A stretch of 64,000 nucleotides of DNA from Mobula birostris (Eukaryota), in the NCBI RefSeq assembly GCF_030028105.1, contig NC_092370.1:232854005-232918004 (forward strand). Direction: 5' to 3'. The position numbers and the translations under genes were made by a program. The notes beneath the pieces are model-generated. The model was not told the origin of the DNA, made no database searches, and worked only from the letters and a program-made list of their open reading frames with translations. Numbering within the stretch: position 1 is the stretch's first letter; each line of letters opens with the position of its first letter. Below are positions 1-64,000 of the stretch, in pieces.

Positions 1-479
1 ATCCTCATCTGACCACTCCGCTACTTCTGACATACAATGAGGACAAAACAAAACCAAGAAACTCATCATCTGTTGCTCACACATCATTTGTCACACAGCA
101 CTAATAGCATGATTCTGCCATTTAGATTCATTTTATGACTTCCATGGAACTAACCACAGAAGCAAAGTACGATGCACTATGTGACTATTTAGCATTGCAC
201 TGGGAATGAATTTCTAGTCAAAAGTACTTCTGAAATTTGGAATGACAGTATTTGTAAAGTGACCACGAAACTACTAGGTTGTAAAGTTTCCATCTGTTGC
301 ACTAATATCCTTTAGAATAGGAAATCAGCCTTCCTTCCCCACTGGCCTAAATCGTTGGCTCTAAAACTCCTCTCACAGCCATCAGGTCACACAATTCAAA
401 CAGCAGTTAGCAACACCCACTTCCTTACATTGAATAACTAAAACGATGGAAAGCTCGAAGTGCTGGAGGTCCAATGATG

Positions 480-785
480 CTTAGGAGGCTTGATATGTCA
501 CCAAAGACTAACAAATTTATACAGGTGCATTGTGGAGAGCATTCTAACTGGTTGCTTCATCATCTGGCATGGAGGGGCCACTGCCCAGGGTCAGAAAAAC
601 CTGGACAGGTTTGCAAACTCAGCCAACTCCATCATGGGCAATAGCCTCTCCAGCACCGAGGACATCTTCAAAGGGCAAGGCTTCAAAAAGGTGCCTTCCA
701 TCATTAACGACCCCAATCAACTAGAACATGCTCTCTTCTTATTTCTGTCAGGGAGGAGGTACAGGACCCTGAAGACACACACAAT
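480..785 (+). mobile_element. Rex1/Babar 3' fragment
   Basis: YRCIVESILTGCFIIWHG ... SGRRYRTLKT. Confidence 0.7.
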
Positions 786-1037
786 GTTTTTCCCTCCGGT
801 AAGCTGGCGGTGCAGTCAATTGCTGCGGCTTCTACAGGGTCAACAAAAGGTGTTACTGTCATATTTAAACATAATTCGAATGATCACAAGTTCCTGCTGA
901 ATATTAAAAACTAAAAGGACTACAAGTCTACCCTATCAATGCGTTGCTCACTGGTAGGGAAAATGAAGGAGTTTTGCAACGTGCTGATGTCTGAGTCCAA
1001 AGAGGCATACGTTGTAATAGCAAATAATTGTCTTTGT

Positions 1038-1330
1038 CATAGAAACATAGAAAACCTACAGCACAATACAGACCCTTCGGCCCACAAAGCTGTGCCGAAC
1101 ATGTCCTTACCTTAGAACTACCTGGGGTTACCCATAGCCCTCTATTTCTCTAAGCTCCATGAAGCCATCCAGGAGTCTCTTAAAAGACCCTATCGTATCC
1201 GCCTCCACAACCACTGCCGGCAGCCCATTCCACGCACTCACCACTCTCTGTGTAAAAAAACCTAACCCTGACGTCTCCTCTGTACCTTCTTCCAAGCACC
1301 TTAAAACTATGCCCTCTCACACTAGCCATA
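1038..1330 (-). mobile_element. CR1 3' end fragment (same family as 15658-17820)
   Basis: Near-identical to 15658-15940. Confidence 0.85.
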
Positions 1331-4300
1331 GGTCGTTTTTCTTGTGATCGCAAGAACCTTTTGGACATTATTAACGTGGTATGCCTCAAGTTCGATTGTC
1401 AGAGAGCAAGGGCAGATGCGAGAGAGCGGCACGGCCTCGGTCAAAGCGAGGACTAAGCATCAAGTCATTGTGTCGCCTGTTTACAGCCGCCAGGAGATGT
1501 TGGATTTGGTGAACTCCACCGGAGGTGGTGTGGCATGACGTCTGGGCTGGAATTGGTGCTGCACTCCCCCCAAACAAGTGTTGCTTTTTACTGCTGCCGT
1601 AAAGTTAACAAATTTCACAATGTTTGCTGGTGATATTAAACCTGATTCTGATTCTAATCCTTTGCCCCCTTATTGCCTAAAATAAGGTTTCTGCTAGTTG
1701 CTCTGAGAGCTGTTCTGTCACCAGACTTGAAGGGTTTTAGTAAGGAGTGCACATCAGTGTTCAGCCAGGACTTCTGGTTAGGCTGTGAGATGACCGCCCT
1801 TGAGGGTACCAATGGCATCTATACACTTGCTGCACTCTCCCCAAACAAGATTTTGCTCAAGCAGTATTGTGGTTGTGGTTGACTTCAGATTCAGCAGCAT
1901 TCAGCTTGACTTGGCCTTAAGCCGCAGTATCGCCTGTTTACAGCTGCCGGAAGAGAGGCGTCGAAGCCTGCACTCCACCGGGGGGGGGGGGGGGTAAGGA
2001 GGGGGAGCATGGTGCAGCATCCATACTGGAGTTGGTGCTGCCCTCTCCCACACACCAGTGTTCGCTTGGCAGAAGACAAGATCTGTCGTGGTCATCTACA
2101 GACTTCTGCAATGTTGGATGGCTTGAGCTTGGACTCTTTAATTGAGTGGCTGTATATGTGCTATGTGTGCTTTGTGCTGTGTGTGACTGTTGGTACTGTG
2201 TTTTGTACCTTGACCCTGGAGTAACACTGTCTCATTTGGTTGCACCATGAGTATTCACGTATGGTTGAATGACAATTAAACTTGAATTGAATTGAATTTA
2301 GGGCAACACACACAAAATGGTGGAGGAACTCAGCAGGTCAGGCAGCATCGATGGAAATGAATAAACAGTCGACATTTCAGGTTGAGACCCTTCATCGGAA
2401 TGCAAAGAAAGGGGTACGATGCCAGAATAAGGTGGTGGGGAAAGGGAAGGAGTTTCTTAATTCATTCCCCTCCCTCGCCCACCTGGCTTCACCTATCACC
2501 TTCTAGTTTGTTCTCCATAGCTACGTCCATGTTAACACAAACAGACACAGAACGTAAACAGCCATCCCACACCCTCACCTTGGCCTCTCTGACCATATTT
2601 CCATAATGTTAACCCAGAATTCCAACCACTGCTGGAACGAGAGAAGTCAGTCAAGAGGACCATCACTGTAAGGCCTAATGAGGCGATCCCTATGCTTCAG
2701 GACCGTTTTGAACAGACTAACTGGCGTCGTGGAACATGTAGAGCAGGACAAGACACAGAAGCTGTCCTGGTCATCCACTGCGCCTAGTCCCATCTCTAGC
2801 CATCTCGACTCTGTCTTGCCACTGGATCCAGATGGGAATTGGGAAGAGAGAGTGAGGCTGACGCTGCGCAACTCTCCTTCACTTAAATCCAAATCACGCG
2901 CTAGTCTCAACACCATCATAATGGTGTCGAGGTCCTCATTGACGTCGACAACGGACAAACACCTTGACTATAAAGGTAATCTACTTACTCACATAATACT
3001 AGGGGTGCAGGGGAAAACAGAAGTACCAGGAGCAGGAGTACACATGCTCTAACATACATTGAGATGATGGCTGTTAGATTATTGAGTAGAATTGTTATTT
3101 TTCTTGTAGCTTAACTTCTCTATGCGTGCTTGTATTATTATGTACAGTAGATTCTGGTTAATCGGGGCAGCCACTTATTTAGGACAACCTTTAAAGAACA
3201 AAAACTAATTCAGAAAATAGCAGGCTTCCTTTTATTTATTTGGGACACTGTGCCGCTTAATTGGGAAAGGAGATTGTTGGCTGATTTATTTTCCCTCTCA
3301 TCACTATTCCTCTGCCTTCTTCCCATAACCTTTGACACCCTTATTAATTAGAACCTATCAACACTGCTGTAAATATAGCCAATGACTTGGCGTCCACAAC
3401 CATCAGTGGCAATGAATTCTACAGATTTACCATCCTTTGCAATGGGAATGTTCAGGGAATAAAATGGGACATGTTTGGCTTATTGTAAGAATGGTCAGCA
3501 CAGATTCAATGGGCAGAAGTAACTGCCTCTCTCTGTGGCTTTGAGACTAGATCCTTGTGTCTGCCCGTAAGAATGGAGAGAACTACAATTTTACACTAGT
3601 TTTCATCAGTGCGAACATAGTCAGAATAGTCTGGTGACTCTTTGGGAAAAATTGTGTACTTAACTAATACAGTGCTCTGCAAAAGTCTTAAGCACATAGA
3701 TATAGTTGGGCTGCCGAAGAACTTTCCACGGTACCGTAGTCATTTTATGTATTGCACTGTACTGCTGCAAAACAAAAACTAATTACATGTGTGAGTGATG
3801 ATAGACCTGATTCTGATATGGGTCTCTATTGCGGACAGAAATTGGGAAGGAGGCAGGGAGAGGGGAATCATGGTTGGGAAAAGGGCAAGGGAGCGGGAAG
3901 CACCAAAGAGACGTTCTGTAATGATCAATAAGCCAGTTGTTTGGAATCAAATGACCTTGCCTGGTATCTCAGGGCTTGGTGTGTCTGCACCCCCAGCACT
4001 CCTTCTCTGCCACCTGTCCCATATCCCTCCCGCAGTGCTCCATCCTCACCATTTCCAAGATCCTCTGTGCTTAAGACTTTTGCACAGTACCATAGTTATA
4101 TCTCATTTAACACAGAGAAGTCTACAGATCTTAAATTGTAATCCTACGTTTCAATATCCAACAATGTCAAATCATTCTGTTGATTAGGTTGCACCTGAAT
4201 AATCCCTTCAGCCTATTATACTCTTCGGAGGGATTAACATATGTACTCGCAATGCCCTTTGTAACACTTATCTCTCCAAACCACACAGTTGACATGCCAT

Positions 4301-5985
4301 TAAGCCATACACACAAACTAATCTAAGATCTACTTTATTTCATTTGCCTATTCATTCCACCCACAGTAACGTTGCTGTACATTTATACACACCAAGGGCT
4401 TCAACTTTCCAATTTGCCATACAAATATGGTTGACTCTAAACAGTCTCATTTCAGAGTGGGATTTGAACACAAAATGTCAGCATTGCCAGTAACATCTAC
4501 AACTACACAAAGCAACAATGCTGCTATGGAGCAAGTATGATCAAGATCAAGTTGTTAAGTTGAAGGACAACTTCAACATAACATCCCAACTCCTGATTCA
4601 TGAAAGCCAATATGCCCGTAGCCCTCTTTAAAGCCCTTTCTATTTGTGATGCCACTTTCAAGGAGGTCATGGGGTATATTTAAAGCAGAGGTTCATAGAT
4701 TCTCGATTAGTAAGGGCTCAAAAGGTTATTGGGAAAGGCAAGAGAATGGGGTTGAGAAGGATAATTAAATCTGCTTAGAAAGAAGGGCAGAGCCAACTTG
4801 ATGGGCCCAATTGGCCAAATTCTGCTCCTATGACCTTATATACAAGTTATTGATCCAAGCAGCTTCATCTGTGGACAATAAGCAACATGCAGAGAAATGA
4901 GAGGTGTTGCACTTTGGGAGGACAAACAAGGGTAGTGAACAGTCGAGCACTGAAGAGTGCGGTAGAACAAAGAGATCTGGGGATACGGATTCATAATTCC
5001 TTCAAAATGGCATAATGGGTAGATAGGGCCATAACAAGAGCTTTTAGCACATTGGTCTTCAATGTGTAATGGCCTGGGTTAAATCAGGCCCAAAAGAACC
5101 AAAACCAATCTGAGAGGTGGTAATAACCATACAAGCACAACAAAGTAACTTAAGTCTAATTTATTACCATAAAATAAAAAGCACAAATCATCCACACAAT
5201 ATAATACATAGTAAGTTACTAAGATTCCACAAAGTTTTCAAGGCACACTATTTGTAGTCTCCACTTGATTGTTGCTGTCATTGGGGGACTTGATTATCAC
5301 TGTTGTTGGGGAAACTCCGAATTCCAACTCATAAAATCACCCCAAGACCGTCCTAGGCACTAATCATAATCTCTCAGTCCAGGTGAAGTCCCAAGCATAG
5401 AGACACATAAGGTGACAGACAAACTCTTTGATTTTTTTCTCTCATCCCACCATCTCAGCATGGTTTCTTTAGGAGTTCCACAAGCAATGAGAGACACACA
5501 GAGACAGATAAACTTGTTGGTCTTTTGTTCTCATGCCACTGGTGCCTGAGGCCAAGGAAGACTCCAGCCTCAATCAGCAAACATCTAACAAACCTACAGT
5601 GTTTAACTTGTACAGATACCTTGACACCTTTACATGCCGCGAGCTCACAAAGAGTTAATGTATCATTTGGAGCTGTTCAGACTTTCATCCAATATTTTAC
5701 AAAATTTAGTACACCTTCATAAATCAGAGTACAGGAGTTGGGATCCAGAAGAAAAATGCTGACTTACAAGTTCCAAGGAAGAGTTTACAAGTTTTAATAA
5801 GAAATTGTTTTTTTTTTAGCTATATAATGATTTCAGTTAAAGATACAAGAGCAGGTTCCGGTGACATCATCGTTCAGAATGGCAGTTTAAATCAACACCT
5901 CCTCCAGAAAAAAGCATATTTTGCCCCATTAATCCATCAAATACAAGATCTTTCGAAAATATCTGAATTGATAAGGGGGGCAAGA

Positions 5986-6991
5986 ATGGGGAAAAAGAAT
6001 GGAGATAAAAAAAAAGCATCACTGCAGAGCCTAGGGAAGAGAGAGGTGCAGTGCGTGGCTCTCCTACACGTGCGCGTGGTGGCGAGGTTGACGCGGGGCC
6101 TCATGCAGGCAAAGCGGCAAATATGATAAAGATTCTAGGAGAGATAAGGGAAGTCCAAAAAGATATAAAGCAACAACTCAATGATATAAAGTCAGAGCTA
6201 GCCAACGTCAATCAGAAAATAGTGGTGGCAGAGACTCGAATTGAGAAGGTGGAAGATCGCTGGCAAAACGTGGAACAGATACTAAGTAAGACGATAAAAA
6301 TATTAAATCAACAGGAAAGTAAATTGCTTGACCAGGAGGGCAGATCGCGGCGGAAAAATATCAGGATTTATAATGTTCCCGAAGGAGCAGAGGGATTGCT
6401 GATGATGGACCTTGTAGACAAGCTGCTGCAGGAAGCGCTGGAGATTGAAATTGAAAGGGCACATCGTTCGCTCAATCAGCGGCCTCTCAGAGACAGACAA
6501 AGTAAACCGCGCTCAATAGTACTTAAATTCCTTCAAGAGCAAGGCGGAGATTCTATGAAGGGCCTGGGGTACGAAGAGGGTTTTTTGGAACGGGAAGTTA
6601 ATATACTTCGATCATGATTTACCCCCTGGCAGTCCTACAGAAGCGGAAGGAATATTCTGAAGCGAAACGAATATTAAAGCAAGAAAAGATTAAATTCCAA
6701 ACCCTGTACCCTGCTAAACTGAGGGTATTTTACCAAGAAGAGATACGACTATACCAGACGGTAGAAGAGGCAACTACAGACATGAACAACAGAGGACTGT
6801 CCATTAGTGTGGTCAAACCAAGGGAAAGTCTGGCTGAGCAGTTGTCCCGAACTGCTTGGGAAATAGTAAGAGAACCTAGAAAGCAGGGGATGGGAGCAGG
6901 ACGAGAGAAGCATATTAGGAAGAGACTGTCAGTTCTCCGAGGGCAGCCTTCACCTCCTCCAGAAGAGCCATTGAGTTTGGAGAACTTTTAA
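5986..6991 (+). pseudogene. L1 ORF1 (coiled coil-RRM-CTD), frameshifted
   Basis: ORF pieces 6051-6617 and 6614-6991 carry L1 ORF1 motifs; start position is approximate. Confidence 0.85.
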
Positions 6992-9326
6992 AGTGCTGAT
7001 AAACTAAATGGAAGCAAAAAATAGACGTTGATATACCCATCTCGAGAAATACGTGCGATAATGTGGATTATATATTACTCAATTTTTTAAAAATTCATTT
7101 ACTCATTCCTTTTTCCCCACCTAAATGAGAATATATACATGGGAGGAATACACAGGGAAATCATTTCTGTGTAATGGACATAGTTTTTTTACTTACTTTT
7201 ATAGGTACTGCAACAGGGGCCCTCAACCCACAGGTAGGAGCAGCTATCCCCCACGGCTAGACTTTTCTTCTAGCCCAACCCAGGGTCAACTAGAGACCCC
7301 AGCCTCAGAATCATATCTTCGTTACCTTTTTTTTATTATTCGCGTTTCCTGGCTCTTATTTGTTCAGGGAGTAGATCGATTATTCTGCAAGTTTCAATGA
7401 TATCCTAACAGATAAATACACATGGCTAAGGACAAAGTAAAATTCATTTCTTTTAATGTCAATGGGCTGTTGAATCCAGTCAAGCGCAGTAAAATTCTAT
7501 CAAAAATGAAAGAAGAACAAGCCCATGTAATATATTTACAGGAAACTCACTTAAGCGATAATGAGCATGGAAAATTAAAGAGAACGGGCTTCACTAATTT
7601 GTTTTTCTCCTCATATAAATCAGGACATAGAAGAGGAGTTGCTATTCTCATCTCAAGTAAGCTAAATTTTGAAAAAGTATTTGAAATGGGAGATAGGGAG
7701 GGCAGATATATCCTGGTAAGGGGGAATATAGATGGAATTCCAGTTACTTTATTGAATATACACGCAACCCCAGGAAGTGATATTAGTTTCTTCCAGAAAA
7801 TTACTAATATTATGGTAACGGAAACAGAAGGTCTCTTGATATGTGGGGGAGACTTAAGTTTACAATTACAACCAAAGTTAGACTGTTCCAATAGAGAAAC
7901 TTATGAAACAAAGTCCTTACATGAGAAAGTTAACACTCTTTTTGAGGATGTTGGTCTAATTGGTATATGGAGGGACCCTTTCCCCGACAGAAGGGATTAC
8001 ACTCATTATTCTGCCCCCCATTCTGTATATACAAGAATAGACTATTTCATAACATTCGGAAAAGATAGAGACAAAATAATCACCTGTGGAATTGGGACAA
8101 TAGACATAAGTGACCATGAACCTATATATTTATCTGTTGATTTTGACCTACAACCAAAGAATACTATTTGGAAACTAAATTCAAGTCTACTCAATGATCC
8201 TTATTTTAAGGAACAAATTAAAAAAGAAATTGGTCTTTACTTAGAATTCAATGATAATGGAGAGGTTTCACCTCCCATTCTATGGGATACTCTGAAGGCT
8301 GTCTTAAGAGGGAAAATTATAGCGATGTCTTCATATAAGAAAAAAATAAGGAATAGATAATTAGAGGAATTACAAAATTTGCTGAAGGAACTAGAAAAAA
8401 AAACACATATTGAGTTTGGCACAGAATACACTAGAGGAAATTAAAAAAATAGGAATGAAATTAATAGTTTGGCTATACAAGAAATTAGAAAAAATTTAAT
8501 GTTTCTGAAACAGAGACACTATGAAAGTGGATCTAAATCTATGAAAATACTGGCGTGGAAACTGAAAAAAAAAATAGCAGAAAATACAATTCATAGAATA
8601 AGGGATCCAAGAACAAAAGTGATTAAAAAAAAAGATAAGCTAAGTGAAATTCAAGAAGCTTTTGAAATGTTTTACAAAACTCTATATTCAAAAGTTCCAG
8701 GGGGAAGCATGACCCAAATTGACACCTTGCTGAATTCTTCAGAGTTACCCATTTTAAGCAAAGAGCAAAATAGGACGATGACTGCTGACATAACTGAAGT
8801 TGAACTAAAAACTGCATTTAGAAGGCATAAAATTAAGCAAGTCACCAGGATCAGATAGATATACGGCAGAGTGGTATAAAGAGTACAGAAGTGAGTTAAT
8901 TCCTATTTTACTCCCCACACTGAACTGGACCAGAAGAAAGGCACAAATGCTACCCAGCTGGAAGGAGGCGATAATCTCAGCCATACTGAAAAAAGGCTAG
9001 GATAAAATAAAATGTGGGTCATTTAGACCAATATCTGTCCTTAATGTCGATTATAGAATATTTACCTCCATCATGGCCAAACGATTAGAAGAGTTTCTAC
9101 CCACACTGATACATAATGATCAGACAGGTTTTATACAACAACGCCAAACACAAGACGATATACAAAGGACACTTCACATTATGGATCATATTAAAAAAAA
9201 GTGAAATTGAAGCAATAGTGATAAGCGTGGACATGAGGAAATCTGCAGATGCTGGAAATTCAAGCAACACACATAAAAGTTGCTGGTGAACGCAGCAGGC
9301 CAGGCAGCATCTCTAGAAAGAGATAC

Positions 9327-9362
9327 ATTCGACATTTCGGGCCAAGACCCTTCATCAGGACT
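9327..9362 (-). ncRNA. Minimal hammerhead motif (inverted pLTR copy)
   Basis: AGUC CUGAUGA A GGGU CUUG GCCC GAAA UG UC GAAU; core intact, one stem I mismatch. Confidence 0.6.
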
Positions 9363-11227
9363 AACTGAAAGAAGAGCTAGTAAGAGATTTGAAAGTGGGA
9401 GGGGGAGGGGGAAGATTCTAAATGATAGGAGAAGGCAGCAGGGGGACGGATGGAGCCAAGAGCTGGACAGTTGATTGGCAAAAGGGATATGCGACGATCA
9501 AGGGACAGGAGGCCAAGGGAGAAAGAAAAGGGGGAGGGGGGGAAACCCAGAGGATGGGCAAGGGGTATAGTGAGATGGACAGAGGGAGAAAAAGGAGAGA
9601 GAGAAAAAGAATGTGTGTATATAAATAAATAATGGATGCGGTACGAGGAGGAGGTGGGGCATCAGTTCCCCTCTACCACCACTCTGCTCTGTCTAGCGGA
9701 ATTAGTCCTTACTCTTAATAATTTCTCCTTTGGCTCCTCCCACTTCCTCCAAACTAAAGGTGTAGCTATGGGCACCCGTATGGGTCCTAGCTATGCCTGC
9801 CCTTTTGTTGGCTTTGTGGAACAATCTATGTTCCAAACCTATTCTGGTATCTGTACCCCACTTTTCCTTCGCAACATGGATGACTGCATTGGCGCTGCTT
9901 CCTGCACGCATGCACAACTCGTTGACGTCATTAACTTTGCCTCCACCCTGCCCTCAAGTTTACCTGGTCCATTTCAGACACCTCTCTCCCCTTTTTAGAT
10001 CTTTCTGTCTCTATCTCTGGAGACAGCTTATCTACTGATGTCTACTATAAGCCTACGGACTCTCACAGCTATCTGGACTATTCCTCTTCTTACCCTATCT
10101 CTTGCAAAAATGCCATCCCCTTCTCGCAATTCCTCCGTCTCCGCCGCATCTGCTCTCAGGATGAGGCTTTTCATTCCAGGACAAGGGAGATGTCCTCCTT
10201 TTTTAAAGAAAGGGGCTTCCCTTCCTCCACCATCAACTCTGCTCTCAAACGCATCTCCCCCATTTCACGCACACCTGCTCTCACTCCATCCTCCCGCCAC
10301 CCCACTAGGAATAGCTCCCCTTGTCCTCACCTATCACCCCACCTGCCTTCGGGTGCAACATATAATTCTCCGTAACTTCCGCCACCTCCAACGGGATCCC
10401 ACCACTAGGCACATCTTTCCCTCCCTCCCCCCGCTTTCCGCAGGGATCGCACCCTACGTGACTCCCTTGTCCCTTTGTCCCCCCCATCCCTCCCCACCGA
10501 TCTCCCTCCTGGCACTTATCCTTGTAAGAGGAACAAGTGCTACACATGCCCTTACACTTCCTCCCTTACCACCACTCAGGGCTCCAGACAGTCCTTCCAG
10601 GTGAGGCGACACTTCACCTGTGAGTCGGCTGGGGTGATATACTGCATCCGGTGCTCCCGATGTGGCCTTCCATACATTGGCGAGACCCCACGCAGACTGG
10701 GAGATCGTTGCGCTGAACACCTACGCTCTGTCCGCCAGAGAAAGCAGGATCTCCCAGTGGCCACACATTTTAATTCCACATTCCATTCCAATTCTGATAT
10801 GTCTATCCACAGCCTCCTCTACTGTAAAGATGAAGTCACACTCAGGTTGGAGGAACAACACCTTATATTCCGTCTGGGTAGCCTCCAACCTGATGGCATG
10901 AACATTGATCTCTCAAACTTCCACTAATGCCCCACCTCCCCCTCGTACCCCATCCATTATTTATTTATATACACACATTCTTTTACTCTCTCTCCTATTT
11001 CTCCCTCTGTCCTCCTCACTATACCCCTTGCCCATCCTCTGGGCTTTTCCCCCCCTCGCCCTTTTCTTTCTCCCTAGGCCTTCTGTCCCATGATCCTCTC
11101 ATATCCCTTTTGCCAATCACCTGTCCAGCTCTTGGCTCCATCCCTCCCCCTCCTGTCTTCTCCTATCATTTCGGATCTCCCCCTCCCCCTCCCACTTTCA
11201 AATCTCTTACTAGCTCTTCTTTCAGTT

Positions 11228-11263
11228 AGTCCTGACGAAGGGTCCCGGCCCAAAACGTCGACT
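11228..11263 (+). ncRNA. Hammerhead motif, probably inactivated (GAAA changed to AAAA)
   Basis: AGTCCTGACGAAGGGTCCCGGCCCAAAACGTCGACT. Confidence 0.55.
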
Positions 11264-14200
11264 GTACCTCTTCCTAGAGATGCTGCCTGGCCTGCTGCGT
11301 TCACCAGCAACTTTTATGTGCGTTGCTTGAATTTCCAGCATCTGCAGAATTCCTCGTGTTTACTTTCATATAACTATAGCCCACCAAGAGAAATTGAAAG
11401 TAGATATCCTTGGGCATGGCAAAAACAGAGTCCATCAAATATTTGGGCATCATTATGTCAAAAGATTTGGCAAAATTATCAGAATGCAATTATCAGCCAA
11501 TATATAAAAAAAATTAAGGAAGATGTAACAAGATGGAACCCAATTCCTTTTCTTGGTCTCAGTTCAAGGATTGAATCTATTAAAATGAATATACTGCCCA
11601 GACTTCTATATCTCTTTCAGATCCTACCAATAGAGATTAACCAAAATCAATTCAATGAATGGAACAAGATGCTATCAAGATATATATGGCAAGGTAAAAG
11701 GCCTAGGGTTCATCTCAAAACTTTGCAATTAGCCAAGGAAAAGGGGGGGATGGGGCCTACCTTCTCTTAGAGATTATTATTTCGCAGCACAGTTGAGAGC
11801 CGTGATATGCTGGTGCAACCCATCATATGGCGCTCAATAGAAAAACATTGAGGAGAGGATGCTTTCCATCTCCATACAGGCAATTTTGGCTGATAACAAC
11901 CTACAAAGTTACATAAATAATATTAACAACTCGTGGGTGAAATGGACTCTTAAAATATGGAAAACTATTATAAAAGAATATAAACTAAAGAGAGACATTG
12001 AAATTCTTAAATGGTGTGCATATGACTCGGATTTTACGCCGAATAAACTGGATGCTAGACTTAAGGACTGAATAACTAAAGGAACAACAGCTATTTGCAA
12101 TATAATGAAAGAAGGAACACTGTTCAGCTTTGAAATGTTCAAAGAAAAACACTTATTAGAAAAACAAGTCTTTTACCGGTATTTACAGATGTGACAGTAT
12201 GTTAATAGGATGGTTAAAAATGTAACCAAGGCAAGTAAATGTCTGATAGAGCTATTTAGAAAAGCATATATTCAGACAACGGTAGTAGAATAATTTCAAG
12301 CATTTATAAGGGTTTGTCAAATCTTAAAACACATTGGACTTCATACATTAAAACAAAATGGGAGAAGGAAGGAGGGATAATAATATCTGAGGAAGAATGG
12401 ACAATAATATGGAGGTATCAATAGAAGTGTACCAGTTCACAGAACTGGCGGGAGTTCGGGTGGAAAAACTTGAAAAGATATTTTATTACACCCTCTCAGA
12501 AATTAAATATTTAATGAATATACTGCTGGTGGCTGGAAATGGTTTTCTCAGGAGAGCCCAACTTTAAATGTATGGATGGAAATTACAATGGACATTTACA
12601 AAATGGAGACGATAATAGCATCTGTTAATCATAAGTTGGAACAATTTTATTCATACTGGAAAAAATGGTTTAACTACATAACACCTCATAGGCCTGATTT
12701 TATTCTCACAAGTCAATGAATACGTTGTAAAAAAATTCACTCCCTACTCTGTACATAGTTTTCTGCTTTCCATTATTCTTTCTTTCCCCTCCTTTCTATA
12801 AGTGTGTACCTCAGATAAATATTACGTGGAGATTTGTGACAAATATGATTATATGATATATATGCACAGTATCTGAAATACATCTTATGGAAATGTTTCT
12901 TTGATGATGAAATTGAATAAAAAATAAATTACAAAAAAAAGGTACAAGAGCAGAAAATACTGCTATTACTCAGCAGATCAGGCAGAATCTGTGGAGAGAG
13001 AAAGATAGATAACATTTCAATTTGATGACCATTCGCTGTGATGATTGTACGTTCTAGTATCAATTGTTTGGCGACAATAAAGTATAAAGTATTTAGAAAG
13101 ATAATTCACCTGAAATGTTATCATTATTTCTCTTTTCACAGGTGCTACCTGACCTAGTGAGTATTTGTAATTTTCAGTTTCATTTCAGACTTCCAGCATG
13201 TAGAGGGTTTCAATATTAATTAGCCATATGCTACATCTTCCAAGGCCCTTTGCATTGCAGTCTCTTGCTAACCAAACACACATATTGAACAAAGATTAAA
13301 TAATAAGACCACAAGTCATCGGAGCAGAATTAAGCCACTTGGCTAATGGGGTCTGCTCCGCCATTCGATCATGGCTGACTTATTATCCCATTCAACCCCA
13401 TTCTCCTGTAACCTTTGACACCATTACTAATCAAGAACCTAACAACCTCCACTTTAAATATACCCAATGACTTGCACTCCACAACCGTCTTTGGCAATGT
13501 TAGAAGTTGAAGCCTCATAATAAAAGGACGTCTCTTTAGAAAAACGATGGGGAGGAATTTCTTCAACCAGGGGGTGGTGAATCTGAGAAACTAATTGTCT
13601 CAGATGGTTGTGAAGGCCAATTCATTGGATATATTTAAAGCAGAGGTTGATAGGTTCTTGATTAGTAAGGGTGTCAAAGGTTATGGGGAGAAGGCAAGAG
13701 AACGGGGTTAAGGGAAACAATAAATGCAAGGCAAGGTGCACCAGTGGCCAACAGCAAAATGCTGCTGACATCTTACGAGACTACTAGATACACTCATTCT
13801 TTTAAAGGTACATCTTCTCCTGAACTGCGATCGATCACAGCCTGAATTTCCACTTTAAGGATGTATTTCTGTGTCGACTAAATGATCTGGTGCTTTTGTG
13901 ACCTCCGAGGGGATTCAGCGATATCGAGAGTGGAGTGTGCAGGGATAGACGTCGATCCGTAATGGCGGAACACAAACCCATGGTCAGCTCCATTACACCA
14001 CGCCAATTAAAGCAGCGAACAAGAGTAAAATCAACAAGGACAAGGGCAGAAAATGAATGGATGTTCCATGGCATCTACTTGTCTCCCTCTAATGGCTGCC
14101 AGCAGATGGTGCAAAAGTCTAGCGTCCCACACTGCAAGGTTCAATCGCCTAGGAGATAATGGATGTGGACTCAAGTTTGGGGAACTATGCCATTTGATAT

Positions 14201-14377
14201 TTAATGTCCTCAGTGCTGAATGCGCCCTGCATTCTGGGGCCAAGGTGCATAACATACATTCAAAATAGCGAGAGAAAAAAAAACACACATGGTTACTCTA
14301 GAAAGCAAATGTACAGTCCAAGTCCCTAAACGACATGCAAATGGATGGTACAGCCCCCAGCAATCCAGTCTGACATT

Positions 14378-14392
14378 CCACTAGAGGGCAGC
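14378..14392 (+). promoter_or_regulatory. CTCF-binding motif
   Basis: CCACTAGAGGGCAGC, a close match to the CTCF core; a second motif TGCCAGCAGATGGTGC lies at 14097-14112. Confidence 0.5.
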
Positions 14393-14904
14393 ACCGAACT
14401 GAGCATAGCCATGCTACACCGCCTCTGGTGCCTGCTTACCTGATCTGCAGCAGCAGGCAAGCCCGCAACTTGAGGCCTAATCCTAGCATTTCTACATATT
14501 GTGTAAGAAAATTATCCTGGACAAATTTATCAAATTTCACTGCATCCAAGCCCTAAGCACTATGGCAGGCCCAGTCAACTCAAGTTTATTTTTATTCATC
14601 CATACATATGGTATGAATACAGCCAAACGAAACAATGTTCCTCCAGACCAAGGTGCACAAAACAGTACACATGACTACACACAACACAGAGGGTAATATT
14701 CCCACAAATAAATAAGCAAAAGTAAAATATGGAATTTGGTAAACAATTATACTAGGGGAGTTACAAATCATCCATTTAGAAGATGGGGGTGGGGGGAATC
14801 TTATTGAAAACATTAGGCTCTTGAACAAAAGGGATAACGACACTCATTCTATTTCAGATGCTCCCACAATCGATGGTCTCACTTTAAGGACTCTTTAGAT
14901 TTTT

Positions 14905-15545
14905 AGATTATGAGGACACTCAGTCCTCGTTTATTGTCATTTAGAAATGCATACATTAAGAAATGATACAATGTTCCTCCAGAATGATATCACAAAAAAA
15001 ACAAGAAAAACCAAAGACTAACACTGACAAGACCACATAATTATAACATATAGTTACAGCAGTAAAAAACAATACCATAATTTGATAAAGGGCAGACCAT
15101 GGGAACGGTAAAAAACAGTCTCAAAGTTCTGAATGACTCCCGATAGTCCCGGATAGCAGGCGGCAGAAGGGAGAAACTCTCTCTGCCATAAACCTCCAGG
15201 CGCCGACAACTGTCGATGAATTGGAAGCACCCGACCACAGCCGATTCTGAGTCCGTCCGAAAACTTCGAGCCTCCAACCAGCCCTTCGACACCAAGCACC
15301 AACTCTGCCGAGCACTTCGATCACCGTCCCAGCCACCGAGCAACAAGCAAAGCCAGGGATTCAGGGCCTTCCCCTCCGGAGATTCCGGATCACACAGTTA
15401 CAGCAGCAGCAAAAAAGGCATTTCAGAAGTTTCTCCAGAAGTTCCTCCGTTCTCTCACGTCTGTCTCCATCAAATCAGGATTGTGCACGGCACCCTACCT
15501 AACAGATTACAGATTTCATTCACTGGAGTGTCGCGCCACCATCTT
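14905..15545 (-). repeat. Unclassified SINE-like element (GC-rich head, AT-rich Rex-like tail)
   Basis: Begins agatggtggcgcga on the - strand and ends with AATAAA and short tandem units. Confidence 0.45.
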
Positions 15546-15657
15546 CTCCTCCTCCTCCTACTTTATCTTGTTATTTCATACTTGTTATTTATTGCTATTT
15601 ATTTAGATTTGCACATACACAATTTGTTGTTCATTGATCCTGTTTACAGTTACTGGT

Positions 15658-17820
15658 AGAAACATAGAAAACATACAGCACAATACAGGCTCTTCAGCCC
15701 ACAAAGCTGTGCCGAACATGTCCCTACCTTAGAACTACCTAGGCTTTACCCATAGCCCTCTATTTTTCTAAGCTCCATGTAGCCATTCAGGAGTCTCTTA
15801 AAAGACCCTATCGTTTCCGCCTCCACCACCACCACCGACAGCCCATTCCATGCACTCACCACTCTCTGCATAAAAAAACACCCCTGACATCTCCTCTGTA
15901 CCTACTTCCAAGCACCTTAAAACTATGCCTTCTCATGCTAGCCAATTCAGCCCTGGAGAAAAGCCTCCGACTATCCACACGATCAATGCCTCTCATTATC
16001 TTGTACATCTCTATTAAGTCGCCTCTCATCCTCCGTTGCTCCAAGGAGAAAAGGCCGAGTTCACTCAACCTATTCTCATAAGGCATGCTCCCCAATCCAG
16101 GCAACATCCTTGTAAATCTTCTCTACACCCTTTCTATGGTTTCCACGTCCTTCCTATACTGAGGCAACCAGAATTGAGCACAGTACTCTATGGGGTCTGA
16201 CCAGGGTCCTATATAGCTGCAACATTACCTCTCAGCTCTTAACTCTTAAACGATTGATGAAGGCCAATGCACCGTATGCCTTAACCACAGGGTCAACCAG
16301 TGTAGCAGCTTTGAGTGTCCTATGGACTCGGACCCCAAGATCCCTCTGATCCTCCACACTGCCAAGAGTCTTACCATTAATACTATATTCTGCCATCATA
16401 TTTGACCTACCAAAATGAACCACCTCACACTTATCTGGGTTGAGCTCCCTCTGCCACTTCTCAGCCCAGTTTTGCATTCTATCAATGTCCCATTGTAACA
16501 TCTGACATCCCTCCACACTATCCATAATACACCCAACCTTTGTGTCATCAGCAAATTTACTAACTCCACTTCCTCACCCAGGTCATTTATAAAAATCACA
16601 AAGAGTAGGGGTTCCAGAACAGATCCCTGAGGCACACCACTGGTCACCAGCCTCCATGCAGAATATGACCTGTCTACAACCACTCCTTGCCTTCTGTGGG
16701 AAAGCCAGTTCTGGATCCACAAAGCAATGTTCCCTTGGATCCCATGCCTCCTTACTTTCTCAATAAGCCTTGCATGTGGTACCTTATCAAATGCCTTGCT
16801 GAAATCCATATACACCACATCTACAGCTCTACCTTCATCAATGTGTTTAGTCACATCCTCAAAGAATTCAATCAGGCTCGTAAGGCACAACCTGCCTTTG
16901 ACAAAGCCATGCTGACTATTCCTAATCATATTATGCCTCTCCAAATGTTCAGAACCCTGCCTCTCAGGATCTTCTCCATCAACTTACCAACCACTGAAGT
17001 AAGACTCACTGGCCTATAATTTCCTGGGATATCTCTAGTCCCTTTCTTGAATAATGGAACAACATCCGCAACCCTCCAATCCTTCAGAACCTCTCCCATC
17101 CCCATTGATGATGCAAAGATCACTGCCAGAGGCTCAGTGATCTCCTTCCTCACTTCCCACAGTAGCCTGGGGTATATCCCGTCCAGTCCCGGTGACTTAT
17201 CCAACTTGATGCTTTCCAAAAGCTCCAGTACATATTCTTCCTTAATATCTACATTCTCAAGATTTTCAGTCGACTGTAAGTCATCCCTACAATCGCCAAG
17301 ATCCTTTTCCATAGTGAATACTGAAGCAAGTATTCATTAAGTACCTCTGCTATTTCCTCCAGTTCCATACACACTTTTCCATTGTCACACTTGATTGGTC
17401 CTATACTCTCAGATCTTATCCTCTTGCTTTTCACATACTTGTAGAACGGCTTGGGGATTTCCTTAATCCTGTCTGCCAAGGCCTTCTCATGGCCCTTTCT
17501 GGCTCTCCTAATTTCATTCTTAAGCTCCTTCCTGCAAGCCTTATAATCGTCTAGATTCATATCATTACCTAGTTTTTTGAACCCTTCGTAAGCTCTTCTT
17601 TTCTCCTTGACTAGATTTACAACAGCCTTTGTGTACCACGGATCTTGTACAGTACCATCCTTTCCATGTCTCATTGGAACGTACCTACTCAGAACCCCAC
17701 GCAAATATCCCCTGAACATTTGCCACATTTCTTCGGTATGTTTCCCTGAGTACATCTGTTTCCAATTTATGCTTCCAAGTTCCTGCCTGATAGCCTCATA
17801 GTTCCCCTTACTCTAATTAA
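15658..17820 (-). mobile_element. CR1 LINE (HER1-like), 5'-truncated
   Basis: [41 protein letters not shown] and SGVPQGSVL motifs; (TTTCTATG)n-like tail; inserted into a short Rex-tail repeat with a possible TGGT duplication. Confidence 0.92.
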
Positions 17821-18999
17821 TGGTCTATAGACTTGCTATGTATGCCCACAGGAAAAAGAACCTCTAGGTTGTACATGGTGACAGGTATGTACTCTGATAA
17901 TAAATTTTACTTTGACTTTGAAAATTGAAAGGCCTAGATAGAGTGAATGTGAAGAGGATGTTTCCAAAAGTGAGTGAGTCCAGAGGACATAACCACAGAA
18001 TACAAGGATGTCCTTTAGAACAGAGAGAGAAGGAATTTCTTTAGTCATATGGTGGTGAATTTGGGTTTATTTATTGCCGCAGACAGCTGTGGAGGCCAAG
18101 TCATTGGGTATATTTAAAGCAGATGTTGATAGGTTACAGGGAAGTTATGCAAAGGTGTACAAGGAAAAGGCAGAAAATCAGGGTTGAGAGGGATAATAGA
18201 TCAGCCATGATGAAAACAGCAAATCACACTCAATGGGACGAATGGCCTAATAGGGCTCCTGTGTCTTTTTCTTACAGGTATCTGCAGCGTCCCTGCATAC
18301 TTGCTCCTTGAATTCCCACTGACAATTTGGAGTCTATAGCACATCCATCAAAGTGAAACACCTGCTTCTTATTTCTTAGTTCCCATTATAGGCTCACTGG
18401 AAAATCCCTCGGGAATATCCTCTCCAAAAGGTTAAACTTGGCAAATATTTCTGCAGAACGCAAAAGTTTGCCTGAAAGGATGTGAGAGAATTGAGCTTGT
18501 GACAGTGATCAAAAGAAAAGCGTTCAATTCTCCTTACACGAGCAGTTCAAGGTAGTAGCAAAGATTCCACCTGTTAATATTATGCAGGTGTTTGAAAATT
18601 AAATTATTTGTAAAACTACCATGTTACTCTGGAGTAGTACTTATGCAACCAACACCGCATGTTTTGTTATGCAACTTGCAGTAAACCCATTCTCATGTGT
18701 TACTCAGCTCACCTTAAAGTACATTTTCCCATCCGTATAGTAAAAACTATATTAAAAAATATGAAGTAACATTTTCTAACCTAGCTTCTTTGAATTGTTA
18801 CGTTCGCTTGACATTGACTTTCCCTCCTTCACATTATCGAAACTTGTCATTCAGATACCTTCCAACAGTGTGCACTTCTGGTTAGGGAGATCTCTTAGTC
18901 AACAGATAAACACGAGCAGTATCTCAACCAAAAACGACCAGTATGATACCGTTGTGTACGGGTGCTGAACCCTGCACCAATGGTATCTTACATCACAAC

Positions 19000-19600
19000 T
19001 CTTACCGGCTATTGGCAACAGACAGCTTCAGCCTCCGACAACCGGGAAGCCCTGACCCATGACCTCCTGCCTATCGCGCAAAGTCATATGGGAATTGTAG
19101 TCACAAACTCCATCTGCCAAGTCGTTTTAAGCAGGAAAGAGTTGGAAGAAAACTACAACATTTTAAAAACACCCCTGTTTTCTCATTTGACTTAATAAAC
19201 TGAATGCGCGTTACTCAATGCATAAGATAGCATAACGAAGTCTTCTATGGAAAAGAAATGCCGGTTACTTCGTATATTAAAAGAAAAGTAAGTAGGGGAA
19301 CCACAACTCCCATGAGGCTTTAACATATAGACGAAGATCAGCAGCCAAGGGACAACCAGTGGGCGGGTCAAACCTGCTGTCAGTCATGTTTACGTCAACT
19401 GAGCGATCCGGTCACTGTCCAACGCAGGGCCGCTGCGAAGGGCGCCAAATGCAAATTGCATGCCTACATCATGACGCAGACATGATCAAAGCTGCCGCAC
19501 CGCGGTGACGCCCGGTTTGGTTGACATCTCAGCCCCTGCGGCATAACGTCAGACGTAAATCGTCAGGGGCAGCTACAACCAGGAGAAAATGGCGCTGACG
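19000..19600. promoter_or_regulatory. CpG-enriched, probably bidirectional SNW1 promoter
   Basis: ZNF143/THAP11 motif GACTACAATTCCCA (- strand, 19089-19102) and variant ACCACAACTCCCA (19300-19312); octamer ATGCAAAT 19449-19456; several CGTCA/TGACG CRE half-sites 19390-19565; YY1-like AAAATGGCG overlapping the ATG. Confidence 0.75.
19006..19070 (-). other. Candidate non-coding first exon of the divergent neighbouring gene (ADCK1 by synteny)
   Basis: Minus-strand donor CCG|GTAAGA at 19006/19005, just downstream of the ZNF143 motif. The identity rests only on vertebrate ALKBH1-SLIRP-SNW1-ADCK1 synteny; no ADCK1 coding exon was found in the window. Confidence 0.4.
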
Positions 19601-19602
19601 AG
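19589..19602 (+). CDS. SNW1: SNW1 coding exon 1 (MALTS)
   Basis: ATGGCGCTGACGAG|gttagt in a CpG-rich promoter region. Confidence 0.93.
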
Positions 19603-22600
19603 GTTAGTTATGCTTTATATTCCTGCAGTAATTGGCTGCCTGGTTATAGTTCCTGTTACCTGCCAGCTCCGAGTTCCCGCTGGTGTAAGTAAACGCGAGT
19701 TGGTGCGAACTGTGTGGCATCCCTGGAATTGTTTGGTTTTGTTGGCACCTCCTTTCCTGGGAGGCCTGTCGAAGCGCCTTTGCTGATCGTGCTCCAACCA
19801 ACCGAACTGTGTGCTGAGGAACGGGAGCAATACCGTGGGCAGATGGGTTTTAGAGTCCCCTTGCGTGTTCAATTATTGGGAAAAGTTCCTGCTTTACTTT
19901 ATATTGAAATATAGTCGGGACTGAAGGTTTAGGTATTAATCTGTGTTTCTTCTTGCTTATTTTTAATATTGTCCAAGTTACTTGGGTTTTGTTTTCGTTG
20001 GTTCTGTAACTCTGATCTATATCGGACCATTTTAATACTTAGTTGCACATAAAATTTATTGGTAATGTAATGCTGAAGGTGTGTAGTATCTGTGTCGCCA
20101 CGTAATTGTTGCCATGGTTTCATCCAGCACCTGAAATAGGAAACGTTATTTTTAAAAATAAAGTAATGGGTAAAATCGTAGTACTCTGAGCAATACTGAG
20201 GAGGCCTAATTTCAAGGAGTTGGTAGAGGAATGATGAACCTAATCCCTCGTTCTGAGTTGCTTGAATCAAATTGGTTTATTATTATTACACTTACAGATG
20301 TGCAGTGTAATATTTGTGTACCATCCATATAGGTTAATTTACAACGTTGCAATGAAGTAGTACGGGGTACAATGACAATGTCAAATAAAGTACTAGTGAT
20401 AGAGAGTGCAGTGCAGGTAGACAATAAGGTGCAAGGCCATAAATGGGTAAATTGTTAGTTCAAGAGTACATTTTATCATACTAGGGGTCCTTTCAATGGC
20501 TTTATAACAGTGGGATAGAACCTGCCTGGTGGTACATGCTTCTAAGCCTTTTTTTTTAATCTTCATATGGGAGGGGGAAGAAGAGATAATATCCAGGGAG
20601 GGTGGGCACTTTGATTATGCTGGCAGCTTTAAGGAGGAGGTGAAAGGTGTAGATCTAATCCACAAAGGGGAGGCTGTTTTTTTGGTGACACACAAGCAGA
20701 ACTAGGTCATTTGGTCCATCTAGTCTGCGCTGCCATTTCATCATGGCTGACTTATTTCTCTCTGCTCCAATCTCCCACCTTCTCCCTGTATCCCTTCCTG
20801 CCCTGATTAATCAAGAATCTATCAACCTCTGCCTTAAATATACCCAATGACTTGTCCTCCACAGCCACTCGTGGCAATGAATTCCAGATTCACCACACTC
20901 TGGCTAAAGAAATTCCTCCTCATCTCCATTATAAAGGATGACCCTCCCACAGTGCAAGTGAGGTCTCACCAGTGCCTTAGAAATCCAGAACATTACATCC
21001 TTGAATATGCTTAGCTGTGTTGCAATGTTCGTGGAATTAATATGTAGAAATGGGCCTAATATAAATTGTCGTGTAGCATGAAGGAATGTTGTGTAAAGTG
21101 CATCTCAATCAATATTCTTTGTGTGAAACAGGACTAAAACAAGTATGCAATGGTTGTGTTACTGCATCTAACATTTTAGCTGGTCTTTCTATCATGTTAT
21201 GTTTCTGTAAGTCCTTGTTGGAGTTTTATGAATTAAGGATTAACTAGATGGAAAGATTTTCTGTGGAGCCACTTAGGATAAAGCAATAATGATGTTGATC
21301 TTTGAGATGTTAGTGTAGTTATAGCTCCTCTGCCAATGCTATTACAACAATCTTAAAGACTTGGAATATAGCTTTTAATTTATTCAATCTAATCTATATT
21401 TTAGTATATTTATATTGATCTAAGACAAAAGTATCATGGAGCCTGTCCATCAAGAACCTATTTCTTCCAACCCTAGAGCAGTTCCACTTTACAATCCCCA
21501 CACTCCCATCAGTTCATTCCCACCATCTGCACGCAGAGGCATTGTACAGTGGCTAATTAACCTACCAACTTGTACCCTCTTGCACATCACTCTGTTTATG
21601 CCTTTCAATATTTGATAGTTTCACTCAGAACCAAACAGAATTCGTCTTAAACTTCAGTTGCTCCTTGGCATCTACGTTAAGAAATATTTCACATTTCTTC
21701 TGTTCTTATATGAATGGTGCTTCTTGATTTGGTTTCTGAATGACTTGGGTTCATATTTTATGATTATATGCTCACATTAAGATGACGAGGTTGTCAGAGA
21801 CTCTGAGAACTCAAAGTGGAGGGATGGCAGTTTTCAAAGTAGACCCAAATTGTCACATGGTCTCTTTTTCAACAGATGCTATTGACTGTATGAGTTCCAA
21901 CAACACTTCTGTTTGGCTTTCAGATTCTGATGTGCACTAATTCAGAAAACTGCCCTGAATGCACTCTGGATGTTAACTTACTATCTTTCAATTTGAAATA
22001 AAACAAACCGCTAGAAATACTCAGCAGGTCTGGCAGTATCAGAGGATTGAAATATTTCAGATTGTGCTGAGCAATAATCATCAATTGGACACTTAATGTT
22101 TCTCTACCCTGCTGAATGTTTCCAGCAGTTTTCATTTCCTGGATGATTTTTTTTTTTTGCAGGTATCTGTCTATATAAATATTACATTTTTGTTAATTCT
22201 CTCTTATCTTTGACTTCTGTAGTTGCTGTATTTGTTTAAAACTTCTTTCATAGAGTGCTCATAGCATTTCTTGTTCAAACTCACCTGCCCCTGAATGAAA
22301 TGCTGGACTCTTTTCAGGTCTGCATGCCTCTGTCAACTCTTACCAATTTTTATTGATGCACCATAGAAAGTATTCTGTCTGGATGCGTAACAGCTTGGTA
22401 TGGCAACTGTTCTGCACGTGACTGCAGAAAACTGCGGTTATGGGCACAGCTCTGTGCTTCACGGGAACCAGCCTCCCCTCTCTGGACTCTGTGTATACAT
22501 AGTTCTCACCTCAGTAAATCAGAGAGCATAGTCAAAGACCCCACCCACCTCAGTCATTCCCTCTTACCTGCTCTGCCATTGGGCAGAAAATACAAAAGTC

Positions 22601-25600
22601 TGAAGGTATGTGCTAGCAGGCTCAAGGAGAGCTTCTATCCCATTGTTATTTCTTGGCTTCATAATCTATCTTATCATGACCTTGCACTTTATTCTTTACT
22701 GCACTTTTTCGGTAGCTTTTACGCTTTACTTATTTATGTCTGTCTGTTGAGGTACAGTTTGCAACAGGCCGTCCCAGCCCTTCGAACCAATGTCGCCCAG
22801 CAACCCCTGATTTAACCCTAGTCTGATCACGGGCAATTTACAATGACCAATTAACCCACCAACTGGTACGTTTTTGGACTGTGGGAGGAAATTGTAGCAC
22901 TGAGAGGAAACCCATGTAGTCACTGGGAGAACATACAAACTCCTTACAGACAGCGGCTGGAAACTGTCTATAGCCATCGAGCTGCACTGGGACCATAGCC
23001 CTCCCTACCTCCCATCCACATACCTATCCAAACTTATCTTGAACGTTGAAATTGAGCTCACATGCACCACTTGTGCTGGCAGCTCATTCCACACTCTCAT
23101 TGCCCTCTGAGTGAAGAAGTTTCCCCTCATGTTCTCCTTAAACTTTTCAACTTTCACCTTTTACCCATAGCCTCTAGTTGTAGTCCCACCCTATCTAGTG
23201 GGAAAAGTCTGATTGCATTTACCCTATCTATACCCCTCATAATTTTAATCTGTATGAACAGTAAGCACAACAAGCTTTTCACTGTATCTTGGTACATGTG
23301 ACGATAATGAGTCAATATCTGCTGCCTATCTTCATGCCATAAGCAAAATTAGGTGCTTAATACTCTTTCCACCCTCCTCTCAGTCAGTAATATCAGTAGG
23401 AAATAATTGAGAGCCAAGGACTGATCCACTGGTTACATTGTTCTGGTCTGAAAACGACCTTTTATTCTGACTCTTACTTCCATTCTTTAATCCATGTTAA
23501 TATATTTTCCCCAATGCTCTAATCTCCTATGTTGTGCTGTAGCCTATTTAAAGTGGGACATCCTTAATCAGATATTTCTCATTTATATGTAGTATGGTAA
23601 AATATGTCTCACAGGTATAAGTTGCAAGGTAGCGTAAGTGCTCACAATGGTGTGGCCAGCCTTAATATTCCAAATTTCAAATGAAAATATTAATTTTTTG
23701 AAGGATTTCTAAAATAAAAAAAATCTGGTGACAGTGTGATAAATTATGGTTTTGAACAACTTGCTCCACAGTCCAGGTGTTCACAGGAACTTTTCCACTG
23801 TGGAAAAGCCAGGAGATATTTGCCTTGCCATATCTATTGGAAATATTAAAAACATTTTTATTTTTATTTTCAAGTTTTCTTCCTGCGCCAACACAGCTGT
23901 CCCAGGACCAGCTGGAAGCTGACGAAAAGGCCCGTGCTCAACGAGCCAGACAAACAGCCTTGGTAGCATCCCGCAGAGAACCTCCGCCATATGGGCATCG
24001 AAAAGGATGGATTCCTCGTTCCTTGGAGGTACATCTGCAATCTTGTCATGATTATCTATTTTGCCAAACACAACATTGACATATCATGTGCTTGAACTAA
24101 ACATTTAGCTGCAGCAGTTAGTAATATTGATACATGTAAGAATTTCTATCTTTATTGATGTCTGTACTTTCAGCATTATTATCCATTGCATAGAGACTGA
24201 ATTTCAGGTGCTCAGTTCTCTCTGCCACAGCTCATCAGGTGCTGTGTAAACAACACTAACTTTATTGTAAATATTTAACGGACACATCTCCCATTCATAT
24301 TTTGGAGTTTGTTACGGCATTAGTGTTACTGATACACAACAAAGTACTGGAAATTACCTTGATTGTTAGTGAAGGTATTGAGAGATTTATGAGCTGTTTT
24401 TATTTTAGTGTGACTTCTACTACTTGCTACTTTGTTTCTACCTTTTATCAAAAGGTGTATTCAGCAGCCAGGGTGGTAAGTAGGGGAAAAACTTAAAACT
24501 AGGGGGTTACTAAATATGTGGAATCAACACAACCATTTGTATTCAGCCTGCCTTCAATTCTGCTATTCAAGTAAGTCTCTGGTTTTTCACAGCACTTTGC
24601 CTGACAAAACATTTGGGCATGGACTAACTAGGGTGCTTGACAGCATTGCAGTTGGGTTGGCTTTGCCACTGAGAATTAATGTTGTTGATAAAACACTTTT
24701 CCAGTCTTATGGGAGCAATTATAAGTCAATGATTGTTGAACACTAACTCTAAACAAAAACTTGCTGCTCTTGTTTATAATTGTAGTTCCTGTGCATCTGA
24801 CAGCTCTGCCAAATGTTTGCTATTTTGCATTATTGCATAGCAAGGATACCAGGATTAGTGATTTGCAGTTTCACACGGACTTCTCTGTTCCACTGAAGTT
24901 CAGCCTGAGTATCTTGTCATTCTTCACTCTCATAGGACGTGAGCAGAAGTAGATCATTTGGTTCTTCCAGCTGTCTCCAACTTTCAACAGAATTATGGTT
25001 GGTCCAGTATTAGTTTCAACTCTACCTCGCAGTTCGTTCCCCCTTGTAGTTCAAATGTCTGTTGGTCTCCATGTTGAATATATGCACTGATTCTGCCTTT
25101 GGAAGTCTAGGCTAGAGAATTTCAGAGAGTTGAAACACTAAGATGAAGTTCCCTTTCATCTCCATCTGAAATGGATGACTCCTTATTCCAAAGCTATAAA
25201 CAGCCCCAATCGGAGTAAATATTAAATACCCATCCTGTGAATAGTGCTTCAGTAAAATCAACTCTCATTCTTTTGAACTTCACGAGCAAAGTCTGATCCT
25301 GTTTGACCTGTCTTTTATAGGTCAAATCTTAGATTCCATAAATCAGCCTATTGAACCTTCCCCATACTGCCTCAAAATCCTCCTTTAAATTTGGAGACCA
25401 AAGCTTCCTTGCAATTGTGTTCTTGTAACAAGGGTCAACTTTCCATTAACTTTCCTAAATACTCACTGTACCTCCGTACCAGTTTTTGCTTTATGCAAAA
25501 TGAGTCCATATTCCATTAAATGCAATATTTTGTAGTCTTACTCTATTTAAATAATTTACTTTTCCATTTTTCCTTCAACCTCATATTTTCCCTACTCTGT

Positions 25601-28600
25601 ATTTTTTTCGGCCAGATCCTTCCCTACTTTCAGCACAAAATAGTATCAAGAGACCTGCTGTCACTGGTTTGAAAATTTTTTCAATATTTTCTTAAGCGTA
25701 TTCAAAAATGTATGTACAAAAGGCAACATGTTGTTCTCTGAGTAGACCCTTTCAAAGTTTTGTGCTCAGAAGTATATTTTCATTTTTCAAATAATCTTTA
25801 CAGCTAACCTGCAGGAGTCAGTATAAAAAGATCAGTAAAGTGATGTATAGAGGCTGCAGTGGAGGAACTATCTAAATAAAAACATTCAATTTTAAAATAG
25901 CAACTTAAAATGTGTAATGGATGACTGTCTTGTTTAACATCTTGAATGTGTTTCAAGGCTATGCAAATATGCCTTTCAGAGATAGTATCACAGCTGCAGA
26001 AAGGGCAAATGCCGTGGAGTGATCGCATACTTAGTGTGGGTGGAAGTCAGGAATTGGAAGAGACCAATTAGTCTAATTAGGAGTGCTTCCCCCCCCCCCC
26101 CCCAGTAGAAACAGAGACACTGAGAAGCAGATTGGGAGACAGATTTTGGAAAAGTGCAAAGATAAGTGTTGTTGTCATGGGTAACTTCATCTTCCCTAAT
26201 ATTAATTGAGACCTCCTTAAACAGGTTTTATTGAGATAGAATTTGTTGGGTGTGTCCATCAAGGATGGCAGGATTCTTAGCATGTGGAGCAACAGAAAGA
26301 TTTTGGGGTCCAAGTCCATTGTTCCCTCAAAATTACCACACGTAGTTAAGAAGACCTTTGTTAATCAGTGGATTGAGTTCAAGAGTGTCAAGATAATGTT
26401 GCAGCTCTATGAAACTGTAACTCTTGGGAGTACTGATTCGGTCTTTCTTTTTCTACCTCCAGGATTTTGGCGATGGAGGCGCATTTCCAGAGATCCATAT
26501 GGCACAGTTTCCATTGGACATGGGCCGCAAGAAGAAATCATCCAATGCCCTGCCGGTTCAGGTGGACGCAGAGGGGAAGATCAAATTTGATGCCATTGCC
26601 AGACAAGGACAGTCAAAGGACAAGGTACAGTCGACCTTCACTAATCCAACTACCTGTAATCTGGTTCCTTTGATAATCCAGCACTGATTTCAAATTTTCC
26701 GTGCAACTGTAATTTCAAATTTCCCGGGCCACCATACCAATCTGCTGCGCATTGTTTTGGTTGCACTAGATCTGTTCACATGTTGGCGCGCTCTTGTAAG
26801 CACAGACAGGCGATTTCTGCTTGTTTTCCTGCATTTATTAATATCAATGGCCTTTTATTGGCCCCAATTATGACCCCAGTGAGTAAAGGAAATGCACTTG
26901 GTGCTGTGAAGCGAAAACACCGCACATTATCCATTAAAGATAAGGTTGAACTCTTGAAAAAACTGGACAGTGGTGTATCGATGAAAAGCTTGTGCGAGTG
27001 TTACAACATTGGCTCTTCCACAGTGGACGATATAAGGAAACAGAAAGGAAAACTGCTACATTTTTTTGCTGATAGTGGCTGAAAGAAACATTTGCGTAAG
27101 AAAAACAATGAAAGATGGAAGAAGTTCAGAACTAGATAAAGTGCTGATAATGTTTAATCTTCGTGTAAGTGAAGGTGTTGAACTATCTGGAGATATGGTG
27201 AAGGAACAAGCAAAAGTGTTTCATGAAGAACGAGGACTAGATTATGAGTGTGACTATAGTGAAGGCTGGCTTCATCAGTTCAAGCAGCGTCATGGCTTAT
27301 GGTGTTGTGCAGTGTGTGGTGAAAAACATTCAGCAGACAAGGAAGCAACAGCAGAGTTTGTTGACGAGTTCGCCAAGTTAGTCTCCGATGAAAAATTAAG
27401 CTCCGGGCAGGTGTACAATGCTGATGAGACTGCTTTGTATTGGAGATGTACACCAAGAAAAACACTAACAACAGCAGATGCAGAATCGCCAACAGGGTAT
27501 AAGGCAATTTCCTGTAATTTACCGTGCTAACAAAATGTTGATGATCCTGACAACCCCACACTTGCAGACATGTAACTTTACCTGAAGGTATATTAAAGGT
27601 CTCACTTTAGAAGCGGGAGAGCTCAACTTTTCTGTATAAGTTAATTCCCGTACATTTGCCTGTACCCTTTATTTTATCTGTGCCTGTACAGTATATTACT
27701 TTATCAAAATTTCACTTGCTACTCATTTGAACCCTGGAGCATATCCTCAGTGGCTGTGCAAGAGCACTTGGTGAGGGACGGTACAGGTGGAGGCATGATC
27801 AGGTCCTGAAGACCATCGCTGAAGCCGTCAGCAAAGGAGTTGAGTGGGCGAAGCGGTCTCGACCCTCCAAGCAGACCATTGCCTTTGTCAGAGCTGGGGA
27901 GCAGCCAATACCTGCCAAAAGAACATCTGCAGGCATCCTGACCTCTGCAAGGGACTGGCAGCTGTTGGTGGACCTCGAAGGGCAGCTGAAGTTCCCCAAC
28001 CATATCGCAGCCACCACCCCACAACCAGACATTGTCCTAGTGTCTGAGTCTACTAAGCAAGTGGTGCTGCTGGAGCTGACAGTCCCATGGGAAGATAGCT
28101 TGGAGGAGGCCTTTGAAAGGAAGCTCTCCAAGTACGCAGGACTGGTCAGCAACTGTCAGCAGGCTGAATGGAGAGCGAGGTGTCTCCCAGTGGAGGTTGG
28201 TTGTAGGGGATTCATAGCCCGTTCTTTAGTTAGAGCCTTCAGCATTTTGGGCACCGAGGGAGAGAGGAAGAGGAGAGCCATCCGCAGTACCACCGATGCG
28301 GCAGAGAGGGCCTCAAGGTGGCTGTGGCTCAAAAGAGGGGAGCCATGGAGTCATAAGTAGCTAGCCATCTGGACACAAGCTGGGGTCTGATCAGCCCCGG
28401 CTGGGGTCACCTGGAGGAGGTTGTATGATGTTGAAAGACCCAAAACACCCGATGATTCCAGGAACATCACTGAAGATTTGTCCAGAAGCATCAATAGATG
28501 TATGTATACGGTAATATCTCTGTTTCATTATTATCTAACTTGTACTGATTTACATGATATTTTTAAGGTATGATGAGGTGGTTAGCTATTGCTTAATGTG

Positions 28601-31600
28601 ATCCTTCTGTAATTCGCCATTTTCACTAATCCGGCACTCCTCAGGTCCCAATGGCGCCAGATTAGTGAAGGTAGACCTGTAGAGTAATTTCCATCTGATT
28701 CTTATCTGCAGATGTGTTATGCTACTTTGTTTTCTACTTCCATCATCAGATGGGCTGAGTGAGGAATACCTTCCTTACGCCTGGTCCAGAATTCTAACTC
28801 GTATTTTGGGTAGATAACTTTTTATTAAGTTATACAATAGTTGTCAAGATGGTGAGGATGTAATGTGTAATTCAGAAAATTTGGCTTTACAGACTTACAA
28901 TGTTCATCAACGTTTGTTTCTCTTCAGGTTATTTACAGCAAGTTTACAGATCTTATTCCTAAAGAAGTTATAAATGAAGATGACCCAGATCTGCAGAGGC
29001 CTGATGAAGACAGTATAAAGGAGGTAAACTACTTATAATTCTACAAATGTGTAGGTATGACATAAGGAATGTTTCTGATTTGACGATATTATTGAATTCA
29101 AGGAGATACTGGAGATTTGAAAAGAAGAGTAAGCTTGTGCTTGGAGAGAGTCCAGAGGAGGCTCACTAGAATGATCCTGGTGATGAAAGGGTTAATGCCT
29201 GTGAAGTGTTTGATGGCTCTGGGCCTGTACTCGCAGGAGTTTAGAAGAATAAGCAGGGATCTCATTGAAACCTATTGAATAATGAAAGACCTTGATAGAA
29301 TGGATGTGGAGAGGATGTTTCCTATAGTGGATGAGTATAGGACCAGAGGGCACAGTCTTAAAATAGAAGGATGTCCCTTTATAACAGAGATGAGGAATTT
29401 CTTTAGCCAGAGGGTGGTGAATCTGTGGAATTCGTTCTCACATGCAGCGGTGGGGCCAGATCATTGGGTATATTTAAGCAGAAGTTTATAGCTTCTTAAT
29501 TAGTAGGGGTGTCAAGGGTAATGAAGAGAAGACAGGAGAATGAGGTTGAGAGGGACATTAAATCAGCCATAATTGAATGGTGGAGCAGACTCAATGGCCT
29601 AAATCTGCTACAATGTCTTATTGCCTTGTAGAACATAAGGACAGTGCAACATATGGACAGACCCTCCAGACCATGCCAATTTAAACTGCACATCTGCCTG
29701 CATGTGGTCTATATCTCTCAATTCCTTGCCTGTGTGTGTGTCCTTCCAAATGACTCTTCAATATTGCTTTCACCATTCTCTGGCAGTGCGGGACTAGCCA
29801 TTTCTCTGACTTTATACAAAAGCTGTTGAAAAATACTGGAATTTGCATAACATTTTCTGTACACCAGACGATTCTTAGAGGATGCAGCTGAATTGACTGT
29901 AGTGTTCCCAAAAGTCAGTTAATGAACAAGCTGTTTTCACATACAAGATGATTTATGGGAGAAATAAGTCTTCAAAGGGTTGAGCTACAGGCCAAACCCT
30001 TTAAACATATCTTGCATGTTTTGTTGTGGGAATGGATATTTTCTTCCCTGCACATGTCCATCAGACAGATTAATTGATTGTTTCTTCTGTTTTTCATGAA
30101 GAAATTAGTGTACAGATTTTCTGCCGTGTTTCTGAATAACAATTTGTACTACACAGAAATTTTTTTAAAAATTTTGAAGACATTTTACAGACATTCAGGC
30201 AATTTGAAAGTTTCATGTTTTTAGACATAACAGGAATGTGGGGATGACAAAGTAGATTTCATGGTGTCTTACTCCCTTCATGCCAAAGGTTATGACATTT
30301 CTAAATAAAAGGAGATTCTTTTATTCAGGTGCATTAACTCTGGTTCTGTTTGTGTGATGAATTCTGTACAATATCTTGGAGGATTTTATAATACATGGAC
30401 TTCTAAAGTATACACATGCCAAAGTATGTCACGTTCTTTGGGAGATTTCAGCATTATAAATCATGCATACTTTAGTCACACAGAAAGGAAGATCATGTAC
30501 TGTAATAAAGTTGACTTGTATTGCCTTATGTTCCACACATGTGCTTTGTGAGTGGTTGAGTCTGGGTTGATTGACTCAGAGAGACAGTAGTAGGTAGATG
30601 TGCAAGTTAGCCTTGTAGATTGAATGTTCTTCAATAGTAACCAATAATAATGATGTAGAGGTACAAATCATTATGTATACAACATTCCAGCTTTGATTCC
30701 CACTGTGAAATAATGTTAGATTGCAGGGTTTGTGATGTCTCTTGAAGTTAAATAGCTCACTGGTATTCATAGCAAGTTTTCACGTCTGGATGTTTGGTGG
30801 TGTTTAAGAATGACAAAGAACTGTGTGCTAGGTGAAATGAAGGGAGGGAAAGGCTTTTCAGTGCGGAGTGATGTTAAAATGTCCCTCAGTATTACTGCTG
30901 ATCCGGTACAGCAAAAGTAATGTGAGTGTTATCTGTGGAAACAAAACTGAAATGTTGGTAGAGTCAGAAGAAGTACTCTTTAATTGAGGGTACGATTACA
31001 TTCTTCCACTGGGAATAAGCAACGCCATAATATTGTGTGACATGGTGTTTCTAACACCTGTGTTTAAAGACTAATACATTTTGACAGTTGACTTTGTCTT
31101 GGGTAAGATGGCCTGTGAATCCTTGAAAATTAAGATTGTAAGTAGAGGTTGTGTGGTATGTTGACCATAGGCAGTCCAGAGGTAATGCATTTTAATTTGC
31201 TAAACTGACTATTGTTTCATTACAGTTGACTGAAAAGACGCGTTCAGCTCTTGAGAAACAAGTCTCACAGAAGGTTGCAGCAGCCATGCCTGTTCGAGCA
31301 GCTGAGAAACTAGCCCCTGCACAGTACATCAGGTTAGAAGAGTCACACAAGCAGTGGTGATATTTTGATGTCTAATTTGTTTTTCTAATGCATGCTGCAT
31401 CTTAATGAGGTTCAGCATGTAGTGCTTTGGATATATCGTTTTGATTACACTTCATATAATAATCTTAGCTTGTCTGTCAAGAGCAACACACAAAAATTGC
31501 TGGAGGAACTCAGTAGGTCAGGCAACATCTGTGGAGGGAATAAACAGTCAACGTTTTGGGCTGAGATCCTATCAGGACTGGAAAGGAAGAGGAAAGAAGC

Positions 31601-34600
31601 CATAGCAAGAAGGTGGGGAGAGGGGCAGGGGTGCAAGCTGGCAGGTGATATGTGAGGGGGAAGATAGGTGAGTAGGGAAGAGGGAGAATTAAGTGAGAAG
31701 CTGGGTGGTGATAAGTGAGAGAGGTAAAGAACTGAAGTAGGAATTTGATAGGAGAGGTCGGTGGACCATTGGAGAAATGGAATGAAGGAGGGGCAGCAGA
31801 GGGAGGTGATGAGCAGGTGAGGAGAAGAGGGCATCCAGAATGGGGAATGGAAAAAGAGTGAAGGGAGAGTGGGAGTAGTTACCAGAAAGAAGAAAAATAA
31901 ATGTTTATGGCATCAAGTTGGAGGCTCCTCAGACAGAATATGAAGTGTTGCTCCTCCAACTTGAAGGTGGCCTCATCATGACCATAGAAGAAGCCAGAAT
32001 GAGAATGTGAAATAGAATTAAAATGGGTAGCCACTGGGAAATCCAGCCTTTTGTGACTGTCAAGAGTTGGATTATGAAAACTTGAATTTTTTTTAAAAAA
32101 GGGGACTATGGAAAAGCAGCGGAAAGATTCCTCCTGCATAGCTGTCAGACTGATTAAGGCATACGCTCTTGCTCAAGAGCGTGCCTACAAGTGGCACTAT
32201 GCTTCCTGCACCAACAGATAAGGAATGCTGGTACTGTTGGAGTAAGTTACAGAGAGTTAGAAGAGGCAGAGAAAGGGATGAATTTGAAAACAACAATGAG
32301 ATTTTAAAATTGAGTAATTGATAAGACCAAGATCCCTGTATCAATCAGTGATCCCAAAAATGATAGGTGGTTAGAATATTGTGTGAACCTGAATATCAGG
32401 CAGAGCTTTTTTTTTTTCCATAGAGTGCAAATTGGGATTTTCAGATACATGGGTTCTGAGTTCATGGGTATAAGTGTCGTGCTCTAGTTTGCTAGACCTT
32501 GATAAGACTAAATTTGGAATATTGTGTCCAGGTCTGTTATCCATACATATGGAAAGATATTCTTCCAGTAAGGGTACACTATAATTAATCCTGGAGCGAT
32601 GGTGTAAGGAATGATTAAGCAGATTGGGCAACATTACTCTTGGGTTTAGTTGAATGAGAAACTATTTCTTTGGATAAACAAAAAATACACCCAAAACCTC
32701 ACAGTATAGATAGGGTCCCCTGGCTGAGGCATCTAGAATCAAAAACCACAATGTCAATACAGTTTAGAGATAAAATTCATCACCCATAGTCAGTGAATTT
32801 TTCATGTTCCTTTTACAACTGAGCTGAGCTATTGATAGATATTAAGGGAATCAAGTTTTTTGGACTTGATACGAGAAAATGGCACGAAGCAACAGATCAG
32901 CCTTGATCTTGTTGATTCAAAGACCAGGTCATCATCATCATGCCATGTTGTATGTCATGGGCAATCATGGTCTATGACCATGATTGTTCTTGGCAATGTT
33001 TTCTACTGAAGTGGTTTACCATTGCCTGCTTTTAGGCAGTGTCTTTACAAGATGGGTGATCCCAGCCATGATAGATACTCTTCAGAGATTATCTTGCGTC
33101 AGTGGTTGCATAACCAGGACTTGTGATATGCATCAGCTGCTAGTGCGACCATCCACCACGTGCTCCTATGGCTTCACGTGACCCTAATCAGGGGGCTAAG
33201 CAGGTGCTACACCTTGCCCAAGGGTGACCTACAGGCTAGTAGAGGGAAGAAGCACCTTGCACCCCCTCTGGTAGAGACATTCTATATCGCCATCCCACCA
33301 CCCTAAAGCAGGTGCAGGGGGATAAAATAACCAATTCTTCTTATTTCTTACTTTTCTTATTCAGTACATAAGGGAACACGTGCATGGGTAAGTGTTTCAT
33401 TTGGCAGGAAAGTTGATGCATTAATGAAGTAGTGCAACTAAAACATGTTTACCTTGATGGTCAGAAACTTAGTCTTGAGTCAAAAATGACCGAGATAGGG
33501 AAAAACGTGATTCAGTTTCAGCTTGCCAGGTGAATGGATGGAAGGGTCATGAGGGAACAGGCTTTGTAATAGCATCCAAAGGGCTGAGTTGGATCTTTGT
33601 TTTCTAGCTTAAAGGATTTGTAACCAAGGCTGAGTTTCAACAAGCATTAAGGGTGTTATGATAGCGTAGCAGTTAGCGCAAATCTGCTACAGCTCTTGGT
33701 GTTCTGGAGTTCAGAGTTCAACTCCAGCACTCTCTGTAAGGAGTTAGTACGTTCTTCCTCTGAACCATGTGGGCTTCCTTCACTCAGTCCAGTTGGTAGG
33801 TTAATTGATCATTGTAAATTATTCTGTGATTGGACTAGTGTGAAGTAGATAAGTTGCTGGGTAGTATGGCTTGTTGGGCTGAAAGGGCGTGCCTCATGCT
33901 GTACCTCTAAATGAAAACAATAAAACATTGGAGCAGATTTAAGCCATTCAGCCCATCAAATCTGCTCCACCATTCCATCATGCCTGATCCTGGATCTCAC
34001 TCAACCCCATATGCCTGCCTTCTCATCATATCCTTTGATGCCCTGACCGATCAGGAAACAATCAACTTCCGCCTTAAATATATGCATGGACTTGGCCTCC
34101 TCCGCAGTCAGTGGCAGAGCATTCCAAGGATTTGCAACTCTCTGGCTAAGAAAAGTTCCTCCTTACCTCTGTTCTAAAAGGTCGCTCAGTTTTGAGGCTG
34201 TGCCCTCTAGTTCTGGATACTCCCAGCACAGGAAACATCCTCTCCGCATCCACCCTGTCTAGTCCTTTAAACATTTGGTAGGTCTCAATGACATACACCT
34301 GCATTCTTTTAAGTTCCAGATAAATAAAAAAAAATTATATCAAATTAAAGGGGCAAAGAATTAGTGTTGTCAATGTATATATGTATTCTTCTATCCATGC
34401 TGTTGATGGAGATCTCTGAACTAACAGAGAAGTTGTGACTGACTGTGACTCCTGATTTGTGTGATGCTAGGATCTCGTGCATTTTCTTGGAACTGAATAC
34501 TCGTTTGTTTATACATATGTCAGAATAAATGACCATGTCAATAAACTAAGTTTATTCTTCAATGCAGGTACACTCCTTCTCAGCAAGGTGTTGCTTTCAA

Positions 34601-37600
34601 CTCAGGAGCTAAACAAAGGGTTATCAGGATGGTGGAAATGCAAAAGGACCCCATGGAACCGCCTCGATTCAAGTAAGTGAATAGCAATCAAACAGTAAAT
34701 TATTTCAGTGACCTTTGATTTTGTCTTCAGAAGATGATTTGTATGAGATTTAAATTCAAGTTTAGTTATCAACGTATGTTGAAACATACAATGAGATCAA
34801 CTGCGTTAATAACCAACCTGCCCAAGGATGTGCTGGGGACAACCCAAGTGTTACCACACAGTCCAGTGCCCACTATGTTTAATAGAAACATACTGTTTCA
34901 AAAAAAAAAGAACAAGTTAAACTCATTCATTATTGTCATGAAATCTGTGTGTATGTACATACAGCAAAGAACTCCAGACAAAACAGTGTGGGTAGTCAGG
35001 GGCTTTTTCCCAGGGCTGAAATGGCTATCATGAGAGGGCACAGTTTTAAGGTGCTTGGAAGTAGGTACAGAGGAGATGTCAGGGGTAGGTTTTTTACGCA
35101 GAGAGTGGTGAGTGCATGGAGTGGGCTGCCGGCAACGATGGTGGAGGCAGATACGATAGGGTCTTTTAAGAGACTCCTGGATAGGGACATGGAGCTTGGA
35201 AGAATAGAGGGCTCTGGGTAACCCTAGGTAATTTCTAAAGTAAGTACATGTTCGGCACAGCATTGTGGGCTGAAGGGCCTGTATTGTGCTGTAAATTTTC
35301 TGTTTCTACAATATGCTGATTATGTAATCAGAAATTTGATAATTTTTTGGAGCTCAAGAATATTCCATTAAATATTAAATTGTCTAATCTGTTTCTATTA
35401 ATTACGGTAAGTTCCATTCTAGTACTGTGTATGGGAGAGTGAATCAGAAATTTATTTTTTCTATTTTTATTTATTTAGCGATACACCGCAGAGTAGGCCC
35501 TTTGAGCCATACCCTCAGCAACCCTCGTGGAACCCGATTAACTCTAACCAAACCGCAGTATTATTTGCAATGACTAATTAACCTACCCGGTAGGTCTTTG
35601 GACTGAGAGGAAATCAGAGCACCCGGTGAAAACCCATGCATTCCACGGGGAGGCCATACAGACTCCTTACAGAACGGCGCTGGAATTGAACTCCAAACTC
35701 CGGATCATCCAGAGCTGTAATAGCATCATACTAACCATTTGCTACGGTGTTGTCCATTAACATGAATTCTACTGTTTCTTCTTAAAGATTTTATTCTGCT
35801 TAATTGGCTTCTGTCTTTTCTGTTTAGGATTAATAAGAAAATTCCTCGAGGTCCCCCATCACCCCCTGCACCTGTCATGCATTCGCCAAGCAGAAAGGTA
35901 GGAGCGTGATCAACTAATGCTAGAGAGAAGTGCTCACTAATATTTCATTGAGATTTTTTGAGTAGATCTTTTGTTTTAAACTTCCAGATAAAAGCTTTAT
36001 TTTTAAATCGGCTGCCACACAAGTCCTTTGTCTAGCTGTATTGTAATTTCTTTTTCATAAGCTGATTGACTCATAACTTCAGATGACTCCATAGTTCCTG
36101 CGGTGATGAATGAAATCCCCACACCAGAATCATGAGTTTGGGCCATTTAAAGTCAATTACTGCAGATGGATTAAAACTTGCTATTGTTTGGTGGCAGGGT
36201 GAAGAATGGCAGGAAGTGAAGTGACTGAAAGCAGCAGTAACTGTCACTGACAGCTCATCCTCTCTTGTGGGTTTCAGTGGAGAAATGGAGTATGGTATAA
36301 TGACTCTGCAGCAAAGTAAAATGTGGCATTGCTATTAAAAATACTTGATTTTATCAGGCAGCCTGCTGTCTAGTAAAGTTCACTGTGACATCCATCATTG
36401 AGAGAATTGCACATTACCAGCCCTCTTCCCCTACAAAACAGTTGCAGAAGATTATGCAGAACATGTAGTTCCATTCTATAGGGAGTTGAACGATCATGGT
36501 GGTGAAGCCAACTGAACAACCAAGGATTTCCTACCTGCAAGCAACTACTTTGAATTTTTTTGGAAGTATGTGCTTTTGCTGCCAGTCTTTCCCCTCTCAT
36601 TAAAAGTTCACTCCGTTGCAGTTCCACTAGTTCCTTGATTTGCTGTTCCTTCATTGTCTGAAGCGTCTGGCCAGACCATCTGCTCTATGATTGCATCCAC
36701 AGGTACCGTACCAGAAGATATCAAGCAACAACAGCGAAACAAGCCTCATACCTCCCTCCTTCCACCCATGCACATACACAGTTCTGTGACCCTAGAACAA
36801 GTGATTGTCTTCAGTCTCCAAACTTGTGGTATTGTGGACAACCCCGACTTCCCCAGTGGGCTCGCTCCAGCCAACCAGCTTCAACTTTTGTACTTCTCAT
36901 TGGCCTTCAAGCTTAATCCCGACTTTATCAAAGGAATCTGTACCATCCATATGAGGAAGTAGTAGTGAAGATGTTCATTAACTTAGAGAGAAAAGCTTTG
37001 ATTGGTGACTTGATAGGAGGAAAGAGAAGCAGAGGGATTTCCAGAGCTCTTAGTTTTAGAAGCTAAAGACATGGCCAACAGTAGAGGACTGATTAAATTA
37101 CACAATGGTCACAGGGTTAGAATTTGCAGCAGACCCCATTATAGGTCTGGAAGGGGATACAAGGAAAGCTGAAGAAAATTGAATTTATAAATCATTTTAA
37201 AGAGAAAGTGGATCATCTTTTTTAAATCTTATGTTTAAAGGGTAGGATAACTGGGACCTCCCTCTTTCAGGGAACAGTATGGGCATAGTAAGTTAAATGG
37301 CCACTTTGATGCAAAACTCTGAACACAGCACAAAATTGTGTGGGTTCATTTTGTTGCCTCATCCCTAAAATAACAAGGCTTTTTCAGCTGCATCAACTCC
37401 CCAGTTTGAGTTAAACTTGGATGCTTCTACCTGTTCAAAGTAAAAGATTCTTTATGAAGATAAAGATTAGCTTTACTTGTCATATGTTCATTGAAACATT
37501 CTGTGAAATATGTCCTTTGCATCGAATCAAATCAGCAAAGATTGTACTGGTGTAGCCTGTAAGTATCACCACAGGCACCAACATAACATGCCTACACTTC

Positions 37601-40600
37601 ACTAACCCTAAGTTCTACATCTTTGGAACATGGGAGGAAATTCACAGGGAGAATGTAAATGCATTGTAGATGGGAGTGGGAATTGAACCTCCATCTTGCA
37701 TCTGGCACTGTAAATTGTTGTGCTAATTAGTACAGTACCATGCTGCCCCAATTCAAATTCTTAGACACTTTTACTAATCTCTATTTGTTGGATCTAGTTT
37801 TCCAAAGTTGGTTGCCACATTTGTTTGTCTAGATTTCAACTCATTACACATTCGGTCAATTTATGTGCAATATTCTAGGGAAATGATACAAAAGGGTGTT
37901 ACTGTGTCTCCACGTGAATTCTGAATGTTGCTACAGTGGTGCATTTGATTAAGCCCGGCCATTCTGAGAGTTGTCCTCTTTGAGTATATGAGATTCTTCT
38001 CATAAAATATTGTTGTTTGTTTCAGATGACTGTGAAAGAACAGCAAGAGTGGAAAATTCCTCCGTGCATATCAAATTGGAAGAACGCCAAGGTAAAGAGA
38101 CTTGGAGTGATTTTTTTTTTGGAATCTACAAAGTAGAATGGTATTTATAAGAAAATGTAGTGTAACCATTAGGTTTAATTAAAATGAAAAAGCACTGTTA
38201 CCAGTACTGGAGACTGCTGGTTTAAAGAATGCATTGTTAGTTTTTTTTTAAGAGAGACTAGCAGAACAGTGTATTTTTTTTCCAATTGATGGCCATGTCA
38301 TAGCATGAGAGTAGGGTAGACAAGTTGGTGGAGAAAAATAGTTAAACTGTGCCAGTAAGGCACTTCACATACAAGAGAAGTTGTAGATCACTCAAGGATC
38401 AACTTTTATTCACCATGTACATTGATATGTATTGGAAATTTGCCATGGTGTGTTGGCGCAATGTGTGACCAGCACTTGGATTGCACTTAGAATATCTCTT
38501 GCAACTGACCTCCAATTTGCAGTAGAATTATACAAATTGAATTGTTGGTAAATCTCCAGCCTAAGCATGCTGAGAGTCAAAATCTGATTTGATTTTGAAT
38601 GGTGGGACTATCATGAGGGATGTTGTAGTTTATCAGGAGACCAAGGTGCATTAGAAAGTGTACAAAAGTGTGGCACTTGGTGGAGGTCACAACCTCTTCT
38701 CAATTTCCCTCCTTGACTTGCTTCTGAATTGATCCATATCATTTATGTCCCTGACCGTTGTCTCAAGTTTAGCCTGACCTCAGCATCCATGCATGTGCAT
38801 GAAGGCATGAGATCAGTGCATAGTTGGATAGGGTGTCTCGAATGGCAGGATGTGAAGCTCCAGCTCTGGTCGTGGAAAGGTGAGCCTTGGCATATCTTAC
38901 TTGAGGAAATTCATTGAAACTGGGAGTGATCTGTTAGAATTTCAGTGTAAATTGAATTTATTTCTTAACTGTATATGGCCCTGGGGAGAATGTTTTTGTC
39001 GTTATATTCAACAGCACTGTATCAGTGTTCCTGAATCTGCTGAAACCTCATCTTCAGGCTTGTATAAAGAAAGATGAGATTTGCAATAAATATTTTCGCC
39101 ATAGTTTTTTCCTAACGTGTGCAGTATGTATGAACTTTATACATTCAGTGGCCACTTTATTAGGTACACCTGTATACCTCATTAATGCAATCGATCAGCC
39201 AATCATGTGGCAGCAACAATGCATAAAAGCATGCAGACATAATCCAAGAGGTTCAGTTATTGGTCAGACCAAACATCAGGATGAGGAAGAAATGTAATCT
39301 AAGTGACTTTGACTGTGATTGTTGGTACCAGACAGGATGGTTTGAGTATCCCAGAAACTGCTGATTTCTTGGGGTTTTCCTGCACAGCAGTCTCAAGAGT
39401 GTACAGAGAATGGTGTGACAAATAAAATATGCAATGAGTGGCACCTCAATGGCTGAAAACGCTTTGTTAATGAGAGAGGGCAAAAGAGAATGGCCAGGCT
39501 GGTTCAAACTGATAGGAAAGTGACAGTAATTCAAATAACCAATCATTACACCAGTGGTGTGAATTCACAACACATAGAACATTGGAAGTGGATGGGCTAC
39601 AGCAGTAGACCATAATCATACTCTCAGTGGTCACTTTGTTAGGTACAGGAGGTACCAAATAAAGTGGCCACTGTGTGTATTTGTACTGGACTTGGTTCTC
39701 TAATTGATGGTTTTATTTTGGCAATGATTTCAACAAACAAATAACCAAAGCTTTAGTTATTGATAAGTTCTGATCTTGACCCAATTAACAATATCAGCAA
39801 AGGTGTAAAGATCTGAATCAACTGCCCTGGTATGTTCAGAGTGAGAATTGAATTGGACTCATTATTGCCGTTATGGTTAACATGTGATTATGTTCTGTGT
39901 TACAGGGATACACCATTCCATTGGATAAACGTTTGGCTGCTGATGGACGGGGACTTCAGACAGTTCACATTAATGAGAACTTTGCTAAACTTGCAGAGGC
40001 TCTTTACATTGCTGACAGAAAGGTATCTTTATCAACTTTTGAAAAGTTGCAAAATGCAGCCCTGTTAGTGAATTCCTCTATTCACTATTGCTCATCTGCA
40101 ACTTCGCTAAGGCAGACCTACTCCTTAACTAGCATGTGCTGTGTCCTTAGGCTCGTGAAGCTGTGGAGATGCGAGCACAGGTTGAAAGGAAAATGGCTCA
40201 GAAAGAGAAAGAGAAGAAAGAAGAGAAGCTTCGAGAATTGGCTCAGATTGCTAGGGAAAGAAGAGCTGGTATCAAGACTCACATAGAGAAAGGTAGGAAG
40301 GTTTTGTGAGGGCATCATGTGCAGAATATTTGGAAATCATGATGGTTTGACATCTGGCTCACCAAGTAGTGGTACCTACACTCCCTTCATACTTGCCAGC
40401 GCTCCAGTTTCCATGTCCCTTCACATTCCCATCACTGGCTCTCAATCTCAGCACTTCAAATATATGAGTGATTTTTCAAATATAGCGACTGGTCTTGAAT
40501 TCCTTTTAAGGTTCTAACTGAGCACATTGTTAAACATCTTAAGAGGAGCACCTTCACGTAATAAACTTTTAATTTCTGTATTTTTGGAAGTAAAAATGAC

Positions 40601-43600
40601 CTTGCGATTTGGTTTAGATTACAGTGGTTCCTAACCTGGGGTCTAGAGACCCCCTTGGTTAATGCTAGGGGTCCATGACATAAAAAAGGTTGGGAACCCC
40701 TCATTTAGAAGCATTTGTGGTTTCGGGCAGTTGAATGCAATACATTTGTTTCTAATTCCATCCTTAGAAAAAAGTGGGACAAACTGCTCTTTGGCTACTA
40801 AAATTGTAAAAAGAATGTGTAGAAAGCGATTGAATTTTTTTTTTGCCTCCTTTGCAAAAGTATCTGACCTCTGTTGGCTGTGGCCCATACTGAAGCTGCT
40901 GACATCATGTTTGTGTGGCACAGTGACTTGACATTACACTGCTGTAGTGACATTGCAATACGCGTGTACGACCTTTAACACCCTATCAACATCAGTAGTT
41001 GTTTTCAGGAAGCAATGGAATTACACCCTAAGATCCCTCTAAACTCCTAATGGTCTTGCCTTTACTGTAAAGATTCCTCTGCATTTGACCTCCTGAAACA
41101 CAACACATCATACTTGTCCAAATTAAGCTCCATCTGCCATTTCTCTGCCCACGGTTCTAACTGACCTATCTACTGCTGTAAATCATAAACAAGATTTTGC
41201 AGATGCTGAAAATCTCAAGCAACACATCCAAACTGCTGGAGGAACTCAGTAAGTCAACTACCATCTATGGAGGGGAATCAGCAGTCAATATTTTGGGCTT
41301 AAGGCCCTTCAGGACTGGAAAGGAAAGGGGCAGAAGCCAGAATAAGAAGGTGGAGGGAGGGGAAATGGTACAAACCAGCAGGTGACAGGTAGTAGTTCAT
41401 ATTCTGTCTAGGTAGCCTCCAACCTGATGGGATTAATACTGATTTCTCCAACTTCTGGTAATTTGTCCCCTCCATCCTACTCTTTTCCAATTCCTCATTC
41501 TGGTTGCCCCCTTCTCATCTGCCCATCACCTCCCTCTGGTTCCCCTCCTCCCCTTTATTCCATGGTCCACTGTCCTCTCTTTTTAAATTCCTTCGCCTTC
41601 ACCTCTTTACCTCTCCCACCTTCGCTCATCTGGTTTCACCTATCACCAGCCAGCTTGTACTCCTTCCCTTCCCCTACTTTAAATTGGCTTCTGCTCCCTT
41701 ACTTTCCAGTCCTGATGAATGGACTCAGCCCAAAATGCAACGTTTTATTCCCCTCTATAGAAACTGTCTGACTTGTTGAGTTCCTCCAGCACTTTGTGTG
41801 GATTGCTATATATTGCTGTATCCTTTGACAACCTTCCTCATTATCTGCAGATCCACCAAGTTTTATGTCATCTACAAACTTTACTTATCAGCCCATCTAC
41901 ATTTTTGGCAAAATCATTTGTACAGCAGTCCCAGCACTTACCCTCACAGAATACCACTGGGACTTCCCTTTTGAACGGAGAGAGGAAGACTTTCTTTAGC
42001 CAGAGGTGATGAATATGTGGAATTTATTGCCACAGACAGCTGTGAAGGCCAAGTCATTGGATATATTTAAAGCAGCAGTTGTTAGGTTCTTGATCAGTAA
42101 GATCATCTAAGGTTACAGGGAATAAGCAGGAGAATGGGGTTTTGAAAGAGATAATAAATCAGCTATGATGAAATGGCAGAGCAAATGGCCTAATTCTGCC
42201 CCTATGTCTTGTGCTCTTATGGACCACAGATCCCCAAACTAACTCCACCACTCAGTCATCTTTATCATTTTAAAAAAACTTACTCAAGCTTATAAGATGT
42301 GAACTTCCCTGCCTGAAGCTATGCTTACTATCCCTAGTAAGTCTAAGTGTGCAAATGCAACTATGATTTGTCTCCAGTAATACCCCTACCATTGATGTAA
42401 GACTCAGTGGCACATAATTTTCTTCGTTGTCTCTGTTTCCCTTAAAGAAAGGAGGTTATTTTCCAGTCTTCTAGAATCTTGTCTATGGTTAAAGTGGATG
42501 TATAGATGTCTGCAAAGGTGCCAGTAATCTCAGGTCTCAATAATTTGAGATGGATCCTGTCAGACCCTTGGAACTTATCTACCTTGGTTTTCTCAAGAGC
42601 TCCAACACCACTTGCTTGTTATTGACATGTCGTAGAATATCAGCATACTCCTCTCGGATCTTGTTATCTTCCATGTCCTCTGTCAATATTAATGCAAAAT
42701 ACATGTTTCATACCTATTTTCTCTGCCTCCAGGTAACAGCAGAATTTTCTTTGTTGATTATAAATGAAACTCGCTCGTTTCCTTAAGAAGGACCACACGA
42801 TACAACAAATGCAGGGCATTTCATTATTTTGTTTTCAGTTGTAGGAACTTCTTTTAAATGATAATTGGCACCTCCAATATGATAGAGTAACTGTATCCAA
42901 ATAAATGCTATTCAGCTTAAAAGTCTGATTTTCAGTAATTTCAGACAATACATTAATAATAAAAAGCTTTGTATGGTGTAGAAATTGAATAATGTGGTGT
43001 TCTTTCTCCCCCAGAGGAAAATGAAACAAGAGAAAGGGATGAAATTCGACACGAAAGACGAAAAGACCGACAACATGATCGTAATCTTGCCCGTGCAGCT
43101 CCAGATAGGAGGTATGTTACGACATGAACCTATGAGAAAATCATATTTATAAGTGGCTTAGTGCCTTGGTCTGTGCTGTGTAGAGTAGCATGCAAAAATC
43201 CTCATCTCAAAATTCCTTTGGCTTACGGCCTAGAATTAATCAGCTTTTCTTGGGGGGAAAAAAAGTTTAGTGTTACTTTTCAAGGTGATGATGCAGTTGT
43301 AAAGTTATTGGACTAGCAATCCAAAGGCCCAAATAAAACACCGCCCTGATAGCAATGGTATTTAAAATCAGTTATTAATTATTGATTGCCATAAATGTAC
43401 TGGATCGTCATTAAAAACTTACCTCCTTTAGAAGAAATCTACTATTCCTGTCTGATCTGGCATTGTTACTCAGATTGGCACTTGCCCTCTGAAAAGGCCC
43501 AACAAATCATTTGGTGGTGCCATTACCACAGGTAGAGGCAGAATAAATCCAGACACACCACCTGGTGTCAGTGCTAGTATCAAATTCAGATGCAGTAAAG

Positions 43601-46600
43601 TAGCTTGCAGCCAGTTGACTTCACAGACAATTGGGGAGTGGAGTCTAAATTGGCAAGCAGTCCCACAGTCTGGTCGTGCAGAGGTTGTAAACATTGAATC
43701 ACATGCCCTAAGGCAAATGCCAGGCTCTGCCATCACAATCCCTTGGTACATCCTATCCAGGCAGCAGTGACAGCACAGTGATATCCGGGCAGGAAGCAGT
43801 AGCCGTGGTGATCCCCACTATTAGCCTCAGAGCCCATAAGGTCCCATGGCATTAAGTCAAATATGGTCAAGGAAACTCAGTGTCTGTCCTTGGTTGATGA
43901 GTTGGTGCTTCTCCATTTGGAAGAACATATGGAAATACCAGGAGAACCAAATGTACTCTGGCTAAAGTACTTCAATGATCATCCCAAAGGTGGCTTAGTA
44001 TCCATGCTGGCTGAGTTGACTGAACGCTGAAGCATGGATCTGCTAGAGTCGGTCTGTGGCAGGTAGTGAGTGAATTCATTTAAGATATAAACCTTTCTGA
44101 CCTTGTTTGTGTTGCCAGACGATTCAGTGGCAAATGTTTCTGTCCATAATAGCTTTCAGTAGAAGTATGACTACATAGTAATATTAATTGTGTTGTGTAG
44201 CATTATAATTGTACTACGTAGGGTAGATTTGGAAACTGTCTACCGGCTCAACGGCATCTGTGGGGCATTTTGGGCCATCAGCAGTAGTAGAAATGTACAC
44301 CAACAAAATCTGTAATAATTGTGTTATTTAACCTTTCCCTCCATCTAACACTACCGTCAAGCCAGGATATCAATATAGTTTCACTGAGGTGCAGTCGGAC
44401 AAGTCTTAACTAGTTTTAACTAACAATCAGGTGCTAAGCAAGTTGCCCTCAACACTGAAGCCACAAATCAGGACTACATGCATGCTAAATAACAAAAATA
44501 CCATGCCAACAGAAATGGATAAGCGACTGATGGATCAGATCAATCCTCTGCAGCCCTGTCACATATAATTATTGCTGGTGGAAAATTTAAAATGGCTAAC
44601 TGGAATAGGAAGCTTCAACAATATTCTTCAGTGAGTGCTGAAGAAGACACAACCACATTTATCTGGAAGTTCCAAATAGTCAAACAGGAAAGGCACTTCA
44701 AACCACTGAGACGGTGCTGACAACTGCCCATTTGCACCAGTCCTATATTAATCTTATCAACTCCCTCAGATTCTATCACTCAGCTACGCATTAGTCAATT
44801 GACTACCAATCAACACATCTAGAGGAAATTCTCATGGTCCCAAGGATAACGTGCAAACTCCACATAGCACCCAAGGTCAGGTTTAAACCCAGATCACAAT
44901 CACTGAGATAACCCCTCTTAGTGCCCAAAATAAACGGTCAGTCTTGCCTTCTGGCCTGGGTCTGCAATAATGGAAGCCAGTCTACAGCAAGTCTGATTGC
45001 TTCTACATTGTATCAAGAAGCAACACAGAACACCGGGTACAACAGATGCCATGGAACCAGGCACATCCTAGTAATAGTAGAGGAGACTTGCACTGAGGAA
45101 CTAACTCTAGCTAAGCTGTTCCAGTACAGAAACAATACTGGCATCTATCTGAAATAGCTTGTGGTTGTTGAAAGCTGAGCAGTCCAGTCCCAGCACATCT
45201 CTGCAAAAAGTTCCCCATGGCAGTGACTTAGACCTAATTATCTCCGACTTAAATCAAAAGCTTTCTTTCATTGTGAGGTCACCAGTAATTTGATTCTGTT
45301 TGGAAAGGAGCAGTCTGTCCTTAAAAAAACTAAAAAAAAAGTATTAAATTAGTCCTGATGAAGGGTTCAGCTCGAAATGTTGGCTTTTTATTCCTGTATA
45401 GATGCTGCCTGACCTGCTGAGTTCCTCCTGCATTTTGCATTTTCCTGATTTCTAACATTGCAGAAAGTATGATGTTGGTAGTTAAGAAACAATACCGTGC
45501 ATTCATTTCATGTACAGCTTCAGTAGAGTCTAAAATGTTCTAGAACCATGAAGTAAGTCAGTGTTGAAATGCAGAAAATGCAATTTCCAGTTGCACGCCA
45601 TAAACACCCACAAATAGCACTATGACCAGAAATTCGAGTTTAGCAATTTTGACTAAAGGATGAATATTGCTCAGTGTATTGTTGCAAGTGTGAGCCTACT
45701 GAGGGTATGTTAACAAGATCTCGTGGCACTTTGTAACACAGAACTACATACATGCCAAGCAGCAAGGGCTGAGGTGAGTCAGGTCATCAGCCTGATGAAA
45801 CTCACTGAAACAATCACATCGCTCTATGTGGGAGCTTCCTTTGAAATTATTTAGTTACAGAACAAAATAGACCCTCAGCCACGCCAACATCAACCCACCA
45901 ATTTAACCAAGCCTAATCACAGGACAACTTACAATGACTAATTAACTTACTAATCTTTGGACTGTAGGAGGAACAGTACCCAGAGGAAACCCACGTGATC
46001 ATGGGAAGTACATGCAAACTCCTTACAGATGATGTCAGAATTGAACTCTAATCTCTTGATGCCACAAGCTGTAATACCGTTGCTCTAACCACTATGCTAT
46101 AGTGGCGCCCACCTTCAGAATGGCACTTGCAACAATGCAGCATTCTGAATAGGCCTGGATTGCCAGCCAAACCTTCTGGTTTGGAGATAATACTGAGCCA
46201 CAGATACCTGCAAGGAAATAATGGCCAATAAACCAGAGCCCTGAATACAGATGTGAGATGTTTTACTTGTTGAGAGGCACATAATCTCTATTGAGATGAA
46301 ACATTAAATAATATTCCCTCAAAAAAGTGTGCTTTTTTGCCAGTCTCTTGTTTGGCTTTGAACAAATAAACATTTAACTCTAAGGGGGAGTGCTGTTTCT
46401 AAGCTACTGTATGTCATCAGTAAAATCTGAGAGATGAACAGGTTTCTTTTAAGCCAACTGATAATGTTACATTTTAATTTTCAGTATTTTTCAGTAATTT
46501 TTAAATCTGGAACTCTGCTATAGTAAGAATTAGATGGGCAGGTGAGAGTGAACGATTTGCAAGCCTGTGGAAAATTAGGGGAATGAGACTTTATCTATCA

Positions 46601-49456
46601 AGAGCTGGCAGGGACTTGATGGGTGGTCAATATCTTATACATCTTCATTATATCCCAAAGTTCTTTCCACCTAATGAAATAGTTTTGAATTGTGAACAAT
46701 ACTTGTTTAAATAGACTCTGGTCTATAACTTGAATTTCTGCACATGGTGCCTGGTGAATTCAACATATAAGTAATTAAAACTTGCTTGAATACCAGGTTC
46801 AAACAGCAGAAGGATCAGGATCGAGATATCAGTGAGCTGATTGCACTGGGTGTACCACATCAACATGTATCATCTGAACTAGCCTATGACCAAAGACTCT
46901 TCAACCAGAACAAGGTAAAATAATGTGGTCAATGCAAAGGAGTTACATAGCTTGATTTATGCAATAGTTTTCCTCATTCCTTAAAAAAATAAAACTAGCT
47001 GTCGCTGGTATTTGCTTTCCCAAATCTTACTTAACATTATTAAACCACTATAATGTGCTGTATGTACAATCCAGGTATTCCATCTGGAAAATATAGATCA
47101 CAATTCAACAAATCTGCTGAAAAGGTCATTTCTCTATAATGAACAGGGAAAGCAAAAACCAAATAATATTGCCACCCAGCCTATGGGGGAGCAAAATAGT
47201 CACACTTTATACAATGTGGCAAGATATTAATGATCTTGATATGCCACCTCAAATTACTCATTAACCCCAGCAAGTGGACCTCACATACTTGTGATTCGAA
47301 CCAGATTATGAAAGTTGTTTCTCATTAGAAAAGTACTGAGCAAAATACTTCAGAAGCCTCATATCATAGATGAATCTACGTAGAGCTTTCAGTGATAAAA
47401 TTGTTTTCTGTTGAGGGCTAAATGACCCATTTATAAACCTGTTAAGCTTTTATTTTTTTTTTGGGCTGCAGTATGGGACTGGATCTCAAAATTAAGATGC
47501 TTAAAGCAGTTCCTATCTGCATCCTGTGGAAAGTAAATTGAGTGAACCTCGTATTTTTAATTTAAAAGAAACTTGAAAATTGAGTCATAGCCCAGAAACA
47601 GGCTGTTTGGCCCATCTAGTCCAAATCAAACTATTAACCTTCCCAGTGTCATTAACCTGCACCCAATCCATAGTACTCCATGTACCTATCCAGACCTCAC
47701 ATAAATTTTGAAATTGAATATGCTTCTGCTGGCAGCTCGTTCAACACTCACCACCCTCTGAGAAAAGTTCCCCTGCATGTTTCACCCTTAACCCATGACT
47801 TCTAGTTTTAATCTCGCTAGGAGCAACTGGATTCTCTGGTTTAAACCATTGATGAGCAGTAATGATGCAGCTGATATTTTTGCAGGGCATGGACAGTGGC
47901 TTTGCAGGTGGAGAGGACGAACTTTACAATGTTTATGACCAGCCATGGAGAGCTGGCAAAGACATGGCACAAAGTGTGTACAGACCAACCAAAAATGCTG
48001 ATAAAGACACCTATGGTGATGATTTGGACACATTTATGAAAAACAACCGGTAAGTAACTCACAGTAGCATTCTTTTTTGCCTTACCTCATTTTTTTTTTA
48101 AACCTGTTGACTTGTCTGTTATAAATACTCCTTCATTCTGCAAAGTAAATTTTAAATCATCCAAAACTAGGCTGAGAGTGTATCTTCCTTCAAGATGTTG
48201 TAATATATGTTGTTCTAATTCTTGGGCATTCAGCTTTTAATCTCCAGTTGTGGCTTCAACTGTTAGATAGTAAGCCTCTAAATTCTCCCTAAGTCTCTCC
48301 CCAGGATGCTCCTATAAATTTATCAAAATATAAACAAATCATATATCAAACAGCACAGGAACTTGCCCTTCAGCCCATGTGCCAAATCAATCAAATTAGT
48401 AATCAGATTGCCAACTAATCTCTTTTGCCTGTACAATGTCCATATCCTTCCATTCTCCTCACATATGTGCCTACCTAAATGCCTCTTAAAAGTCCCTAAT
48501 GTACTTAGCATACCAGGCACTCAACACTCTGTATAAAAACACTTGCTTCTCGCTTCTCCTTTGAAATTACTCCCTCTCACTTTAAATGCATGCCTCTGGT
48601 ATTAGACATTTCAACCCTGGGAAAAATATATTACTTGCCTACTGTATCAGATCCGCCACTCCAGAGAAAACAACCCAAGTTTGCCCAACCTCTCATTATA
48701 GATCATACCCTTTAATCCAGGTAGCATCCTGGTAAACCTCTTCTGCACCTTCTCCAAAGCCTCTATATCCTTCCTATAATGGAGCAACCAGAACTGTATG
48801 CAGTACTCCAGATGCAGCCTAACTAGAATTCTCTAAAACAGCAACATAATCCTCAACAAATTAATAGCTGTCCAAAGAAAGTTAACGTTTTCAAATCATC
48901 GATCTTTCATGAGAATAACTACTAACTATGGTTTCTCTTTTGAGAGGATTGGTGTCACTGCTCTTGTGCAATACAATTTGTTGCTTTGGAAATGTGCCTT
49001 AAGAACAATTAAGGTTTAGACAGTAAAAAAAAAATTCTAAAACATTTGTATAATTAACTCATTTTACTGTAAATCTTGGCATGAGTAAGTTTGGCAGAAG
49101 CCTCTTGTGTAGATGTAGCTTCTCAATGGAAATAAAGTTTCAACTCTAATGTTTTCTTCAATACCATTTGCTTACATTGATTGAATCACTTGTGCACAAC
49201 TAGTTTTGAGAATTATCCCACAAAATATAAATTAATTGTCATTTTCTTTTTTAGGTTTGTCCCTGACAGGGAATTTTCTGGTACAGACCGCAAACAGCGT
49301 CGTGAAGGCCCTGTTCAGTTTGAGAGGGATGAAGAAGATCCCTTCGGGCTGGATAAGTTCTTGGAGGAAGCCAAGCAACATGGTGGTTCAAAGAGACCTG
49401 AAAGTGGCCGTTCAAAAGAATACGAACATGAGGGAAAGAAGCGAAGAAAGGAATAG
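19589..49456 (+). CDS. SNW1: SNW domain-containing protein 1 (SKIP/Prp45 spliceosomal factor), 14 coding exons, 537 aa
   Basis: Joined exons 19589-19602, 23875-24028, 26463-26624, 28928-29023, 31226-31332, 34568-34672, 35828-35897, 38026-38091, 39906-40022, 40151-40292, 43015-43111, 46797-46914, 47886-48049, 49255-49456 give 1614 nt. All introns are GT-AG with consistent phases. The translation MALTSFLPAPTQLSQDQLE...[29 protein letters not shown]...EGKKRRKE matches vertebrate SNW1, including the SNW motif. Confidence 0.98.
22320..22650 (+). mobile_element. Rex1/Babar 3' fragment
   Basis: IESILSGCVTAWYGNC ... GRKYKSLK..SRLKESFYP. Confidence 0.7.
22760..22965 (-). repeat. V-SINE/HE1-like SINE
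   Basis: tttggactgtgggaggaaa...ggaaaccca core. Confidence 0.65.
23875..24028 (+). CDS. SNW1: SNW1 exon 2
   Basis: ttttcaag|..FLPAPTQLSQDQLEADEKARAQRARQTALVASRREPPPYGHRKGWIPRSLE|gtacat. Confidence 0.97.
26463..26624 (+). CDS. SNW1: SNW1 exon 3
   Basis: ctccag|DFGDGGAFPEIHMAQFPLDMGRKKKSSNALPVQVDAEGKIKFDAIARQGQSKDK|gtacag. Confidence 0.97.
26628..28679 (+). mobile_element. Tigger/pogo DNA transposon (Jerky/TIGD-like transposase remnant), internally deleted, with a nested HERO fragment
   Basis: TA TSDs at 26626-26627 and 28680-28681; TIRs CAGTCGACCTTCACTAATC / GATTAGTGAAGGTAGACCTG; HTH KRKHRTLSIKDKVELL, CENP-B HTH SEGWLHQFKQRHG, and DDE start VYNADETALYW. Confidence 0.9.
27731..28500 (+). mobile_element. 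HERO-clade (R2 group) non-LTR retrotransposon 3' fragment encoding a restriction-like endonuclease
   Basis: Open frame 27731-28360: LEHILSGC...RYRWRHDQVL...PDIVLVSESTKQVVLLELTVPWE...KLSKY...PVEVGCRGF (PD-(D/E)xK RLE domain). Confidence 0.85.
28928..29023 (+). CDS. SNW1: SNW1 exon 4
   Basis: cttcag|VIYSKFTDLIPKEVINEDDPDLQRPDEDSIKE|gtaaac. Confidence 0.97.
29135..29630 (+). mobile_element. CR1 3' fragment
   Basis: RTRGHSLKI...[14 protein letters not shown] plus CR1 3' UTR. Confidence 0.8.
31226..31332 (+). CDS. SNW1: SNW1 exon 5
   Basis: ttacag|LTEKTRSALEKQVSQKVAAAMPVRAAEKLAPAQYIR|gttaga. Confidence 0.97.
31480..32070 (-). mobile_element. Older Penelope 3' fragment (GIY-YIG C-terminus plus pseudo-LTR)
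   Basis: PVATHFNS...KLEEQHFIFCLRSLQ followed by the pLTR-type tail. Confidence 0.75.
32930..33290 (-). repeat. RTE-type SINE-like element with (ATG)n tail
   Basis: catcatcatcat tail; gaagtggtttaccattgcc segment typical of RTE 3' ends. Confidence 0.45.
33655..33915 (+). repeat. V-SINE/HE1-like SINE
   Basis: tRNA-like head tagcgtagcagttagcg...gagttcaact, followed by V-like core. Confidence 0.6.
34568..34672 (+). CDS. SNW1: SNW1 exon 6
   Basis: atgcag|YTPSQQGVAFNSGAKQRVIRMVEMQKDPMEPPRFK|gtaagt. Confidence 0.97.
34985..35310 (+). mobile_element. CR1 3' end fragment (same family)
   Basis: RGHSFKVLGSRYRGDVRGRFFTQRVV plus tail. Confidence 0.85.
35470..35755 (-). repeat. tRNA-derived V-SINE/HE1-like SINE
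   Basis: V-domain-like gggtttTcaccgggtgctctgatttcctctcagtccaaagac; tRNA-like A/B-box head. Confidence 0.7.
35828..35897 (+). CDS. SNW1: SNW1 exon 7
   Basis: gtttag|INKKIPRGPPSPPAPVMHSPSRK|gtagga. Confidence 0.97.
38026..38091 (+). CDS. SNW1: SNW1 exon 8 (SNW motif)
   Basis: tttcag|[22 protein letters not shown]|gtaaag. Confidence 0.97.
39142..39677 (+). mobile_element. Non-autonomous Tc1-like element
   Basis: TA TSDs (39140-39141, 39678-39679); TIRs CATTCAGTGGCCACTTTATTAGGTAC / GTACCAAATAAAGTGGCCACTGTGTG; internal TIR copy near 39620; Tc1 transposase remnant. Confidence 0.85.
39906..40022 (+). CDS. SNW1: SNW1 exon 9
   Basis: ttacag|[39 protein letters not shown]|gtatct. Confidence 0.97.
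40151..40292 (+). CDS. SNW1: SNW1 exon 10
   Basis: ccttag|AREAVEMRAQVERKMAQKEKEKKEEKLRELAQIARERRAGIKTHIEK|gtagga. Confidence 0.97.
40622..40702. mobile_element. Small hAT-like MITE
   Basis: Termini CAGTGGTTCCTAACC ... GGTTGGGAACCCCTC. Confidence 0.55.
41190..41800 (+). mobile_element. Short Penelope derivative: inverted pLTR end, GIY-YIG C-terminus, then pLTR
   Basis: ttcatattctgtctaggtagcctccaacctgatgg matches the PLE C-terminus; the termini are inverted repeats. Confidence 0.7.
43015..43111 (+). CDS. SNW1: SNW1 exon 11
   Basis: ccccag|EENETRERDEIRHERRKDRQHDRNLARAAPDRR|gtatgt. Confidence 0.96.
43400..45300 (+). mobile_element. Highly decayed ancient LINE relic (CR1/Jockey-group-like)
   Basis: Residual APE- and RT-like segments (..DFN.H..W; LAKLFQY..NTGIY); many stops; interrupted by a SINE. 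Confidence 0.4.
45351..45385 (+). ncRNA. Degenerate hammerhead motif in a pLTR fragment (SNW1 intron 11, sense)
   Basis: AGTC CTGATGA A GGGT TCA GCTC GAAA TG TT GGCT; stems maintained by G-U pairs. Confidence 0.5.
45850..46110 (-). repeat. V-SINE/HE1-like SINE
   Basis: Same family as 35470-35755. Confidence 0.65.
46797..46914 (+). CDS. SNW1: SNW1 exon 12
   Basis: taccag|FKQQKDQDRDISELIALGVPHQHVSSELAYDQRLFNQNK|gtaaaa. Confidence 0.94.
47886..48049 (+). CDS. SNW1: SNW1 exon 13
   Basis: ttgcag|GMDSGFAGGEDELYNVYDQPWRAGKDMAQSVYRPTKNADKDTYGDDLDTFMKNNR|gtaagt. Confidence 0.97.
48350..48855 (-). mobile_element. Degenerate CR1 3' fragment
   Basis: Similar to the 3' region of the other CR1 copies. 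Confidence 0.65.
49255..49456 (+). CDS. SNW1: SNW1 exon 14 (terminal, C-terminal NLS KKRRKE)
   Basis: ttttag|FVPDREFSGTDRKQRREGPVQFERDEEDPFGLDKFLEEAKQHGGSKRP...EGKKRRKE-TAG. Confidence 0.97.
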
Positions 49457-49612
49457 ATGAACTTTTATAATACTATTATGTTTCAACAAAATTCAGTTCA
49501 AACCAACGTCCCTAGCATTTGTTTCTGCATGGACTTGCTGTATATCATGGCTACAACACAACCTGGAAACAATTTCCTTGTGTGAATTTCCTTTACAGTG
49601 ATGTTCCTGTAA

Positions 49613-49642
49613 AGTAAAATTCAATCTATTTTTCTAATTAAA
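49613..49642 (+). terminator. Candidate SNW1 polyadenylation signals (AGTAAA 49613, ATTAAA 49637)
   Basis: First variant hexamers after the SNW1 stop codon; the first canonical AATAAA is at 49836. Confidence 0.5.
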
Positions 49643-49698
49643 AAGCTAATGTAAGCACGCAAGAAAATGCAAAGGGGAGATTTTAAACATTACAACTG

Positions 49699-49704
49699 TT
49701 TATT
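49699..49704 (-). terminator. SLIRP polyadenylation signal AATAAA
   Basis: tttatt on the + strand, about 50 nt past the SLIRP stop codon. Confidence 0.75.
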
Positions 49705-49753
49705 CATCAACTTTAAGACAAAAACAAATTGAACTACACCCTCCATATCGGTA

Positions 49754-49825
49754 TCAACTTGCTGATTCGGTAATTTTCTTGGCTCCTTGTCTTTGGAATA
49801 ATTTTCTGTTCCTCTGAACTTGAAG
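49754..49825 (-). CDS. SLIRP: SLIRP exon 4 (terminal)
   Basis: ttctcttcacag|[26 protein letters not shown], followed by AATAAA about 50 nt downstream. Confidence 0.92.
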   Translation of the reverse strand, partial: LQVQRNRKLFQRQGAKKITESAS

Positions 49826-52800
49826 CTGTGAAGAGAATAAATTTTTAATGAGTTATTCAATTTCTACTTTTGCTTTAGTGTAATACCAACATTATCCGCA
49901 TGGAAGAGTGTTGCTGTAAACTATAATATTAAAACAGAAGAGTAGCCAGGTAGTTGGCTAAATGCAGCAAATGGCATTGAGGATCTTGGCTAAACTTTGC
50001 CTTTGTAATATAGGTCTGGTGATGTTACTATTGGTAGCCCATTTCTGTTCTTTTTTAAAATAAAACAAATTTTCTTTTGCCTTTTGTGGATTTATTTTCT
50101 GAGGAGGTTATTTTGGAAAATTTAATAAAAATCAATGGCACTTCCATGCCCATGATTTTCAAGAGGTAAACCATCAATTGCCCTTGAACCTACTCTGCCA
50201 CCATACAACCAGTCTCCAACACTAGTTCTTCCCTCTCCTCCTTCATAGTTCAAAGATGTTGGCCTTTGACGATATCAGTCTCATCAAGAAGTTTAAGCCT
50301 AGTTCCAAAACCTCGGTTTTCCCTTCTTCACACAATCTGTTTAAAATGCAAATGCAACCAAACAGCTTATCTAATTTTTCAGGAAATCCTGATGATTCAC
50401 CAGAGTCTTATTCACATGTTCCCATAAACACAGTTCAATAAAAAATCCCAACTAACTTTTTAATTAACTTAGTTTGATACTAAGAGTCATTTGAATAGTC
50501 TAGAAAATCTTACAGTCCTACAGAACCCAAGAAGCTATATTCTATATCCCTCCTTAAAAATATCAAGACTACTTAGTACTCCATTCCTACATACCCTATG
50601 ATTTCTTAATGCTAGCTTTACTGCAAATTATCCCACACGCACCACAGTTGATGCAGACAGCAGCTACAAACTGAAGACATTTGTTTTGAAGTGGCTCTCT
50701 TCATCATCAGGAGAGTTTCATGAACATCAAATTATTTCCTCATACTTTGAATAAAAGAAAACAGCATTTTAAAATTACCTTTGCACCTTCAATATTATGT
50801 ACTTCTGTCTGCAGCACATTCTGAAGTCCTTCTTCTGTAGTGAAGCTGACCCAACAAAATCCTTTGTGAAATCCAGTTTCCTTGTCCTGTAATATGAATT
50901 TGGTCAATGAGCATTACAAATCAATTTACTGCTATTTCTGCAAATATTTGAATTCATGTCCGTCTCTGCCTCTGGAATTGTAACAAACATTTTTCTCTCA
51001 GATGCCACCTGATGTGAGTTCTTTCAGCATTTTGTTTTCAAATCCAAAAGAAATACAGCACAGCTGTTGGAAATCTGGAATAACAAATCAGTGGAAATAC
51101 TTCACAGGTCAGGCAGCATTTATGGAGAGATTAGAATTAACATCCCAGGCCAAGGACCTTTTATCAAAAAAAGGGAAATATATAAATGAAGTTAGCTTGA
51201 AGTTTTAAGCCTGTGGAGACCTGCAGGAGGTGAGTGACAATGTTGGTGGTGATGCCAGTTGGAGGGAAAAAACATGCAGTGTTAGTGAATAACATTGGAT
51301 AGTTGGTTGAATTGTGAATGAAGAAATGACTAAAATTTGAAATTACAAGAAAACAGGCTTCAATATATTCCAAGGGGTCTAATCCCTTTAATTTACTTAG
51401 CAAGCTTCTTCGCACAGAAGGTTGGTTGAGGCAAGAAGCCAGGAGGAGATAGGTGAAAGACATAAATCACTGAAGGAGGGAACTATTAGATGACATCTTC
51501 ACCTATCAGCTTGTACTCATTCCCCTCTCCCCACCTTCTTATTCTGGATACCGCCTCCTTCCTTTCCTGTTCCTGATGAAGGATCTTGGTCCGAAAAGTT
51601 GACTGTTCATTCCCCTCCATTTTAGCCTAATTTGTTTACAAGCCAATCTCTATCAGTGTCTATATTTTACTTCCTCTACTTTGTGCAACAAACTGAGAAA
51701 GCACCTTGGCAAAAGACCAGAAATCGAAGAACAATTCATCCATCAATTACTAAAAAAAAGGTTAGTTTTATTTGCCACACGTACATTGAAACACATAATG
51801 TATTGTTTTGCATCAACTCAAATTAGTGAGAATGTGCTGGGGCAGCAAGCAAATGTCACCGTACTTCTGGTGCTCACATACTATGCCCATAGCTTGCTAC
51901 TGTTAACCGTACACCTTTGGAATGTGAATAAACTGGAGCAAATCCACATGGTCACAGAGAGCAGACTGAACCTCCTCACAGGCTGCAGCAGGAATAAAAC
52001 CCTAACCAGTGATTACTGGCGCTGGAAAGGGATTACACTAACCACCATGCTACCCCACAATTTCTCTTTATCTGCAATACTTTCCTACTTCCAAAAACCA
52101 AATAAACAGGACAACATGATTTCCTAAAGTTTCCCGATTACCTTTTTTTTTTAAACACATCTTTAATAATATGTACAAGGAGGGCCAGAATCACCTCTAC
52201 TTCCTGAGGAGACTGAGGCCCTTTGAAGTATGCAAGCCCCTCCTTCACATGTTCTACCAGTCTGTTGACACCAGTACAATCTTTTATGCAGTGGTGTGCT
52301 GAGGCAATGGCATCAACACACGTGATGCCAACAAGCTCAGCAGAAAGGCTGGCTCTGTTATAGGAGTCCAACCGAACACACTGGAGGCTGTGGTAGAACA
52401 AAGGACTCTATGGAAAATCTTGGCAATTCTGGACAATGTTTCTCACTCTGCATGCCACCTTGGCTGAACAAAGGAGCATTTTCAGTAATAGACTAAGACA
52501 AATGTGCTGCTCCAAAGAGAGCATTAGGTCATTCTTACCCTCGGCCACTAGTCAACCTGTAGCTGGGGGAAATGATGACCCCCTCCTGTTAGACTGTTTG
52601 AGGTAACCGATTTTTTAAATTCTTTCTTACTTCTTGTCTAATATTTGTATATCTGTGCACTTACAATGCTACTGTGACACCGTAATTTCTATCTATCGGC
52701 TTTTCAATATTTTTCCAATGACATAATTAGGCTAAGTGGCCTATAGTTTCCAGTTCCCCAACTCATTCCTTGTTTGAATGAAGGAGCAAAACATTTGTAT

Positions 52801-55800
52801 TTTCTAATCTAACCAATTCAATAAGTTGTTAACTCAGCCAGCTCCATCATGGAGACCAGCGTCCCCAATAGTCAGAACATCTTCAAGGAGCAATGCCAGA
52901 AAAAGGTGGTCTCCTTCACCCAGGTCATGCCCTCTTCTCAGTGTTACCATCAGGGAGAAGGTACAGAAGTCTGAAGGCACACACTCAATGATTCATGAAT
53001 AACTTCTTCCCCTCTGCCACTCGATTTCTGAATGGACTGAGATCTCTTACTATCTCTTCTTTTAATTAGTCCTGATGAAGGGTCTTGGTCAGAAACGTCG
53101 ACTGTACCTCTTCCTATAGATGCTGCCTGGCCTGTTGCGTTCACCAACAATTTTTATGTGTGTTACTTTCTCACTACTTCTTTGTGGCTCCAGGATGAAG
53201 TCCACCAGAACTACTTGAAGCTCCAACTCAGCAACGTATTTCTAAGAATAATTTTCTCACTCTTTTCCAATTCCTGACTTATTTTAACCTTTGGGAATCC
53301 TTTCTGGTGAACACTATTGCAAAATATCTTTTTAATTCATCTGCTATGTCATTTCCCCATTATTAATCCCCAGACTCACTAGAGGACCACCCCTCACTTT
53401 GTTAACTCCTTTCTCTTTCAAATATCTATCAAATTATTTTTTTTACATTTAACACTAGCTTCAACTCATTTTTTTTTGTCTTTTTAGTCATCCTTTGCAA
53501 TTTTATCCTCTTTCATTCTGTGCAATTATACATTTTTTCTTCAAATATGATACTATTTAATTTAGGTAACTTAAGCTAGTTTTTGTATTCTCATAAATGT
53601 TTAAAATTGTAGAACATAAGAAATAGGAGCAGGAGTAGGCCATCTGGCCCGTCGAGCCTGCTCCACCATTCAATAAAATCATGGCTGATCTCACCACAGA
53701 CTCATCTCCATCTATCTGCCTTTTCCCCATAACCCTTAATTCCCCTACTATGCAACAATCTAACCAACCTTGCCTTAAATATATTTACTGAGGTAGCCTC
53801 CACTGCTTCATTAGGCAGGGAATTCCACAGATTCACCACTCTTTGGGAAAAAGAGTTCCTCCTCATCTTCATACTAAATTTACTCCCCCGAATCTTGAGG
53901 CTATGTCTCCTAGTTCTAGTCTCACCCACCAGTGGAAACAACTTTCCTGCCTCTATCTGATCTATTCCTTTCATGATTTTATACAGTTCTTTAAGATCTT
54001 CTCTCATTCTTCTGAATTCCAGCGAGTACAGTCCCAAGCAACTCAATCTCTCCTCATCTCTGGAATCAACCTGATGAACCTCCTCTGCACCACCCCCAAA
54101 GCCAGTATATCCTTCCTCAAATAAGGAGTCCAGAACTGCATACAATACTCAAGATGCAGCCTCACCAGTACCCTATACAGTTGCAGCATAATTTCCTGGT
54201 CTTAAATTCAATCCCTCCAGCAATGAAAGCCAACATTCCATTTGCCTTCTTGATAGCCTGCTGCACTTGCAAACCAACCTATTGCGATTCATACAGAAGC
54301 ACTCCCAAGTCTCTCTGCACAGCAGCATATTGCAATCTTTTACCCTTTAAATAATAACCTGATCTTCCATTTTTCCTTCCAAAGTGGATGACCTCACATT
54401 TACCAACATTGTACTCTACCAGAACCTTGCCCACTCATTTAACCTATCTTTATCTCTCTGCAGACTCTCCATATCTTCTGCACAATTTGCTTTTCCGCTC
54501 AATTTAGTGTCATCAGCAAACTTAGATACACAACACTCTGTCTCTTCTTCCAGATCATTAATGTATATCGTGAACAGTTGCAAGCCAGCACCAACTCCTG
54601 CCGCACTCCTCTCACCACTGATTGTCAACTAGAGTAACACCCATGTATCCCAATTCTCTGCTTTCTATTAGCTAACCAATCCTCTATCCATTCTAATACA
54701 TCACCCCCAACTCTATGCATCCTTATCTTACGGGTAAGTCTTTTATGCAGTACCTTATTGAACGCCTTCTGGAAATCCAAGTAAATAACATCCATTTGAT
54801 CCCCTCTATCCACTGCGCTTATTATATCCTCAAAGAACTCTAGTAAGTCTGTCAAGCAGGACCTGCCTTTGCAGAATCCATGCTGCACCTGCCTAATGGA
54901 TCCATTTTGTTCCAAATGCCTTGCTATTTAATCTTTAATGATAGCTTCAAGCATTTTCCCAACTACAGATGTTAAACTAACTAGCCTACAGTTACCTGCC
55001 TTTTGCCTACATCCTTTTGAACTGTGGTGTGACATTCGCCATCTTCTAACCTAACGGGAGATGCCCAGGGTCCAGAGAATTTTAGTAAATTATCACCAAA
55101 ACCTCTACTGGAACTTCTGCTATTTCTTTCAGTACCCTAGGATGCATTCCATCAGGACCAGGGGACTTACCTACCTTCAGGCCCACAAGTTTGCTCAGCA
55201 CTACCTCTTTAGTGATAGCTATAGTATTGGGGTCCTCGCCTCCCATCGCATCCATATCTCTTCGGCATGTTAGACGTGTCCTCCACCATGAAGACCAACA
55301 CAAAATAGTCTTTCAAAGCTTCTACCATTTCCTCATTACCCAGTATCAATTCGCCCCTCCTCGTCCTCCAAGGGACCTACATTAACTTTGGCCACCCTTT
55401 TCCACATTATATAATTATAAAAATTTTTACTATCTGTTTTTATGTTTTGTGCTAGTTCACTTTCGTAATCTAGCTTCCCTTTCTTTATTGCCCACTTAGT
55501 GGTTCTCTTACTTCTTAAAGTTTTCCCAATCTTCCAGTTTCCCACTACTTTTGGCGACTTTGTACACACAAGCTTTTAGTTTGATGCTTTCCCTTATTTC
55601 CTTAGTTATCTAAGGCTGGCTCTCCCCACCCTTACTGTCCTTGCTTTTAACTGGAATATACTTTTGTTGAGCACCATGAAAAATCTCTTTCAGTCTTCCA
55701 ATGTTCCTCAACCATCCCACCATAGCCTGGGTTCCCAGTCTACACTAGCCAAATCCTCCCTCATCCCATTGTAGTCTGCATTGTTTATGCATAATACACT

Positions 55801-58800
55801 GGTTTTCGATCAAACTAATGCACCCTCCATTTGTATGAGAAACTCAATCATACTGTGATCACTCTTCCTGAGAGGATCCCTAACTACAAGATCACTAATT
55901 TTACCTGTCTCATTGCACAGGACTAGATCTAAGATAGCACACTCCCTTGTAAGTTCAGCAATATGCTATTCAAGAAAGCCATCACAGATGCATTCTATGA
56001 AGTCCTCCTCAAGACTACCTCAACCAACTTGATTCACCCAGTCTATGTGCAAGTTAAAGTACCCTATGATAACTCTGTTCCATTCTTACATGCCTCTGAT
56101 ATTACTGTGCCACTGCAATGTTATTATTTGGTGGCTGATAGACAACTCGCACCAGTGATTTTTTTCCCGTTACTATTTCTAATCTGTACCCAGATGGATT
56201 CAATATCTGTTCCTTAGATCTTGCATCGTCTCTCACTTTCGCCCTGATCCCATCCTTAATTAACAGCACTACCCCATCTCCTTTACCTTGCTGCCTATCC
56301 TTCCGTATTACCTGATATCCTTGGATATTTAATTCCCAATCCTCTCCACCCTGCAATCACATTTCTGTAATGGCCACTAAATCATACCCCTTTATTCTGA
56401 TTTGTGCCACAAATTCAATGACCGTGTTACAAATAATACAGGCATTCAGATAAGGTGCCCAAGGATCCATTCTTCTCTCAGCATAAGAACACAAGATATT
56501 CACAAGGCTATTTGGCCCATCGAGTCTGCTCTGACATTTCATCATGGCTGATCCATTTCCCTCTCAGCACCAATCCCCTGCCTTCTCCCCGTATCCTGCA
56601 CAAGGACTCCCAAGTCCCATTGCACCTCAGATTTTTGAACTTTCTCTCCATTTAGAAAATATTCAACGCTTTTATTTCTTCTACCAAAGTGCATGACCAT
56701 ACACTTCCCAACACTGAATCCCATCAACATACATAAAAGTTGCTGGTGAACACAGCAGGCCAGGCAGCATCTCTAGGAAGAGGTGCAGTCGACGTTTCAG
56801 GCCGAGACCCTTCGTCAGGACTAACTGAAGGAAGAGTGAGTAAGGGATTTGAAAGTTGGAGGGGGAGGGGGAGATCCAAAATGATAGGAGAAGACAAGAG
56901 GGGGTGGGATGGAGCCAAGAGCTGGACAGGTGATAGGCAAAAGGGATACGAGAGGATCATGGGACAGGAGGTCTGGGAAGAAAGACGGGGGGTGGGGGGG
57001 GGCCCCCAGAGGATGGGCAAGGGGTATATTCAGAGGGACAGAGGGAGAAAAAGGAGAGTGAGAGAAAGAATGTGTGTACGAAAATAAGTAACAGATGGGG
57101 TACGAGGGGGAGGTGGGGCATTAGCGGAAGTTAGAGAAGTCGATGTTCATGCCATCAGGTTGGAGGCTACCTAGACGGACTATAAGGTGTTGTTCCTCCA
57201 ACCTGAGGGTGGCTTCATCTTTACAGTAGAGGAGGCCGTGGATAGACATGTCAGAATGGGAATGGGATGTGGAATTAAAATGTGTGGCCACTGGGAGATC
57301 CTGCTTTCTCTGGCGGACAGAGCGTAGGTGTTCAGCAAAGCAGTCTCCCAGTCTGCGTCGGGTCTCGCCAATATATAAAAGGCCACATCGGGAGCACTGG
57401 ACGCAGTATATCACTCCAGCCGACTCACAGGTGAAGTGTTGCCTCACCTGGAAGGACTGTTTGGGGCCCTGAATGGTGGTAAGGGAGGAAGTGTAAGGGC
57501 ATGTGTAGCACTTGTTCCGCTTACACGGATAAGTGCCAGGAGGGAGATCAGTGGGGAGGGATGGGGGGGAAGAATGGACAAGGGAGTTGCGTAGGGAGCG
57601 ATCCCTGCGGAATGCAGGGGGGGGGGCGGAGGGAAAGATGTGCTTAGTGGTGGGATCCCGTTGGAGGTGGCGGAAGTTACGGAGAATAATATGTTGGACC
57701 CGGAGGCTGGTGGGTGGTAGGTGAGGACCAGCGGAACCCTATTCCTAGTGGGGTGGCGGGAGGATGGAGTGAGGGCAGATGTACATGAAATGGGGGAGAT
57801 GCGTTTAAGAGCAGAGTTGATAGTGGAGGAAGGGAAGCCCCTTTCTTTAAAAAAGGAAGACATCTCCCTCATCCTAGAATGAAAAGCCTCATCCTGAGAG
57901 CAGATGCGGCGGAGACAGAGGAATTGCGAGAAGGGGATGGCGTTTTTGCAAGAGACAGGGTGAGAAGAGGAATAGTCCAGATAGCTGTGAGAGTCAGTAG
58001 GCTTATAGTAGACATCAGTGGATAAGCTGTCTCCAGAGACAGAGACAGAAAGATCTAGAAAGGGGAGGGAGATGTCGGAAATGGACCAGGTAAACTTGAG
58101 GGCAGGGTGAAAGTTGGAGGCAAAGTTAATAAAGTCAACGAGCTCTGCATGCGTGCAGGAAGCAGCGCCAATGCAGTCGTCAATGTAGCGAAGGAGAAGT
58201 GGGGGACAGATACCAGAATAGGCACAGAACACAGATTGTTCCACAAAGCCAACAAAAAGGCAGGCATAGCTAGGACCCATACGGGTGCCCATAGCTACAC
58301 CTTTAGTTTGGAGGAAGTGGGAGGAGCCAAAGGAGAAATTATTAAGAGTAAGGACTAATTCCGCTAGACGGAGCAGAGTGGTGGTAGAGGGGAACTGATT
58401 AGGTCTGGAATCCAAAAAGAAGCGGAGAGCTTTGAGACCTTCCTGATGGGGTATGGAAGTATATAAGGACTGGACATCTATGGTGAAAATAAAGCGGTGG
58501 GGGCCAGGGAACTTAAAATCATCGAAAAGTTTAAGAGCATGAGAAGTGTCACAAACATAGGTAGGAAGGGATTGAACAAGGGGGGATAAAACAGTGTTGA
58601 GGTATGCAGAAATGAGTTCGGTGGGGCAGGAGCAAGCTGAGACAATAGGTCGGCCAGGACAGGCAGGTTTATGGATTTTGGGTAGGAGGTAGAAACGGGA
58701 AGTGCGAGGTGTGGGAACTATAAGGTTGGTAGCAGTGGATGGGAGATCCCCTGAGCGGATAAAGTCGGTGATGGTGTGGGAGACAATGGCCTGGTGCTCC

Positions 58801-61800
58801 TTAGTGGGGTCACGATCGAGGGGTGAATAAGAGGAGGTATCCGCGAGTTGTCGCTGTGCCTCGGCAAGGTAGAGGTCAGTACGCCAGACTACAACAGCAC
58901 CCCCCTTATCGGCGGGTTTAATAATAAGGTTAGGATTAGTGCAGAGGGAGTGGAGAGCAGAGTGTTCCGAAGGAGTGAGGTTGGAATGGGGACAAGGTGC
59001 GGTGAAGTCGAGACGGTTGATGTCCCGTTGGCAGTTAGCAATAAAGAGATCCAGAGCAAGCAGAAGACCAGAGTGGGGTGTCCATGAAGAAGAGGAGGGT
59101 TGAAGACAGGAGAAGGGGTCATCGGTGGGGATGGAAGAGTCCTTGCCGAAGAAGTAGGCTCGGAGACAGAGGAAGAACAGTTCCGCATCATGGCGAACAC
59201 GGAACTCGCTGAGGTGTGGGCTAAGGGGGACAAGGGTGAGGCTCTTACTGAGGACAGAGCGCTCTGCCTCCGACAGTTGAAGGTCGGAGGGGATGGTAAA
59301 GACCCGGCACGGATGAGAGCTGGGATCAGAGGGGGGAGGGGAGAGGCTAGGGGTGTCAATGGAGAGGGGTGGGTTGGGGTGAGAGGAAGATGGAGCCTTT
59401 GAGGACCCAGGAGCTGACGATGGGATCTGAAGGAGATGGAATTGCAGAGTGGTGGTGGGGGAAGTGGAGACGGGAGTCACAATAGCAGCACATAAAGACC
59501 CGGCCTGGAGTTCAAGGCTGGAGTCGCAGTTGGTGGTTGCGCAATCGCTTCGAATGTGTCCATGGTCGTTGCTGGAGTCCGGGTTTGAATCCCATCAGTC
59601 ACTTTTCTGCCCATTCTCCTAATCTGTCCTTCTGCAGCCTCTCCACCTCCTAAAAACTACCTGCCCCACCACCTATTTTTATATCACCTGAAAACTCGGC
59701 CACAAATCCATCAATTCCATCATCCAAATCATTGACATATAACGTAAAAAGAAGCGGTCCCAACCCAGACTTTTTGGAACATCACTAGTCACTGGCAGCC
59801 AACCAGAAAAAGCTCCCCTTTATGAACATAAAAAGAATGAATCATATTATAGAAAACTTTGTTCCAAAGAAGTTATTTTCTTTGTTTTTTTGTTCTAATT
59901 GTGTTCTTTCTTGTAAAAATTGTGTATAATTTATTTTTCGTGATAATGTACATCAGGTGCTACATTCCTGTGATGCAACTCCCAAGTTTTTTATTGCATC
60001 TTTGCATACACGTATTTGTGCCTATGGCAAAAAACATGGCTTTGATATTTGTACCTAACCAGTGGAAACAATGCTACTTTTTATTAAAATTCTCATCTTT
60101 CAGTCAATGCTTAATATTCTCACAATTAATTACTTATGGTGTCCCAAACTGTATCTGTCTAGCATCTTATGCCCACATTTGTTTGCTGTTCTAGTTTACA
60201 CATTTACACTTTCTCCACACCCACTTGCAATTCTAACATTAATGTATCCAACCCAAAAATCACTTCACTGCTCTGTACCAGTTGAAATTTCACAACTGTA
60301 GGCACATGCTACTGTACATCCTTACTTCAAAACTTTATTTTTCATAGTCCCTGCTAACAGGTTGCCTCTCTGTCTGTTTTAAGTATTTATGGAATTTCTT
60401 AAAATCTGTTGTAGTTTGCCATTTCCCGATATTTCCTCACACAATTAATAAGATAGATTAAATAAAAGCAGATCTCTGTGAAATACCGATTAGCCTTCTC
60501 CTCATTCTGGACTTTACAAGGGATTTCAATGCTGCATTTAATTTTAAAATCTAAAACATATAGTTGATCCATTCAAGATAGGAAAGAAAAGATTCAGCTT
60601 ATATTTATTATCACAGAGTATGATTAAAGTTACTGAATACTTACAAATGGAAGAAGACATTTCTTCACTGATCCAAACTGTCCAAAATAATCCTTGATTT
60701 CTTCTGCAAAAACACAGATTCATTAATTCAATAACTTTTTTTTTAAATGTTCGATTACTTCTATAAGTTATTCCTGCAGGAACACTGCAAACATTTTTCA
60801 GCCACTTACTTTTCCATTTCCCAAGGCTACCATACAACTTTCCCAGCTTAGAAGTTTCTTTCCAAGAGCTGAACGATATTGACTAAAAATATGTAAAATA
60901 CCACCTCAGAAACTATCCATTCTCAGTTTTGTACATTCTACTTTATGGAATAGGGAGTCAGGGAGCAGATGTAATTTAACGTAGAGAGTTACAGATTTTG
61001 AAAGGCAAAGACAGGAATTGCAAGAGAATGCAAAAAGAAGATATTGAAGGGAAGATTCAGTGTTCAAAAAGGCATTATTTGTTGAAAAGAACTGTATTAG
61101 AACTTTAAATTAACTCATTTTTGTAATGTTAGTGGCTCACACAGCATTTACTGTCTATTCCATCAAAACTTGCCACTGAGAAAATAGTGGATAGCAAGTT
61201 TTCATAAAATGACTTACCAAGTGAAAAGGTAAATATTCCCTGTTTTTTTCCATAATTATTTTCACAAGAAGAATCACTCTCCTTGCTTTTCTATATTCTG
61301 ACTATAAGCAGATCTGATTTCTTTGCATCCCAAGTAAAAGACGTCAACACAGTGTGAATAAGAAATGAAGCAAACAATCTCGTTCCAATTTCAGATGCTG
61401 CCCGACTTGTTTAGTATCCCCAGCACTTTGTTAATTGAACTGAATTGAACTGACTTTATTACTTACATCCTTCAAACACGAGTAAAAATCTTTGTTACAT
61501 CTCCATTCAAATGTACAATTTGCAAGTATAATAATTTATAATAAGTAGTATGTACAACAGGATAATCAATATAGCATAGAAGTACAGTAGCATCAGTGTG
61601 AATTAATCAGTCTGATGGCCTGGTGGAAGAAGCTGTCCCGGAGCCTATTGGTCCTGACTTTTATGCAGTTTCCCAGATGGTAGCAGCTGGAACAGTTTGT
61701 AGTTGGGGTGACTCCGGTCTCCAATGATCCTTCAGGCCCTTTTTACACACCTGTCTTTGCAAGTGTCCTGAATAGTGGGAATTTTACATCTACAGATGCG

Positions 61801-63845
61801 CTGGGCTGTCCACACCACTCTCTGCAGAGTCCTGCGATTGAGGGAAGTACAGTCCCCATACCAGGCAGAGGTGCAGCCAGTCAAGATGCTCTCAATCGTG
61901 CCCCTATAGAAAGTTCTTAGAACTTGTGGGGCCATACCAAACTTATTCAATCGTTTGAGGTGAAAGAGGTGTTGTTGTACCTCTTAAAGCTGTTCACCCT
62001 CTCAACCCCAGATCCATTGATGTCTATAGGGTTTAGCCTGTCTCCGTTCCTCCTGTAGTCCACAACCAGCTCCTTTGTTTTTGCGATGTTGAGGGAGAGG
62101 TTGTTGTCTTGACACCACTGTGTCAGGTGATGACTTCCTCTCTGTAAGCTGCCTCATTATTATTCGAGATAAGGCCAATCAGTGTAGTGTCATCGGCAAA
62201 TTTAATTAGCAGATTGGAGCTGTGGGTAGTGATACAGCCATGGGTATATAGACAGTAAAGGAGGGGGGCTTAGTACACAGCCCTGAGGGGCACCTGTGTT
62301 GAGTGTAAGAGGGGCAGAGGTGAGACCTCCTACAACAAAGTGCATGATAATTACCTCCACAGATACTACTCAACCAGCTCAATTCCTCCAGCATCTTGTG
62401 CATAGTTAAGGACAATTCCGGATGCTTTAATGGAAACAATTATAAGATGAATAAGGCACCTTAGAAGGGACAGCCTGTTTTCCTTCGAAGTAACAAGTCA
62501 AAGACATACCAAATGTATCCCCATTTCCTTAGCCCTCTCCCTGTTGCTCAGTAAGTTAACATTCCATGGACGTCCATCAATTTCCTTTCAATAGCTTGAA
62601 TTGACACTATCCATTTCCCTTATCAGCAATACAAAATAAGAGGAGAAAATGCTGGAAACACTCAGAAAACAAACAAGAGTTACCATTTCAAGTCAAAGAC
62701 TCTTTATCAGTGGTAGAAACAGTTCCACGTTATTCACTTACCTCATCAAAGAACCCATCTCATTGTGAGTAATCAAGGTTTCCCTCCCACCCTGGTCATC
62801 CTCTCTTCTCCCATCTCTCAGGGATACTTTATTGATCCCAAAAGAAATTACAGTATCACAGTTGCATTTTAAGTGCACATATATACAAATATCAGAAGAG
62901 AAGTAAAAAAATAAAATAATTACCTCAAATAGTCTAAGGGAGGGAGTCATTGCATATCACCAGACTCAAGGACTGCTTTTAACCCAGTTATAATTGACTC
63001 TTGAATGGACCACTGATGGGCTACAAGAGCAACACTTGATCTGGCTCATCATAGCCCTAGCACTTTATTTGTCTGCCTGCACTGCACTTGCTCTGCAATA
63101 GTCTATATATACCCTGGATTCTATTTTCTTTTTACTACATTGAATAACTTCGGTATGGCTTAATATCATACAACTTAGTATTATAATTTAGGTATGGCTG
63201 ATCTGTCTGGCTGACATGCAAAGGGTTTTCACTGTAACTCAGTACACGTGAATGATAAACCAGTACTAATACAAAATATTACACTTAAATTCCAATGGCG
63301 GGTTTTCAACTTAAAACCAAAGTTTTGTTTCTCTATCCGCCGACGCTCCATGTGGAAGTTCAGTGTTTTAATTTTAAAATACAAAACGCAGGGTTATATG
63401 TTCATAAATATGAGAGATTCTGCAGATGCCAGAAATTCACAGCAACACACACAAAATGCTGGAGGAACTGAGCAGGTCAGGGACATCTATGATGGAGAAC
63501 AGGCAGCATTTTGGGACGACAACCTTCACAAGTCCTGATGAAGGGTCTCAGCCCGAAACGTTGACTGTTTATTCCTCTCCACAGATGCTGCCTGAGCTGC
63601 TGAGCACCTCCAACATTTTATGGGTTATATATTCAGTTCGGGTGCATGACCAAGGTTGCTATTGCCCAGGGTCGGGGCCCACTCCTCCATCGCCCACTAG
63701 CTTAATTTTTAAAAAATCACTCGCACGCAAAGGCATTCCCCCCGAGCAACGGAAAGCAAAGTCGGCGTCACTCACTGTTTGCCAGGGTCCAGGGAACGCG
63801 AGAGATGAAGACCTCGAAAACCTTTCGGGACGGTGGTGCCGCCAT
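49754..63845 (-). CDS. SLIRP: SRA stem-loop-interacting RNA-binding protein, mitochondrial (single RRM), 4 coding exons, 102 aa
   Basis: Exons 63845-63776, 60703-60645, 50886-50779, 49825-49754 give 309 nt, all GT-AG. Protein: [102 protein letters not shown]. The LPFDKETGFH motif and convergent synteny with SNW1 are diagnostic. The ORF track misses it. Confidence 0.96.
50779..50886 (-). CDS. SLIRP: SLIRP exon 3
   Basis: ttacag|[36 protein letters not shown]|gtaatt. Confidence 0.96.
52165..53040 (+). mobile_element. Rex1/Babar-type 3' fragments
   Basis: [10 protein letters not shown] and SGRRYRSLK motifs. Confidence 0.6.
53610..56460 (-). mobile_element. CR1 LINE ORF2 relic (APE to RT to 3' UTR)
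   Basis: [34 protein letters not shown] and SKFADDTKL motifs; CR1 3' tail. Confidence 0.9.
56727..59585 (-). mobile_element. Penelope-like element (Neptune type; RT plus GIY-YIG), 5'-truncated, frameshifted near 57720
   Basis: ORF 59480-57444 has [47 protein letters not shown] and LPFLD; GIY-YIG at 57447-57121; 12-bp TSD TGAATCCCATCA at 56715-56726 and 59586-59597. Confidence 0.95.
56787..56822 (-). ncRNA. Minimal type-I hammerhead ribozyme motif in a Penelope pseudo-LTR
   Basis: AGUC-CUGACGA-AGG GUCUCGG CCU-GAAA-CG-UC-GACU: stem I AGUC/GACU, intact core, stem II, palindromic ACGU stem III, GUC cleavage triplet. Confidence 0.8.
60645..60703 (-). CDS. SLIRP: SLIRP exon 2
   Basis: tttgcag|(K)[19 protein letters not shown]|gtaagt. 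Confidence 0.96.
61435..62330 (-). mobile_element. Rex1/Babar LINE 3' fragment
   Basis: [36 protein letters not shown]; (TTCAA)n-like tail. Confidence 0.8.
63531..63566 (+). ncRNA. Minimal hammerhead ribozyme motif in a fold-back mini-element
   Basis: AGUC-CUGAUGA-A-GGGU CUCA GCCC-GAAA-CG-UU-GACU. Confidence 0.72.
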
Positions 63846-64000
63846 GCCGACTCCCCGATGATGACTCCTGACCTCCGACCCGCGAGGCTGACGATCAAAA
63901 GACAACACGCGTTCCCCGTCAAAATAAAACTTCGATAAATTAACATATATCTGCTGTGATTCCTAGTTGTTTTTGAGGCGGCTGGCGGTGATTACAGTGG
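63660..64000. promoter_or_regulatory. CpG island / SLIRP promoter (shared with ALKBH1 in other vertebrates)
   Basis: Sharp rise in CpG density around SLIRP exon 1. Confidence 0.7.
63776..63845 (-). CDS. SLIRP: SLIRP exon 1
   Basis: ggcATGGCG... [23 protein letters not shown]|gtgagt, within a CpG island. Confidence 0.95.

Follow-up and report, generated by a model that had tools for sequence, protein, structure and literature searches.

In Mobula birostris a Tigger/pogo transposon sits within the splice donor of SNW1 exon 3, and the donor that its TIR helps to build, AAG/GTACAGT (the slash marks the exon end), is used in splicing. The explanation we favour, to which we give a probability of about 0.7, is that the element entered the TA of the donor and that its TIR supplies the letters from +4 on, the exon being still spliced through the tolerance of AG/GTA donors and the near-copying of the displaced letters.

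The element in the SNW1 exon-3 donor

SNW1, an essential spliceosomal gene, is intact within the window, i.e. the whole 64-kb stretch analysed (13 tblastn blocks), and its exon 3 has a single match genome-wide. The features of the locus are given in Table 1. A reading made from the sequence only had placed a Tigger in the TA at +2/+3 of this donor. The placement and the TIR/TSD boundaries are borne out by other copies of the family, in which TA adjoins the left end in 41 of 46 cases and the right end in 36 of 39, and by the single TA of the empty orthologues. The insertion is confirmed as real and its coordinates hold. The same reading described a 2-kb Tigger: the identity stands but the length does not. 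The 2,052 bp insert is a composite, with 1,269 bp from a Tigger that has suffered internal deletions and 783 bp from a nested non-LTR retrotransposon.

Table 1. Features of the SNW1 exon 3 to exon 4 region (positions of the window)
Feature	Positions	Strand	Remarks
SNW1 exon 3	26463..26624	+	AAG at end; joined to exon 4 in transcript contig
Working donor AAG/GTACAGT	26622..26631	+	-3 to +3 host, +4 to +7 TIR
Left TA target-site copy	26626..26627	.	Donor positions +2/+3; donor GT is 26625-26626
Left TIR	26628..26647	+	Short (CAGT) form of the family
Tigger/pogo left part	26628..27728	+	CENP-B_N, HTH_Tnp_Tc5; broken transposase start
Non-LTR retrotransposon, 5'-truncated, 783 bp	27729..28511	+	3' end of RT, CCHC-knuckle, restriction-like-endonuclease ORF
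Tigger right end	28512..28679	+	Right TIR about 28660-28679
Relic GTAGAGT	28679..28685	+	TIR G, TA and displaced old +4 to +7; exonic side CCT
Right TA target-site copy	28680..28681	.
Remainder of original short intron 3	28682..28927	+	Alignable to empty orthologues from 28685 on
SNW1 exon 4	28928..29023	+

The element belongs to Tigger/pogo by its TA duplication, its short TIRs beginning with CAG and its transposase, CENP-B_N and HTH_Tnp_Tc5 being found in the SNW1 copy and DDE_1 in a 2,418-bp full-length copy. Tigger is classed within Mariner/Tc1 in PMC5753468. Further likeness to this group of the Tc1/mariner superfamily lies in the 2.4-kb full length with deleted and MITE-size derivatives; the SNW1 copy differs by its location in a splice donor, and the assignment is made from domains and ends rather than to a named Repbase/Dfam subfamily. 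Its transposase is interrupted by a stop at around 27080. Two deletions inside the copy, one close to 27506 and one close to 27532, have removed about 1.15 kb, with the DDE domain. The inverted arms of the insert span 17 nt at 94% identity, and the left TIR lacks one G that the right has. This is the common state: among 46 left ends of the family, 33 are short, 11 long and 2 unreadable, a share that may be biased as the query was the short form. The genome holds more than 1,000 first-look candidates of this family, and the SNW1 copy is 4.2% diverged from the family majority.

The nested retrotransposon, which may be of the HERO clade, is younger than its Tigger host copy. CCHC knuckle and PD-(D/E)xK-like endonuclease motifs were recognised by eye after the RT, and a sister copy gave RVT_1 at E 1e-12, with zf-RVT below cut-off. 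The insert thus fits the layout of RLE-type non-LTR retrotransposons, in which RT is followed by a CCHC knuckle and the RLE (PMC5678591).

Empty sites and the donor before the insertion

Organisms B and C carry both insertion junctions, so the insertion is common to three species including Mobula birostris. In organisms D, F and G the site is empty and reads AAG/GTACAAT. For D this comes from a single 763-nt contig equal to 26400-26629, an A and 28685-29060; for F and G, from loose contig ends giving the exon end, GTACAA and then 28685 onward. The contig of organism E ends at 28685 and gives no reading of the donor, so that the empty-site count is D, F and G. Intron 3 exists without the element in these three and in one distant vertebrate; its length has gone from about 250 nt without the insertion to 2,303 nt now. 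The SNW1 orthologue of the distant vertebrate has the donor GTAAAGT (one sequence, L138/L143). For further outgroups, a pattern scan of metagenomes hit 6 loci, two of which were SNW1 with one and the same sequence, and a scan of prokaryote genomes hit none.

The pre-insertion donor had been read from the window as AAG/GTAGAGT, altered by the TIR at +4 only. The orthologues do not support either point: all three readable empty sites agree with the present donor at +4 and +5, an outcome named beforehand as refuting that reading, and with C already at +4 the TIR would have altered +6 only, or nothing. From these alignments the C at +4 likely predates the insertion. We put the chances that the old donor was GTACAAT at about even, and GTACAGT is a possible but clearly less probable candidate. 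Of five substitutions that could be polarised between 28685 and 28776, four fall in the Mobula birostris lineage after its split from C, i.e. after the insertion; this polarity covers 5 sites, 5 of the 10 differences of C being listed, and the readings in B and C exclude 28682-28685. Because most local substitutions are post-insertion, the two differences of the relic more likely arose by drift in the relic itself, and the GTAGAGT at 28679 has probably drifted from what was displaced.

Some features of these outgroups count against the favoured explanation. The GTAAAGT of the distant orthologue points to an ancestor with G at +6. In intron 3 the sequences of D, F, G and E look almost the same, so that they weigh as about one outgroup. 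The polarity comes from the 5 sites, and the window differs from C about as much as it does from D (38 differences in 412 nt for C, 26 in 376 for D).

Donor class, U1 pairing and competing explanations

A transcript contig of depth 433.5 joins exons 2-3-4-5 through 26624/28928, as expected by the sequence-only reading of a rebuilt donor that works; this RNA evidence is one contig of one run labelled 'RNA?'. Before and after the insertion the donor has AG at -2/-1 and lacks GURAG. By its sequence it would belong to the AG//GU class, the U5-loop-1-favoured AG//GUNNN donors that make up 45.1% of human donors in PMC11732430, but it differs from them in being transposon-derived from +4 onward. A +5 G is also absent from 6 of the 12 mapped SNW1 donors, two of which score -5.7, like the empty site.

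With ViennaRNA, GTACAGT gives a predicted +4-bulge duplex of -6.8 vs -5.6 kcal/mol in the canonical register, while the GTACAAT of the empty sites gives -5.6 in both registers. A bulged U1 form had been proposed for both versions of the donor; it fits GTACAGT, but the empty-site donor shows no predicted bulge gain, so a conserved bulge is unnecessary for splicing here. In the 4,270-row human bulge-register list (PMC4856993 file 3), AAGGTACAGT occurs 132 times, GGTACAGTC 49 times and AAGGTACAAT 0 times. The SNW1 donor resembles the Bulge 1 (+4) donors of that study by the same GTACAGT motif and a bulged duplex predicted to be more stable; it differs in that the predicted gain is small for a +8 C, and the register is here a predicted one. 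No special mechanism is needed for the tolerance of the insertion: the donor is of the AG//GU class, half of the mapped SNW1 donors lack +5 G, and AAGGTACAGT is common.

If the old donor had been GTAGAGT after all, with +4 the sole position changed by the TIR and the donor carried through by a conserved GUA-N-AGU bulge register, D, F and G would have acquired their GTACAAT secondarily, either through two substitutions or through removal of the element at the AGT microhomology of its two ends plus one substitution. The GAGT of the relic and the GTAAAGT of the distant orthologue agree with such a history, as do the score of -8.5 for GTAGAGT and its 51 occurrences with AAG in the human list. The family is moreover abundant in D too, and the age of the copy, taken from its divergence, is near the species split. 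Yet +4 is C in every readable empty site, the local divergence is mostly post-insertion, the donor would have had to change twice while working, or else the element to be excised, and the human exon-3 donor is absent from the bulge list, whose sole SNW1 row is a later exon; we consider this history quite unlikely. Slightly less improbable, but still unlikely, is that selection kept the insertion because the +6 G allowed a +4-bulge pairing stronger than the five pairs of the canonical donor, and thereby better exon-3 inclusion. The predicted duplexes, the contrast of AAGGTACAGT with AAGGTACAAT and the sharing of the insertion by three species point that way. Against this, the bulge difference is only -0.4 in the G/GTACAGTC rows shown from the Tan list (PMC4856993 file 3), under that list's own threshold of -1, three species would splice with GTACAAT, judging from their intact site, and the intron has been lengthened.

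The second GTAGAGT, at 28679, had been pointed out as a potential cryptic donor. The motif is present, but it has no exonic AG and a predicted U1 duplex of -3.6 kcal/mol, and no use of it is seen among the RNA contigs shown, which drop rare forms; it is likely a poor cryptic donor. In a regulated alternative this relic or TE-internal sites would exonise transposon sequence and give this spliceosomal gene a poison isoform. The motif and the sense orientation of the element would allow it, but with CCT on the exonic side, a broken transposase, an exon-4 depth in the RNA run explained by the one normal contig, and RNA contigs absent over 28714-28891 of intron 3 (rare forms being dropped here also), it is very improbable.

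In the favoured explanation a Tigger/pogo element inserted at the TA of the donor, and its end became the donor from +4. Exon 3 likely remained spliced as an AG/GTA donor depends little on +4 to +7, and the CAGT start of the TIR likely nearly duplicates the displaced letters, which would later have drifted to GAGT. The +6 G may add a small +4-bulge pairing with U1 (ViennaRNA predicts -1.2 kcal/mol, and the Tan list has -0.4 for this motif). The internal deletions and the younger LINE would have come after the insertion, or in part before, and the insertion would be a neutral survivor.

Chance, further cases and meaning

For 1,000-3,000 copies, and given an assumed 1e5 donor TAs, 0.4-1.2 donor insertions are expected by chance, about one; a G precedes the TA at 19 of 59 family ends. 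Three exact patterns gave 52 distinct donor-like family ends (14, 35 and 8, with 5 overlaps), of which 47 with a G/GTA or AG/GTA flank, SNW1 included, were fetched and 5 left out. The genome-wide search for Tigger TIRs starting at donor +4, proposed with the sequence-only reading, confirmed no second TIR-built donor among the 46 other ends, a weak test as Pfam also misses SNW1 exon 3. An acceptor and open-frame filter on 44 sites recovered SNW1 exon 3 and four unverified candidates (L099, L101, L103 and L119); Pfam on 38 upstream frames, with the same blind spot, gave nothing at cut-off, and the last 3 sites were assessed by translation only. Two further sites, L110 and L111, were rejected as exons on reading by eye. 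In the human bulge list (PMC4856993), five Tigger/MER TIR starts placed after GTA match 0 rows, and GTACAGTCG matches 3, with no TIR recognised among them. The open-access full-text literature, as judged from listings, yielded no precedent for a TIR taking the place of a donor already present. The SNW1 insertion is probably a single, neutral case.

Among the closest known parallels are introners and other transposon-derived introns (PMC11282704; see also PMC12130899), where a splice site built from TIR and target-site letters likewise makes the insertion harmless. At SNW1, in contrast, an old intron, at a position common to a distant vertebrate, was enlarged and no new one was made; the element takes the place of the intronic half of a donor that was already there, the acceptor is of host origin, and one such site is confirmed. 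An introner identity was rejected, since D, F, G and the distant vertebrate have the intron but not the element.

It is improbable that TA-targeting transposons with CAGT ends are donor-proof in general. They would convert any GTA donor to GTACAGT, a very common +4-bulge donor, and so survive in donors or strengthen them; a measurable share of vertebrate GTACAGT donors would then be fossil TIRs, and at SNW1 the insertion would either have left all seven positions of the old donor as they were or have improved it. One locus, of a kind expected about once by chance, leaves general models unchanged unless a genome-wide excess is found, and a pre-insertion site rebuilt from a single genome may misread history. 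The case is nevertheless a dated natural experiment: in a single-copy spliceosome gene the entire intronic context of a constitutive donor was swapped for a transposon from +4 and kept in three species. It illustrates how small the downstream needs of AG/GTA donors are, and it gives transposons a route to the rewriting of splice sites that are already there, as opposed to the creation of further ones.

The Tigger insertion at the SNW1 exon-3 donor

SNW1 is intact in the window (23861-49453, 13 tblastn blocks) and nearer to shark and skate proteins than to those of lungfish or frog; its exon 3 has a single match genome-wide. The inserted element is, by its sequence, of the Tigger/pogo type. Its inverted arms (26630-26646 and 28660-28676) are members of a repeat family with 1,037 left-end and 1,555 right-end first-look candidates, which are not copy numbers (40 were scored per end). 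Since TA adjoins 41/46 left ends and 36/39 right ends of other copies, we take the TA at each border to be the target-site duplication, as the sequence-only reading had placed it. The insertion site was also right, given these borders and the one-TA-length empty sites of relatives.

Coordinates of the SNW1 and Tigger features in the window
Feature	Position	Remark
SNW1 exon 3	26463-26624	ends AAG
SNW1 intron 3 start		reads GTACAGTCG
Left TA target-site copy	26626-26627	donor positions +2/+3
Tigger left part	26628-27728	vs full-length copies
Separate repeat inside Tigger	27729-28511	3' end of non-LTR retrotransposon
Tigger right part	28512-28679	vs full-length copies
Right TA target-site copy	28680-28681
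SNW1 exon 4	start 28928

Compared with full-length family copies, the 2,052-bp insert is composite, a separate repeat lying between two Tigger parts. The CENP-B_N and HTH_Tnp_Tc5 domains are both broken and ~1.15 kb is deleted, catalytic domain included (a 2,418-bp family copy also has DDE_1). The Tigger of the window lies 4.2% from its family majority, and the nested retrotransposon, putatively HERO, 2.1% from its own (11 rows); both values are biased low because copies were picked by similarity. Candidates for this retrotransposon number 2,935, the best of them 97% identical to it, and a sister copy has RVT_1 upstream. Its family is RLE-type non-LTR, abundant and fairly young, and is present in relatives B, C and D too.

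Two left-TIR forms occur in the Tigger family (window 26628-26631; loci L002-L060): CAGT (33/46) and CAGG (11/46), the latter the same as the right end. Only the short CAGT form produces the T at donor +7. The family also has MITE-size derivatives of about 100-155 bp (L110:1505-1606, L111:1505-1660), which turn up in the RNA-type run as well as in DNA runs from B and C (joints 26689 to 28590). Elsewhere in SNW1, the exon at 46795-46914 has 9/40 residues unlike catshark (counted by eye on the tblastn alignment), whereas most other internal exons show 92-100% identity in tblastn blocks; no duplicate of this exon was found within the window.

Use and strength of the TIR-built donor

A same-species contig of depth 433.5, from a run labelled 'RNA?', splices 26624 to 28928 (GT..AG). 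It extends into exons 2 and 5 (exon-5 start checked) and alone accounts for the exon-4 depth of that run. No contig of the run covers 28714-28891. Contigs lose rare forms, and 47 joints lie outside the listing, so minor isoforms may exist. Thus the donor still works after the insertion, as had been proposed.

Any insertion at the left TA would keep AAG/GTA whole. By its letters this donor belongs to the AG//GUNNN class, which PMC11732430 defines by the potential to pair with loop 1 of U5 and finds at 45.1% of human donors, and in zebrafish too. +5G is absent in 6 of the 12 mapped SNW1 donors, all AG/GTA, and intron 2 begins GAG/GTACATC. Duplexes with the U1 5' end (ViennaRNA, kcal/mol, U1 without pseudouridine) give -5.6 for GTACAAT, the donor of the empty sites, and for the present GTACAGT -6.8 with a +4 bulge or -5.6 canonically. 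The opposite orientation of the element gives -6.2, GTAGAGT -8.5, and two other SNW1 donors -5.7 each. The relic, a GTAGAGT at 28679 made of the last TIR letter, the TA and the displaced donor letters, had been proposed as a cryptic donor; this is likely wrong, the exon side being CCT and the energy -3.6.

In a human list of 4,270 predicted non-canonical donors (PMC4856993 file 3), substring matches number 132 for AAGGTACAGT, 51 for AAGGTAGAGT, 120 for AAGGTAAAGT and 0 for AAGGTACAAT; a C at +8 gains just -0.4 among the rows listed. The human SNW1 exon-3 donor is absent from this list. Donor class, duplex energies and list counts indicate that the donor written by the TIR is a common natural one, as good as its predecessor or slightly better, and that no conserved bulge is needed.

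Empty sites and the old donor

Six more organisms, one run each, share at least half the words of the exon-dense SNW1 stretch. B and C have the insertion too: their contigs cross both borders, that between exon 3 and the TIR and that between the TIR and what is left of the intron. In D a single contig joins 26400-26629, one A and 28685-29060; in F and G the loose letters ahead of 28685 are the exon end, then GTACAA; in E the contig ends at 28685. The empty-site donor is AAG/GTACAAT in 3/3 readable relatives (D, F, G), at the length of a clean pre-insertion site. The sequence-only reading had the old donor as GTAGAGT, changed at +4; both claims are likely wrong, since these relatives already have C at +4.

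We give GTACAAT as the pre-insertion donor about 50%. The displaced letters would have been free to drift: in 28685-28776, 4/5 polarised substitutions are specific to the window lineage, as is a 16-nt deletion (window 28776-28781) relative to C, E, F and G, and being later than the split from C these changes postdate the insertion. That both relic differences predate it comes to 4-25%, by assumed share, in a rough sketch. Against GTACAAT, D-G are near-identical here and so count as about one outgroup, C and D are about equally far from the window, and the relic letters are read in the window alone among insertion carriers. One distant vertebrate orthologue (L138/L143) has AAG/GTAAAGT, which hints at an ancestral +6 G. 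GTACAGT is a weaker but real contender, GTAGAGT is improbable, and other donors take the remaining odds. It is also possible that the D-G lineage lost the element, via AGT microhomology at both ends. The metagenome contig L143:100-236 matches L138 from mid-exon 3 on, with the 5' exon part replaced by unrelated sequence; either the allele is interrupted or the contig is chimeric.

Rarity and likeness to introners

TA makes up 6.4% of window positions, and 1,000-3,000 insertions would give 0.4-1.2 donor hits if 1e5 donor TAs are assumed. G precedes the TA at 19/59 Tigger-family ends. A donor-like flank occurs at 52 family ends. Of the 47 examined, SNW1 alone was confirmed as an exon end, by tests that are weak for small exons. 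Four loci (L099, L101, L103, L119) combine such a flank with an upstream acceptor-like site and an open frame just upstream of position 1501, and are unverified candidate exons.

A splice site built from TIR and target letters recalls introners as PMC11282704 describes them, but SNW1 intron 3 is older than the element, which is therefore not an introner. Searches of open-access full text, which leaves aside subscription papers and older worm and maize work, listed no case in which a TIR had taken over the intronic half of a donor already in place. As a single case the SNW1 insertion is real and well supported, and it most likely survived as a neutral change.
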